Shown here: in pieces, positions 1-64,000 of the stretch | Layout of the letters: every line of letters begins with the position of its first letter | Numbering within the stretch: position 1 is the stretch's first letter | Source of the DNA: Rickettsiaceae bacterium | Lineage (GTDB): Bacteria; Pseudomonadota; Alphaproteobacteria; Rickettsiales; Rickettsiaceae | DNA length: 64,000 nt | Reading direction: 5' to 3' | Assembly (NCBI GenBank): GCA_029266475.1 | Contig: JAQSWU010000002.1 | Location: forward strand, 2,852-66,851 | Program-made: the position numbers and the translations under genes | The notes under the pieces: model-generated | Told to the model about the DNA's origin: nothing | Databases searched by the model: none | Seen by the model: only the letters and a program-made list of their open reading frames with translations

Positions 1-3000
1 TAGAGTTAGGAGCAACAATACACGAAGGTCCATTAAGCCAATATAGTGATTATACAGATAGAGTAGCTTTGAATAATGAAATAATTAGCAATAATGATCA
101 GCGAATTAGAGAAAACCCAGAGCTTATTATTGATAAATTATCAATCAATAAAGCTGCTTTTACTAAGGTAGATATCGCAAGAGAAGTTGGTAAATATTTT
201 GGTGTAAGAATTGGTAAAAGTGATACTGATTTAGAGAGCCTAAATCATGTAAATGCTTCAGAGTTTTTAACTGCGTATGAGAGGGTTTTATCCTCTGAGA
301 AGCTAGCAATACTTACAAATAATTCACTTAATGGGGAGATACTTTATACTTCAAGCGCAAGGATAAAATTAGAGCAAAGGCTAATTGATACAGTATCAAA
401 ACTTAAGGAAGATTATAGCCATTCGCTAGGGCTAACAGAAAAAGAATTAGGCGAATATTCTGTTGCTGAAACGATTAAACAAAACATCAAAGAAATGAGT
501 AAAGCCATTGAATCTACTCTTGGAATTGACCTTGGAATACGTAAAAATATTGAGCTTTCGAGTAAACAGAAACAAGCAGTGCTGCATGCTTTAAATGGAC
601 CTAGTATATCAGTTATAGAGGGCTTGCCTGGTGCTGGTAAGAGTACTGTAGTTAGAGAAATTACTAGACAGCTTGGGAAGAAGGGGTATCGAGTAATAGG
701 TGGAGCTGTAAGTAGTTCGGCAAGTCGTAACCTAGCAGAAGCTGGGGGCATTTTTACACAGAACCTTTCAAAGTGGCGATATGATATCGAGGAGTATGAG
801 CGAGATATTACAGGTGAGAAATTTAACCCTGCACTATCTTTAGATTATTACGAGAAAGAGCTTTACCAAAAAAGGCCATCATACTTTACTAATCGAGATG
901 TATTTATCCTAGACGAAATGTCCATGGTTAGTCTTCCAGATTTTGATTTTATAAAAAATGAGATATTGAAAGCTGGAGGTAAGATAATTAACCTTGGCGA
1001 CAATAATCAGCTAGGAGCAATAACGCTACAAGGAGCAAGTAGTAAAACTACGGAGATTGCAGGCTCATATGTGCTTGATGAGGTCAGGAGGCAAGACAAC
1101 CCATTACATAGGAAAGCAACTCAGCTAATATCAAGGTATAGGTTAAAAGAAGCATTAGAGATTTATAAGGAAACCAATGTTTTTGAAACAGCTACAACCC
1201 TAGAACAATTACGTGAGAAGCTAGTAAATGATTATGCTAGTGAGTATTTGAAAGTAGCAAAAGAAGAGGGAATAGATCATTTAAGCTCACATGGTCAGAT
1301 GGCAATCATTGCTTATACGAATGATGAGGTAAGAGCGCTTAACGTACTTGTTAGAGAAAAGCTTAAAACTGCAGGCATTATTAAGGATTATAGCTTTAAG
1401 CTAGTGAGTAGTACAGGAAGCTTAGAGTTTGGAGTTGGTGAGCAGATAGTATTTACGAGAAACAGCAAAAAGCAGGGAGTAGAGAATGGCGATGTTGGTA
1501 TTGTTCGCTCTATAAATGGAAATGTTCTCGGAGTTAAGCTTATTAGGGATAAGAAATCCTATAATATAAATATTGATACAAGAGACTATAAATCCATAGA
1601 TTATGGCTATGCACAAACAATCTACAAAGCACAAGGTAAGACTTACGATTATGTGAAAGCATTATTTGAATCTTTAACTGGTTTCCAGGTATTTAATGTA
1701 ATGATGACCAGGCATGTAAAAGATTTAAAGTGCTATATAGATCAAGACATGATTGATAGTAACTTATATAGTAATGTTGAGTATAAGAAAGAAGAGAAAC
1801 TAACTTCAGCAATATTAAATAGTATTACGAGGCGAGCAAAATCAGATTTCTCTATAGAATATCTAAATAGTGAAAACTTGCCTGAAGTTAAGACCTTAAA
1901 AGCTTATATAGAGGCTAAAGAAGACGTGCTAGAACTGCACAAGGCAATTGAGAGGGAAAAGAATGAAATATTTAAACGTGATGGGATACATATTAGCACT
2001 TGGGAGAGTAAATATGCTGAGGATTACAAAGAGGTTCTAGAAGAACGTATGCAGCTTGCACAAGAAATATGTAAAGAGTTTGATTCATATAAGGGACTAA
2101 TATCTCAGACACGTTTGAGCTTTGATGTAATAGCTGCTCATGCTGGGCTTGAAGGATATAAGAAGGAATATTCTAAAGGGAGTCAGCTTAAAGCAGCAAG
2201 ACAAAATAATATTACTTTATCGCCAGAAGTTATATATCTGGCTCAAGATATAAAAGAAATATCCAACAAAGAGCATGGGCCTTTATTTGAAGGTGCAAAC
2301 GAGCCTTTAAGAATCGGCATTAAGAATTTAAGTAGCAAGTTGTTGCATGAGCATGAGGAGAAGGTTTTAAGCGTTAAATCACTGGAGCTTAAAGTAAATG
2401 ATTTAAGGCAGGGTAAATACAAGGCTGAGGCGGAACTCACTAATGCCAAATATTTTGTTGAGGAAGCGCTTCCTTACATATTGACTAAGACATTCAAGGA
2501 TGGAGAGGCGGCTCTTAAAGCTTGGAATGTTTTAAAAGAAGAGAAAGGCTTTAGTGGTGCGCTACATGACATAAAGAAAGATATTTCTGTTCTTGGCAAG
2601 CTACAAGGTGTGGGAATTGGTAATTTATTTGCATTATCTTCGGTAAGGCTAGATGCTTTATCGCATGTAAAGACTCTTCCAGAGAACTTAAATAAGTACG
2701 AAGACTCTAAGGTAATGATTCAAGATTATGCTGCAGAGTTAAAAGAGAATCATTGGGATAAGGAAATAATAAAGCTTCAAATAAATATTAAGGGCCTTGA
2801 ATCTGCAATGCTTGATGATAAGACTTATGAGTTAGTAAAAAACATTAGAAATAAAGCAGTTGAGACAGAATTACTAATAAATTATACGAAAATTAAAGAG
2901 GTGCAGTCTTGGATAAATACAATCCAGAAGATAAGTCACTCTATAGAAAAGTTAGAGAAGAATGAGCTTGGTAATGATAGAAAATCTAATCAAGGTTACT

Positions 3001-5720
3001 ATAACAGTAAAGAGATTAGCAGAAACTTCAAAATAGAACGTGAATCTTTATCTTTTGATGAGGTAAATGCAAAACTTACTCAATACGCTAAAGAGTTAGG
3101 CCATGAGTTATTACCGCAAATTACAGGCGATAAAGTAGAAGAGGGCAGGGCAGGGTTGCTCAAATGTGGTAGTGTAATGCTTGAGACGAGTGGTGCAAAA
3201 GCAGGTTTATGGTTTAGGTTTAGTAGAGGTGAAGGTGGGAATTTGTTTGATCTGATAAAAAAGGCAAATAATCATGGTTCATCCGTAGAGAGTTTAAAAT
3301 GGGGTGCTGAATGGCTAGGTATGAGTCATAATGATTTAGATATTAAATCACTTAGAACAACAAGGATTGAGCAAGAGGCTACTCAGCCAATTAAAGTTAA
3401 GGAATTAATATGGAAGACTGCATCCTTAGTTCCAGATAATGCACCCGCACCAAAGATTGATAAATGCTTTGCAGGGCTTCAGAGTACACATATACAAGAA
3501 GCTGTATATACGTATAAGGATAGCAATGGTGATACTATTGGGTACGTAGTAAGGTTTAAGGATGAAGAAACTAATGCTAAACAAACTTTACCACTTGTAT
3601 GGGCAGAAAATATTAAGACAGGAAGGCAGGGCTGGAAGAGTCAAGGGTTCGAAGGCAAACCTATATATGGGCTAGAGAAGCTTAATCAAGATAGGAAGAC
3701 TGTTTTGATAGTAGAAGGTGAAAAGACAGCGGATGCAGCTTCAATGCTTTTACCTGAGTATACAGTTATTAGCTGGCTTGGAGGAACTAATAGTGTATTG
3801 CAAGTAGACTGGAAAGTACTTAAGGGTAGGAAGGTAGTAATATGGCCTGATAATGATGCACCTGGTATGAAAGCAGCAAATGTAATAAGCAATAAGCTTG
3901 AAGGAGTTGCCCAAGATATTACAATTGTGAATCCTTATTTATTGAAGTTCTCTGAAAAAGTACATGAAAACATACTTCCAGAGAAATGGGACCTTGCTGA
4001 TAATTTACCTGAAGTAATAACTAAAGAAGGAATTAAGAAAGCTATAAGGAATGCTCAGAATGCTAGACAAGAGCTAACAAGTGAAAATCTAGAAGCTGCT
4101 ATTGATAAAGTAGGAATTGATGATAAGCAACTCTATGCACAAGTATGTAAACAATCAAAAGAGCTAGCTGCAACATCTAAGTTATATCCTGATAGCGAAA
4201 GTTTAGTAAAGCAAGTTATTAGCAATATTAAAGTGACAGATGGACAAATCAAGGATATCGGCTTTACAGCTGCTAAGGAAGCTTTAGAACTAAATGAATA
4301 TGTTCAGGGTGGTGCTATGGGTAATAAGTTCCATGAGAATTTATTGTCGCATATATATGTAAAGCAGCAGGCATTAAACAATGAATTGCCATTAAGTGAA
4401 AGATTGTCTCAAACAATTAAAGCTTATGATAAGTTAGAGAAAGGTTTAACCTTACTCCAGGAGGATAAATATAAAAAAGAAATAAATACAGCCTGCGATT
4501 CGCTACAAGGAAATTATGGAGTATCAAGAAAAGCTGCTGACGTATTTGTGCAGGCTGTAAAAGATATTGTAGTACTAGACACAGTAACAACTCAAGCAAT
4601 GAGCCACAATTATGAGTATTTTAAAGAGGTAACTATACAAATAAGAGACATATTTATTGAGAATAAAGATTTCTTGATGCAAGCAGGAGATGCAGTTAGT
4701 GAGAGCACAGTAAAGAATATCTATAACAAGCTTTATGAGAAAGTAGTATGTAATGAAAACATAGCCGATAAATTGCTTGAAAATACTGAGCAGAAAAAAG
4801 GATTGCAGCCTACATATCAGGACATAGAATTTAGAATGAAAGGTTTTAATATTACTGATAAGGAAACTATTGATCGTGCTTATATACATGCTCTGGAGAG
4901 ATTTGAAATAATCGGTAGAAGGACGCTGTCAAATAAACAGATTGAAGCTATATGCGCAAGATCTGTCTTTGAAGCGACATCATTACTTGGGTGGCATAAA
5001 GAGTTACAGTTTGAGGGTATAAATAAAACTGAGATTGAGAGAAACCCTACGGATAAAATACACTTACAAATTAATGCAGAGAAAATGGCATTGATTGAAG
5101 GCAATTTATTTGAACAATACTATCTAAGAGGAGAGGAGGTAAAAGAAGATAAACTAGTAGATCAAACAATAGAGATATTTAAGAGTCGTAAAGAGAAGGT
5201 TGAAGAGCAGTTTAAGCATAATGATATAGTAAGAAAATTAGCTCAAGAGAATATGTTGGCAGCGCAAGTTATGGCTGGAAATATTGTTGACCATAATAAC
5301 ACATATGGCCATAACCTTACTACTGAACGCTTGCAATTAATTAAGGATATGAGCATAGAGCAATCTATATTAAGCGATAAAGTTAATGAGGTAGCTGCTA
5401 GTGAACTACATGAATTAGGAAACAAGCTGCTATCTAAGGAACAAGCTTATAATGATATTGAAACAACAAAAGTGAATTGCAAATACTTACATGATAGAAC
5501 CTTTAGAAGAGAAGCTTTGGAAACTTTATTTAATGTATATGAGAAAAATTGCTCTACGGAGGTTATATCTGAAACAAGTCAAGATATGCATCATGAAATT
5601 ATTCATGAAGCTGTAATACAGACAAATCAGCTACAGCGTGGGTATATTCAGCAAAGGCAACAAGAGTTAACACAACAATTACATCATTCTAAAGATAAAG
5701 GCATGGATATGGATAGGTAG
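1..5720 (+). CDS. traA: Ti-type TraA conjugative relaxase / RecD-like helicase fused to a Toprim primase-like domain; 5'-partial (continues upstream of window)
   Basis: The frame is open from nt 3 up to the ORF-track start at 69 (ELGATIHEGPLSQYSDYTDRVA then LNNE, no stop). The relaxase (MobA/MobL) part is therefore probably upstream of the window. Helicase motifs: Walker A GLPGAGKST (nt ~621-650), FILDEMSMV, YAQTIYKAQGKTYD, VMMTRH. Primase-like block at nt ~3130-3900: GGNLFDLIKK, VLIVEGEKTADAAS, VVIWPDNDAPG (Toprim E and DxD). A C-terminal extension of ~600 aa has no motif I recognise. Confidence 0.85.
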   Translation, partial: ELGATIHEGPLSQYSDYTDRVALNNEIISNNDQRIRENPELIIDKLSINKAAFTKVDIAREVGKYFGVRIGKSDTDLESLNHVNASEFLTAYERVLSSEKLAILTNNSLNGEILYTSSARIKLEQRLIDTVSKLKEDYSHSLGLTEKELGEYSVAETIKQNIKEMSKAIESTLGIDLGIRKNIELSSKQKQAVLHALNGPSISVIEGLPGAGKSTVVREITRQLGKKGYRVIGGAVSSSASRNLAEAGGIFTQNLSKWRYDIEEYERDITGEKFNPALSLDYYEKELYQKRPSYFTNRDVFILDEMSMVSLPDFDFIKNEILKAGGKIINLGDNNQLGAITLQGASSKTTEIAGSYVLDEVRRQDNPLHRKATQLISRYRLKEALEIYKETNVFETATTLEQLREKLVNDYASEYLKVAKEEGIDHLSSHGQMAIIAYTNDEVRALNVLVREKLKTAGIIKDYSFKLVSSTGSLEFGVGEQIVFTRNSKKQGVENGDVGIVRSINGNVLGVKLIRDKKSYNINIDTRDYKSIDYGYAQTIYKAQGKTYDYVKALFESLTGFQVFNVMMTRHVKDLKCYIDQDMIDSNLYSNVEYKKEEKLTSAILNSITRRAKSDFSIEYLNSENLPEVKTLKAYIEAKEDVLELHKAIEREKNEIFKRDGIHISTWESKYAEDYKEVLEERMQLAQEICKEFDSYKGLISQTRLSFDVIAAHAGLEGYKKEYSKGSQLKAARQNNITLSPEVIYLAQDIKEISNKEHGPLFEGANEPLRIGIKNLSSKLLHEHEEKVLSVKSLELKVNDLRQGKYKAEAELTNAKYFVEEALPYILTKTFKDGEAALKAWNVLKEEKGFSGALHDIKKDISVLGKLQGVGIGNLFALSSVRLDALSHVKTLPENLNKYEDSKVMIQDYAAELKENHWDKEIIKLQINIKGLESAMLDDKTYELVKNIRNKAVETELLINYTKIKEVQSWINTIQKISHSIEKLEKNELGNDRKSNQGYYNSKEISRNFKIERESLSFDEVNAKLTQYAKELGHELLPQITGDKVEEGRAGLLKCGSVMLETSGAKAGLWFRFSRGEGGNLFDLIKKANNHGSSVESLKWGAEWLGMSHNDLDIKSLRTTRIEQEATQPIKVKELIWKTASLVPDNAPAPKIDKCFAGLQSTHIQEAVYTYKDSNGDTIGYVVRFKDEETNAKQTLPLVWAENIKTGRQGWKSQGFEGKPIYGLEKLNQDRKTVLIVEGEKTADAASMLLPEYTVISWLGGTNSVLQVDWKVLKGRKVVIWPDNDAPGMKAANVISNKLEGVAQDITIVNPYLLKFSEKVHENILPEKWDLADNLPEVITKEGIKKAIRNAQNARQELTSENLEAAIDKVGIDDKQLYAQVCKQSKELAATSKLYPDSESLVKQVISNIKVTDGQIKDIGFTAAKEALELNEYVQGGAMGNKFHENLLSHIYVKQQALNNELPLSERLSQTIKAYDKLEKGLTLLQEDKYKKEINTACDSLQGNYGVSRKAADVFVQAVKDIVVLDTVTTQAMSHNYEYFKEVTIQIRDIFIENKDFLMQAGDAVSESTVKNIYNKLYEKVVCNENIADKLLENTEQKKGLQPTYQDIEFRMKGFNITDKETIDRAYIHALERFEIIGRRTLSNKQIEAICARSVFEATSLLGWHKELQFEGINKTEIERNPTDKIHLQINAEKMALIEGNLFEQYYLRGEEVKEDKLVDQTIEIFKSRKEKVEEQFKHNDIVRKLAQENMLAAQVMAGNIVDHNNTYGHNLTTERLQLIKDMSIEQSILSDKVNEVAASELHELGNKLLSKEQAYNDIETTKVNCKYLHDRTFRREALETLFNVYEKNCSTEVISETSQDMHHEIIHEAVIQTNQLQRGYIQQRQQELTQQLHHSKDKGMDMDR

Positions 5721-5769
5721 GTATAATAATTACTTTATCAATAAGCTTAAACATCACAGGAGAAATTAT

Positions 5770-6456
5770 ATGTGTGGAAGATTTACTGTTACTTTGTCAG
5801 ATATCGCTTTAGAGACAGAGTATGGCATCACTAATAATGTAGAGCTAAAGCCAAATTATAATGTTACGCCTTTATCAAATATTCCGGTAATAATAAAAGA
5901 TGAAAAGAATGATTTTAAACTACAATTTATGCATTGGGGCTTAATCCCTCATTGGAGTAAAGATATATCTATCAGTCATAAACTTATTAATGCAAGAGCT
6001 GAAACGTTGCAGGAGAAACCATCATTTAAGAAAAGTTTCCAAAGTAAAAGGTGTATTATTCCAGCCTCAGGTTTCTATGAGTGGAAGAAAGAAACTAAGC
6101 AGCCTTATTATATTAAGCCCAAGGAAGGATTTTTCTCTTTTGCTGGACTTTGGGATCAATGGAAAAGCTCTGAGGGGCAAATAATAAATTCTTGTACAAT
6201 TATTACGACTGAAGCAAATGATGCTTTAAAAAACATACATCATCGCATGCCTGTGATAATTAGTAGAGAGGACAGAAATATATGGTTTGATTCGAATGCA
6301 GGAAGAGATGAACTCAAAACCCTCTTACATCCTTATACTGAAACGAATATAGAATGTATTGAGGTGAGTAAAAGGGTTAATAGTCCAAGCAATAATGACG
6401 CAAGCCTGATCAACCCTTTGTATAAAGACTCTATATTTAATTGCCGTCAATCATAG
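5770..6456 (+). CDS. SOS-response-associated peptidase (SRAP / YedK / HMCES family)
   Basis: N-terminal MCGRF (catalytic Cys2), HWGLIPHW, INARAETL, CIIPASGFYEW and HHRMPVII are the canonical SRAP motifs. An AGGAG RBS lies 7 nt upstream of the ATG. Confidence 0.9.
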   Translation: MCGRFTVTLSDIALETEYGITNNVELKPNYNVTPLSNIPVIIKDEKNDFKLQFMHWGLIPHWSKDISISHKLINARAETLQEKPSFKKSFQSKRCIIPASGFYEWKKETKQPYYIKPKEGFFSFAGLWDQWKSSEGQIINSCTIITTEANDALKNIHHRMPVIISREDRNIWFDSNAGRDELKTLLHPYTETNIECIEVSKRVNSPSNNDASLINPLYKDSIFNCRQS

Positions 6457-6642
6457 ATTTAGAATGAAATAAATTATAGAAAAAAATATTTTTTATTCTA
6501 CTGTTGCTGTTAAGTATATACCTGAAATATCTAGCAAATGAATCCTTCCTCAAAGCTTGTAAATAATATAATAAATATTTATTTACATTTATAAATTTAT
6601 TCTATAAATTTTGGTTAAAAGGTCTTTATATATTTAATTATT

Positions 6643-9600
6643 ATGAATAGAACAATAGAAAGAATTAAAGAAATACTTATCGGAACTCTAGGAGAAGAGG
6701 CATATTGGAGAGAGATGTTACGTACTACTTATGCAGGCCGATTAATCGATACCTTAGCAGCACGAGTAAGATCTAATAGAGATATGGATTTAATCCATTT
6801 ATCGCCCTTACCACAGATAGCAATACGTGAAGTTATAAAAAAAATCATGAGTATGGAAATTCATGATACTAATGGGGTTATAGGAGGAGAATATTTTGCA
6901 TTTCTAAACACATTAAAAGAAGAAATGCAGTTAAGCACTCTAGAAGAGAGTAGGAATTTATATAATGAATATTATGCATATTTAGATTCTGTACTTAATA
7001 GTACAGATATAGAGCATATAGAAAATACTAAAGAGAAGGTTACAGATATATATCGTATATTCATGTCAAAAACTTCAAGCTATTCTGATATTCAGTATGA
7101 AGGCAAAGCTATAGCAGAGTGGTTGGATATTCATTTAATCGTAAGAAGTTATAATGATAATGGTGAATATTACGAACAAGAAATAGGCTCTAATCCTTCT
7201 AAAGAAGTATTTACTATAGTATTGCGGCATACGCAAGACAATAGAAGCTCACATTATGTTTTAGAGAGAGTCAATGATGTAGATATACCTCCTAGTATTG
7301 CTGGTGCAGGAAATTGTTTATTTGACTCTTTAGCTCAAGCAATGCTAGAACTTTATATACAATATTTTGGCTTGGATACAGAGGATACATATGTACAACG
7401 TAGAGTTTTGCAGCTTGTAGAGGGCATTAACCTAGGCTTAGTATCTCGAAGCTCACTTATAGAAAATCTAAAAAACGAAGATGATCTTTTTAGGGAGTAT
7501 ACAGCGAAAGCACTGCAATATCTAGCAAGCGATTTAGATGGCAAAGAAATTGAAACTTTACGTGAGCTTAGTGAATATGATGTGTATCAAACAGTACGTA
7601 TAGCTGCCGCAGAAACACTCTACTTGAAAGGCAACGAAAATGATAAGATTAAAGCTATAAAAGTTATAACTAATTTGTTTAGCTATCCCGGCCCAGTTGA
7701 AGAATACAAAGAAGGTGCAGACTTAGTTAGAACGAAAGCTATAGAATCTTTTTTGATGCTTATACAACATAATAACGCTTTAGCGTTAAATGAAAACCAG
7801 CTTAATCTATTACGTAACCTTATGAACTTTGACGCTTATCAAACAGTTCGAATAGAGGCCGCAAAAGCTTTATATTTAAATACAAAATATATTGAGGACA
7901 GTTTTGCAGCGCGTATATTATTCGCACAACTATTGTTAAACTACACACACGAATCAAATGAGGTTACTGAATTAATAAGGGTTAAGGCCGCTGAAGCTAT
8001 AGGTTTTTTGCAAGAATATGATGAGGAAATGATAAATATTTTACGATTAGCCCTTGACAGCTCTTCCGATAAAGTAAAGGTAGCTGCAACCTATAGCCTA
8101 GATAGACTGGGTCAAATAAAAGAGAAATCTTGGCATGAATTTACTGATAGGCAAACTGGCAGTAAGTATGCTTCTAATGGTGAGGTAAAGCTTGCAGTGA
8201 AGTTTCATCTTTATGAATTACTCGTACATATGGCAGATCATGAAAATATTTTGAAGTATCAAAATGATCTTAAAGTTAACTTTATACCTTTTACCCAAAA
8301 ATACTTAGCAAGCGGCAGTAAGGAGTTTCCTAATAAAAAGAGCGTAGCTTTTATCCAAGCTTTAAGATATAGCATAACAAGATATTATAATATTCCTGCA
8401 GATGAGGATTATGAATTCAATGATGAAGCAGAATTTGTTTCTCAGCTTTTTTCACTACCTGATAAAACTACTGCAACCTTATCACTATACAATTTGCTCC
8501 TAAAAGATTTTATAACAAGAAATCCTCAAGGCTTATGGGCTACACATAAAAAAAATGATTCACACTTCAATAATATAAACAATTGCCATATTAAGGTTGC
8601 AAAGGCAATTGCTAATAATGAGATTAGTAAACATAAAACTGCAATAGATATTACTATGGCTACTATAGTACATTATCTTTACAGGGCGCTACATGCTTTC
8701 AAAGATTATGAATTGATTAAGGATACTGATTTTAATGAAGATGAGTTGCGCTATATGGAGAAAGTGAAATTCGCTCCTGAGGAAGAAAGAGCTTTTCGCA
8801 ATGCTTATCTAGGACAAGATAAGGAAAGAGATATTTTACATGTAAAAGGAGCAATCTATGAGGAACAACGGACTCTACACAATATAAGCACTATAGGAAG
8901 TATACAAAGTAGTGTAACTTTATTGCCATATCTAAAAAAGCAAGGATATGAGGGGAAGAAGGCTTGTGAAAGCTTTTTGAAGTTTATTGGTAATCTAACA
9001 GAGACTAATAAAAGATATACCACACCAGAAGATGCTATATCTTTTTTATTAAAGCTGCGTGACACAATGTTTTTTGAAAGGAACGACATTCAATTACTAG
9101 GAATAGGCTTCCATGGTTCGTTTTTTGAAGCAGGAAGAGATTCTTTTGATGATGAGACAGCCGTATATATATCCTTCACAGAGCAATTTAGGATTACAGG
9201 GTCAATATTTTTAAATTATGTTGCCTTTGATCTAAGAAAGTTTCTAAGCGAAGAATTTGAAACTCGAGTTATGGTAAGAGTAGAAAGCCATACTGACCTT
9301 ACACGTAAACTAATGTGTCACTATACAATGGAGCAAATCTGGGAGCATATTATTGATTCTTTTGATCAAATAGACGAAACTCTTACTACGAAGATGCTAT
9401 CATTGATTAATAAACATATAGAGACCTATATAATAAATCCTAGTAAAGGGAAAGAAAAATTGAAAATTGAGCAAGATCACCTTGCGGCGTACTTAGAATT
9501 AGATCGTATAAGTATGATTAACCAATTACAGCAGCTAAATATCAGATTAAAGAATGACCTTCCTTTTGTAAATATGACTAACCATGAAAAAGCAATATAT

Positions 9601-17737: not shown

Positions 17738-20700
17738 TTGGAATGGATTATATGTATGGGCCCAAGTGAATTTTTACTTCCTCAGGAGATATATAGAGAT
17801 CATCTAGATAGCATTAATGGTATAAAATTTACTCCTAGAGAGATAGACGTAATTTCATGTTTATTACATGGAAAAAGCTTAAAAGGAATTGCTGATTTTT
17901 TATCAACCGTTGCAAGGCCAATAGGAGAAAGGTCTATTGAAACTCATATTCTTAATATCAGGCGTAAGATAGGTGGAAGTGCACGCGAAAGCATTATTAA
18001 CTTTGTTGAGAAGTCGGATAAGTATAGGTTACTAAGGTATTACTATCAAAGCCTATTAATCCATAAAGAGTTTCAAACTATTATAACCGAGGTTTCTCTT
18101 CTAGCAAACTGTCAAGCTTCTTCTTATTTAATTATTTCAGATCCATTAGCCGAGAGCTGTAGGTATATAACATTTTTAAAAGAACATCTTCAACACTTGT
18201 GTACAGAGGTATCTATAAACATTTTAGATAATCTTATTAATTCCTTACATTTAATGGAAGTATCAAACTCTGAAGTAATTATTCTTATCTTTTCACAGAG
18301 AGAATATTTAGAGAGCAAGATGACTCTAGAAGCTTTCATTAGTAAACATATATCGGAAAAGAGTCATATCAAAATACTATTGCTTCTTATTGGAGAGAAA
18401 AAAGAGTTAGAGAATTGCTATAGTTCATCGAATCTACATTATTTCCAAATATCATCCCAGGCAGACTTATACTTTCTTATTTTAGGAATTATAGAAGTAT
18501 TGTTCTCTAATAAGGCTATAAAGGAGATATTGTTTAAGTTTAAAGGAAGGTATAGTCATGTACATGATAATCAAGATATTTCTATTAACCTACCATCTTC
18601 AACTATAAACAATATTGCTTCAAAGGAAAGTACTAAGCCCCTTAACGCTGCTTTCAAAATAGTTAGAGAAAGAAAGCATTCATTATTTTCATTCATCATA
18701 CTCTTGAGTGTCACTGGTTTCCTTATAATTAACAAACATAAAATAAATAATGAATACGAATTCAAAATTAATACTCCTATAAATAAAAGATCTGCTGAAA
18801 AGATATCAAACAAGCCTATAACAAGCTATATGCCTGAGTTATTAGCGGGTCATGAGCAATTTATCGGTAGAGATAAGGAGTTACAACTTTTAACACAAAA
18901 CTTTGTAAAGAATAATATAGCCATAATTACAGGTAGGGCTGGAGTCGGAAAAAGCAGTCTCGCTATTCAGTTCGGCAAACGCCAGAAAGATGATATGATT
19001 GTGCGATTCTTTGATGCAGACTCGATTTCTAAAATCAATGAAAAATACCGGGAGTTAGCTTCTGAGCTTAATATAAATACTAATCAGCAAAATAAAGATT
19101 TCATCATGAAGTTAGTTAATAATAAGCTAGAGAATCTGAATTATAAACTATTATTTATCTTTGATAACGTAGATCGATATGAGGATATCAAGGAGTATGT
19201 TGCAAACTTGCCTAGTAATGTAAAAGTTTTAATAACTACTAGGAAACCAGAACTTATTGCGGATAAAGTAAATATTACTTTAAAAGAGTTTAGCATTAGT
19301 GATGCGGAAAAGTATATTTATCAAGGATTAAAGAGAAGAAACTTAAGCGGTGAGAACATAAAAGCCCTTGTAAAAAATTCAAGTACTTTACCCTATGATT
19401 TAAAGTGCATCGTAGCATATTTACTGGATAACCCTACTATAGACTCTCTGGCAGTAAGCAAAGAAATAGGTAATGAGATACAAGATAGATTATTCGAACA
19501 ATTTGCGTTAAATAACTCAGAGGATGCAAAACTAGGTTGGAAGATATTGCAATACGCTGCTTATCTAGATCCAGATTTTATTGATATTGAAATTTTCAAT
19601 GGGTTGTTCAATTATGATAAAGCATATATATCGAGATCGGTGAATAGACTTGAATCGTTATCACTTATATCTATAACAAACAATAGAAAAGGTCGGTCTG
19701 GTATTAAGATACATAGAAAATTACAAAAAGCGATAAGGCAATCGATGAGACATCATCCAAGTTATAGTATAAACGAAAATTTCATAATAGATAATCTTTT
19801 ACGGATAATAGATAAGCTGTTTGTAGAGGTAGATCATAATCCTGATACAAATTGGCTAATCATCGACAATTTGCAGCCGCAAGTAAAAAAAATTCTAGAA
19901 TGCGTAGAAACCTTCTCTAAATCTAGTATAAAATTGGTAAATCTTTATTATAAACTCAGTAAATATAACTTATTAGTTAGTATTGACTATATTCAAGCTG
20001 TTAAATACGCTGAAAAATCTTTTGATAGTATTCAAGGCAAATACTTTGGCAATAAGCTTCTAATAGCAAATATTATTGAGAACTTAGGAATCACCTATAT
20101 TTATGGAGATTTTCAGAAGATAAATCAAGGATTAAGTTACCTTCAAGAATCACTAAAAATCAAGCGAAACATTCATAAAGGCAACCATAACAACATTGCT
20201 AAAACATTACGAAACATAGCTTATACTTACCTTAAGTTGAGGCAGTTAAGTAAAGGGTTATCCTATTTTAAAGATACCTTAAGTATGCGGCAAGCAATTT
20301 ATAAAGGTGACCATCCTGATGTAGCTGAATCGTTGAACGACTTAGCGTGGGGATATTATGAAATGGCTGATTATCTTCCTGCTGCTGATCTTATAGAGAA
20401 ATCCGTAGGAATGTACCAGAGATTATACCCTGAAGGACATCCTTGCACCATATACGCGTTACACACGTTAGGCGCGCTCTTAATACAAGCAAACGATGTA
20501 AAAAGAAGTTTAGAAGTGCTCGAGCAAGCTTTGAATATTACTCAAAGATTCGGAATGGAGTCGCATTATACTACTTCATATATTTATTACGATTTAGGAA
20601 GGGGATACCTGCAACTAAATGATTATAAAAAAGCTCTGGAGTACAGCGAAAAAGCCTTACAGATCAGATATAGATTATTTAATATTAATAAGCATCCAAA

Positions 20701-20905
20701 TCAAATATCTGAATCACTTGAAGTATTAGGTGATATACATGTAGCTTTAAATAGAAAGAATAAAGCTTTAAAACTCTACGAAGAATCTTTATCTATAAGG
20801 TTACAATTTTTTTCAAAAGAAGAAAAGAACGTAGACCAATTAAGAGCAAAAATTTTAAGATTAAAAAATAATTTCAGCGAAGAGCTATTATATCTTATGC
20901 AATAA
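17738..20905 (+). CDS. STAND-class NTPase: N-terminal LuxR/GerE HTH, central hydrophobic segment, NB-ARC-like P-loop ATPase, C-terminal TPR array
   Basis: HTH: FTPREIDVISCLLHGKSLKGIADFLS...SIETHILNIRRKIG. Hydrophobic segment: LFSFIILLSVTGFLII. ATPase: FIGRDKELQLL, Walker A ITGRAGVGKSS, Walker B LLFIFDNVD. At least 6 TPR units, e.g. NIAKTLRNIAYTYLKLRQLSKGLSYFKDTL and DVAESLNDLAWGYYEMADY. The start is either the TTG at 17738 or the ATG at 17756. Confidence 0.8.
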   Translation: MEWIICMGPSEFLLPQEIYRDHLDSINGIKFTPREIDVISCLLHGKSLKGIADFLSTVARPIGERSIETHILNIRRKIGGSARESIINFVEKSDKYRLLRYYYQSLLIHKEFQTIITEVSLLANCQASSYLIISDPLAESCRYITFLKEHLQHLCTEVSINILDNLINSLHLMEVSNSEVIILIFSQREYLESKMTLEAFISKHISEKSHIKILLLLIGEKKELENCYSSSNLHYFQISSQADLYFLILGIIEVLFSNKAIKEILFKFKGRYSHVHDNQDISINLPSSTINNIASKESTKPLNAAFKIVRERKHSLFSFIILLSVTGFLIINKHKINNEYEFKINTPINKRSAEKISNKPITSYMPELLAGHEQFIGRDKELQLLTQNFVKNNIAIITGRAGVGKSSLAIQFGKRQKDDMIVRFFDADSISKINEKYRELASELNINTNQQNKDFIMKLVNNKLENLNYKLLFIFDNVDRYEDIKEYVANLPSNVKVLITTRKPELIADKVNITLKEFSISDAEKYIYQGLKRRNLSGENIKALVKNSSTLPYDLKCIVAYLLDNPTIDSLAVSKEIGNEIQDRLFEQFALNNSEDAKLGWKILQYAAYLDPDFIDIEIFNGLFNYDKAYISRSVNRLESLSLISITNNRKGRSGIKIHRKLQKAIRQSMRHHPSYSINENFIIDNLLRIIDKLFVEVDHNPDTNWLIIDNLQPQVKKILECVETFSKSSIKLVNLYYKLSKYNLLVSIDYIQAVKYAEKSFDSIQGKYFGNKLLIANIIENLGITYIYGDFQKINQGLSYLQESLKIKRNIHKGNHNNIAKTLRNIAYTYLKLRQLSKGLSYFKDTLSMRQAIYKGDHPDVAESLNDLAWGYYEMADYLPAADLIEKSVGMYQRLYPEGHPCTIYALHTLGALLIQANDVKRSLEVLEQALNITQRFGMESHYTTSYIYYDLGRGYLQLNDYKKALEYSEKALQIRYRLFNINKHPNQISESLEVLGDIHVALNRKNKALKLYEESLSIRLQFFSKEEKNVDQLRAKILRLKNNFSEELLYLMQ

Positions 20906-20983
20906 ATGTAAAAAAAACTTCAATAATATAATAGATCTATAGTATACTGGAATTTAATAAATAAACGTAGAGGGTTATGTCAT

Positions 20984-21874
20984 ATGAAAAATAGCAAAAA
21001 AATGACAAGCAAAAAGTTAAAGGAGTATGGACAGCTATTATTCTTACTAAAATTTGCATTTTCCTTCATTTTATTGTTTCTACTAGCGCTTAGTATTAGT
21101 TGTGTAGCCTTTCCTTATTATATTGTTCTGCAGCTTATGATTGGAGCTTTATACGTTCATATGAAGGAGCTGCAACACGAAGCTTTACACGGCTCTACTC
21201 CCTCGAAATGCTTAGATCGTTTCTTAGGTTTTTTATTGGGGCTTCCTATGCTTGTATCCTATTCAGACTACAGGTATAACCATTTATATCATCACAGATA
21301 TATTGGGACCATAAAGGATTCCGAATATTTTACTTATAATGAGGGAAAGCAAGATTCTTATTGGAAATTCATTTTAGGTTTATTTATGTTTGAACATTAT
21401 ATTAATATTGCTAAAAAATTTATAAATGCTATTTTCCTTAATACAATGAATATTTCATCATTAAGGACTCAGCGAAAAATACGCGAAGAATATATTACAA
21501 TGTTTATAATAATTATTTGGATTTCTGCTCTGAGTATATATTATAAAAGTTTTCTAGCAATTAAAATATGGCTTGCACCATTGTTCTTATTCTGTGCGCC
21601 AATAAATTATTTGATTGAGCTTCCAGAGCATGTATTTTGTGAGAAGAAAGATACTAATATATTTTGCAATACTAGAACTATAAAATCTAACTTTTTTATT
21701 ACTTGGCTTGTGAATGGGAATAATTATCACGTCGAGCATCATTACGCTCCTAATTATCCAATTTCCTTTCTATCTGCTTTACATAGCGAACTAAAACTTA
21801 AATTGATACATTATAATGAATCGTATATTGAGTTTTATAGATACTTCTTTAAGAAAATAAAAAGAGTAGTATAG
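20984..21874 (+). CDS. Membrane fatty-acid desaturase family protein
   Basis: Three His boxes (HEALHGS, HLYHHRY, HVEHHYAPN) and several TM segments. Confidence 0.85.
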   Translation: MKNSKKMTSKKLKEYGQLLFLLKFAFSFILLFLLALSISCVAFPYYIVLQLMIGALYVHMKELQHEALHGSTPSKCLDRFLGFLLGLPMLVSYSDYRYNHLYHHRYIGTIKDSEYFTYNEGKQDSYWKFILGLFMFEHYINIAKKFINAIFLNTMNISSLRTQRKIREEYITMFIIIIWISALSIYYKSFLAIKIWLAPLFLFCAPINYLIELPEHVFCEKKDTNIFCNTRTIKSNFFITWLVNGNNYHVEHHYAPNYPISFLSALHSELKLKLIHYNESYIEFYRYFFKKIKRVV

Positions 21875-22347
21875 TTTAAAAATTTTAGGTTTGTAGTGAA
21901 TGCTTACAATAAAAATGTTTTAACCATATTATTTCCTTTAAATTTTCAAATTTAGTACAAGCGATCCCTTATTAAACATGAAATTGATTCAATTTGCTAC
22001 AGCGTGTAGCTTTTGTTGACCAAAGTATCTTTATATTATTTGAAAATGTTATCAGTAAGTCAATTTTGCACAATTAAATGAGCACTATCTGTGTTCTTCA
22101 TAAAGAGCCTGTGCAACCTCATTCAGCATTGTCTTCCATTTTTCCTTCAAGGCCAACTAAACAAACTTCTGTTGGGGCCTTGCTCATGGCCGTATTACCT
22201 CTATCATCTTTGAACACTACAAACTCTGAAAATTGAGACTTGCTAGAGTCCTTAACGTAATTATCCTAATACTTAGTCGCTGGCGCGAAATTAGGTTTTA
22301 TCAAGGTTTCGAGGTTTTTCTTTTTAATAATTATCACTTAAAGCAAA

Positions 22348-22549
22348 TTTTGCTCTGTTTGCAGTTATTGCACTTTGGGGGGAAGTGATGGATAATAGTA
22401 TGTTCCTGCCCTTTTCAATTATCTTTCCAGCATTGATGGTAAGCTTCTTAAATCCTATATCATATAAGACTGAAAAGTCACCACAAGTCATAATCAAGGA
22501 TAGAGAGCACATTTTATCCTATGTTAAAAGCAACTTTAGTAAAACCTGA
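22348..22549 (+). pseudogene. Chimeric remnant: N-terminal piece of the 4-TM protein gene (copy of 26897-27018) fused in frame to the last 80 nt of the HigA-like gene (copy of 11561-11640)
   Basis: 22470-22549 matches 11561-11640 with 3 mismatches in 80 nt. 22348-22468 aligns with 26897-27018 at roughly 80 percent identity by eye. The joined frame reads FALFAVIALWGEVMDNSMFLPFSIIFPALMVSFLNPISYKT-EKSPQVIIKDREHILSYVKSNFSKT*. Confidence 0.55.
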
Positions 22550-22579
22550 TATTTTATCTCAAAAAATATTGCTAAAACT

Positions 22580-22894
22580 CTAGCCTGATTTCTGACTTAA
22601 TATTTTCTCAACGATTTGAGGGGCTTTTTCTATAATAGCCAATAATATTCTTGCAGCCCTCTCAGGTTTACGGCGTCCCTGCTCCCAATCTTTAACTGAA
22701 CTTAGAGTAAATCCGTACTGCTCTGCAAATTCTTTCTGGTTTAAACCTCTTTTTTTACGTAAAGATTTAATATCAATTGTATCAGGGATATTCACAGTGC
22801 GCGAAGGTAAAGTTGTTTTACCCATAATATGAGACTTTACTTCATTCATTGCAGCTATAAGCTCACTGCCAAGCATAGTATGTTTATCACTCAT
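22580..22894 (-). CDS. higA: HigA-2-type antitoxin (XRE HTH)
   Basis: LRKKRGLNQKEFAEQYGFTLSSVKDWEQGRRKPERAARILL. The gene lies downstream of the toxin gene and overlaps it by 8 nt. Confidence 0.85.
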   Translation of the reverse strand: MSDKHTMLGSELIAAMNEVKSHIMGKTTLPSRTVNIPDTIDIKSLRKKRGLNQKEFAEQYGFTLSSVKDWEQGRRKPERAARILLAIIEKAPQIVEKILSQKSG

Positions 22895-23234
22895 CTTCTT
22901 CCTCCTTCAAAGCTTGTACTAGTTTACTCAGAACCTTCTTATCAGCTGCTGATAAATCTTCTTGCTCTCCTTTTGCATATGCTGTCAGCAGAAATATGGT
23001 TTCTTCGTCTGATAAAAAATAATATATTATTCTTATACCGCCGCTTTTACCTACATTATTACGCTTAGCCCGCGCCTTTCTAATACCACCAGTTCCTTTA
23101 ATTACAGGCCAGGCTAAAGGGTCACTAGCAATTTCATCCTCAGCAGCGGACCTTTCCTGTTTCGCTAGAAGCTTATCAATTTTTTTATTATATATATTGG
23201 TAAATAATAATTTCATAATTAAATGATACGGCAT
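22887..23234 (-). CDS. higB: HigB-2 / RelE-superfamily toxin
   Basis: GTGGIRKARAKRNNVGKSGGIRIIYYFLSDEETIFLLTAYAKGEQEDLS matches the HigB-2 signature (GTGGlRKvR....GKSGG.RviY........i.LL..YaK.e..DLs). The toxin-first gene order fits hig systems. Confidence 0.8.
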   Translation of the reverse strand: MPYHLIMKLLFTNIYNKKIDKLLAKQERSAAEDEIASDPLAWPVIKGTGGIRKARAKRNNVGKSGGIRIIYYFLSDEETIFLLTAYAKGEQEDLSAADKKVLSKLVQALKEEEDE

Positions 23235-23259
23235 TGCCGCAGTTTTGTCAACATTTATT

Positions 23260-25200
23260 TCAAATGTTTTCTTTTACTTTAGGCTTTAACAACCCTTTAT
23301 ATGAAACTGATACACCACTAATATTATAACTTGAAGTTAGTAGTTCATTGTTATTCAAATTGACACTTCCATGCTTTGGTGCATTATCTTCACTCTCTAC
23401 CATTTCTATATTTTTAGGATTTTGGCTCTTTTTGTTTCCTAATCCTACATCTATAGGCACGCTAGAAGGCACAACTTTCTTAAGGTCTTTATAATCCATG
23501 TTAATTTTTGCTATTCGGCATATTGGATCAGGAAGTTTAATAAAACACTCCAAATTAGCTAAGCTTGCTAAGTCTTCTACACTCACTAAAGGCTTCGTAC
23601 GCTCAACCTTTCCAAAAGACACCCCATCTCTCATTTCATGCGCACCATATGAAATATTCTCTGAAGATTCTTGATATTCGACTTTCCCAAACAAAGCTGA
23701 AACCATATTAGCTATATTCTGCTCCTCAGTCCTAAAAATAAACTTTATATTGAACTGACCAAACATAGTAGTTGCTTCATTATAACCGTATATCTCTGTT
23801 AGTTGATTCATAGATTGGAGTCCTGCAAATATGCATCCTCCGTATTTCCTGAACTCTGAAAGAGCCATTGGCAAAGAAGGTAACTTTTTTATCGCTGGAA
23901 GCTCATCCATTATAAGCCAAATCCTTCTTTGATAATCTGAACCAAGCTCCATTAGTGCATTCATAAAAACTTCACTCATTACGCTGAATAATGGTATAAG
24001 CATCTTCCTCTGCTCTGGAGTAGCACTTAAAAATAACCAATTATCAGATTTGTTATTGATAGTATCACGTACCCAAGTACGTAATGTAAAATTATTTTCC
24101 TTTTCTGTTAAGTACTTCATCCATTCAATATATGCTATAGTATTGGTTCTAATAGACATTGCTGTCTTAGCATTATTAGGGTCTAGTAAAGTACCAGAAG
24201 GGGTCCCTTTTAGGATTTGCGATAGGTCTTTTAAATCAGTCAGCGCTATCAAACTATATAAGTCCTTTATTGATTTCTTTTTTCTAACCCCCAGAACTTC
24301 AATACAGTCATTAAATACAATTTTGGAAGAGTTGTTCCACATATCATCAAAGCCATTATTCTTGCTGGTGTAAAGAGTATTAGAAATAATATTTAAATAA
24401 CTTTGGCTTGATACCTCGTTCCACAAATCCCATCCATGTGATCTTGCATCAAATGGATTAAAGATAATATCTCCCTTCTTAGGATCGTAGAATCTTGCAA
24501 TCATGTCTCCTGTTAAGTCAATTACTATGGCTGGCTGCTTTTTAACTATTATTTGCGGCAACAGAGTATTAAATAGATTGCTTTTCCCAGAACCAGTAGT
24601 ACCAGTCACAAGGATATGACTTGTTTCAGAGTCCTTTACTAATGGCATATCTCCTATAACAATATCACTAGCAATGTTCTTTTTCCCTAAGTAGCCAGCA
24701 ACTTCTTTAGCTGTATATATTTTTGTTCCTTTAATAATTTCATGTTCTTTCGTTTTCCTTCCATACCAATACCATATACTGAAAACAGCTATAAAGACGA
24801 TTATGAAAAAACCTAAAGACCATAATAACTCCTCTTTTAGCAAAGCAACTAAATCATTCTTCGCTTTTATAAACTTAAAATTAGCTGCAATAGTTTTAGC
24901 CTTATGTTTATAAGAGTAGTTCCAATCATTATTTAAATAAGCGTTTATAGTAGATGAATGTGGTTCCCTGTTACTAAATAAGCTATTTTTAAAGGAGTCA
25001 GCGAAATTATTATAGAATTCAGCAACAAAGTAGCTATATGTAGCCGCATAATCATATTGCGGTAGTTTGCTATATAATCGAAAGCCATAGAAAAGTACCG
25101 ATAATGTAAAGGAAATTAAGCAACCTACTTTGAATATTTGCTTTAACATCCTATATTGGTGAACAAGAATCTGCCCACCGCGTATCGAGCTTCCTATCAT
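23260..25200 (-). CDS. traD: F-type type IV coupling protein TraD
   Basis: Two N-terminal TM helices, Walker A VTGTTGSGKSN and Walker B IWLIMDELPAI. At 646 aa it is the terminal gene of the tra operon. Confidence 0.9.
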   Translation of the reverse strand: MIGSSIRGGQILVHQYRMLKQIFKVGCLISFTLSVLFYGFRLYSKLPQYDYAATYSYFVAEFYNNFADSFKNSLFSNREPHSSTINAYLNNDWNYSYKHKAKTIAANFKFIKAKNDLVALLKEELLWSLGFFIIVFIAVFSIWYWYGRKTKEHEIIKGTKIYTAKEVAGYLGKKNIASDIVIGDMPLVKDSETSHILVTGTTGSGKSNLFNTLLPQIIVKKQPAIVIDLTGDMIARFYDPKKGDIIFNPFDARSHGWDLWNEVSSQSYLNIISNTLYTSKNNGFDDMWNNSSKIVFNDCIEVLGVRKKKSIKDLYSLIALTDLKDLSQILKGTPSGTLLDPNNAKTAMSIRTNTIAYIEWMKYLTEKENNFTLRTWVRDTINNKSDNWLFLSATPEQRKMLIPLFSVMSEVFMNALMELGSDYQRRIWLIMDELPAIKKLPSLPMALSEFRKYGGCIFAGLQSMNQLTEIYGYNEATTMFGQFNIKFIFRTEEQNIANMVSALFGKVEYQESSENISYGAHEMRDGVSFGKVERTKPLVSVEDLASLANLECFIKLPDPICRIAKINMDYKDLKKVVPSSVPIDVGLGNKKSQNPKNIEMVESEDNAPKHGSVNLNNNELLTSSYNISGVSVSYKGLLKPKVKENI

Positions 25201-26255
25201 CCTTTTTTCTCGTTAACTTGTGCCTGTAAAATCTCTTTATTCAATTCAGCTTCAAGCTCCTCTATTGTTGGAAGGCTAGATTTCAGGTTATCAGGAAGTT
25301 CTTCTAACAACCTATATTCAGAAATACCTATAGGCTTATTAATATCCTTAAGAGCGTATTCTGCAATAATTTTATCTTTTTGTTTGCATAGTATAATGCC
25401 AATAGAAGGATTGTCTGTTTCGTGGCGCAATTGATCATCAATTACAGATAGATAAAAGTTTAACTGTCCTGCATCCCCAGGAGTAAATTTCTTTGCTTTC
25501 AACTCTATAACTACGTATGATCGTAGCTTTAGATGATAGAATAATAAGTCACAATAAAAATCTTCTGTACCTACTTTTAAATGATATTGTCTTCCTACAA
25601 ACGCAAATCCAGCCCCTAGCTCAAGCAAAAATTTCTGAATATGATATGTCAATTCTTTTTCAATTTCTTTTTCATGGGCATCCTCCCCAAGTTGCAGGAA
25701 GTCAAATGAATATGGGTCTTTTAATGCTTCGATAGCTAGATCTGATTGTAAAGGGGGTAGTTTATCTTTAAAATTAGTTATTGCCTTTCCCTGTCTTCTG
25801 TAGAGATTCGACTCCATTTGCATGAGTAGTATACCTCTTGACCACCCATGTTCTAAAGCTTTATGTATATAAAAATTCCTTTCCTCAACTGTCTTAGTGT
25901 GTACTAATATAGTAACTAGATGAAACCAGGGCAATTGGTCAGCAGCCTGCTGACTAATTTCTTCTTTAGTGAAATTCTCTGCCACAAGCTTCATATATTT
26001 TAAGTTTGTTACGCTATATCCTTTTATACCAGGAAACAAATTAGAAAGGTCGTGTGACAATTTATTTATTACTTTTGAACCCCAGCCTTGATTCCTTTGC
26101 CTGTTTAAAATCTCTGATCCAATATGCCAATACAAATGCACTAATTCAATATTAACTGCTCTTGCTGCTTTTAACTGACTTGTTCTTATACGAGTTTTGA
26201 GATCCTCCAAAAAATCTTTATAACCTTCTATATCATCTATCCGCGTAATATCCAT
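25197..26255 (-). CDS. DUF1016 / YhcG-like PD-(D/E)xK nuclease
   Basis: LVHLYWHIGSEIL near the N-terminus. The C-terminal nuclease core is FYCDLLFYHLKLRSYVVIELKAKKF (D ... ELK). The stop overlaps the traD start (ATGA, 25197-25200). Confidence 0.85.
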   Translation of the reverse strand: MDITRIDDIEGYKDFLEDLKTRIRTSQLKAARAVNIELVHLYWHIGSEILNRQRNQGWGSKVINKLSHDLSNLFPGIKGYSVTNLKYMKLVAENFTKEEISQQAADQLPWFHLVTILVHTKTVEERNFYIHKALEHGWSRGILLMQMESNLYRRQGKAITNFKDKLPPLQSDLAIEALKDPYSFDFLQLGEDAHEKEIEKELTYHIQKFLLELGAGFAFVGRQYHLKVGTEDFYCDLLFYHLKLRSYVVIELKAKKFTPGDAGQLNFYLSVIDDQLRHETDNPSIGIILCKQKDKIIAEYALKDINKPIGISEYRLLEELPDNLKSSLPTIEELEAELNKEILQAQVNEKKG

Positions 26256-26290
26256 ATTTTACCTTATATTTTGTACTTCATTATTTATAC

Positions 26291-26848
26291 TTACCAGCTC
26301 TGAACCCAAGTTACTAATATCTTCTTTGCATATGGTTCATGTAATTCCTTAGTCGCTGAATGATAACGTCTCACTGCTTGATTCCATGATCCATATTGAT
26401 TATGTAAAGACCGCAGGAACTTTGCAGCATACTCTATATTTGTTTCAGGACTAAACATTGATTCAATACTATCAAATTCTTTCCCGTGGTACTTCCAATT
26501 AATCTGCATTACTCCTACATCAAAGTTCATACCATTACGTAGTAATATGCGAGTAATCCTTGCTGCTTGTTCTTTTGAACTAGGGTATAAAGCCTTATTA
26601 GTAGAATTTATATTAATAGCCCAAGGATTTAACTTCGATTCAACTTGTGCAATAGTAAATAACAACCCTTCTGGAATATCGTATTTCTTCTCAGCATTGT
26701 ATATTATTTTGGCTAAATTTTGAGCTTCAGGAATTGAGGCATAAGAATTGCCCATATATAGCAAAACACTTAGAAATACTAAGATTTCTTTGAACTTACC
26801 TTTAATCCATGGTATAATAGAATTAGATTTAAGAAAATTTTTCATCAT
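26291..26848 (-). CDS. Lytic transglycosylase (SLT domain; VirB1/Orf169-like)
   Basis: Signal-like KEILVFLSVLLYMGNSYAS, then FTIAQVESKLNPWAIN (catalytic Glu), DVGVMQIN and YAAKFL. I start the gene at the internal Met-Met (26848/26845) instead of the ORF-track start at 27205, whose N-terminal extension looks like an antisense shadow. Confidence 0.8.
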   Translation of the reverse strand: MMKNFLKSNSIIPWIKGKFKEILVFLSVLLYMGNSYASIPEAQNLAKIIYNAEKKYDIPEGLLFTIAQVESKLNPWAININSTNKALYPSSKEQAARITRILLRNGMNFDVGVMQINWKYHGKEFDSIESMFSPETNIEYAAKFLRSLHNQYGSWNQAVRRYHSATKELHEPYAKKILVTWVQSW

Positions 26849-27449
26849 GACACTTAAGAATTTTTGGACTACTAACAGGAAGTGGAATCTATCCTTTTTT
26901 GCTCTATTTGCTGCAATCGTGCTGTGGGGACAAATAATGGATAATAGTATCTTTTTGCTTTTTTCAATTGTCTTTCCAGCAATGATGGTAAGTTTCTTAA
27001 ACCCTACATCATATAAAGAAGGCAAATTCTTTAATAGTGTCGGACAAGAGATCGCTATGGCTAACCCTAAATTTTTATGTTTTGCTATCTGGTTTGCTGC
27101 CTTCATGCTCACCTGCTTAACCGGAATACTTGATGCTTTACCTAATTTCATGGCTTTTATTTTCCTTAAAATTATTCCTGTATTTTGCGTTGTTGCGTAT
27201 TTCATATTTACCGATAATCCAATCTCAATTTTATTTAATTTAAAGAGTTATAATCACTCTATAACAGAGTTACCTAAACCAACTTCTAATACTCATACTC
27301 ATATAGTAACTATCCCTTTTCATACTTTTAAACCAGCTTCATATGAAGTTTCATATTACTCTTATAATAATGTTAACAATCCTAATAATAATGTACATAC
27401 AAACCCTGCATATAAATCGCTAGCATCCAATATATATCACCGCAATTGA
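26847..27449 (+). CDS. Putative 4-TM small membrane protein, antisense to the tra operon, between traG and the SLT gene
   Basis: Hydrophobic segments: FFALFAAIVLWGQIM, IFLLFSIVFPAMMVSFL, FLCFAIWFAAFMLTCLTGIL, FMAFIFLKIIPVFCVVAYFIF. The diverged partial copy at 22348-22468 keeps this frame with mostly conservative changes, whereas the opposite-strand frame changes non-conservatively. Confidence 0.4.
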   Translation: MTLKNFWTTNRKWNLSFFALFAAIVLWGQIMDNSIFLLFSIVFPAMMVSFLNPTSYKEGKFFNSVGQEIAMANPKFLCFAIWFAAFMLTCLTGILDALPNFMAFIFLKIIPVFCVVAYFIFTDNPISILFNLKSYNHSITELPKPTSNTHTHIVTIPFHTFKPASYEVSYYSYNNVNNPNNNVHTNPAYKSLASNIYHRN

Positions 27450-27460
27450 TTGATACTTAC

Positions 27461-30175
27461 CTAATCTTTTATCGAATCTCTTCCTGTAACTTTCTTAGAT
27501 ATCCGACTTCTTTTTGCTTGTTCTTGGTCAACCTCAAGCTTTAAATTATCGTATTTTGCTAAATTGTTTTCCAATTGATTCTCTATATTATCATCAGTAA
27601 ATTTAATCAAGTTCTTGGCTTTTTGATTTAATAAGGAATTATCTATAAATTTAGGATCGTTTACATCTATTCCTTTATCTTTTGCCAAGCTTTTCATATT
27701 ATCTTCAATGTTTTGCGATATTTCTTTGTCGCCAAATAATTCTTGCTCCCTTTGCTTGTAAGTATCATTGTTTATATTATTCTCTATTTGTCGTGCTTTA
27801 TTAATTAAAGGATTTTGCCCTACCTCCGAACTTACAAAACTATTATAATATTGCTTAAAACCTGGTTTTCTATGTTCCATTATCTCATGAGCCTCTGCTT
27901 GCGATACTTTGCCGACTCTTGCAATATAGTCTTGCATAGCCTGGTACTTCTCTGCATCGTAACTCATATCGGCGCTTTGTATTCTTGATTTATGATCACT
28001 AAACTGCTTTGCTGCTTCTCGGCGGAGCGATAACGACTCTTCCCATCCTTTCTGTCTTTGATAACTTTCTCTAACATCACTTGCATAATGTGTGTCTATA
28101 TTATTACTTTCTGCAAATTGCTCGTTCGATGCAGCTTTTACAATTTTATCAAAATTTTGCTGAACATTATCCTGTTTAGAAACATCATTACTTTCACCTA
28201 TTGATTGAGTATTACCTTTCCCGATTGACGCTCCTCCGCTAACACCTATTGATCCATTTGTTGTCCCCACCCCAACACCTGCAGACAGGGTTGCGTTTAC
28301 ACCCATTTGGGCTGCTTGATTCCAATCAGTATTTTGCCTTTCATGCAGGTTTTTAGCAACATTTACAGCATGTTGTAGCATCTTACCTTCCTGACCAAGC
28401 TTCTCGTAATTAACTGTATTGCCTAATGACTCATGCTTTGCATACTGCTCAACTAAGCTTGCAGTCTTATCGAAGGTCTGTCTTTGAGATTCTGTCCATG
28501 ATTTCTGAGTTGCTTCCATTTGACTAAAATTATCTCCTTCAGACTTGTTAAGCTGTGCAAGCTCACTTTCTCTAAAGTTTACCCGTGAAGTACCGGCAGA
28601 TGTTGTAAGCCCCGCGCCACTTTGAAACAATAGCCCTCCGCCCAATGTAGTTCTTTCTATTGTTCCTGAAGGATTTGCTACCTGAAACCCTCCACTATTA
28701 AATGAGCTGGAGAGATTTGCTGCAAAAGCATTTTGCATACCTCGCTGAAGGTTTCCAACATTTACATTATCGTAGCTCATATTGCCTGTAGCTATCTCTT
28801 GACCAATAGCTTGCGCTGCTGATTGAGCCGGCCCGAGCATACTTGTCGTCATATTAGATAAGCTTGCAGCACTTCCCCTGAATATTTGGTATGATATCAT
28901 TGGTAGCAATATCATCATGCCACTTGCTATAGAGGCAGCATTTGCATGGATATCCTGCATAGTCAGCATATTTTCCATCGTGAGCGTTTGAAAACCGCTT
29001 GTGCTTGTCTTGGTATGGCCATAAATTATAAGGTTTAATACTGCATAAAGTGGTGCCCACATTTGTAACCAAACAATAATGCCAACATAGTTTAGAAATA
29101 TCTTCCAACCTCCTGGGGCCACTATTAAAGGACATATAAATATAAAAGCTGAATAAAGTAATGCCTCTAATAATGTTTTCATTATTGGTAAAGCTTCTCT
29201 TGCAAGCTCACCACTCATAATGGATGAAGCCCTTTGTTGATTAAGTGCTCTTATCTTATTGAAGCTTATATTGGAGTCTCGGAGTGCATTAATCATTAAC
29301 TGTTGTCTCAGCATTGATTCCGCATCTCTCGTTCCTGAAAACGAACCCTTATAGCCAGTATTAAGGCTTTTTAAGAACGCACTTTTTAGATATTGATTAT
29401 CCTTTGTCTTATTTGGATCAACCTGGAACAAGCGTCCCGCAAACTTACGAGCTAAATTCTCTGTCTCTTGAGTCCAAGCTTTGTCTAAAAGCAGCGCTCC
29501 TGCACGACAAGTTACAATGTTTCTATTGCCTTGCTCATCACGATAATTAAAACCATATATATTTGAAGCCTTAGATTTAACTAGGCTCCAAACATCGTCA
29601 CTGCGTCTTAAATCTTCCTTAGTATATTTTTTACCATTTAAAGCATCGTACTTAACGCACTCATTGATAAACTGAAACATATTGTCGTAAAAATTAGCTC
29701 CCTGTATTTTAAACCCACGGCTTGCTGCAAGTAACTCAGAACCAAAAACCATTCCGTACTGATGATAGGGAGCGTAATCAACTGGAGTAAATAACTTCTC
29801 GAAACTTTGCGTAAAACCATAACCAATTTGGTGAGCCATGCTTGTAGGAAGCGCAAGACCGATTGGTACATTACTAACTTTACGTGTAGTATTTTGCACA
29901 ACGTCTTTTAACCATACATCCGCTTTAGGTACTATAAATAGACTTGTCAGAACTGAATAAGTTCCAATCCAAAGCAGCATTGGTCTAAGCTGAAAGCTAC
30001 CCTTTATTACAAATTCAAATAATAACTTAATAACACTAAAGCTAGCAACAGTGGATACTAGTAACGTACCCGTATTACTATTTGTAAAGGATGCCACAGC
30101 ATTAAATATATTAGGGAGGTAAGTTCCACCACCGTAACTGTAAATTATGTAATCCATTTGTCTCTTCTCCTTCAC
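27461..30175 (-). CDS. traG: F-type TraG (pilus assembly / mating-pair stabilisation)
   Basis: A polytopic N-terminal membrane domain and a long hydrophilic C-terminal region. It is 904 aa (F TraG is 938) and sits between traH and traD as in F. Confidence 0.85.
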   Translation of the reverse strand: MKEKRQMDYIIYSYGGGTYLPNIFNAVASFTNSNTGTLLVSTVASFSVIKLLFEFVIKGSFQLRPMLLWIGTYSVLTSLFIVPKADVWLKDVVQNTTRKVSNVPIGLALPTSMAHQIGYGFTQSFEKLFTPVDYAPYHQYGMVFGSELLAASRGFKIQGANFYDNMFQFINECVKYDALNGKKYTKEDLRRSDDVWSLVKSKASNIYGFNYRDEQGNRNIVTCRAGALLLDKAWTQETENLARKFAGRLFQVDPNKTKDNQYLKSAFLKSLNTGYKGSFSGTRDAESMLRQQLMINALRDSNISFNKIRALNQQRASSIMSGELAREALPIMKTLLEALLYSAFIFICPLIVAPGGWKIFLNYVGIIVWLQMWAPLYAVLNLIIYGHTKTSTSGFQTLTMENMLTMQDIHANAASIASGMMILLPMISYQIFRGSAASLSNMTTSMLGPAQSAAQAIGQEIATGNMSYDNVNVGNLQRGMQNAFAANLSSSFNSGGFQVANPSGTIERTTLGGGLLFQSGAGLTTSAGTSRVNFRESELAQLNKSEGDNFSQMEATQKSWTESQRQTFDKTASLVEQYAKHESLGNTVNYEKLGQEGKMLQHAVNVAKNLHERQNTDWNQAAQMGVNATLSAGVGVGTTNGSIGVSGGASIGKGNTQSIGESNDVSKQDNVQQNFDKIVKAASNEQFAESNNIDTHYASDVRESYQRQKGWEESLSLRREAAKQFSDHKSRIQSADMSYDAEKYQAMQDYIARVGKVSQAEAHEIMEHRKPGFKQYYNSFVSSEVGQNPLINKARQIENNINNDTYKQREQELFGDKEISQNIEDNMKSLAKDKGIDVNDPKFIDNSLLNQKAKNLIKFTDDNIENQLENNLAKYDNLKLEVDQEQAKRSRISKKVTGRDSIKD

Positions 30176-31557
30176 TCACCTTGCATATATTCGCCGAATA
30201 AAGCATCTAAATGCTTCTCGATCTGCATTGATCTTTGATGCATTGCAACAGTCAAATTAACCTCTGCAAACGCAAGTTGCCTTTCTTGGTAAAGTAATTC
30301 TCTGACGTCTCTTAGTTCTTTTTTAAATTGCTGAATTGTCTCTCCGCTAAACTGCGCTTGTTCCAGGTTATTTATAGCCATCCTAACTTGATCGAGCATA
30401 TTCTCTAAATGGCTTACTAATATGCCAAAGGCCATTGGTTCTGTATATTCATCAAGCGAAAGGCTTACCTGATCTCCACCTTTAAGTGCAGTTTGTAATT
30501 TAATTTCTTTTAAAATGGGAATCCTTGAAAGTTCTATAATACTTTTTTCTTCAGGCGATAACCCTTGCGAAGCGCCGTTCCCATTGGAGTCAAAATTCTC
30601 TGACATTACTTTATCTATAATAGAATCGATTAAGGATAAAATCTTGCCCTTCATAGTTCTTTCTTGCTCAAGGTTTACATCCTTTGACGAAACATTTAGA
30701 CATCCTGAATCTCTACAGCTATATAATTTTATTTTTTTCCCTCCTCTACCTTTGATAAGATGCATCAATGACTCTTTATCTTTTATAAGTGATTCCTTAA
30801 ATACAGGACGCTTCTTACCATTTTCCATTTTACTAATAAATGTACCACTAACACTCATTAATAACTCAATAGTAGTAATATCTGTTATCCCTGATTTAGT
30901 TAAAGCTTCGTATACAAGGTTATATTCGGTACCAAGTACTGCACCAAATCCTTGTTTGTTCTTGTAATGTCCTGATCCTGCCTCATCCAGTTTTGAACAG
31001 TCGTTCCTTGCAGCAAAATAATCAGCCACTCCTCCAGAGAGCCCGGATGTGCAAGCTAGTCTTTGTGCTTGTTCTGTTTTTGGCCAGAGACCTGCAACCG
31101 CAGATGCTGCAATCTGACAACTATTAATATTGCTGCTATTGATAAATCGTGCGACTGATTCAAAGTTTTTGATCAAGTTAGACATCATTGGAGATACCGT
31201 CTCTATTCCAAGCTGAACTATATAACCTGTAGCACCTTGAGCAATACTATCCATTAAACCTTCAATGGCTTCAGTATTGATATAACTGAATCCTCCTTTG
31301 AATAAATCTATACCGCCACATCCAGCCTTAATAGAAGGCAGCTCAATACTTGCAAGCTGTAGATTCTTTACATCTGATCTGGCATAAAAGCTTCCCCCAG
31401 TATAATAACCCCCACTTTGATCTTTAAGTGCTCCACTGCTAGTATTGTTAGTACTCATCCCAAGCTTCTGTACAAATTTCTCAAATCCGTCAACCTTAGC
31501 AGTTGCTTGAAGTGATGGCGCTAAAATTAGTATTATTATCAAAAGTAAGCGTTTCAT
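30172..31557 (-). CDS. traH: F-type TraH
   Basis: Signal peptide, the GGYYTGGSFYARS motif, conserved Cys residues and a C-terminal coiled-coil. It is 461 aa (F TraH is 458). Its 4-nt overlap with traG suggests translational coupling. Confidence 0.85.
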   Translation of the reverse strand: MKRLLLIIILILAPSLQATAKVDGFEKFVQKLGMSTNNTSSGALKDQSGGYYTGGSFYARSDVKNLQLASIELPSIKAGCGGIDLFKGGFSYINTEAIEGLMDSIAQGATGYIVQLGIETVSPMMSNLIKNFESVARFINSSNINSCQIAASAVAGLWPKTEQAQRLACTSGLSGGVADYFAARNDCSKLDEAGSGHYKNKQGFGAVLGTEYNLVYEALTKSGITDITTIELLMSVSGTFISKMENGKKRPVFKESLIKDKESLMHLIKGRGGKKIKLYSCRDSGCLNVSSKDVNLEQERTMKGKILSLIDSIIDKVMSENFDSNGNGASQGLSPEEKSIIELSRIPILKEIKLQTALKGGDQVSLSLDEYTEPMAFGILVSHLENMLDQVRMAINNLEQAQFSGETIQQFKKELRDVRELLYQERQLAFAEVNLTVAMHQRSMQIEKHLDALFGEYMQGE

Positions 31558-31568
31558 TGATCCTGTTC

Positions 31569-32339
31569 CTATTGTTTCTCTATAACTTGCTGTTTTTTGA
31601 GGTATTCAATTAAATACATAACATTCGTTTCTAATTCCCCTTTACTCATAAATCCCGTACCTAAGGGAAGTACTTGATTATCCCTTGGACTATACGCAAA
31701 TACAGAGGGCGTAGTCTTAACTTGTAAGTGTCTTATTAAATTTGGATTCTCAGTAGTTGGAAACTCTAAGCTTTTGCTTCCATCGACCGGAAGAGCTGCT
31801 ACAGAAAATTTATAGTTATCCGCAAATTCCTTTAAGTTAGGCGCAAACTCCTTGCAATATTTACAGGTGTTTGAGAACACATAAATCAAACCATATTTTT
31901 GTGCAAACCTTTCTATCTCAATTTGCTTTTCATACTGTTTAATCTCATCAGCAATACGTATAGCATTGTTATTTACAGGGTTTTTAATAACATCATTAAG
32001 TGATGGATCTTTTAAGAGAGCAAGCTTCCATGTTTTTTCAAACTTTGCTGCCTGATCTAAAACAATTCTCTGTAACTTAATATATTCAGTAACATTCTCT
32101 ACTGTGGGGTTCATTACAGAATGGATTCTTGCGTCATCAAGCTTTTTTTGCAGCCTCTCTAGCTCCTCCCTACTTCTCTGGGTTCTTCGCTCTTGAGTCA
32201 GTTCCTCTTGTTCCTCTTGATTTTTTTCTTCCTTTCTTTGTTCAAACCAATACCATCCACGTTGTTTTTCTTTATAAAAACTATCGGCGAATACCTGAGA
32301 AACATTCAATATTATAATAAAAAATAAAGTCCTTTTCAT
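31569..32339 (-). CDS. traF: F-type TraF/TrbB-like periplasmic thioredoxin-fold protein (retains CxxC)
   Basis: Signal peptide, RGWYWFE motif and a thioredoxin-like SNTCKYCKEFAP. It is 256 aa. Confidence 0.8.
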   Translation of the reverse strand: MKRTLFFIIILNVSQVFADSFYKEKQRGWYWFEQRKEEKNQEEQEELTQERRTQRSREELERLQKKLDDARIHSVMNPTVENVTEYIKLQRIVLDQAAKFEKTWKLALLKDPSLNDVIKNPVNNNAIRIADEIKQYEKQIEIERFAQKYGLIYVFSNTCKYCKEFAPNLKEFADNYKFSVAALPVDGSKSLEFPTTENPNLIRHLQVKTTPSVFAYSPRDNQVLPLGTGFMSKGELETNVMYLIEYLKKQQVIEKQ

Positions 32340-32348
32340 TTCAAACCA

Positions 32349-33608
32349 CTATTTTACCTTTGCTCTATGCCTTTCTTCAATATGTTTTGAACGATCTTTA
32401 AAGCGATCCCTCATGCCTGAATCCCTAATCTTATCAGCGCTCTCTATATGGTTTTCATTGTCTTTCAAATTATTTTTAAATGTTTCTAAATTTGTACCAG
32501 ATTCAAAGCTGTTAGTTCTTGATTGGCTTAGGCCAGGAGTAGATTTTGACATGTTATTCGCCATATTTTTTACCATCTTAGCATAAACTTCATTGGCTTT
32601 AGCCTGGATATCCTGTACGAATTCTGTTAAATCAACTTTTGAAAAATCTATTGACGATATTTCTTCCTTGGTAAACCCTCGACAAATTGGTTGCTGGGGA
32701 GTACCAAGATGATGTCTTCCTACCTGTTCATTGATGATTCTGCTAAACTTATTTTCATAACAGCAATACTTCTTTTTGGTGATAACACATTTTCCTAAAA
32801 TTTTTTTGACACAGATTTCTCCGATTTCGATGCATCTTTTTTCTTTTACTAATTTCGCTAGCTGCTTTTCTTGAGCGCTGCACCGCGCCCCTAGCTTCTT
32901 TCCCCACCCCTTTTCTTTTAAACAACAATCGGTATAATCTAACATTTTGTTGCTGCAGGAAAAGGCGTCCCCCTTGAATATATTGACGCTTATGTTTTCA
33001 TAATCCATATTCGCGCCCTGCATCATAGAAACATCCTTAGACATCTCAACAGCCGCCTTAAGACTAGCTAACGCCTCACCTAGTTCTTCATTTTTATCAT
33101 ACGAAGAATCTACACATGAGCCATCTCCACAAGGTAAACCCTCACAGAGAAGTCTTTGAGGGGCTTCTTTATCCTCAGGATCTAGTATAAGCTTGTCTTC
33201 TAATATCTTTTTCTCAATACTCTTCTTACAAATATATTCTCGCTTTTCATTTACACAGTAACTTATCCCATTCAAATAGACTGTAACAAGACAAGCATCG
33301 TCTATCTCTCTTGTCTCGATTGCTTGCTCCGCATCTTCTAAGAGATATTCTTTCTTCCACATACATCCAGCTTCTTTCAATTTATTACAATCATTTTTAG
33401 AGGGTAGCTGAAACACTTTCTTGTACGACTCCTGCCAACAGCTCTCTCTTACTTCCATCCCATCTATCCATCTTGTTTCATTTGGTTTAGTACATTTCCT
33501 ATCGAGTATCTCAAAAGGAGGATTAGCTGCTGCTTGCAAACAAACAATTAGCGTTGTAATGAAGATCGTCAATCTTGAACGCATATTTCTCTCCATTCCG
33601 TTGTCCAC
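32349..33608 (-). CDS. traN: F-type TraN (Cys-rich outer-membrane mating-pair stabilisation protein), short form
   Basis: It has its own signal peptide (RSRLTIFITTLIVCLQAAANP) and many Cys residues. The C-terminal TraN signature is KKYCCYENKFSRIINEQVGRHHLG...PICRGFTKEEISSIDFSKVDLTEF. It is 419 aa, against 602 in F. Confidence 0.8.
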   Translation of the reverse strand: MDNGMERNMRSRLTIFITTLIVCLQAAANPPFEILDRKCTKPNETRWIDGMEVRESCWQESYKKVFQLPSKNDCNKLKEAGCMWKKEYLLEDAEQAIETREIDDACLVTVYLNGISYCVNEKREYICKKSIEKKILEDKLILDPEDKEAPQRLLCEGLPCGDGSCVDSSYDKNEELGEALASLKAAVEMSKDVSMMQGANMDYENISVNIFKGDAFSCSNKMLDYTDCCLKEKGWGKKLGARCSAQEKQLAKLVKEKRCIEIGEICVKKILGKCVITKKKYCCYENKFSRIINEQVGRHHLGTPQQPICRGFTKEEISSIDFSKVDLTEFVQDIQAKANEVYAKMVKNMANNMSKSTPGLSQSRTNSFESGTNLETFKNNLKDNENHIESADKIRDSGMRDRFKDRSKHIEERHRAKVK

Positions 33609-34774
33609 CCATTACACTGCTTTGCCCTAACTTTGAAATTCAAATATAACCCCCCTCCTCCAGCTACCACTATCCTTATATCCATTATGTTTTTTCCAGT
33701 ATTTAGATAAGATTTTAATTCTAAATCTACGTTATTTCTTCTCCATATCCATTGCTCTGCATTATAGATTCCATTACCTGTAGAAACCAACCTTTCATAC
33801 CAATAGCGATATCTGTTTTTCCCCCAAAAAGTTCTTCCTATAAATGCTCGGTTCTCTGCCGTTTGATTCAATACTTCTAGTTTATCTCCGCCAAAAGGAC
33901 CGGCATAAATAATATGGCCATTGAGCTTTATAAGGATAAAGTCATCATAATTTATCTTTACAGCTTTAAAGCTATGCACAGAATCTACCCTATCAATGTC
34001 AAACTCTACCCTGTAATCATAAGCTTTTCCCTCACGAATATTCCCACTCCAGCCTACTGAATGCGTACAGTTGTCTGTACCAACAGAAACAACTCCTGTT
34101 TTAATATCATAGCTTGCAGGTATTATAGTATCACCGGTGACTTTCAAATTTTTGATATCTAACTCCTTTTCTGCTATACTAGTGCAATGTGCGATCAAAT
34201 CATTAATACAACTAAAGCTATTTCTTAAATGCTCGCAAGTATTCTTCTCTAATATTTCTTCGTACGCTTTTCTTTCTATTTTATCTATTATATAACCTTT
34301 AGAAGGCTGCCCCTTTTTTTCTGTACATGGCTTGCCAAATATTTCTTGAACATTCTTAGTAACAGAATCAAACTTATAAAATATGGAGTCATCTGCTGAA
34401 TACTGCTTTCTTTTTTCTACATTCCATAGCTTTGATGCTTGATGCAGCTCTGAATTCTTATCATGATACGCCTCATTCCTTATCCTTAAACCCTCAGAGT
34501 CTAGTGAGTCTGGTGAAAGGTTGTTTACCGCTTCTGCTTTATGTTTTGCATTCTCTATATTACCAAGCAATTTCTCATTAGTTTTTTGGTTTGTATCCTG
34601 CGCTACTCCCTTTGCCTTTTCTTTACTTTGCAAAACTTTACTTTGCAAATTCGGAGAAATTTTAGACTTAAATTGAGGAGAAAGCTTATCAAATGCGTAA
34701 CCTGAATTTATAAAGGTTATTATTAAAAATAAATAAACCATAGTTTTATTTGCCATTATCCCTACTCCGCGCAA
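33569..34774 (-). CDS. Secreted hypothetical protein inserted between trbC and traN (possible beta-sandwich adhesin-like C-terminal domain)
   Basis: Own signal peptide (MVYLFLIITFINSGYA) and Cys pairs. The C-terminal half includes VKINYDDFILIKLNGHIIYAGPFGG and IRIVVAGGGGLYLNFKV. It overlaps trbC (29 nt) and traN (40 nt). The canonical F order has no gene between trbC and traN. Confidence 0.6.
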   Translation of the reverse strand: MRGVGIMANKTMVYLFLIITFINSGYAFDKLSPQFKSKISPNLQSKVLQSKEKAKGVAQDTNQKTNEKLLGNIENAKHKAEAVNNLSPDSLDSEGLRIRNEAYHDKNSELHQASKLWNVEKRKQYSADDSIFYKFDSVTKNVQEIFGKPCTEKKGQPSKGYIIDKIERKAYEEILEKNTCEHLRNSFSCINDLIAHCTSIAEKELDIKNLKVTGDTIIPASYDIKTGVVSVGTDNCTHSVGWSGNIREGKAYDYRVEFDIDRVDSVHSFKAVKINYDDFILIKLNGHIIYAGPFGGDKLEVLNQTAENRAFIGRTFWGKNRYRYWYERLVSTGNGIYNAEQWIWRRNNVDLELKSYLNTGKNIMDIRIVVAGGGGLYLNFKVRAKQCNGWTTEWREICVQD

Positions 34775-35474
34775 GTAAATCTAAAGCGCTTATAGCAAGA
34801 TCACCTGATGCTGCAAACTTTGAAAGAGCATATTTAATTGCTACCGCTCCCTGCATACGATCATACCTCGGTATACACGTAGAGCCTGGTGGACATAGTT
34901 CTTTCTTTGCAAAAATTATGGTTGGTACTGAATCAATTTTGTACTCTGTAAATAAATGAGGATGAATTACGACGCTTGCTTTCGATTGTTCAGGTGAAAT
35001 AGAACTAATATATTCGGCTGTTTTACGAGCACTTCCATCAATAAAACCCCGAAGAACTAAAGTTGCACCATATTTTTCTGCTTCTTTGATAAAATCCTTT
35101 AGCATATTTTCATGCATAGAGTGGCTAACAAAAACCATTAAACCGGCTTCAGGCTTTTTTAACTCTAAACTCTTGAATACAGGGATTTGCTTCAAATGGT
35201 CTTGATAATTCTTATGTAATTTATGCGCATGATTCAAAGAATCTTCTGATGGCTCTTTTGTAAAGTTTTGATATTTATTGGTAAATTCTTGCGCCTTAAC
35301 TTCATTTTGCTGTTGTAACTCAAGAAACTTATTAGAATCAAACTTATTAAAATCACCAGGAGCAGCACATTTCTCAGACTGCATGCAATCTGAAGATGCA
35401 TAAATCTCTAAGCTGCAAATAAGACAATAAGCCAAAGCAGCTATCAAAGGAAACAACAATTCTTTTTTCGCCAT
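34746..35474 (-). CDS. trbC: F-type TrbC
   Basis: Signal peptide, then LMVFVSHSMHENMLKDFIKEAEKYGATLVLRGF and VVIHPHLFTEYKIDSVPTIIF, which match the TrbC signature. The position after traU fits F. Confidence 0.8.
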   Translation of the reverse strand: MAKKELLFPLIAALAYCLICSLEIYASSDCMQSEKCAAPGDFNKFDSNKFLELQQQNEVKAQEFTNKYQNFTKEPSEDSLNHAHKLHKNYQDHLKQIPVFKSLELKKPEAGLMVFVSHSMHENMLKDFIKEAEKYGATLVLRGFIDGSARKTAEYISSISPEQSKASVVIHPHLFTEYKIDSVPTIIFAKKELCPPGSTCIPRYDRMQGAVAIKYALSKFAASGDLAISALDLLARSRDNGK

Positions 35475-36478
35475 AGTAAATATCCAAAATCTTCACCGTT
35501 AACAGGAAATTCTTTACCCATATGCCAAAATGTATCCGTCATCCCAAGTGGATTACTAGTAAAATCACCCTTAGTAGTTGGTATAGGAAACGTCATCTGT
35601 AACTTATATTGGCTCTTTTTAATAAGGGGAGCATAACCCTTCCGACATAACTCTCCATCATACCAAGTACTCGTATCAGTACTTGTTCTAAGGGCAAGGC
35701 CCATACGATGGTATTTGGCAATCGTTCTTATCGCCAGTAAGCTACTTGCTTGCACTCCACCACTATGTCCTTGTACATATCCAGTAAACGGATAAATGCT
35801 GCCAAGACAACCCGCACACCAAAACATAGAGTCAAGGGGTAACTTTGTCGTTGCAGCCACGCAATCAGCTACGCAAGCTGTTTGAGATATTGGGTTACTA
35901 AAAATAAATGCTTCGGCATTTAAGATGCTTGCAAGAGTTTCATCATTATAGGTTGGATCAAACTCGCTCATATAAGCAAGATCAAAGCTTCCCATTTCAA
36001 GACACCCCATATCCGTTAATAGCTCAAGCCAATAAATCAAAGGATAAAGGTAATAATGTGTATGATAAAATGAGGTTCTATTCTGTAGTTCCTCTTTACT
36101 CATGGATTTATCATTTCCTCCTATAGAGCGCGAGGATGAGCCGCCAATTTTAATTCCCCCAAGATTAACCATACAAAACGGCGTCCTAGTCACGTCTATT
36201 AGACGAATTGGTTCCCAAAAACCAAGAGCAATACCAGGCACTGGAATCGGAATCCCTGCAACGTTTCTTGTACACACACAGAACATATTCGGAGGATTTG
36301 GCGTGTCTCTGTCTGAATTTTTTGATACAAGATTATGTCTACCTATAGAGATAGGAAACATATCCTTCCAAGCAATATCTGTAATCGGGTTTACAAACCT
36401 ACCAGTACAGGTACTTGCCGCCAAACTCTGGTGGGCATAAATAAACAATCCAAAGAATAAGCCTAAAGATCTAATCAC
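35444..36478 (-). CDS. traU: F-type TraU
   Basis: Signal peptide, then CTGRFVNPITDIAWKDMFPISIG and other conserved Cys motifs. It is 344 aa. Confidence 0.9.
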   Translation of the reverse strand: MIRSLGLFFGLFIYAHQSLAASTCTGRFVNPITDIAWKDMFPISIGRHNLVSKNSDRDTPNPPNMFCVCTRNVAGIPIPVPGIALGFWEPIRLIDVTRTPFCMVNLGGIKIGGSSSRSIGGNDKSMSKEELQNRTSFYHTHYYLYPLIYWLELLTDMGCLEMGSFDLAYMSEFDPTYNDETLASILNAEAFIFSNPISQTACVADCVAATTKLPLDSMFWCAGCLGSIYPFTGYVQGHSGGVQASSLLAIRTIAKYHRMGLALRTSTDTSTWYDGELCRKGYAPLIKKSQYKLQMTFPIPTTKGDFTSNPLGMTDTFWHMGKEFPVNGEDFGYLLWRKKNCCFL

Positions 36479-37103
36479 TTGCTTTCTCTTCTCTTACTTT
36501 GAACACATCACCCTCCTGCCAAGCAAGGCAAGGAACAGCTCTAATGCGAAGTTTAGTAGTAATCTCCCCTCCCTGATCAAAGTAAACGGGCATTCCATTA
36601 AACCTTTCCATTAACTTTAAAGGTGAACCACCAACAAGGATTAGTTTGAAGATTTGCTGCGCGTGTTGAGATTTTTTGCGCTCAAACCATTTGATTTGTT
36701 CTTCACTTCTACCATCGATAAATACTAATGTCTGATTGTATTTAATTTTCTCAAGCATGTTTACCTTTGTTCCTTTAGGGAACAAGATTTTACCCTCACC
36801 ATCCGCTACATCTTCTGTTAAAGCGTACGTCGGATTAAACTCATATTCTCTAATCTCATCAGCCTCTTTAATAAATTTAACTGGTGATGGTTCATTAACC
36901 TTATCAATAATCTTTTGCTTAATCGTCTCTATGTCTTGTTGCAATTGACCACTAGCCTCTCTGCTTTCAAGCGCTTGCTTAAAAGCTAGCTCTTGGTCTT
37001 GTTCTTCAATTTCAAACACATCCCCATGTGTACCAAAATCCTTTGCAATGACCTGTTCTGATAAAGATATACATGCTAATAAGAGTAAAAGCCTTATAAT
37101 CAT
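36471..37103 (-). CDS. traW: F-type TraW
   Basis: Signal peptide, then DFGTHGDVFEIEEQD (TraW N-terminal motif). It is 210 aa, as in F. Confidence 0.85.
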   Translation of the reverse strand: MIIRLLLLLACISLSEQVIAKDFGTHGDVFEIEEQDQELAFKQALESREASGQLQQDIETIKQKIIDKVNEPSPVKFIKEADEIREYEFNPTYALTEDVADGEGKILFPKGTKVNMLEKIKYNQTLVFIDGRSEEQIKWFERKKSQHAQQIFKLILVGGSPLKLMERFNGMPVYFDQGGEITTKLRIRAVPCLAWQEGDVFKVREEKASD

Positions 37104-37453
37104 TTTGGCTCCTTCTCTGTAAGCCTTTTATAAAACTCATCAGTATAATCTTTAGCGCCACTCAAAGGCTTATGAGATACGAATACAATGTTCTCTTCCT
37201 CTAAAAGTTTTAACTCTTTATGTAGGCGTATTCGTTGTTTATTCAAAGCTTCAGCAAGCTCTTGATCAGAGACGGTATTAATTTTAAAATCATCCTTCAT
37301 CCGAGAGGTAATCTTCACAAGATCGATATAGAGATAATTTTTTTGCTTTGTGAATCTATAGCCTTGAAAGAACATTATAGTAATTCCAACGCTCAGCAGC
37401 AGTATTATCAATAGTATCAAATAGAAAATCTTAAACAGAATTTCTTTTCTCAT
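37100..37453 (-). CDS. trbI: TrbI-like small bitopic membrane protein (assigned by position between traC and traW)
   Basis: A single TM (IFYLILLIILLLSVGITIMFF). It is 117 aa (F TrbI is 128) and is coupled by overlap on both sides. Confidence 0.5.
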   Translation of the reverse strand: MRKEILFKIFYLILLIILLLSVGITIMFFQGYRFTKQKNYLYIDLVKITSRMKDDFKINTVSDQELAEALNKQRIRLHKELKLLEEENIVFVSHKPLSGAKDYTDEFYKRLTEKEPK

Positions 37454-39986
37454 ATTCTTTACCTTTTGAAATTTCGCTTAATTTTTTGATCGTTGCAGTT
37501 TGCTTTAAATATATTTTAATAGCTTGATCCATATTGTAGCCTTGGACAGTCAATCGCTTAATAGCTTCAAATTCAGACCCTTTTGTTGAATAAAGTATTT
37601 GGGAATATTTATCTAATGCTAATCTTGCAACAACTCTTACCTCATCTGCTTCTATTAGGACTTCTGAATATTGGCCAGGTACCATCTTTAATGCTGGTAA
37701 TATAGTTTTTACGTCATCTTTTAATGTGCTTTCAGCTTCACTATTACCGGTTGGTAAAAATACATGCCAATAGCAATTATTCCATATAGCTTTAGCCGCA
37801 GGGCTCGAGTCAAAATCAGTAGTATAGCTTTGTGTTGCCATAATTAAGGCTGCTGTATATTTTCTGAATATTCGTGAACTCATATTTACAGCCTTAGCAC
37901 CATGAGGTAGTTCTAAAAATTTATGTAATTCATCAATTGCAAAACATAGTTTTCTATCTCTTGTACCTGTTGCAAAACGTTGCGCCACTATATTCATAGC
38001 AATTAATAAAATCACAGGAAGCAAGCCTTTTTTCGATAATATTTGCTCAAACTCAAGTACGATAAAAGATTTTTTAAAATCGATTGTAGCCTTTCCAATA
38101 AAGAATTTGCCAAAACTACCCTTTCTTGTAAACGGATAAAGCATTTTGGCAAGATTCTTCGCTTCAACTGAACCTTCACTTAGTAAGGCTTCAGCAACCT
38201 TCTCAATGTCCCCATCGTTCTTATAATTTGTCCAAACAGTGCTTACCGCTTCACTAATTAATGCTTCCTCTAAACTAGATAAGCTTATAGAGGGGCTTGC
38301 CATTATGCAGACAAGGTCTTTTATAAACTCTAAAGTGTTATCTATATCGTCTTTTTCATCGCTTTTAATATGAGTGAACGGATTAAGACATGTTGGATTA
38401 TTAGGATCAAATTGTATAAAGTCTCCACCAACTCTTGCGGCAATTTTCTCATAACTTCTTCCTATATCTACAATAAATACTTGTGCACCTTTAGAGCGCA
38501 TATTTAAAAGAAGCTCCTCTAAAAATACTGACTTACCACTCCCTGATGGTGCAACGACTGCTACGTTATAATTTTTACTTCCACCCGAGAATGGATCCCA
38601 TTGCATTAGCTGTCCTCTAGGACAGACAAGCAGCATGCCCGAGGATTCCGTACCCTTCCATTCAGAGGTTAAAGGCAGCATGCTGAGCGCTTCTTCAACA
38701 AGAGAAGTTTTTGAATGTTCAAAATACTTATAAATATCAGCATAGCCCGCTCCTTGGGCCATAGGAAGCATTCCCATTAATGCAGGCAAATGGAAAAATT
38801 TATCTTCCGATATAGCCCATCCCCTTGAACTAAATATATTTTTAAGTATTTGCTCTGAATAAGTTATATTGTTAGACTGATCAGTAATAGCAACTTGGAA
38901 ACAAGTTGTAAAAAATCTTTCTCCTGATTCCAGCCTATCTATAACATCACGCCATTCTAAAGCTTCGTTTCTAATTCTGGGATTAAATTTAGTTACAAAT
39001 GACTCAGCATTACGTCTTGCGGCATTACCTTTACTAATCATCATTTGCTTTTTAGAAGAGTTAATAGTTGCTCCAATAGAATATGAGATAAAAAATCTAC
39101 AAGGAAGGTTCAAACCATCTCTTAACTGATCCCCCAGTAAAAAGTTAGTACAATTTGGCGGTACGTTTTCTGGAAACTTATCTACCGAGTAACACTTTGT
39201 AAAATACTTGCCTGCATCTAGGTTAATTTCATTAATCCCTATTCCAGTAATCGAATCCATACGACTAAGTTGCGCAGCAATGGGTTTGAGTTTATCATAT
39301 GGTTTCTGACTACCTTGTTCGCTTCTTTTATAATTTAGAAGTTCGTCTAACAGATCTATCAAACCTTTGGGTTTTAAAGATATAAAAGGGATTGAGAGAA
39401 CATCTAGGAGAGATCTTACCTGCATTTGTAATACTTTAATCTCTTCTTCTAATTCAAATATACTTCTACCACGTTTTCCTGAGCTAAAAGATAAGAACAA
39501 TCTAAAATCGCGAACTTTAAACTTTGCCTCACTGCTTTGAAACTTTGATATTTCCTTGAAGTAATCAGCTCTTTTTTGCCATAGGGAATTAAGCAAGCTA
39601 TCATTTTGTTTGCCTTCAAACCACCTGACTAGCTGTGACTCAATTTTATCACTAGCAAGTAGTAATACTTGCATATGGCTACCATCAGGCAATTGATCTT
39701 GTAAGAAACCTTTTAATTGTCTGAGAGCCACTTCATCAAGTGAAACGCTTGGAGCTACTTCATAAACAAAACCAATTGAATCACCGTCATTATAATAAGT
39801 TCCCTGACACTCATTATAATTAATATAAGGCAAAATCTCTGATTTGGGATAAGGGTGATGTATACTATCCAACACTCTGTTCACGCTACCTGGAATATAG
39901 GCACCTAGTTCAGACATGCTCTCAAGGCCACGTTTCTGAATAACCTTATCAAAAAACTCATTAATCACGATTACCTCATCACCCAT
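37431..39986 (-). CDS. traC: F-type TraC (VirB4-family ATPase)
   Basis: Walker A APSGSGKSV and Walker B CFAIDELHKF. It is 851 aa (F TraC is 875). Confidence 0.9.
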   Translation of the reverse strand: MGDEVIVINEFFDKVIQKRGLESMSELGAYIPGSVNRVLDSIHHPYPKSEILPYINYNECQGTYYNDGDSIGFVYEVAPSVSLDEVALRQLKGFLQDQLPDGSHMQVLLLASDKIESQLVRWFEGKQNDSLLNSLWQKRADYFKEISKFQSSEAKFKVRDFRLFLSFSSGKRGRSIFELEEEIKVLQMQVRSLLDVLSIPFISLKPKGLIDLLDELLNYKRSEQGSQKPYDKLKPIAAQLSRMDSITGIGINEINLDAGKYFTKCYSVDKFPENVPPNCTNFLLGDQLRDGLNLPCRFFISYSIGATINSSKKQMMISKGNAARRNAESFVTKFNPRIRNEALEWRDVIDRLESGERFFTTCFQVAITDQSNNITYSEQILKNIFSSRGWAISEDKFFHLPALMGMLPMAQGAGYADIYKYFEHSKTSLVEEALSMLPLTSEWKGTESSGMLLVCPRGQLMQWDPFSGGSKNYNVAVVAPSGSGKSVFLEELLLNMRSKGAQVFIVDIGRSYEKIAARVGGDFIQFDPNNPTCLNPFTHIKSDEKDDIDNTLEFIKDLVCIMASPSISLSSLEEALISEAVSTVWTNYKNDGDIEKVAEALLSEGSVEAKNLAKMLYPFTRKGSFGKFFIGKATIDFKKSFIVLEFEQILSKKGLLPVILLIAMNIVAQRFATGTRDRKLCFAIDELHKFLELPHGAKAVNMSSRIFRKYTAALIMATQSYTTDFDSSPAAKAIWNNCYWHVFLPTGNSEAESTLKDDVKTILPALKMVPGQYSEVLIEADEVRVVARLALDKYSQILYSTKGSEFEAIKRLTVQGYNMDQAIKIYLKQTATIKKLSEISKGKEYEKRNSV

Positions 39987-40333
39987 TCACTATTTTGAAT
40001 TACTGTATATACATATCTATCAGTTACAAAATTGTTATCTTTATCAACGTGCGGTGTAAACCATATTTTCATTATCCTCTCAGGTCTGCGTGCTAACTTT
40101 CCACCCAAAATATTCGCATTTACTTGCCCTCCAAAAGATTCTAAGGATTTAGTATTATAAACCACCTTAGAAGCATCTTTTCTCTTACCTCTTTCATTCT
40201 CAATACTCTCTTTTACCTGTGTCATATTGTAGCACCGCTCACCTTTTTCAGCTTTACAGGTAAAATCGTTATGGTAAGTACTGCAGCTCGCAAGCAATAA
40301 AATATTTACAGTTAATAAAATTATTCTCTTCAT
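39971..40333 (-). CDS. traV: F-type TraV lipoprotein
   Basis: Lipobox LLASCS and a conserved Cys pair. The position between traB and traC fits F. Confidence 0.8.
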   Translation of the reverse strand: MKRIILLTVNILLLASCSTYHNDFTCKAEKGERCYNMTQVKESIENERGKRKDASKVVYNTKSLESFGGQVNANILGGKLARRPERIMKIWFTPHVDKDNNFVTDRYVYTVIQNSEWVMR

Positions 40334-40348
40334 CCTTATCCCCTTAAA

Positions 40349-41620
40349 CTAATCAAGTGTTTCACTAAGCTCGTTTGCGTCGTCGCGTGCGCTCTGCTTA
40401 CGCATTAAATCACGCTTTCTAGTAATTTCCTCGCGCAATTTAGAATCACCAATATAGACACCTTCATTAAAGAAAAGCACCACCTCTTTAGCGCCCCCTA
40501 CCTCAATCACAGGCTGGATTTGCTCCGCTCTATCAATATAGTATTTACCAAGCCTATCCGAACTCTGTTTTGTGCCCTCTAGCAAACCATCTCTCAACTT
40601 TTCTTTAAAACCTGGTTTCTGTACTGTTCCCATACCAAGAGCAAAAGGCGTATAATCCTGACTTCTGCTCGCTGTACCTGCAAGTCCTCCAAGCGCACCC
40701 CCAACAAAACTATTCATTATAAGTTTGCCATCTTTTGAAACGACTCTGCCTCTAACTCCCAGTTTTGAGTCATAGTGTGCAACCGCATATCCAGATATTT
40801 CGGTCTCAATAACTTCACCAGTTCTCTCTACGCAAGATAGTTTCTCTAACCTGATCTTCCCTCTCTCATTTGAAATCTCTCCATGCAGCGCTGCAACTAT
40901 CCTGCATCCTTGCAGGTCTATCTTAAACCCGTTTGGAGCATCTGCTTTTTCAAGCACCTCGATCGTAAGTGGATCAGGGTCACTTGCTCTACTTAAAGCA
41001 GTCGAGACATCAGCCCCATGCCAAAGTTTGGCTCTCACTTTGGTACCTGCTGGTATATAATTATCAACCGTTTTAAGCTGTTTGTCTTTTGTATATTTTG
41101 TTTCTTCCTGAGGTTTTAAATTTAGCTTAAAGCTATTACTTGTTTTGGCATTACCCCCTCCATCTAAAGCCTGGCTCGGACCACCTCTTAGCATTTCAAG
41201 TTCTGCAGCTAAATATTCTAACTTTTTATTCGTATCGTTAAGCGTTTGATTTAATTCAACAGACATTGCATCTTTAGAATCCTTGATCTTTTTCTCTAAT
41301 TCCTCTTTTTCTTTTTTTAAGGACTCATTTAAAGCATTAAGATCAAGCTTAGTTTGTGCTTTCTGCCTTTCTACCTTCTTTTCTACAGTCTCACGCCACA
41401 TACCATCTATATCTTCTATATCAGTCGTAGTTTTAATTTTTTCTGTGACTTCTTCTACGACTTGAGGTTTCTTCTCTTCAGGAACTTTAGTGGATCTTAG
41501 AATAAGCAAAGTAAATATTAACAAGCCTAATGCTACAGCTATAATGATTTTGATACGGCCGAGCCTTGCAAGCTTTTTTGGATTAAATTGTGATAAATCC
41601 AATTTGGTATTTTCACTCAT
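40349..41620 (-). CDS. traB: F-type TraB (VirB10-like)
   Basis: An N-terminal TM helix, a coiled-coil/charged linker and a C-terminal beta-domain (IPAGTKVRAKLWHGADVS...). It is 423 aa. Confidence 0.85.
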   Translation of the reverse strand: MSENTKLDLSQFNPKKLARLGRIKIIIAVALGLLIFTLLILRSTKVPEEKKPQVVEEVTEKIKTTTDIEDIDGMWRETVEKKVERQKAQTKLDLNALNESLKKEKEELEKKIKDSKDAMSVELNQTLNDTNKKLEYLAAELEMLRGGPSQALDGGGNAKTSNSFKLNLKPQEETKYTKDKQLKTVDNYIPAGTKVRAKLWHGADVSTALSRASDPDPLTIEVLEKADAPNGFKIDLQGCRIVAALHGEISNERGKIRLEKLSCVERTGEVIETEISGYAVAHYDSKLGVRGRVVSKDGKLIMNSFVGGALGGLAGTASRSQDYTPFALGMGTVQKPGFKEKLRDGLLEGTKQSSDRLGKYYIDRAEQIQPVIEVGGAKEVVLFFNEGVYIGDSKLREEITRKRDLMRKQSARDDANELSETLD

Positions 41621-42327
41621 CTAATCCTCACAAAGTAAACATTTGCTTCTTGATTCGGATATAAGGTTTCTGAATCAAGACTTATTGCGATGATTCCAGA
41701 AAAAAGACTTATGAAATCTTGTTCCCTTAAAGGCTTTGGATCCTTTGTTTTATTGATTAGCTTCAGCCTATAACCTAATAATTTTTGACCAGTGAAACCT
41801 TCCGTCATTACCACTGAGAGTGTCTTATCTGTTAGTCTTGGGTTCTTTATTTTCTCTCCAAAACCATTCGCCATTTGCTTAAAAAACTCTACTATTTCAT
41901 AATATGGATCCTCTTGTTGTGTAATTCTTCTAGCAAATCCTAAACTTCTTTTTGACTCTACAGAGTTCGATATAGTAATATTACTTTTTTTAAGGACAAT
42001 TGCTTCAGGTTCATTCCCATGAACCCTCATGGTTAAATCTTGTACCAAACCATTCTCGGTAATCAAAGTTATGTTGATAGATTTACCAGTTTCAATTTTT
42101 GGAGTAATAAATACTTGCCCTTGCTCATTACCTTGAATCATATATTCTGCAGAATTACCTGTAACCTCAGCAATACGATCTCCTTCTACCCAAACCCTAT
42201 TAGCTGTACTTGACCCTACTCGTGCTAGTAGTCTTTTCTTAGGATCAATCGTAAGTTCTTGGGCTAATTGGCCCGCAAAAGCTGTTAAGGGTACCAAGGA
42301 CACTAAAATTAGAACAAACTTCTTCAC
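41617..42327 (-). CDS. traK: F-type TraK (VirB9/secretin-like)
   Basis: Signal peptide. It is 236 aa (F TraK is 242), sits between traE and traB, and overlaps traB by 4 nt. Confidence 0.8.
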   Translation of the reverse strand: MKKFVLILVSLVPLTAFAGQLAQELTIDPKKRLLARVGSSTANRVWVEGDRIAEVTGNSAEYMIQGNEQGQVFITPKIETGKSINITLITENGLVQDLTMRVHGNEPEAIVLKKSNITISNSVESKRSLGFARRITQQEDPYYEIVEFFKQMANGFGEKIKNPRLTDKTLSVVMTEGFTGQKLLGYRLKLINKTKDPKPLREQDFISLFSGIIAISLDSETLYPNQEANVYFVRIR

Positions 42328-42334
42328 CTCTTCC

Positions 42335-42892
42335 TCAATTATTATTTACAATATCGAATTCCTTTAGCTTTAAGATGCCATCATCAAAGCTAAATTGTAT
42401 TTTAAAAGAAACTTTATCTTCGCGGTGGCTATCTATACCATACCAACTATTGAGCCTACCCTTTATCTGGGCTACTAAGTTTTGCGTATCGATCAACTCA
42501 ACTTCATCGCAGGTAAAATTAGTAACTAAGTTGAGCTCTTTATGCTTTTGCTCTGCCTTATCTAGTTTTGCTTTTAAATACTGCCACGCCGAAGGTGTAA
42601 CATGCTTTAAAACCATGTTTTTACTATAATTAAAGCTACTTGGAGTATGATTAAGAAGCATAGGAGCAAAGCTAAAAGTCATTACTTCTAAATATTCTTT
42701 AGTAACTTCCTTATTGCTTACCATAAATTCTTTTGAGAACCCCATAGGTACTACTATTACCTGCCGACTCTTGAAAATAAGCGATATTGCAAGTAACCCA
42801 TTAATTAAACAAGCTCCTAAAAAAAGCATGAGAAGAGTGTTTCTTTGCTTAACTGCGTAAGCAAAGTTTGCCTCTGAAATATTTTTAAACAT
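42335..42892 (-). CDS. traE: F-type TraE
   Basis: N-terminal TM (LLMLFLGACLINGLLAISLIF). It is 185 aa (F TraE is 188) and lies after traL. Confidence 0.8.
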   Translation of the reverse strand: MFKNISEANFAYAVKQRNTLLMLFLGACLINGLLAISLIFKSRQVIVVPMGFSKEFMVSNKEVTKEYLEVMTFSFAPMLLNHTPSSFNYSKNMVLKHVTPSAWQYLKAKLDKAEQKHKELNLVTNFTCDEVELIDTQNLVAQIKGRLNSWYGIDSHREDKVSFKIQFSFDDGILKLKEFDIVNNN

Positions 42893-42900
42893 TGGATTTC

Positions 42901-43185
42901 CTACAGAAAGAGTCTTTTGAAGCTGCTAGGTAATAACTTTAGTTGCAGCAATTTAAAGGGAAAATGCCAGTACATAAATTTTTTAACATATCCTTTCTTG
43001 TTGCTCTCAAGATATACCTTAGCCAACACTAAACAAAGAATACCAGAAATCATACCTCCTATAGGACCAAGCATAATTGCTCCTATAAAACCCCCGATCA
43101 CAAGACTAAAAAGCTCTGCAATACTAAAAATCCCATGTCTAATGGAACCGTCTAAATTTTGGTATACTCGAATGTTATTTGGCAT
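42901..43185 (-). CDS. traL: F-type TraL
   Basis: YQNLDGSIRHGIFSIAELFSLVIGGFIG is the TraL-type N-terminus with a TM segment. It is 94 aa (F TraL is 91). Confidence 0.8.
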   Translation of the reverse strand: MPNNIRVYQNLDGSIRHGIFSIAELFSLVIGGFIGAIMLGPIGGMISGILCLVLAKVYLESNKKGYVKKFMYWHFPFKLLQLKLLPSSFKRLFL

Positions 43186-43218
43186 AAAGTATTTTCCCTA
43201 AGTTTCAATTTAATGATT

Positions 43219-43530
43219 TTATTTTAGCAGAGGTAGTACTAGCTCTACTGTACCTACAGCGCCAAGCGCTGTACCAAAAAGATACGGGTTCTTTGTAGTA
43301 ATATAATGAAATAATGTACCTATTACTGCTAATGCTTCTCCAGCAAGCCTTACAGATCCTGTTAAAGTATCCTTAGTCGACGTTGCAATCGATTGAATAA
43401 TAGGAATTTCTGCAGCTTCTGCAGTATTTGCTAACAAAAAGATTGTACCAACAGTTAGAGGTAGTAAATACTTTGAATATTTGTTAATTGCTTGTGCTGA
43501 GGTGCTTTTGATTAATTCTAATTTTTTCAT
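43219..43530 (-). CDS. Candidate F-type propilin (TraA/VirB2-like)
   Basis: It is the first gene of the operon, directly upstream of traL, with an AAGGAG RBS. A long leader ends in ANTAEA|AE. The ~63-aa mature part has two hydrophobic helices (LAGEALAVIGTLFHYI, LFGTALGAVGTVELVLPLL). Confidence 0.55.
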   Translation of the reverse strand: MKKLELIKSTSAQAINKYSKYLLPLTVGTIFLLANTAEAAEIPIIQSIATSTKDTLTGSVRLAGEALAVIGTLFHYITTKNPYLFGTALGAVGTVELVLPLLK

Positions 43531-43876
43531 AGTAACTCCTTATTGTTGTTCTTAAGTTTAAATTTTTTTTCTTCTCTCTCATGTTTTCTAAGTCATAAAA
43601 ACATTCAATTAGTCTAAGCGTAATTTCTTCGCTGTCTTTTGAAGGGTAATGATTACGTAATAATGCGCTACTAATCTATTGCACAGTTTTTAAAGCATTA
43701 CTGACTATTATATACAGCGTGATAATTCTTTGTTTTTTCAAGAACTGTTACTAAAAACTCCTAAAAATCAACCCTTGCATCAATACCATTTTTTACTCAT
43801 CCAATATTTTTAACCCATAATAGAAAACGCATATAATCTACTTTGTATTTTGGAGTAAATTCCTTATTCTGCGGTG

Positions 43877-44032
43877 TTAGTCTTCTAGATCAAATAAACG
43901 AAGCATACATTTCTGCTTTATCTCGTAATAATGTGCGATAGCGCTTATAATTTTTTTTACTTCATATTCTGTATAACCTTGTTTAGACAGTATATCTGTA
44001 ATAAATAATCTCATTTTCTCAGCTTCTAACAT
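43877..44032 (-). CDS. Small ORF (51 aa), paralog 1, upstream of the tra operon; not in ORF track
   Basis: MLEAEKMRLFITDILSKQGYTEYEVKKIISAIAHYYEIKQKCMLRLFDLED, preceded by a GGAGGTG RBS 5 nt upstream. It shares the pattern L.K.GY.E.E......I..Y with the next ORF. Confidence 0.45.
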   Translation of the reverse strand: MLEAEKMRLFITDILSKQGYTEYEVKKIISAIAHYYEIKQKCMLRLFDLED

Positions 44033-44098
44033 AGGACACCTCCCCTTAAGTAAACTCCTGTCTGATTCAAAGCCTCAACAATTCCTCATGAACGCCCC

Positions 44099-44260
44099 TT
44101 ATTCCTTTTCTAAATGCTTTAACTTTTCTAAAATACAGAAATATTCTACTATTTTATGCCTGAGATTAAGTGCCTCATCAGTCTCATAACCATTTTTAAG
44201 TAGACTCACTATAATAGCCTCTTCAATTTCCTCTACAGCTTTATATTTATTTTGTTGCAT
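44099..44260 (-). CDS. Small ORF (53 aa), paralog 2, upstream of the tra operon; not in ORF track
   Basis: MQQNKYKAVEEIEEAIIVSLLKNGYETDEALNLRHKIVEYFCILEKLKHLEKE. It has the same length class and motif pattern as 43877-44032, but a weaker RBS. Confidence 0.4.
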   Translation of the reverse strand: MQQNKYKAVEEIEEAIIVSLLKNGYETDEALNLRHKIVEYFCILEKLKHLEKE

Positions 44261-44556
44261 ATATTTAACCTTTTTATAGCACTTTCTTGCGCTTGCTATA
44301 TACCTACACTTCTTTTACACCATCCTAATCTATCCTATAATGCATATGGTACGTTATAGCTGCGTTGTAGCAATCAACCAAGGACCATATTACACCAATT
44401 AGTATAAAGTGTCAAATAATTTATACACTTTGAGTGTAGCACGGGCATAAAATTACCTTACTAAACCTCTTTAGAACTTGGAAAACCAGTTTTTCTTGCT
44501 ATTCTGTTGAGAATAATCCATAAAAGTTTATATAAAACTTATAATAATATAAAGCT

Positions 44557-44976
44557 ATGACAGGAATGCTGGGCGATAGACTAAAAGAGTTTATGCTATC
44601 AAATAATCTAACTATAGAAGATGTTCACAAAAAAGTAGGCTTAGATGTTAATACAATAAAGAATATTTTGTACGGGAAATCCAAGAAAACGGATTATTTT
44701 GAGATGATTGCTCAAGCTTATGGACTGCCTATAGCGTATTTTACCAAGCCAAGCTCACCTGTGTTTCCTTTAGATAACTTGGATTACGTAATGACCCTAG
44801 TGCTTGATGCTTTTAAAGAAAGAAACATTCATTATTGTTTTCTCGAGTTTTTTAACTCTTTGTTTGTAAATACAGCATCTTTAAAAAGAGACGGGTGCAC
44901 CGACTCCGAGCTTAAGCTCTACGTAAAAGGTAATATAGATGCAGCTATAAGATTCAACATTATTAAACCTAGTTAG
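44557..44976 (+). CDS. XRE-family HTH transcriptional regulator, divergent from the tra operon
   Basis: LGDRLKEFMLSNNLTIEDVHKKVGLDVNTIKNILYGKS is a classical XRE HTH. The C-terminal ~70 aa are unassigned. Confidence 0.75.
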   Translation: MTGMLGDRLKEFMLSNNLTIEDVHKKVGLDVNTIKNILYGKSKKTDYFEMIAQAYGLPIAYFTKPSSPVFPLDNLDYVMTLVLDAFKERNIHYCFLEFFNSLFVNTASLKRDGCTDSELKLYVKGNIDAAIRFNIIKPS

Positions 44977-45952
44977 AACGAACCCTAGGGAAAGGAATCG
45001 GTTTATTAGCTGCATCAAGGTTTGTATACTCGTATAAGGTTACATAATAATCCCTTACTCCTTGTATTTTAATCGCTGGAAAAATGTAATTCAGTACATC
45101 GTTAGAGTCTGGGTAGTAAAATTGTAGTTTTTTATAAGCGCATACAAGGTATTTATAATCTACTAGTAGACGAAGCTTATCGGAGGGTATAGAGTTCGTA
45201 TATTCTTGGATTGAGGCATCTAATCTCTCTTTTATCTCTACATGAAGGATAAAAGCTGAATATGTTCTATCAAATAGCAGGTAGCAGCCTATATCTTCGA
45301 TCAAATAATATTCTATAATATTCCTTTCCTTACACAGATTATTGAAAAATTGTTCAAACATTATATCATCGATTGCGCTTACCTCGTGATCTAGCTTAAC
45401 CGCAAGGCTCACAGGATACGATATTTTCTCGAAAAACTTAGAAACGTTTCTATCTATCGTTTTCCTCACTTTATCGAACAAGTGAGCATCGTGCGACTTT
45501 TGTATATAATCATCAATTAACTCTCCTTTTAAGTCAATAGCTGCTTCATAACCCAGATAGGCGGTAAGTAAAACTTTCTTAGCAGATGTATATTGGTCTA
45601 TTTCCTTGATAAAATCTAAACCCGACATACCCGGCATATTGTAGTCTACTAGTATGCACGAAACAATACTAAACCTATCTGGATTATATATTTCCTCATA
45701 TAATTTATTAAGGTTTACACTAATCCTTTTTTCTTGATATTGAAAATTATATTCTGATTGATCAACATTTCTTATATACCTACAGTTATCAATATTATTC
45801 GATTCTTTAATAAAGCTTACAGCCTCGTTAGGGTTCTGAAAAAACTTAAAATTATAAGGTGCATCATTAAGATATGTACTTAAGATTTCTAGTATTTCTT
45901 CGTCATCATCAATAACTACAATTGTAGTTGGCCAAAAGAAAGGGAGCGTCAT
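44969..45952 (-). CDS. Response regulator: REC domain + ~200-aa uncharacterised output domain
   Basis: TIVVIDDDEEILEIL, ILVDYNMPGMSGLDFIKEI (phospho-acceptor Asp), KKVLLTAY and DDYIQKS. I see no HTH, GGDEF or other known output motif in the C-terminal part. Confidence 0.8.
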   Translation of the reverse strand: MTLPFFWPTTIVVIDDDEEILEILSTYLNDAPYNFKFFQNPNEAVSFIKESNNIDNCRYIRNVDQSEYNFQYQEKRISVNLNKLYEEIYNPDRFSIVSCILVDYNMPGMSGLDFIKEIDQYTSAKKVLLTAYLGYEAAIDLKGELIDDYIQKSHDAHLFDKVRKTIDRNVSKFFEKISYPVSLAVKLDHEVSAIDDIMFEQFFNNLCKERNIIEYYLIEDIGCYLLFDRTYSAFILHVEIKERLDASIQEYTNSIPSDKLRLLVDYKYLVCAYKKLQFYYPDSNDVLNYIFPAIKIQGVRDYYVTLYEYTNLDAANKPIPFPRVRSN

Positions 45953-45967
45953 AATACATTAATATTT

Positions 45968-48634
45968 TTAGTTAAGTTTAGGAAAATATAATCTGAATTC
46001 GGTATATTCCCCTTCAGCAGAATCACATTCTATTTTCCCACCAAATTTTTCCATAGTCTCTTTGCAGAAATAAAGCCCTAATCCCGTTCCAATCTGGTTT
46101 GTTGAGAAGAAGCTTTCAAAGATTTTCTTAAGGTTTGATGGAGAGATTCCTAGGCCCGTATCCTTGAATACGATTATATTATACTCCATACCATCCTCGT
46201 ATGTAACAAAAACCCTTGCCTTATTTTTGCCCTTTATATAATAAAGCGAGTTTTTTATTAGATTAAAAATTACATGTTTAAACAAAACCTCATCTCCATA
46301 GAATACAAAGCTATTATCAATATTTATACTTATCAAATCTTTCTCCGTATCTTTGAATGGATACTCTTCTAAAATTGAATGCAGATGATAAGGTACAGAT
46401 ATCCTTTGTCTATAAGATACTTTATTTGTCGTTCCTAGCTTTACCAGCGTAATATCTATAATGGTACCAATATCACTCAAAACTCTCCGTAGCTTCTTAG
46501 AAACTTGTACAGCTTTAGGAATTTGATTAGATTCTAGGCTATTCTCTAATAAGGAGATATTTCCGTTTAATATCATCAAAGGATTCCTTACTTCATGCGC
46601 GATTACGCCAGCTATCACCCTTGCCATATTTAATTTTCTCTCTATCTTCTCCTCTCTACTTTTTGAGAATAAAAGACCTATAATAAAGGAGAAGACTAAG
46701 GTAAAGGAGGCCCATATTACATTGGTAGTATTATATTCCCTTATTATAAAAAGGTTGTCCATGTATGTAAAGATTATACCTCCAACGGTTCCTACAATCA
46801 TAATTATTATGAACATAATCCAATCAACTAAAAGCGCCAATAAAAATATTGATAAAGCTAAAATAATTATTGTTTTTTCGTCGAAACCATTAAATAGTAA
46901 ATTCACCGTATTTGTAAATGGAAGCGAAAACGTTAATACGAAATACCAATAAATTGCTTCAAATCTGCGTATGTTTAAAGGCCAAATGTCTTTGATTAAA
47001 AGTAATACGCAGAAAACTCCTGATAAAAACTTAAGATAGTAGATTTCTACCGAATGGTTTCCGGACCATAAAATATAAGGGAAAATGTATGTAGCTATTA
47101 GAAATATAGAAAATTCTTGGTAAGCAACACCATATTGATCAGATTTTCTATCGTAAAACTTCTTTAGGTTAAAGCGTCTTATATTATTAAGTATTTCCAC
47201 TAGTTGATGTCTTAAATCATCCCTGCTTTTTAAGCTCTGCTTTGGTATCCAGCCGCCAGCTTCTTTAAATATATAATGAGTGGTTAGAAAGCTTGCTATA
47301 TTAGCGAATATACTAGGAATTATGCTATATATATGTGTAAGCTCCTTAAGTTTATAACTCTCCCAAAACAAAAAAGTTGATAAACCTACTAACGACGCTA
47401 CAAAGAATGGTTTAAATGAACTTTTAAACCCGAATATTCCAAGCAGTATTGGACCAACAGAGATAGGACCCCAAAAATTAGAACTAAATATTGCAAGTTC
47501 AAAGATACTTTCGAAACGTAGGGCTAACAAAACAGATAGCCCTCCTCCTATTACCGTGCATAATTTAGATAAATATAATTCACTTTTCTGTTTTAAATTT
47601 ATTCGCAAAGGCTTTACAACGTCATTTACTATTCCTACAGCCATAACATTTAAGTAAGAATCTGCTGTAGACATTATCACAGATAAAATTCCTATTACTG
47701 CCAATCCCTTTAAGCCAGAAGGTAATGCACTGTTCAATAATTCCAGAAAAGCATTATTGGGTGAAATTTTAGGGTATAAGGCATAAGATATTAAGCCTAT
47801 GATGCCTGAAATGGTGGTAAAAGTCATATCAATTATGGCCATTGATATAAAGGATCGGCGAATCTGGCCCACATCTTTTGCCATTAGCATTCTTTGAGCA
47901 AAAGGAGGGCTCATCATAGGAATAGCCATATAAATAAAGACAAATAAGTATTTGATAAAAGTCTGTGAATCCGGATAAATAGATAATTTCTCTTGAGGAA
48001 GTACTTTGAATAACCCCTCATAACCCCCTACTTGTTGCAACCCTACATTTAAAACTATAGGGATAGTGACTATTAGAGCTACAAATTGTAAAACATCCGT
48101 CATAGCCACGGCTTGAACCCCACCAATGCTTGAGTAATAAATTATTACAAGCGATCCAATTATAATTCCTAATTCGGTAGGTATTTGAAATAATGAATTC
48201 CCTACAAAACCTAAAGCCATTACCTGCGCGCTTACCCTTCCTATACATAATAAAGCTCCAGAGATGCCTGTAATTATTCTTGCATTTTTCCCATAAAGAG
48301 CCCCTACTACCTCGCCTACGGACAACATTCCAAAAAACCTCTCCATACGCGGGGCTATAAAAATGGCTATTAGTATTCCCCCTAAACTTACTCCATATTT
48401 TGCTATTATTAGAATAACTCCAACCTTATATACCTCTGTGGCAGTACCTAATGAAGACCCTCCTCCTATCAGCGTGGCACATACAGTCATAGATAAAACC
48501 ACAGAGGAAAGGTTTCGTTTACCTATAGAATACTCTTGAAAGCTTTTTACCCTCTTACTCGAATATATTCCTATAATCAGGGTAAACAATAAGTATAATA
48601 TTATTAAAATTAAGTCTATGCTTGCGTAGTTCAC
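45968..48634 (-). CDS. Sodium:solute symporter (SSF/SLC5)-domain sensor histidine kinase (CbrA/CrbS-like architecture)
   Basis: About 13 TM helices with an SSF-like N-terminus (GGGSSLGTATEVY, IAPRMERF, MSTADSYLN), then extra TM helices. The kinase part has H-box IAGVIAHEVRNPL, an N-box region NLIKNSLYY, and G-boxes FKDTGLGI and GTGLGLYFCKETMEKFGGKIECDS. Confidence 0.85.
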   Translation of the reverse strand: MNYASIDLILIILYLLFTLIIGIYSSKRVKSFQEYSIGKRNLSSVVLSMTVCATLIGGGSSLGTATEVYKVGVILIIAKYGVSLGGILIAIFIAPRMERFFGMLSVGEVVGALYGKNARIITGISGALLCIGRVSAQVMALGFVGNSLFQIPTELGIIIGSLVIIYYSSIGGVQAVAMTDVLQFVALIVTIPIVLNVGLQQVGGYEGLFKVLPQEKLSIYPDSQTFIKYLFVFIYMAIPMMSPPFAQRMLMAKDVGQIRRSFISMAIIDMTFTTISGIIGLISYALYPKISPNNAFLELLNSALPSGLKGLAVIGILSVIMSTADSYLNVMAVGIVNDVVKPLRINLKQKSELYLSKLCTVIGGGLSVLLALRFESIFELAIFSSNFWGPISVGPILLGIFGFKSSFKPFFVASLVGLSTFLFWESYKLKELTHIYSIIPSIFANIASFLTTHYIFKEAGGWIPKQSLKSRDDLRHQLVEILNNIRRFNLKKFYDRKSDQYGVAYQEFSIFLIATYIFPYILWSGNHSVEIYYLKFLSGVFCVLLLIKDIWPLNIRRFEAIYWYFVLTFSLPFTNTVNLLFNGFDEKTIIILALSIFLLALLVDWIMFIIIMIVGTVGGIIFTYMDNLFIIREYNTTNVIWASFTLVFSFIIGLLFSKSREEKIERKLNMARVIAGVIAHEVRNPLMILNGNISLLENSLESNQIPKAVQVSKKLRRVLSDIGTIIDITLVKLGTTNKVSYRQRISVPYHLHSILEEYPFKDTEKDLISINIDNSFVFYGDEVLFKHVIFNLIKNSLYYIKGKNKARVFVTYEDGMEYNIIVFKDTGLGISPSNLKKIFESFFSTNQIGTGLGLYFCKETMEKFGGKIECDSAEGEYTEFRLYFPKLN

Positions 48635-48647
48635 TTAAGCCTTACTG

Positions 48648-50150
48648 TTAGCTGCTTTTAACAAGGTATTTGCTCCGAATATATTCCATATATGTATCTA
48701 CACAGATCATATTACTTCCTGTCGCATCATTTATTAGTTCTTTGACAGGCTTTAATGAGCCAAAATTACGTATATTCTCATTCAAAAAAATATTATATCT
48801 ATCAGCAAGGTTATGTATTGTCCAGGAATTATGATTTGGGAAATTTTCTTTAAAGGTTTTATGCAACATTGATGCATATACTCCACCTATAGTATAAGCA
48901 GGGAAATAACCGAATAATCCTTTAGGCCAATGGATGTCTTGTAAGCAGCCTTCTCTATCATTAACTACTTTTACGCCTAGATACGATTCCATTAATCCAT
49001 TCCAGTAAGCAGGAAGATCCTTTAATTTAAGATGGTCTCCTAATAAAGCTTGCTCAATCTCATATCTTAATATAACATGGAGTGTATATGTTGCTTCATC
49101 CGAATCTATACGTATAGGATTGGGTTTTAGATGAGTGACAATCTTGTATAGGTTATCTGGGTGATACTCGTCACCTTTGAAGCCAAATTCATTATAAAGT
49201 TGTTCAGATAGAAACTCCATAAACCCCTTTGTTCTAACCACCATCATCTCTAGGAATAAAGCTTGGCTTTCATGTATGACCATGCCTTTCGCCTTTCCAA
49301 CAGGTTGGTTTAAATAACACTTTGGCAGATTCAGTTCATATAAGGCATGACCACACTCATGCGCAACGCTCATTATACTGTTTAAAATATTGTTTTCATC
49401 GTATCTAGTAAGTATCCTTATATCATTCGGAGCTCCACCGCAGAAGGGGTGCGGCCCCTGATCGATTCTGCCAACTGAAAAATCGAAACCTAATTTTTCC
49501 ATTATTGTAGAACAGAATTTCCTCTGTTCATTAAGTCCTACTTTAAGGTTAGCTGGTAATATACTTTCTATTAGCTGTGTTTTTTTGATTTCAATGATTA
49601 TTTTCGGTAATTCTTGCTTAAGTCTAGAAAAAGCACTACTTACTTCTCTAATATCCATTGTTGGCAGGTATTTCATACATAGAGCTTGGTAAGGTGTCGT
49701 ATTGAAAGCTTTTGCCTTCACTTCAGCGATTCTTTTAGTGTATCCTAAAACTTTATCTAAATATGGTAGAAGAGAATTATAATCATTTTGAAGTTTAGCT
49801 TTTTTCCAAATATTCTCACTTTCGAAGACAGCTTCTATAAATTCCTCATGCACACTACTTTCAACACAAATAGCTTCTAATCTTCTTTGTTTAATAAGCT
49901 CTAAGTTTGTTTTCTGCCAAATATCTAAATCTCTTGCCTCGTTCTCGGCTCCGTTTATTAGTTTCTCGACTTCTTTAGAAACCAATAATTCATGCGCCAA
50001 TGATGTGAGAATTTTTATTTCTTTTCTTCTACTATTAATAGAATTCTTCGGAATATTTGTGATTAAATCCCAATACAGTATATTAGTAGAATTATTTAAA
50101 AGAAAGATACGCTCAATTTTTGATTCTAATTTAAGATAATTTTTCACCAA
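48648..50150 (-). CDS. M32 (Taq-type) carboxypeptidase
   Basis: HECGHALYE, HESQALFLE, IRIDSDEATY and LQDIHW are the diagnostic M32 motifs. A 13-nt gap separates it from the kinase gene downstream. Confidence 0.9.
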   Translation of the reverse strand: MVKNYLKLESKIERIFLLNNSTNILYWDLITNIPKNSINSRRKEIKILTSLAHELLVSKEVEKLINGAENEARDLDIWQKTNLELIKQRRLEAICVESSVHEEFIEAVFESENIWKKAKLQNDYNSLLPYLDKVLGYTKRIAEVKAKAFNTTPYQALCMKYLPTMDIREVSSAFSRLKQELPKIIIEIKKTQLIESILPANLKVGLNEQRKFCSTIMEKLGFDFSVGRIDQGPHPFCGGAPNDIRILTRYDENNILNSIMSVAHECGHALYELNLPKCYLNQPVGKAKGMVIHESQALFLEMMVVRTKGFMEFLSEQLYNEFGFKGDEYHPDNLYKIVTHLKPNPIRIDSDEATYTLHVILRYEIEQALLGDHLKLKDLPAYWNGLMESYLGVKVVNDREGCLQDIHWPKGLFGYFPAYTIGGVYASMLHKTFKENFPNHNSWTIHNLADRYNIFLNENIRNFGSLKPVKELINDATGSNMICVDTYMEYIRSKYLVKSS

Positions 50151-50480
50151 ATCTCTACCTAAGCACTTTTATATATATTAAGTTTACTAAAATTGTTATA
50201 TTTAATTTATATTACAGTAAGCCTTTTTTCTACAGTTTTCTTATCTTTTTAAAATCAAATTTTCTGTTTATTAATTTCATATTTTACTTTGTAACTGTAA
50301 CTATAATCTTACTTTCATTTTTAGTTTGAATAATTAAGCTTTTCTTAGCTATACAAATATGAGTATATTCGAACGAATAATCGGCTAACGAATGTACATA
50401 AGTTATCATTAAATATGACAGAAGACGTTTCTACCGTAAGTCAAGCTATAAAGCGATCTAAGAGCGTTCTATCCACAGAG

Positions 50481-50924
50481 TTATCCCCTATTTTTGTGGA
50501 TAATTTTTTTCTCTCTCTTAGATCCTGGTTTTCTCAATTGAGGCAAGAGCTTCTTGGTATTCTCTGCTTGCTCCTTTGTTATATAACCCACTACATTGCC
50601 AGCAAGGTCTACTCTCCCCTCCCCCTCATTATGCGATAATATATAGGCTCTCTTAGTACAGTAATTCCTCATGAATCCGTTGATCCTGTTCGAGCTTATG
50701 GCATATCCAAGCTCTCTTAACGCTGCCTGTAAATCCAAGCGTATCCCTATTTTCAAAGGCTTCGGGCTCTCTTCAAAAAAGCAATTCGGAAACTTTTCTA
50801 TTAAATAGTTTAATATTTCCTTGTATTCCTCTTTATTGATTCGTGGCTTCTTCCTAGGCTTTGAGTCCTTTCCTTTAGGATTAGCTTCGGCTAATCCTTT
50901 GTCCACTTCGTCTCTCTTCTCCAT
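50481..50924 (-). CDS. ProQ/FinO-family RNA chaperone
   Basis: LIEKFPNCFFEESPKPLKIGIRLDL...AISSNRINGFMRNYCTKRAYILSHNEGEGRVDLAGNVVGYITKEQAENTKK closely follows the ProQ/FinO domain pattern (L.e.FP.cF...pkPLKiGI..DL...  ...lr.aL..Y......Y......g..RvDL.G...g.vt.e....A). It lies 43 nt downstream of rep on the same strand. Confidence 0.85.
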   Translation of the reverse strand: MEKRDEVDKGLAEANPKGKDSKPRKKPRINKEEYKEILNYLIEKFPNCFFEESPKPLKIGIRLDLQAALRELGYAISSNRINGFMRNYCTKRAYILSHNEGEGRVDLAGNVVGYITKEQAENTKKLLPQLRKPGSKREKKIIHKNRG

Positions 50925-50967
50925 AACATTCTTTTAATGTTCCCTCCAGTAAATGAGTAGGCTTTGA

Positions 50968-52674
50968 TTACATAGTAATACAAGGGCTAATGTTCCCCAT
51001 AAAACTATGTTCAGCAAAAACTGGTGTCTTAGGCAAAATATCTGCTTCCTTCTCTTTATCCTTGATCCTAAAGCTAGGTTGCTCGCTCTTCCAAACTATA
51101 TTGCTATAATGACTATTCTCTACCTCATAAACTATCTCTTGTATATACGGCAATTCCGATACAAGAATTCTATTTAGTCTACTACCGTAATTATTCTCAA
51201 CATATTCACTGCGAAATTCAGAAGCAAATGTTAAAACTACCCTACCCTCTCCTTCATATAAGCTATACCTAATTCTGCTAAACCAAGATTTGTCAGCTCC
51301 AGGGTCATATATCTCTCGAAGCTTCCCTCTTACTCTAGCCCAAATCGGATCAACGTTCGAATCATGTTCAATAGAACCTTGTGAGTTATCTTCTAGTTTT
51401 ATACTTGTCTCTACAACACCCTTATCCCTATTACTTTGGATGAATCTTACCTTCCCTACTCCGCTTGTCTCTCCATTAGCAATATCTACTCGTCTCGTCA
51501 CTTCAATTATAATACTCTCTATCTTTTTCATTGTAATTTCATCTAGATCGAGTGTTTCATCATTTATGTAAACTGAATAATTATAGCATCCTTTGTATAC
51601 AGGTCTAAAATAGCATTTCTTAAGTATATTCGTCGCAAGCTTTGGAGCAAACTCTTGAACTATTCGCCTCTTGATCAAGCCCACATCTGAGGTATCATTT
51701 GCAGCCTCTATCTTCTCAAGGTAAGTTTCTTCAAAACACGAATAAGCAAAATTTGTATTATTTACTCTCTCAGGCAAGTGCTTCTCATGCGCTAAGGCTT
51801 TCTCCATGTACCTTAAAAATACCCGTTTATTTATGAATCTCCTATCAGGGTATTTAACATTTAACTTTTGCGCCAAGGCATTAATAAAAGTTTTCCCAAA
51901 GTCTCTACCTACCCTTTGAGCAAGTATATCGATGTCTTTTTCATTAAGAGGTAAAAAGCAGTTTATCGGAAGGGATGGTATTGGCAAGTTTGTGGTTTCA
52001 TTAAGATTAGGTAAAACGAAAGTTTTTTTTAAATCATTAGGTGTTTTTTGTTTGTTTTTATCGGTTACAGTAGTTTCAGATAAGATTACACAATCATCTG
52101 TTAAACCAGACCGTTCATTTGCGTTTGCTTCCGAAAAGTTATTCGATGAAATATTTTCAAAATTAGATTGCTCATTATCTAGATATCTATTTTTATTATT
52201 CTCTTTATATTCTTTATATTTGTCTCCTATAACTTTTGGAGATAACCCCAATATTTTTTGGAGATATAAAGAAAAAATTTCATTTTGTTTATTCAGATGG
52301 ATAAATAAAGCATTAGGGTACTTTTTTCCTCTTACAGTAATACTACGGAATTCTCTCTTTATAAGGTTCAGTTTTTCTAATCTAACCAAGGCAAGTCTTA
52401 TACTTTCCCTGTGATAATTAAATTTGTTGACGAAATGATCATAAGAAGTATGCCAGGCGTCACCATCAAACTTAGATAGGGACTTTTTGTTAGGTCTATA
52501 CCAATAGATTATTTCAGAAATTATATTTATTGATATGTGGTCTGGCTTACCGGTTTTAGTAGTAATTATTTTAAAAAGTGCATTTGGAACTAGGTTTCCA
52601 GTGATATTTAGATACTCTTTATCAGGAGAATCAGTAAGGTGTGGTAAATATACGTCATTTTTTACATTGTTCAT
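50968..52674 (-). CDS. Plasmid replication initiator candidate (DnaA-like protein: winged-helix-like N-terminal region + DnaA-N-like C-terminal domain)
   Basis: The C-terminal DPIWARVRGKLREIYDPGADKSWFSRIRYSLYEGEGRVVLTFASEFRSEYVENNYGSRL resembles DnaA domain I (W..v...L.......f..W...l......  ..l.l..p..f....v...Y). N-terminal LALVRLEKLNLIKREF looks wHTH-like. The gene neighbours parA, as described for DnaA-like proteins on Rickettsia plasmids. Confidence 0.6.
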   Translation of the reverse strand: MNNVKNDVYLPHLTDSPDKEYLNITGNLVPNALFKIITTKTGKPDHISINIISEIIYWYRPNKKSLSKFDGDAWHTSYDHFVNKFNYHRESIRLALVRLEKLNLIKREFRSITVRGKKYPNALFIHLNKQNEIFSLYLQKILGLSPKVIGDKYKEYKENNKNRYLDNEQSNFENISSNNFSEANANERSGLTDDCVILSETTVTDKNKQKTPNDLKKTFVLPNLNETTNLPIPSLPINCFLPLNEKDIDILAQRVGRDFGKTFINALAQKLNVKYPDRRFINKRVFLRYMEKALAHEKHLPERVNNTNFAYSCFEETYLEKIEAANDTSDVGLIKRRIVQEFAPKLATNILKKCYFRPVYKGCYNYSVYINDETLDLDEITMKKIESIIIEVTRRVDIANGETSGVGKVRFIQSNRDKGVVETSIKLEDNSQGSIEHDSNVDPIWARVRGKLREIYDPGADKSWFSRIRYSLYEGEGRVVLTFASEFRSEYVENNYGSRLNRILVSELPYIQEIVYEVENSHYSNIVWKSEQPSFRIKDKEKEADILPKTPVFAEHSFMGNISPCITM

Positions 52675-52723
52675 AATAAAATCCTTTTAAATAGTGATTT
52701 TAGGTATAAACGTAGTAAAAACC

Positions 52724-52752
52724 TTGACAAATAGTCTAATCCAATATATATT
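52724..52752 (+). promoter_or_regulatory. Candidate sigma70-type promoter firing away from rep into the rep-RHH intergenic region
   Basis: TTGACA (52724-52729), a 17-nt spacer, then TATATT (52747-52752). In AT-rich DNA such matches can arise by chance. Confidence 0.3.
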
Positions 52753-52847
52753 AATACATATGTTTAGTACATGTGAGCAAATTGAATAATTCGCTGTGTA
52801 TGACTTTCGCCGGTCCATACTTTTAATGTCGAGTTTTTTGCTACGCT

Positions 52848-52890
52848 TATAAATTCGAAGGAAAACGGCAAATTTTCCTTCGAATTTATA
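52848..52890. terminator. 18-bp perfect-stem hairpin between the RHH gene and rep
   Basis: TATAAATTCGAAGGAAAA (52848-52865) and TTTTCCTTCGAATTTATA (52873-52890) flank a 7-nt loop. The hairpin starts 6 nt after the RHH stop on the minus strand. On the plus strand it is followed by the U-rich TCTTCCTATTTTATTT. Confidence 0.55.
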
Positions 52891-52895
52891 TCTTC

Positions 52896-53090
52896 CTATT
52901 TTATTTCATAACCAAGCCTTTCTAACTTTTCTACAACAGCTTGAGTAATCCAAGAGCCTCTTGGTGCATTAAATTTAGATCTTTCTTTATCTATTAATTG
53001 TACGACAGACTGTTTCATCCTTAAGGTTACAAGTAACTCTTCTTTGGAAGTCAATTTGTCTTTAACTAATTTATCTTTTTCGCTATTCAT
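52896..53090 (-). CDS. Small ribbon-helix-helix (CopG/Arc-like) DNA-binding protein
   Basis: It is 64 aa. LLVTLRMKQSVVQLIDKE...RGSWITQAVVEKLER fits a beta-strand/helix/helix RHH pattern. It lies upstream of rep on the same strand. Confidence 0.55.
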   Translation of the reverse strand: MNSEKDKLVKDKLTSKEELLVTLRMKQSVVQLIDKERSKFNAPRGSWITQAVVEKLERLGYEIK

Positions 53091-53591
53091 TTAAATTATA
53101 TCCTAAAGTATTAAATGTAGGTCTTAAATTACTATCCAAAGTTATAATAAAATATTTGTGAAGTCAATAATATATTATAATAGAATACAAAATAATACAA
53201 AAAACAATAGAGTAGGTATTTTTCTCTAGCTTGAAATGTCAACTAGGAAAAAATTGTATTATGCGATAATATAGTATAATAAAAACATATATTACTATAA
53301 ATAAATGCTACTATATTATTAGTAATCTACGAATAAAAATCCTCCAATAGCCTGTATCCCTTTCTAAACCTAATCTTATTGTCCGGCGCGTATAATAATA
53401 TAGTAACACGATAACATAATAATATATATTATCGGATTATTATGCACCTAGAAACATTAGGCACTTTTTAGATATTTTATGATCAACAATAAAATAGTAT
53501 ATGTGATATAATAACAACTTATAAATTATAAAACCTCCAATTATTGCTGAAGCAAAGCTAATTATTAGTAGGTTTTATACTTATATTCCCT

Positions 53592-53834
53592 CTATTTAGG
53601 TAACTGAAGGGGCCCTTTCTTCTTCTCGTAATCGTTAAGATAAAGTGATAAAGCTTCTTCTACAACACTCTTTATCATTCTTTTTTCCCAGAAGGAGATT
53701 GCTTTGAGCTTATCGTAATGGCTTGATCTTAAAATCAGGGTTGCACGTATTTCTTTATCCTCTTCTTTATTACTTGCCTTATTGTTTCCTTCCAATAGTG
53801 AATCGAAGGGGGTTTTGAAACTTTTTTTGCTCAT
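53592..53834 (-). CDS. Small ParA partner (ParG/RHH-like centromere-binding protein candidate)
   Basis: It is 80 aa. Its start overlaps the parA stop by 1 nt (TAATG). ATLILRSSHYDKLKAISFWEKRMIKSVVEEALSLYL is RHH-like. Confidence 0.6.
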   Translation of the reverse strand: MSKKSFKTPFDSLLEGNNKASNKEEDKEIRATLILRSSHYDKLKAISFWEKRMIKSVVEEALSLYLNDYEKKKGPLQLPK

Positions 53835-54580
53835 TAGAATATACCTTTATTTATAATTTCGTTGCATAGATCATCATAATCCAATGCGCCTTTACATGTT
53901 CTGTTATATAAGAATATGTCCTTCGCTTGGCTTGGCGCTTCTGCTAAAGCGATATTATTGGATATTCTTGTAGATAGTAACTTGTCTCCAAAGAAGTCTT
54001 CCACACTTTCTGCTATATCCCTATTTAATACTTTCCTTGGATCATATTGAGTTAAAAATACGCACCCAACTTTTAAACTACTATTTAACCTTGTTTTGAT
54101 TTTATCTATTACTTCAGTAAGTTTGGCTAAACCTCTTAATGGCAAATACTCCGCTTGCATAGGAATAATTACGTAGTCAGAAGTTGTTAATGCGTTGATT
54201 GTCAATAATCCTAGCGACGGAGGGCAGTCTATTAATATATAGTCAAATTTATTCTTTAATGGCACTAATATATCCTTTAGTAGATACTCTCTCCCTGGCT
54301 CCGAGCTAAGCTCAATTTCAGCCGCAGAAAGATCCAAAGAAGAAGGTAATACATATAAATTAGTTCTATATTCGATTGGGTGTACCATTTTTTGACCCTT
54401 CAAATTTTCGTATATAGAAATTTCAACATTTTTTATTCCAAGACTCTGGGTTAAATTTGCTTGAGGGTCAAGGTCTACTAAAAGAACTCTTTTTCCCTTA
54501 TTGGCTAACGCCGCTCCAATATTTATGGTTGAAGTGGTTTTACCTACCCCCCCTTTGTGATTGCTTATTGCGTAAATCAT
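53834..54580 (-). CDS. parA: ParA-family partition ATPase
   Basis: Deviant Walker A SNHKGGVGKTTST, then VLLVDLDPQANLT and ILIDCPPSLG. Confidence 0.9.
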   Translation of the reverse strand: MIYAISNHKGGVGKTTSTINIGAALANKGKRVLLVDLDPQANLTQSLGIKNVEISIYENLKGQKMVHPIEYRTNLYVLPSSLDLSAAEIELSSEPGREYLLKDILVPLKNKFDYILIDCPPSLGLLTINALTTSDYVIIPMQAEYLPLRGLAKLTEVIDKIKTRLNSSLKVGCVFLTQYDPRKVLNRDIAESVEDFFGDKLLSTRISNNIALAEAPSQAKDIFLYNRTCKGALDYDDLCNEIINKGIF

Positions 54581-54772
54581 TTGATTCTCTTTTAAAAGGT
54601 TACTAGTAATATAAAAATACGTATGCTCAAAAATATAGAAACATATACGACAAATAATATGGGAATATTATCTTATTTCAACTTATTTCAGAATAGTTTA
54701 AAAAAATAATAAGCAAATGTTACTCACGCGCAAAGTTCAGCTATCAACCGTTGAGCGGGGTGTGTATTCCTA

Positions 54773-55324
54773 TATTACTATGCATATATTCTACCATATG
54801 CATAGTAATATACCAAACTTTAACCGCAAATGCTTTTAAATTATTTTAAAGTATAAAACTTATAAGTTATAACCCAAGAAGCATATGATTGACTAACTTG
54901 GTTAGCGCTATATTGTATATCATCCTCACGAATAATACTTCTGCTGAGCATAAGTATTACTATATTATAATATTACCGTATTACTATGCATACATATTAT
55001 AACACTCGAAAATTATAACATTAAGCTCTTTCGGGTTGCTTTTTATCGTATGTTTAGAGTTATATGTCTATAAACATATAATAATAAAAGCAGTCAGTAA
55101 TATAAGCACAAATATTACTTTGTATTCATTGAAGTATAAATATAACAATAGATATAAGTTTAAATGGAGGCTAAATACATTTATATAACTCTACTTGAAA
55201 TAAATTGTTGTCCTATGTGGGCTTAAAAGGATATTTGGGTTATGTGCTATGAAGTCAATATGGTTTTAAACCTTATGTTACCATATTACCAAAAACATAT
55301 AATACCAAATTACTGTATTACTAT
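54773..55324. repeat. Array of TATTACTAT motifs upstream of parA (candidate centromere / operator sites)
   Basis: Exact TATTACTAT occurs at 54773, 54955, 54979 and 55316, and inverted (ATAGTAATA) at 54802. The first and the inverted copy form a 15-bp-arm inverted repeat, TATTACTATGCATAT-8nt-ATATGCATAGTAATA (54773-54810). One more exact copy lies at 53290 on the other side of the par genes. Confidence 0.55.
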
Positions 55325-55404
55325 ATTATCAGGAACTAATATTATTAGTAAGTTTGTATGTTGGCATCATAAGGAGTATATTTTTGGATATTTAAGGAAT
55401 ATTA

Positions 55405-64000: not shown

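What the first reader, a model, noticed from the sequence alone, without database searches (positions are those of the whole stretch)
50481..53090. Replication module: RHH gene, strong hairpin, DnaA-like rep and a co-oriented ProQ/FinO chaperone, with a candidate countertranscript
**Gene order on the minus strand**
- A 64-aa RHH gene.
- An 18-bp perfect hairpin at 52848-52890.
- A 568-aa rep candidate.
- A ProQ/FinO-family gene 43 nt downstream of rep.

**Candidate antisense RNA**
- On the opposite strand, a consensus-like promoter (TTGACA, 17 nt, TATATT; 52724-52752) points into the rep-RHH intergenic region.
- The hairpin followed by a U-rich tract could terminate that transcript. The result would be an RNA of ~140 nt, antisense to any RHH-rep cotranscript or to the rep leader.

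**Why it matters**
- An RHH repressor combined with an antisense RNA in the cop-rep intergenic region is the established pMV158 copG/RNAII/repB logic.
- FinO/ProQ proteins are established chaperones of plasmid antisense RNAs (FinP in F, RocR with RocC in Legionella).
- A dedicated RNA chaperone in the same operon as rep would be an unusual copy-control arrangement for this plasmid type.
Basis: inference. Interest (0 to 1): 0.6.

Follow-up and report, generated by a model that had tools for sequence, protein, structure and literature searches.

The report
Plasmid replication control: antisense RNA plus ProQ
This is the replication-control module of a Rickettsia/Megaira-type plasmid, and comparison with about 20 related plasmids predicts a conserved, undescribed antisense RNA in front of the replication gene, here joined by an RNA-chaperone (ProQ/FinO) gene directly behind that gene.

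Summary

**Genes**
- The 568-aa protein is a relative of the DnaA-like replication proteins of Rickettsia and Megaira plasmids.
- The 147-aa protein is a clear ProQ/FinO-domain protein.
- The 64-aa protein is probably ribbon-helix-helix (RHH).

**Antisense RNA.** The candidate holds up well in comparison.
- A sigma-70-like promoter sits 29-51 nt upstream of the rep start and points away from rep. It recurs in about 20 diverged lineages, including R. felis pRF and pRAM23/pRAM18-type plasmids.
- Each predicted RNA ends in a hairpin plus U-tract next to the upstream gene's stop codon.
- The hairpin pairs far better on the antisense strand: 17 G·U pairs versus 0, with compensatory changes.
- No Rfam family matches it, and my literature searches found no paper describing it.

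**ProQ.** A ProQ gene 39-44 nt behind rep occurs in only three related lineages. FinO-domain control of plasmid replication is already known (FopA/Inc, PcnR). Only the placement next to rep looks new.

**Limits**
- The RNA does not cover the rep ribosome-binding site, so the step after pairing is unknown.
- The ProQ–RNA link is inference.

The parts
53834..54580 (-). parA, a partition ATPase of 248 aa. It is the first gene of the par-rep block.
   Evidence: Pfam AAA_31 1.2e-59, CbiA and ParA. NCBIfam ParA_partition. parA has the same position in related loci.
53592..53834 (-). Small parB-like partner gene of 80 aa, overlapping the parA stop codon.
   Evidence: ORF list. No family hit. Homologues lie next to parA in L152 (60% identity) and L072 (47%). 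The role is inferred from position only.
53091..53591 (.). AT-rich intergenic region, about 500 bp, with many short direct and inverted repeats. It presumably holds the promoter and operator of the RHH-rep operon, and possibly ori or parS.
   Evidence: Repeat listing. Weak minus-strand promoter-like sites at 53525-53496 and 53301-53273. Alignment with the corresponding regions of L152 and L072 showed no conserved operator. The role is inferred.
52896..53090 (-). 64-aa probable ribbon-helix-helix protein, a Cop-like repressor candidate.
   Evidence: A profile of 11 positional homologues matches RHH domains in the PDB: NikR N-terminus 7.5e-4, CopG-family 7by2 6e-3, then HicB, EndoAI and MetJ. 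Pfam RHH_1 or HicB-like is hit by 3-4 of the 11 members, weakly. The single-sequence AlphaFold model was uninformative.
52724..52752 (+). Promoter of the countertranscript: TTGACA-17-TATATT, preceded by an A-tract.
   Evidence: 11/12. A positional homologue with a 17-nt spacer lies 29-51 nt upstream of the rep ATG in most related lineages. The chance probability is about 6e-18, which is optimistic because lineages are treated as independent.
52759..52906 (+). Predicted countertranscript (ctRNA) of about 140-148 nt. It is antisense to the RHH-rep intercistronic leader and to the last codons of the RHH gene.
   Evidence: Promoter and terminator pair. Fold of -35.9 kcal/mol, z -3.3, with 5' stem-loops plus the terminator. 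Equivalent RNAs of 52-148 nt are predicted in 19 lineages.
52848..52890 (+). Intrinsic terminator hairpin of the ctRNA, with an 18-bp perfect stem and a 7-nt loop.
   Evidence: In relatives the homologous hairpin is 5-11 kcal/mol more stable on the antisense strand. It has 17 G·U pairs on the antisense strand against 0 on the sense strand, and 3 pairs with compensatory changes.
52891..52906 (+). U-rich 3' tail of the ctRNA (UCUUCCUAUUUUAUUU). It overlaps the RHH stop codon and last codons.
   Evidence: 9 T in 14 on the plus strand against 1 on the minus strand. The same asymmetry holds in all 13 loci compared there.
52677..52702 (-). Hairpin in the rep leader that pairs the Shine-Dalgarno sequence (AAAAGGA, 52688-52682) with an upstream anti-SD stretch.
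   Evidence: WIN: -8.0 kcal/mol, z -3.2. By my reading of the folds, an equivalent SD-sequestering hairpin with a different sequence is present in 19 of 20 lineages.
50968..52674 (-). rep, a 568-aa DnaA-like plasmid replication protein. It has an N-terminal winged-helix-like domain, a disordered linker, a helical middle part and a DnaA-domain-I-like module at aa ~443-530.
   Evidence: Pfam DnaA_N. tblastn hits to the DnaA-like proteins of 30 Rickettsia and 6 Megaira plasmid records. AlphaFold model with mean pLDDT 64. Foldseek finds wHTH folds and DnaA domain I (4tps, TM 0.71-0.73), but no E-value is significant.
50481..50924 (-). ProQ/FinO-domain RNA-binding protein of 147 aa, with basic N- and C-terminal tails. 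It lies 43 nt downstream of rep and is probably co-transcribed.
   Evidence: Pfam ProQ 1.1e-23. PDB ProQ N-terminal domain 4.5e-12, RocC 6.6e-7, FinO 5.7e-4. The PLKIGI, Y and RVDLxGN motifs are conserved. No terminator lies between rep and proQ. The same adjacency occurs in L003 (44 nt) and L150/L159 (39 nt).

Best explanation
The interval is the copy-control core of a low-GC Rickettsiaceae (Megaira-like) plasmid.

**Proposed layout and action**
- On the minus strand, one operon reads RHH, then rep, then proQ. It lies downstream of parA and a parB-like gene.
- In the rep leader, a near-consensus promoter fires in the opposite direction.
- This promoter makes an untranslated countertranscript of about 140-148 nt. 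It ends at the 18-bp hairpin and U-tract that abut the RHH stop codon.
- The RNA is fully complementary to the RHH-rep intercistronic leader. Its amount should follow plasmid copy number.
- By pairing with the leader it lowers Rep synthesis. Since proQ lies on the same mRNA, it would lower ProQ synthesis too.
- The RHH protein represses the operon promoter.
- The ProQ/FinO protein binds the terminator hairpin and 3' tail of the countertranscript. This stabilises the RNA and speeds its pairing, as FopA does for Inc RNA.

**Shown here by sequence and comparison**
- Gene identities.
- The promoter-terminator pair.
- Its conservation.
- The RNA-level, antisense-strand-specific constraint on the hairpin.
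- A conserved Shine-Dalgarno-sequestering hairpin in front of rep.

**Inferred**
- That the RNA is made.
- That it represses rep. The likely routes are leader duplex formation followed by mRNA cleavage, or a block of the step that opens the Shine-Dalgarno hairpin.
- That RHH autorepresses.
- That ProQ acts on this RNA.
For: **Gene families**
- Family assignments.

**Promoter**
- Promoter and terminator on the plus strand of the window.
- The antisense promoter recurs at a fixed place, 29-51 nt upstream of the rep ATG, with a 17-nt spacer. It scores at least 10/12 in 8 of the 11 lineages counted, among them the window, L152, the L001 group, L150, L005 (Megaira pMegNEIS296), L073/L010, L011 and L153.
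- It was also found in L158 (Megaira plasmid) and L160 (pRAM18-type pMCE_2).
- Weaker positional homologues exist elsewhere.
- Background rate is 1.6e-4 per position. P(at least 8 of 11 lineages) is 6e-18.

**Terminator**
- The terminator hairpin is much more stable on the antisense strand. Examples: L005 -13.3 versus -3.2 kcal/mol, L072 -17.3 versus -6.6, L153 -10.5 versus -2.7.
- T-tracts occur only on the antisense side.
- On a 12-sequence alignment the helix is 93.5% paired, and three pairs show compensatory changes. The covariation score of 0.374 exceeds all 500 shuffles and all slid controls.
- There are 17 G·U cells on the antisense strand against 0 on the sense strand. Pairing is 93.5% against 77.8%.

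**Independent checks**
- A covariance model of the terminator class was run over 627 kb. All matches with E below 0.02 lie upstream of rep on the antisense strand. They include the non-training loci L078 and L160.
- The consensus scanner run on L005 finds its best promoter and its only terminator both on the antisense strand, in the right order.

**ProQ**
- rep-proQ adjacency is conserved in three lineages whose Rep proteins are only 42-55% identical.
- FinO domains recognise intrinsic terminators with 3' tails (PMC9674577).
- FopA binds and stabilises the replication-control antisense RNA Inc and speeds its pairing (PMC7491321, PMC9977716).

**Link to experiment**
- Rickettsia shuttle vectors that replicate carry parA, the dnaA-like gene and the intervening sequences (PMC3244465). 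That region holds this module in the pRAM18-type plasmid.
Against:
- **RNA does not cover the start site.** The RNA does not overlap the rep ribosome-binding site or start codon.
- **Folding test inconclusive.** Blocking the target region in silico did not consistently change Shine-Dalgarno accessibility. The repression step is therefore undefined.
- **Window hairpin is uninformative on strand.** It is a perfect palindrome, so it carries no strand-specific G·U signal (-19.7 versus -21.4 kcal/mol). Its U-tract is interrupted (UCUUCCUAUUUU).
- **ctRNA does not need an adjacent ProQ.** The ctRNA module occurs in many lineages without a rep-adjacent ProQ. ProQ genes of other Rickettsiaceae plasmids sit in unrelated contexts.
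- **Module not universal.** It was not detected in pRM, pRPR, pRA1 or pPCS201.
- **RHH support is weak.** E-values are about 1e-3. No operator was identified.
- **No independent rep promoter test.** A separate rep promoter downstream of the ctRNA start cannot be excluded. Candidates exist in L002 and L150.
Confidence: 0.6

Rival explanations
1. ProQ/FinO does not work through the countertranscript. It may bind a stem-loop of the rep mRNA leader directly, as PcnR does on IncI2 plasmids; here that could be the sense-strand copy of the 18-bp hairpin. Or it may serve other plasmid or host RNAs and merely be linked to rep.
For: PcnR represses RepA by binding the leader mRNA independently of the antisense RNA (PMC9977716, PMC8053102). 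The ctRNA exists in many lineages without an adjacent ProQ gene. Other Rickettsiaceae plasmid ProQ genes are not near rep. In the window the hairpin folds equally well on the mRNA strand.
Against: Adjacency to rep with 39-44 nt spacing is kept in three diverged lineages, which argues for a replication-related role. FinO domains prefer terminator hairpins with a free 3' U-tail (PMC9674577, PMC7367173). The ctRNA has such a tail, but the internal mRNA hairpin does not.
Confidence: 0.25
2. The antisense promoter acts mainly by transcriptional interference. Convergent transcription would collide with or occlude read-through from the RHH promoter into rep. The RNA product itself would have little trans activity.
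For: The promoter is near-consensus and has an upstream A-tract. It faces the operon promoter. The RNA does not cover the rep ribosome-binding site. The in-silico accessibility test gave no consistent RNA-level switch.
Against: The body and terminator of the RNA are under structural selection, shown by G·U asymmetry, compensatory changes, and conserved 5' stem-loops with GC-rich loops. Interference alone would not require this. Known Cop/ctRNA systems act in trans (PMC5717011).
Confidence: 0.15
3. The hairpin is a sense-strand element, such as a terminator, attenuator or stabiliser of the RHH transcript. Alternatively it is a DNA-level site, such as an operator, Rep-binding site or origin. In either case the plus-strand promoter match is chance in AT-rich DNA.
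For: The count of promoter-like sites in 50-54 kb is not above shuffles. The window's hairpin is a perfect DNA palindrome and folds on both strands.
Against: The T-tract is only on the plus strand. Homologous hairpins in relatives lose pairing on the sense strand (77.8% against 93.5%; 0 against 17 G·U), which a DNA palindrome or a sense RNA element would not. The promoter recurs at the same place in about 20 lineages whose intergenic sequence is otherwise unalignable.
Confidence: 0.05

Closest known systems
pMV158 copG-repB operon with antisense RNAII (streptococcal rolling-circle plasmid)
   Same: A small RHH repressor gene lies directly upstream of rep and is co-oriented with it. A countertranscript arises from a promoter in the cop-rep intergenic region and reads towards cop. 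It ends at an intrinsic terminator. Control is dual, by protein and RNA (PMC5717011, PMC4485353).
   Different: - RNAII pairs with the repB translation initiation region. Here the RNA starts about 85 nt upstream of the ATG and runs away from it.
- The Rep here is a DnaA_N-containing winged-helix protein of a presumably theta-type plasmid, not an RCR RepB.
- The RNA is about 140 nt rather than about 50 nt.
- No FinO-type protein is involved in pMV158.
R1/IncFII copB-copA-tap-repA
   Same: The plasmid is theta-type. A Cop repressor gene lies upstream. The antisense RNA CopA is about 90 nt, with stem-loops and a terminator, and targets the leader well upstream of the rep start. The rep ribosome-binding site is sequestered and needs activation (PMC5717011, and general knowledge of R1).
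   Different: R1 works through the leader peptide tap. The window has a 43-aa ORF (52818-52687) in the right place, but leader ORFs are absent in many relatives. There is no sequence relation of Rep or RNA, and R1 replication control needs no chaperone.
IncI-alpha pCol1B9 Inc RNA/repZ with FopA; IncI2 PcnR; FinO with RepX of pRSF1010
   Same: A plasmid-encoded FinO-domain protein lowers plasmid replication. FopA binds and stabilises the cis-antisense RNA of the rep leader and speeds pairing about sevenfold. That RNA ends in a terminator with a U-stretch. The rep ribosome-binding site is structurally masked (PMC7491321, PMC9977716, PMC8053102, PMC8136791).
   Different: - fopA lies between yafA and yagA, genes of unknown function (PMC7491321). 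Here proQ lies 43 nt behind rep and is probably on the same mRNA.
- The hosts are enterobacteria rather than Rickettsiales.
- Rep, RNA and protein show no close sequence relation; FinO matches at E 5.7e-4 only.
- No binding data exist here.
- FopA and Inc co-occur phylogenetically (PMC7491321). Here the RNA is far more widespread than the adjacent ProQ.
repABC replicons of Alphaproteobacteria (ctRNA between repB and repC)
   Same: The host is an alphaproteobacterium. The order is parA-like, parB-like, antisense RNA, then initiator gene in one block (from general knowledge of the repABC family).
   Different: No Rfam ctRNA family matches. Rep shows no RepC domain. An extra RHH gene sits between parB and rep. 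The par genes are not always co-oriented with rep.
Rickettsia plasmid parA/dnaA-like replicons (pRAM18, pRAM23, pRAM32, pRF; basis of rickettsial shuttle vectors)
   Same: Rep is homologous: 27-33% identity over aa ~240-520. parA linkage is shared. The same ctRNA module was found in pRAMAC23, pRF and a pRAM18-type plasmid.
   Different: The N-terminal half of Rep differs. The Rickettsia plasmids checked here have no ProQ next to rep. The published work treats parA and the dnaA-like gene 'and intervening sequences' as the replicon (PMC3244465). My searches of that paper's text did not cover RNA control, and my literature search found no report of one.

Membership tests
Cop-repressor plus countertranscript copy control (pMV158 / R1 type) | Small repressor gene immediately upstream of rep and co-oriented with it. 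| tested here: met
   The 64-aa ORF ends 221 nt before the rep ATG on the same strand. The same arrangement is found in more than 10 related lineages.
Cop-repressor plus countertranscript copy control (pMV158 / R1 type) | Antisense promoter inside the cop-rep intergenic region. | tested here: met
   TTGACA-17-TATATT at 52724-52752. Positionally conserved in relatives.
Cop-repressor plus countertranscript copy control (pMV158 / R1 type) | Antisense RNA ends at an intrinsic terminator and is structured. | tested here: met
   Hairpin plus T-tract on the plus strand. Strand-specific pairing and covariation. Folds with 5' stem-loops.
Cop-repressor plus countertranscript copy control (pMV158 / R1 type) | pMV158: the antisense RNA covers the rep translation initiation region. 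| tested here: not met
   The predicted start is about 85 nt upstream of the ATG and transcription runs away from rep. In all lineages the -35 box lies 29-51 nt upstream of the ATG.
Cop-repressor plus countertranscript copy control (pMV158 / R1 type) | R1: a leader peptide whose translation is blocked by the antisense RNA and coupled to rep. | tested here: inconclusive
   The window has a 43-aa ORF at 52818-52687 that ends 12 nt before the rep ATG. L001, L002, L005, L073, L010, L153 and L158 have no comparable ORF.
Cop-repressor plus countertranscript copy control (pMV158 / R1 type) | The RNA is expressed and lowers Rep level or copy number and confers incompatibility. | not testable with these tools
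Ribbon-helix-helix (CopG/Arc/MetJ) DNA-binding proteins | Beta-alpha-alpha fold and sequence signature. | tested here: inconclusive
   For: a profile of 11 positional homologues puts RHH proteins at the top (NikR 7.5e-4, CopG-family 6e-3, then HicB, EndoAI, MetJ). For, weakly: Pfam RHH_1 in 3 of 11 members, best E 0.013, and NCBIfam BrnA antitoxin 0.0057. Against: the single-sequence AlphaFold model gave one long helix and no strand. That model had no alignment and no dimer, so it is not decisive.
ProQ/FinO RNA-binding proteins | FinO domain (PF04352) above the curated threshold. | tested here: met
   83.7 bits against a cut-off of 27, covering profile positions 3-107 of 109. PDB ProQ N-terminal domain 4.5e-12, RocC 6.6e-7, FinO 5.7e-4.
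ProQ/FinO RNA-binding proteins | Conserved RNA-contact motifs. | tested here: met
   PLKIGI, the Y in KRAYIL, and RVDLxGN align with E. coli ProQ. They are invariant in the three rep-linked homologues. Their role as contact residues is taken from the literature (PMC9674577, PMC7367173).
FopA/Inc-type chaperone-assisted antisense control of replication | The protein binds the replication-control antisense RNA and speeds its pairing. | not testable with these tools
   Needs EMSA, RIP-seq and kinetics. Only the suitable ligand shape (terminator plus U-tail) is shown here.
FopA/Inc-type chaperone-assisted antisense control of replication | The protein and the antisense RNA share the same phylogenetic distribution. 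| tested here: not met
   The ctRNA is found in about 20 lineages. A rep-adjacent ProQ is found in 3 (the window, L003, L150/L159). Other plasmids carry ProQ elsewhere or not at all.
Rickettsiaceae plasmid DnaA-like replication proteins | DnaA_N (domain I-like) module and homology to the Rickettsia/Megaira plasmid proteins, linked to parA. | tested here: met
   Pfam DnaA_N 1.5e-9. tblastn hits to 30 Rickettsia and 6 Megaira plasmid records, E down to 2e-30. Foldseek finds DnaA domain I with TM 0.71-0.73, E not significant. parA lies 1.2 kb upstream.
Rickettsiaceae plasmid DnaA-like replication proteins | Supports autonomous replication. | not testable with these tools
   Shown in the literature only for pRAM18/pRAM32 fragments that contain parA, the dnaA-like gene and the intervening sequences (PMC3244465).
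Known ctRNA families in Rfam (ctRNA_p42d/repABC, pT181, pND324, pGA1 and others) | Match to a curated covariance model. | tested here: not met
   No ctRNA-family hit in the window at E up to 1. In seven related loci the only hit was sub-threshold (ctRNA_pT181, 36.7 bits against 56) and lay downstream of rep.

The most novel reading that the evidence does not exclude
The countertranscript is the general copy-number and incompatibility determinant of the DnaA-like plasmids of Rickettsiaceae, including the replicons used as Rickettsia shuttle vectors. In the window's subclade, rep and a dedicated FinO-domain chaperone are made from one mRNA that the same RNA targets. The antisense RNA would then control both the initiator and its own helper, which is a closed feedback loop not described for any plasmid.
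Probability: 0.3. Interest if true: 0.75.

Novelty: new variant of a known kind. Interest (0 to 1): 0.6.

Why it matters
**Replication control in Rickettsiales.** My literature searches found no report of RNA-based replication control for plasmids of Rickettsia, Megaira and their relatives. Their replicons are described as parA plus a dnaA-like gene 'and intervening sequences' (PMC3244465).

**A testable candidate.** A conserved countertranscript in exactly that intervening sequence would be a concrete candidate for two things:
- what sets the low copy number;
- what decides which plasmids and shuttle vectors can coexist. That property is currently attributed to parA (PMC3244465).

**The FinO-domain link.** The ProQ gene behind rep extends the link between FinO-domain proteins and plasmid replication control beyond Enterobacteria. 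It also offers a compact system of one RNA, one target and one chaperone in about 2.6 kb. This could be used to study how FinO domains assist cis-antisense pairing.

**An RNA family to add.** The RNA is not in Rfam and could be added as a family.

Tried and rejected
2. **Near-identical DNA in the plasmid collection.** None found. The window's own replicon is not in PLSDB.
3. **Rfam.** No family matches in the window or in relatives.
4. **R1-like leader-peptide coupling.** The 43-aa ORF in the window is not conserved, so this was rejected as a general mechanism.
5. **Structural switch.** I folded each leader with the ctRNA target region blocked. The change in Shine-Dalgarno accessibility was not consistent across 19 lineages, so the test is inconclusive.
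6. **Attenuator reading.** By eye on the leader sequences, the T-run next to the CAAGG motif has no consistent upstream partner for a stem. It is better read as the A-tract (UP-like element) of the antisense promoter.
7. **Operator search.** Aligning the regions upstream of the three closest RHH genes showed no conserved site.
8. **Single-sequence AlphaFold model of the RHH candidate.** It gave one long helix and was uninformative.
9. **Rep model and Foldseek.** Only non-significant matches to winged-helix folds and DnaA domain I.
10. **Covariance model.** The model of the common terminator class does not find the window, L152 or the L001 group. These carry a different terminator sequence, so homology of the window's RNA to the main class rests on position and architecture, not sequence.
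11. **Link between ProQ and hairpin type.** None seen. L150 has ProQ but a weak hairpin like the ProQ-less L001.

Full report
**1. Observation**

- On the minus strand lie a 64-aa ORF (53090-52896), a 568-aa ORF (52674-50968) and a 147-aa ORF (50924-50481). The last begins 43 nt after the stop of the 568-aa ORF.
- Between the first two is a perfect 18-bp inverted repeat with a 7-nt loop (52848-52890).
  - It is one of seven strong local inverted repeats in the 64-kb window.
  - It is not a dispersed repeat.
- On the plus strand, TTGACA-17-TATATT (52724-52752) is the best promoter match in 50-54 kb, at 11/12.
  - The number of promoter-like sites in that stretch is no higher than in shuffles.
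  - The match alone therefore proves nothing.
- The hairpin is followed by a T-rich run only on the plus strand.
- A plus-strand RNA from about 52759 to about 52906 folds into 5' stem-loops plus the terminator. The energy is -35.9 kcal/mol, z -3.3.

**2. The genes**

*ProQ/FinO protein*
- The 147-aa protein matches Pfam ProQ at 83.7 bits against a cut-off of 27.
- It also matches the PDB ProQ N-terminal domain (4.5e-12), RocC (6.6e-7) and FinO (5.7e-4).
- The PLKIGI, Tyr and RVDLxGN motifs are conserved.

*Rep protein*
- The 568-aa protein carries a DnaA_N module at aa 444-504.
- It is related to the 'DnaA-like' proteins of 30 Rickettsia and 6 Megaira plasmid records.
- Closer relatives, at 31-55% identity, exist only in metagenomes.
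- An AlphaFold model (mean pLDDT 64) shows four parts: an N-terminal winged-helix-like domain, a disordered linker (aa 143-231), a helical middle part and the DnaA-domain-I-like module.
- Foldseek matches to winged-helix repressors and to DnaA domain I (TM 0.71-0.73) are not significant by E-value.

*RHH candidate*
- The 64-aa protein has no Pfam hit of its own.
- A profile of 11 positional homologues puts RHH proteins at the top of the PDB list: NikR 7.5e-4, a CopG-family protein 6e-3, then HicB, EndoAI and MetJ.
- Three members weakly hit Pfam RHH_1.
- A single-sequence model was uninformative.
- RHH is therefore probable, not proven.

*Context*
- Upstream lie parA (54580-53834) and an 80-aa partner gene.
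- The order parA, small gene, small RHH-like gene, rep recurs in Megaira pMegNEIS296, R. amblyommatis pRAMAC23 and several metagenomic contigs.
- The window (33.9% GC) is therefore most likely part of a plasmid of a Megaira-like member of the Rickettsiaceae.

**3. The countertranscript: promoter**

I collected the region between the upstream gene and rep from about 20 lineages. Their Rep proteins are 27-55% identical to the window's. The intergenic sequences are mostly unalignable.

- On the antisense strand, a sigma-70-like promoter begins 29-51 nt upstream of the rep ATG, nearly always with a 17-nt spacer.

| Lineage | Score (of 12) |
|---|---|
| Window | 11 |
| L011 | 11 |
| L152, L001/L002/L006, L150, L005, L073/L010, L153 | 10 |
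| L160 (pRAM18-type pMCE_2) | 10 |
| L158 (16-nt spacer) | 10 |
| L009, L070, L151, pRF | 9 |

- Weaker positional homologues occur in L072, L013, pRAMAC23, L004, L007 and L078.
- The background rate of such matches is 1.6e-4 per position. Finding at least 8 of 11 lineages with a hit in that 23-nt window has a probability near 6e-18.
  - The figure treats lineages as independent, so it is optimistic. The signal is not chance.

**4. The countertranscript: terminator**

Every predicted RNA (52-148 nt) ends in a hairpin that abuts the stop codon of the upstream gene. The hairpin is followed by a U-rich tail on the antisense strand only.

- Where the arms are imperfect, the hairpin pairs on the antisense strand through G·U pairs. 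On the mRNA strand these would be A·C mismatches.
  - L005: -13.3 versus -3.2 kcal/mol.
  - L072: -17.3 versus -6.6 kcal/mol.
  - L010: -16.1 versus -6.6 kcal/mol.
  - L153: -10.5 versus -2.7 kcal/mol.
- On a 12-sequence alignment the helix is 93.5% paired, and three pairs show compensatory changes.
- The covariation score of 0.374 is above all 500 shuffles (mean 0.222) and all slid controls (at most 0.108).
- There are 17 G·U cells on the antisense strand and none on the sense strand. Pairing is 93.5% against 77.8%.
- The L001 group folds into one long hairpin with five invariant G·U pairs.
- This asymmetry is what an RNA element on the antisense strand predicts. A DNA palindrome or an mRNA element does not predict it.

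*Independent checks*
- A covariance model of the commonest terminator class was run over 627 kb. All matches with E below 0.02 lie upstream of rep on the antisense strand.
- They include two loci not used to build the model: L078 (E 0.017) and the pRAM18-type plasmid L160 (E 4e-5).
- The consensus scanner on L005 finds its best promoter and its only terminator on the antisense strand, in the right order.
- The window, L152 and the L001 group carry other terminator sequences and are not found by that model. The window's hairpin resembles that of L152.
- I did not detect the module in pRM, pRPR, pRA1, pPCS201 or L071.
- Chromosomal Megaira copies of the rep gene have a different gene abutting rep.

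**5. What the RNA may do**

- The RNA is complementary to the leader between RHH and rep, but not to the rep ribosome-binding site.
- By my reading of the folds, the rep Shine-Dalgarno sequence is paired with an upstream anti-SD stretch in a local hairpin in 19 of 20 lineages.
  - The hairpin sequence differs from lineage to lineage (for example UUACUCC/GGAGUAA, GCUCC/GGAGC, GGUCUCU/GGAGACU).
  - In the window it lies at 52702-52677.
  - Rep translation therefore seems to need an activating step, as in the R1 and I-complex plasmids.
- Two specific ideas did not hold.
  - A tap-like leader peptide: the window has a 43-aa ORF at 52818-52687, but many relatives have none.
  - A simple thermodynamic switch in Shine-Dalgarno accessibility when the target is blocked: no consistent effect.
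- The step after pairing remains open. Candidates are cleavage of the duplex, loss of an activator contact, attenuation or interference.
- No sense-strand promoter of at least 9/12 lies between RHH and rep in the window. Rep is therefore probably read from upstream of RHH.

**6. ProQ**

- A ProQ gene 39-44 nt behind rep occurs in three lineages: the window, L003 (Rep 55% identical), and L150/L159 (Rep 42% identical).
  - For the last, the two contigs overlap at 97.8% identity over 275 nt.
- The L001 group (Rep 41% identical) lacks it.
- ProQ genes on other Rickettsiaceae plasmids lie in unrelated neighbourhoods.
- No terminator separates rep and proQ in the window.
- FinO domains recognise intrinsic terminators with 3' tails (PMC9674577).
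- FopA binds, protects and speeds the pairing of the replication-control antisense RNA Inc (PMC7491321, PMC9977716).
- PcnR instead binds the leader mRNA directly (PMC8053102).
- The most economical reading is that this ProQ acts on the countertranscript. That is inference. A PcnR-like or unrelated role cannot be excluded.

**7. Comparison and novelty**

- The layout equals pMV158 (CopG, RNAII, RepB) and R1 (CopB, CopA, RepA) (PMC5717011).
- It fails the pMV158 feature of covering the rep start, and the R1 feature of a conserved leader peptide. The Rep family is also different.
- It works like these systems but is not a member of either.
- No Rfam family matches.
- My literature searches found no report of an antisense RNA in Rickettsia or Megaira plasmid replication.
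- The published minimal replicons include 'intervening sequences' between parA and the dnaA-like gene (PMC3244465). These contain the module in the pRAM18-type plasmid.
- FinO-domain control of replication is known. A FinO-domain gene placed directly behind rep was not described in the papers I consulted.
- I therefore rate this a new variant of a known kind, with moderate interest. Experimental confirmation is still needed.

Noticed in passing
window 54771-54812: A perfect 17-bp inverted repeat with an 8-nt spacer lies about 190 nt upstream of parA. It is a candidate par operator or centromere-like site. A near-palindrome lies nearby at 54854-54871.
   Followed up: no
window 52687-52818 (minus strand): A 43-aa ORF starts inside the region covered by the antisense RNA and ends 12 nt before the rep ATG, in frame. 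Its stop codon touches the rep Shine-Dalgarno sequence. It looks like an R1 tap-type leader peptide, but many relatives have none.
   Followed up: yes
window 52677-52702 and the equivalent place in 19 of 20 related loci: A hairpin pairs the rep Shine-Dalgarno sequence with an upstream anti-SD stretch. The structure is conserved while the sequence varies between lineages. This implies translational control of rep.
   Followed up: partly
L072 3637-3783 versus window 52896-53090: The RHH protein of L072 is 71% identical to the window's, but its Rep is only 29% identical. In the same way, L152 has an RHH 64% identical and a Rep 32% identical. The RHH gene and rep have been reshuffled, with the antisense-RNA region as the junction.
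   Followed up: partly
window 50968-52674, Rep aa 22-128: The N-terminal domain of Rep alone has relatives at 30-44% identity in very distant bacteria, including Lachnospiraceae, Clostridium, Lysinibacillus, Competibacter and Acinetobacter. It is a widely shared, probably winged-helix DNA-binding module, fused here to a Rickettsiales-specific C-terminal half.
   Followed up: no
L008, L014, L012, L065, L074-L077 (Megaira chromosomes and metagenomes): Chromosomal copies of a related rep gene are preceded by a 129-aa gene that abuts the rep start and by an 87-aa HTH gene. They have no RHH or antisense module. They are probably integrated elements with a different control.
   Followed up: no
ctRNAs of L005, L073, L010, L070, L158, L155, L004: Many predicted antisense RNAs share a small GC-rich hairpin (consensus about GCUKSCAGGC) in an otherwise AT-rich RNA. 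It is a candidate kissing-loop that starts pairing.
   Followed up: no
sense strand just after the upstream gene's stop in most relatives (e.g. L070, L013, L004): The mRNA-strand copy of the terminator's 5' arm reads AAAGGUGCU or AAGGAGUU. This resembles a Shine-Dalgarno sequence and is partly complementary to the anti-SD arm of the rep leader hairpin. It might open that hairpin unless the antisense RNA covers it. The folding test did not confirm this.
   Followed up: partly
window 45968-48634 and 48648-50150: Next to the replication module lie an 888-aa ORF and an ORF of about 500 aa; neither was run against any family library, and from their sequences alone they look like a sodium/solute-symporter-like membrane domain fused to a histidine-kinase end and an M32 carboxypeptidase. 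Large solute-carrier (SSF) genes also lie next to rep in L001 and in a Megaira plasmid, L004.
   Followed up: no
window 52760-52789 (plus strand): The predicted antisense RNA begins with AUG and could encode a 9-aa peptide (MFSTCEQIE). This is not conserved in L152 or the other lineages, so it is probably chance.
   Followed up: partly
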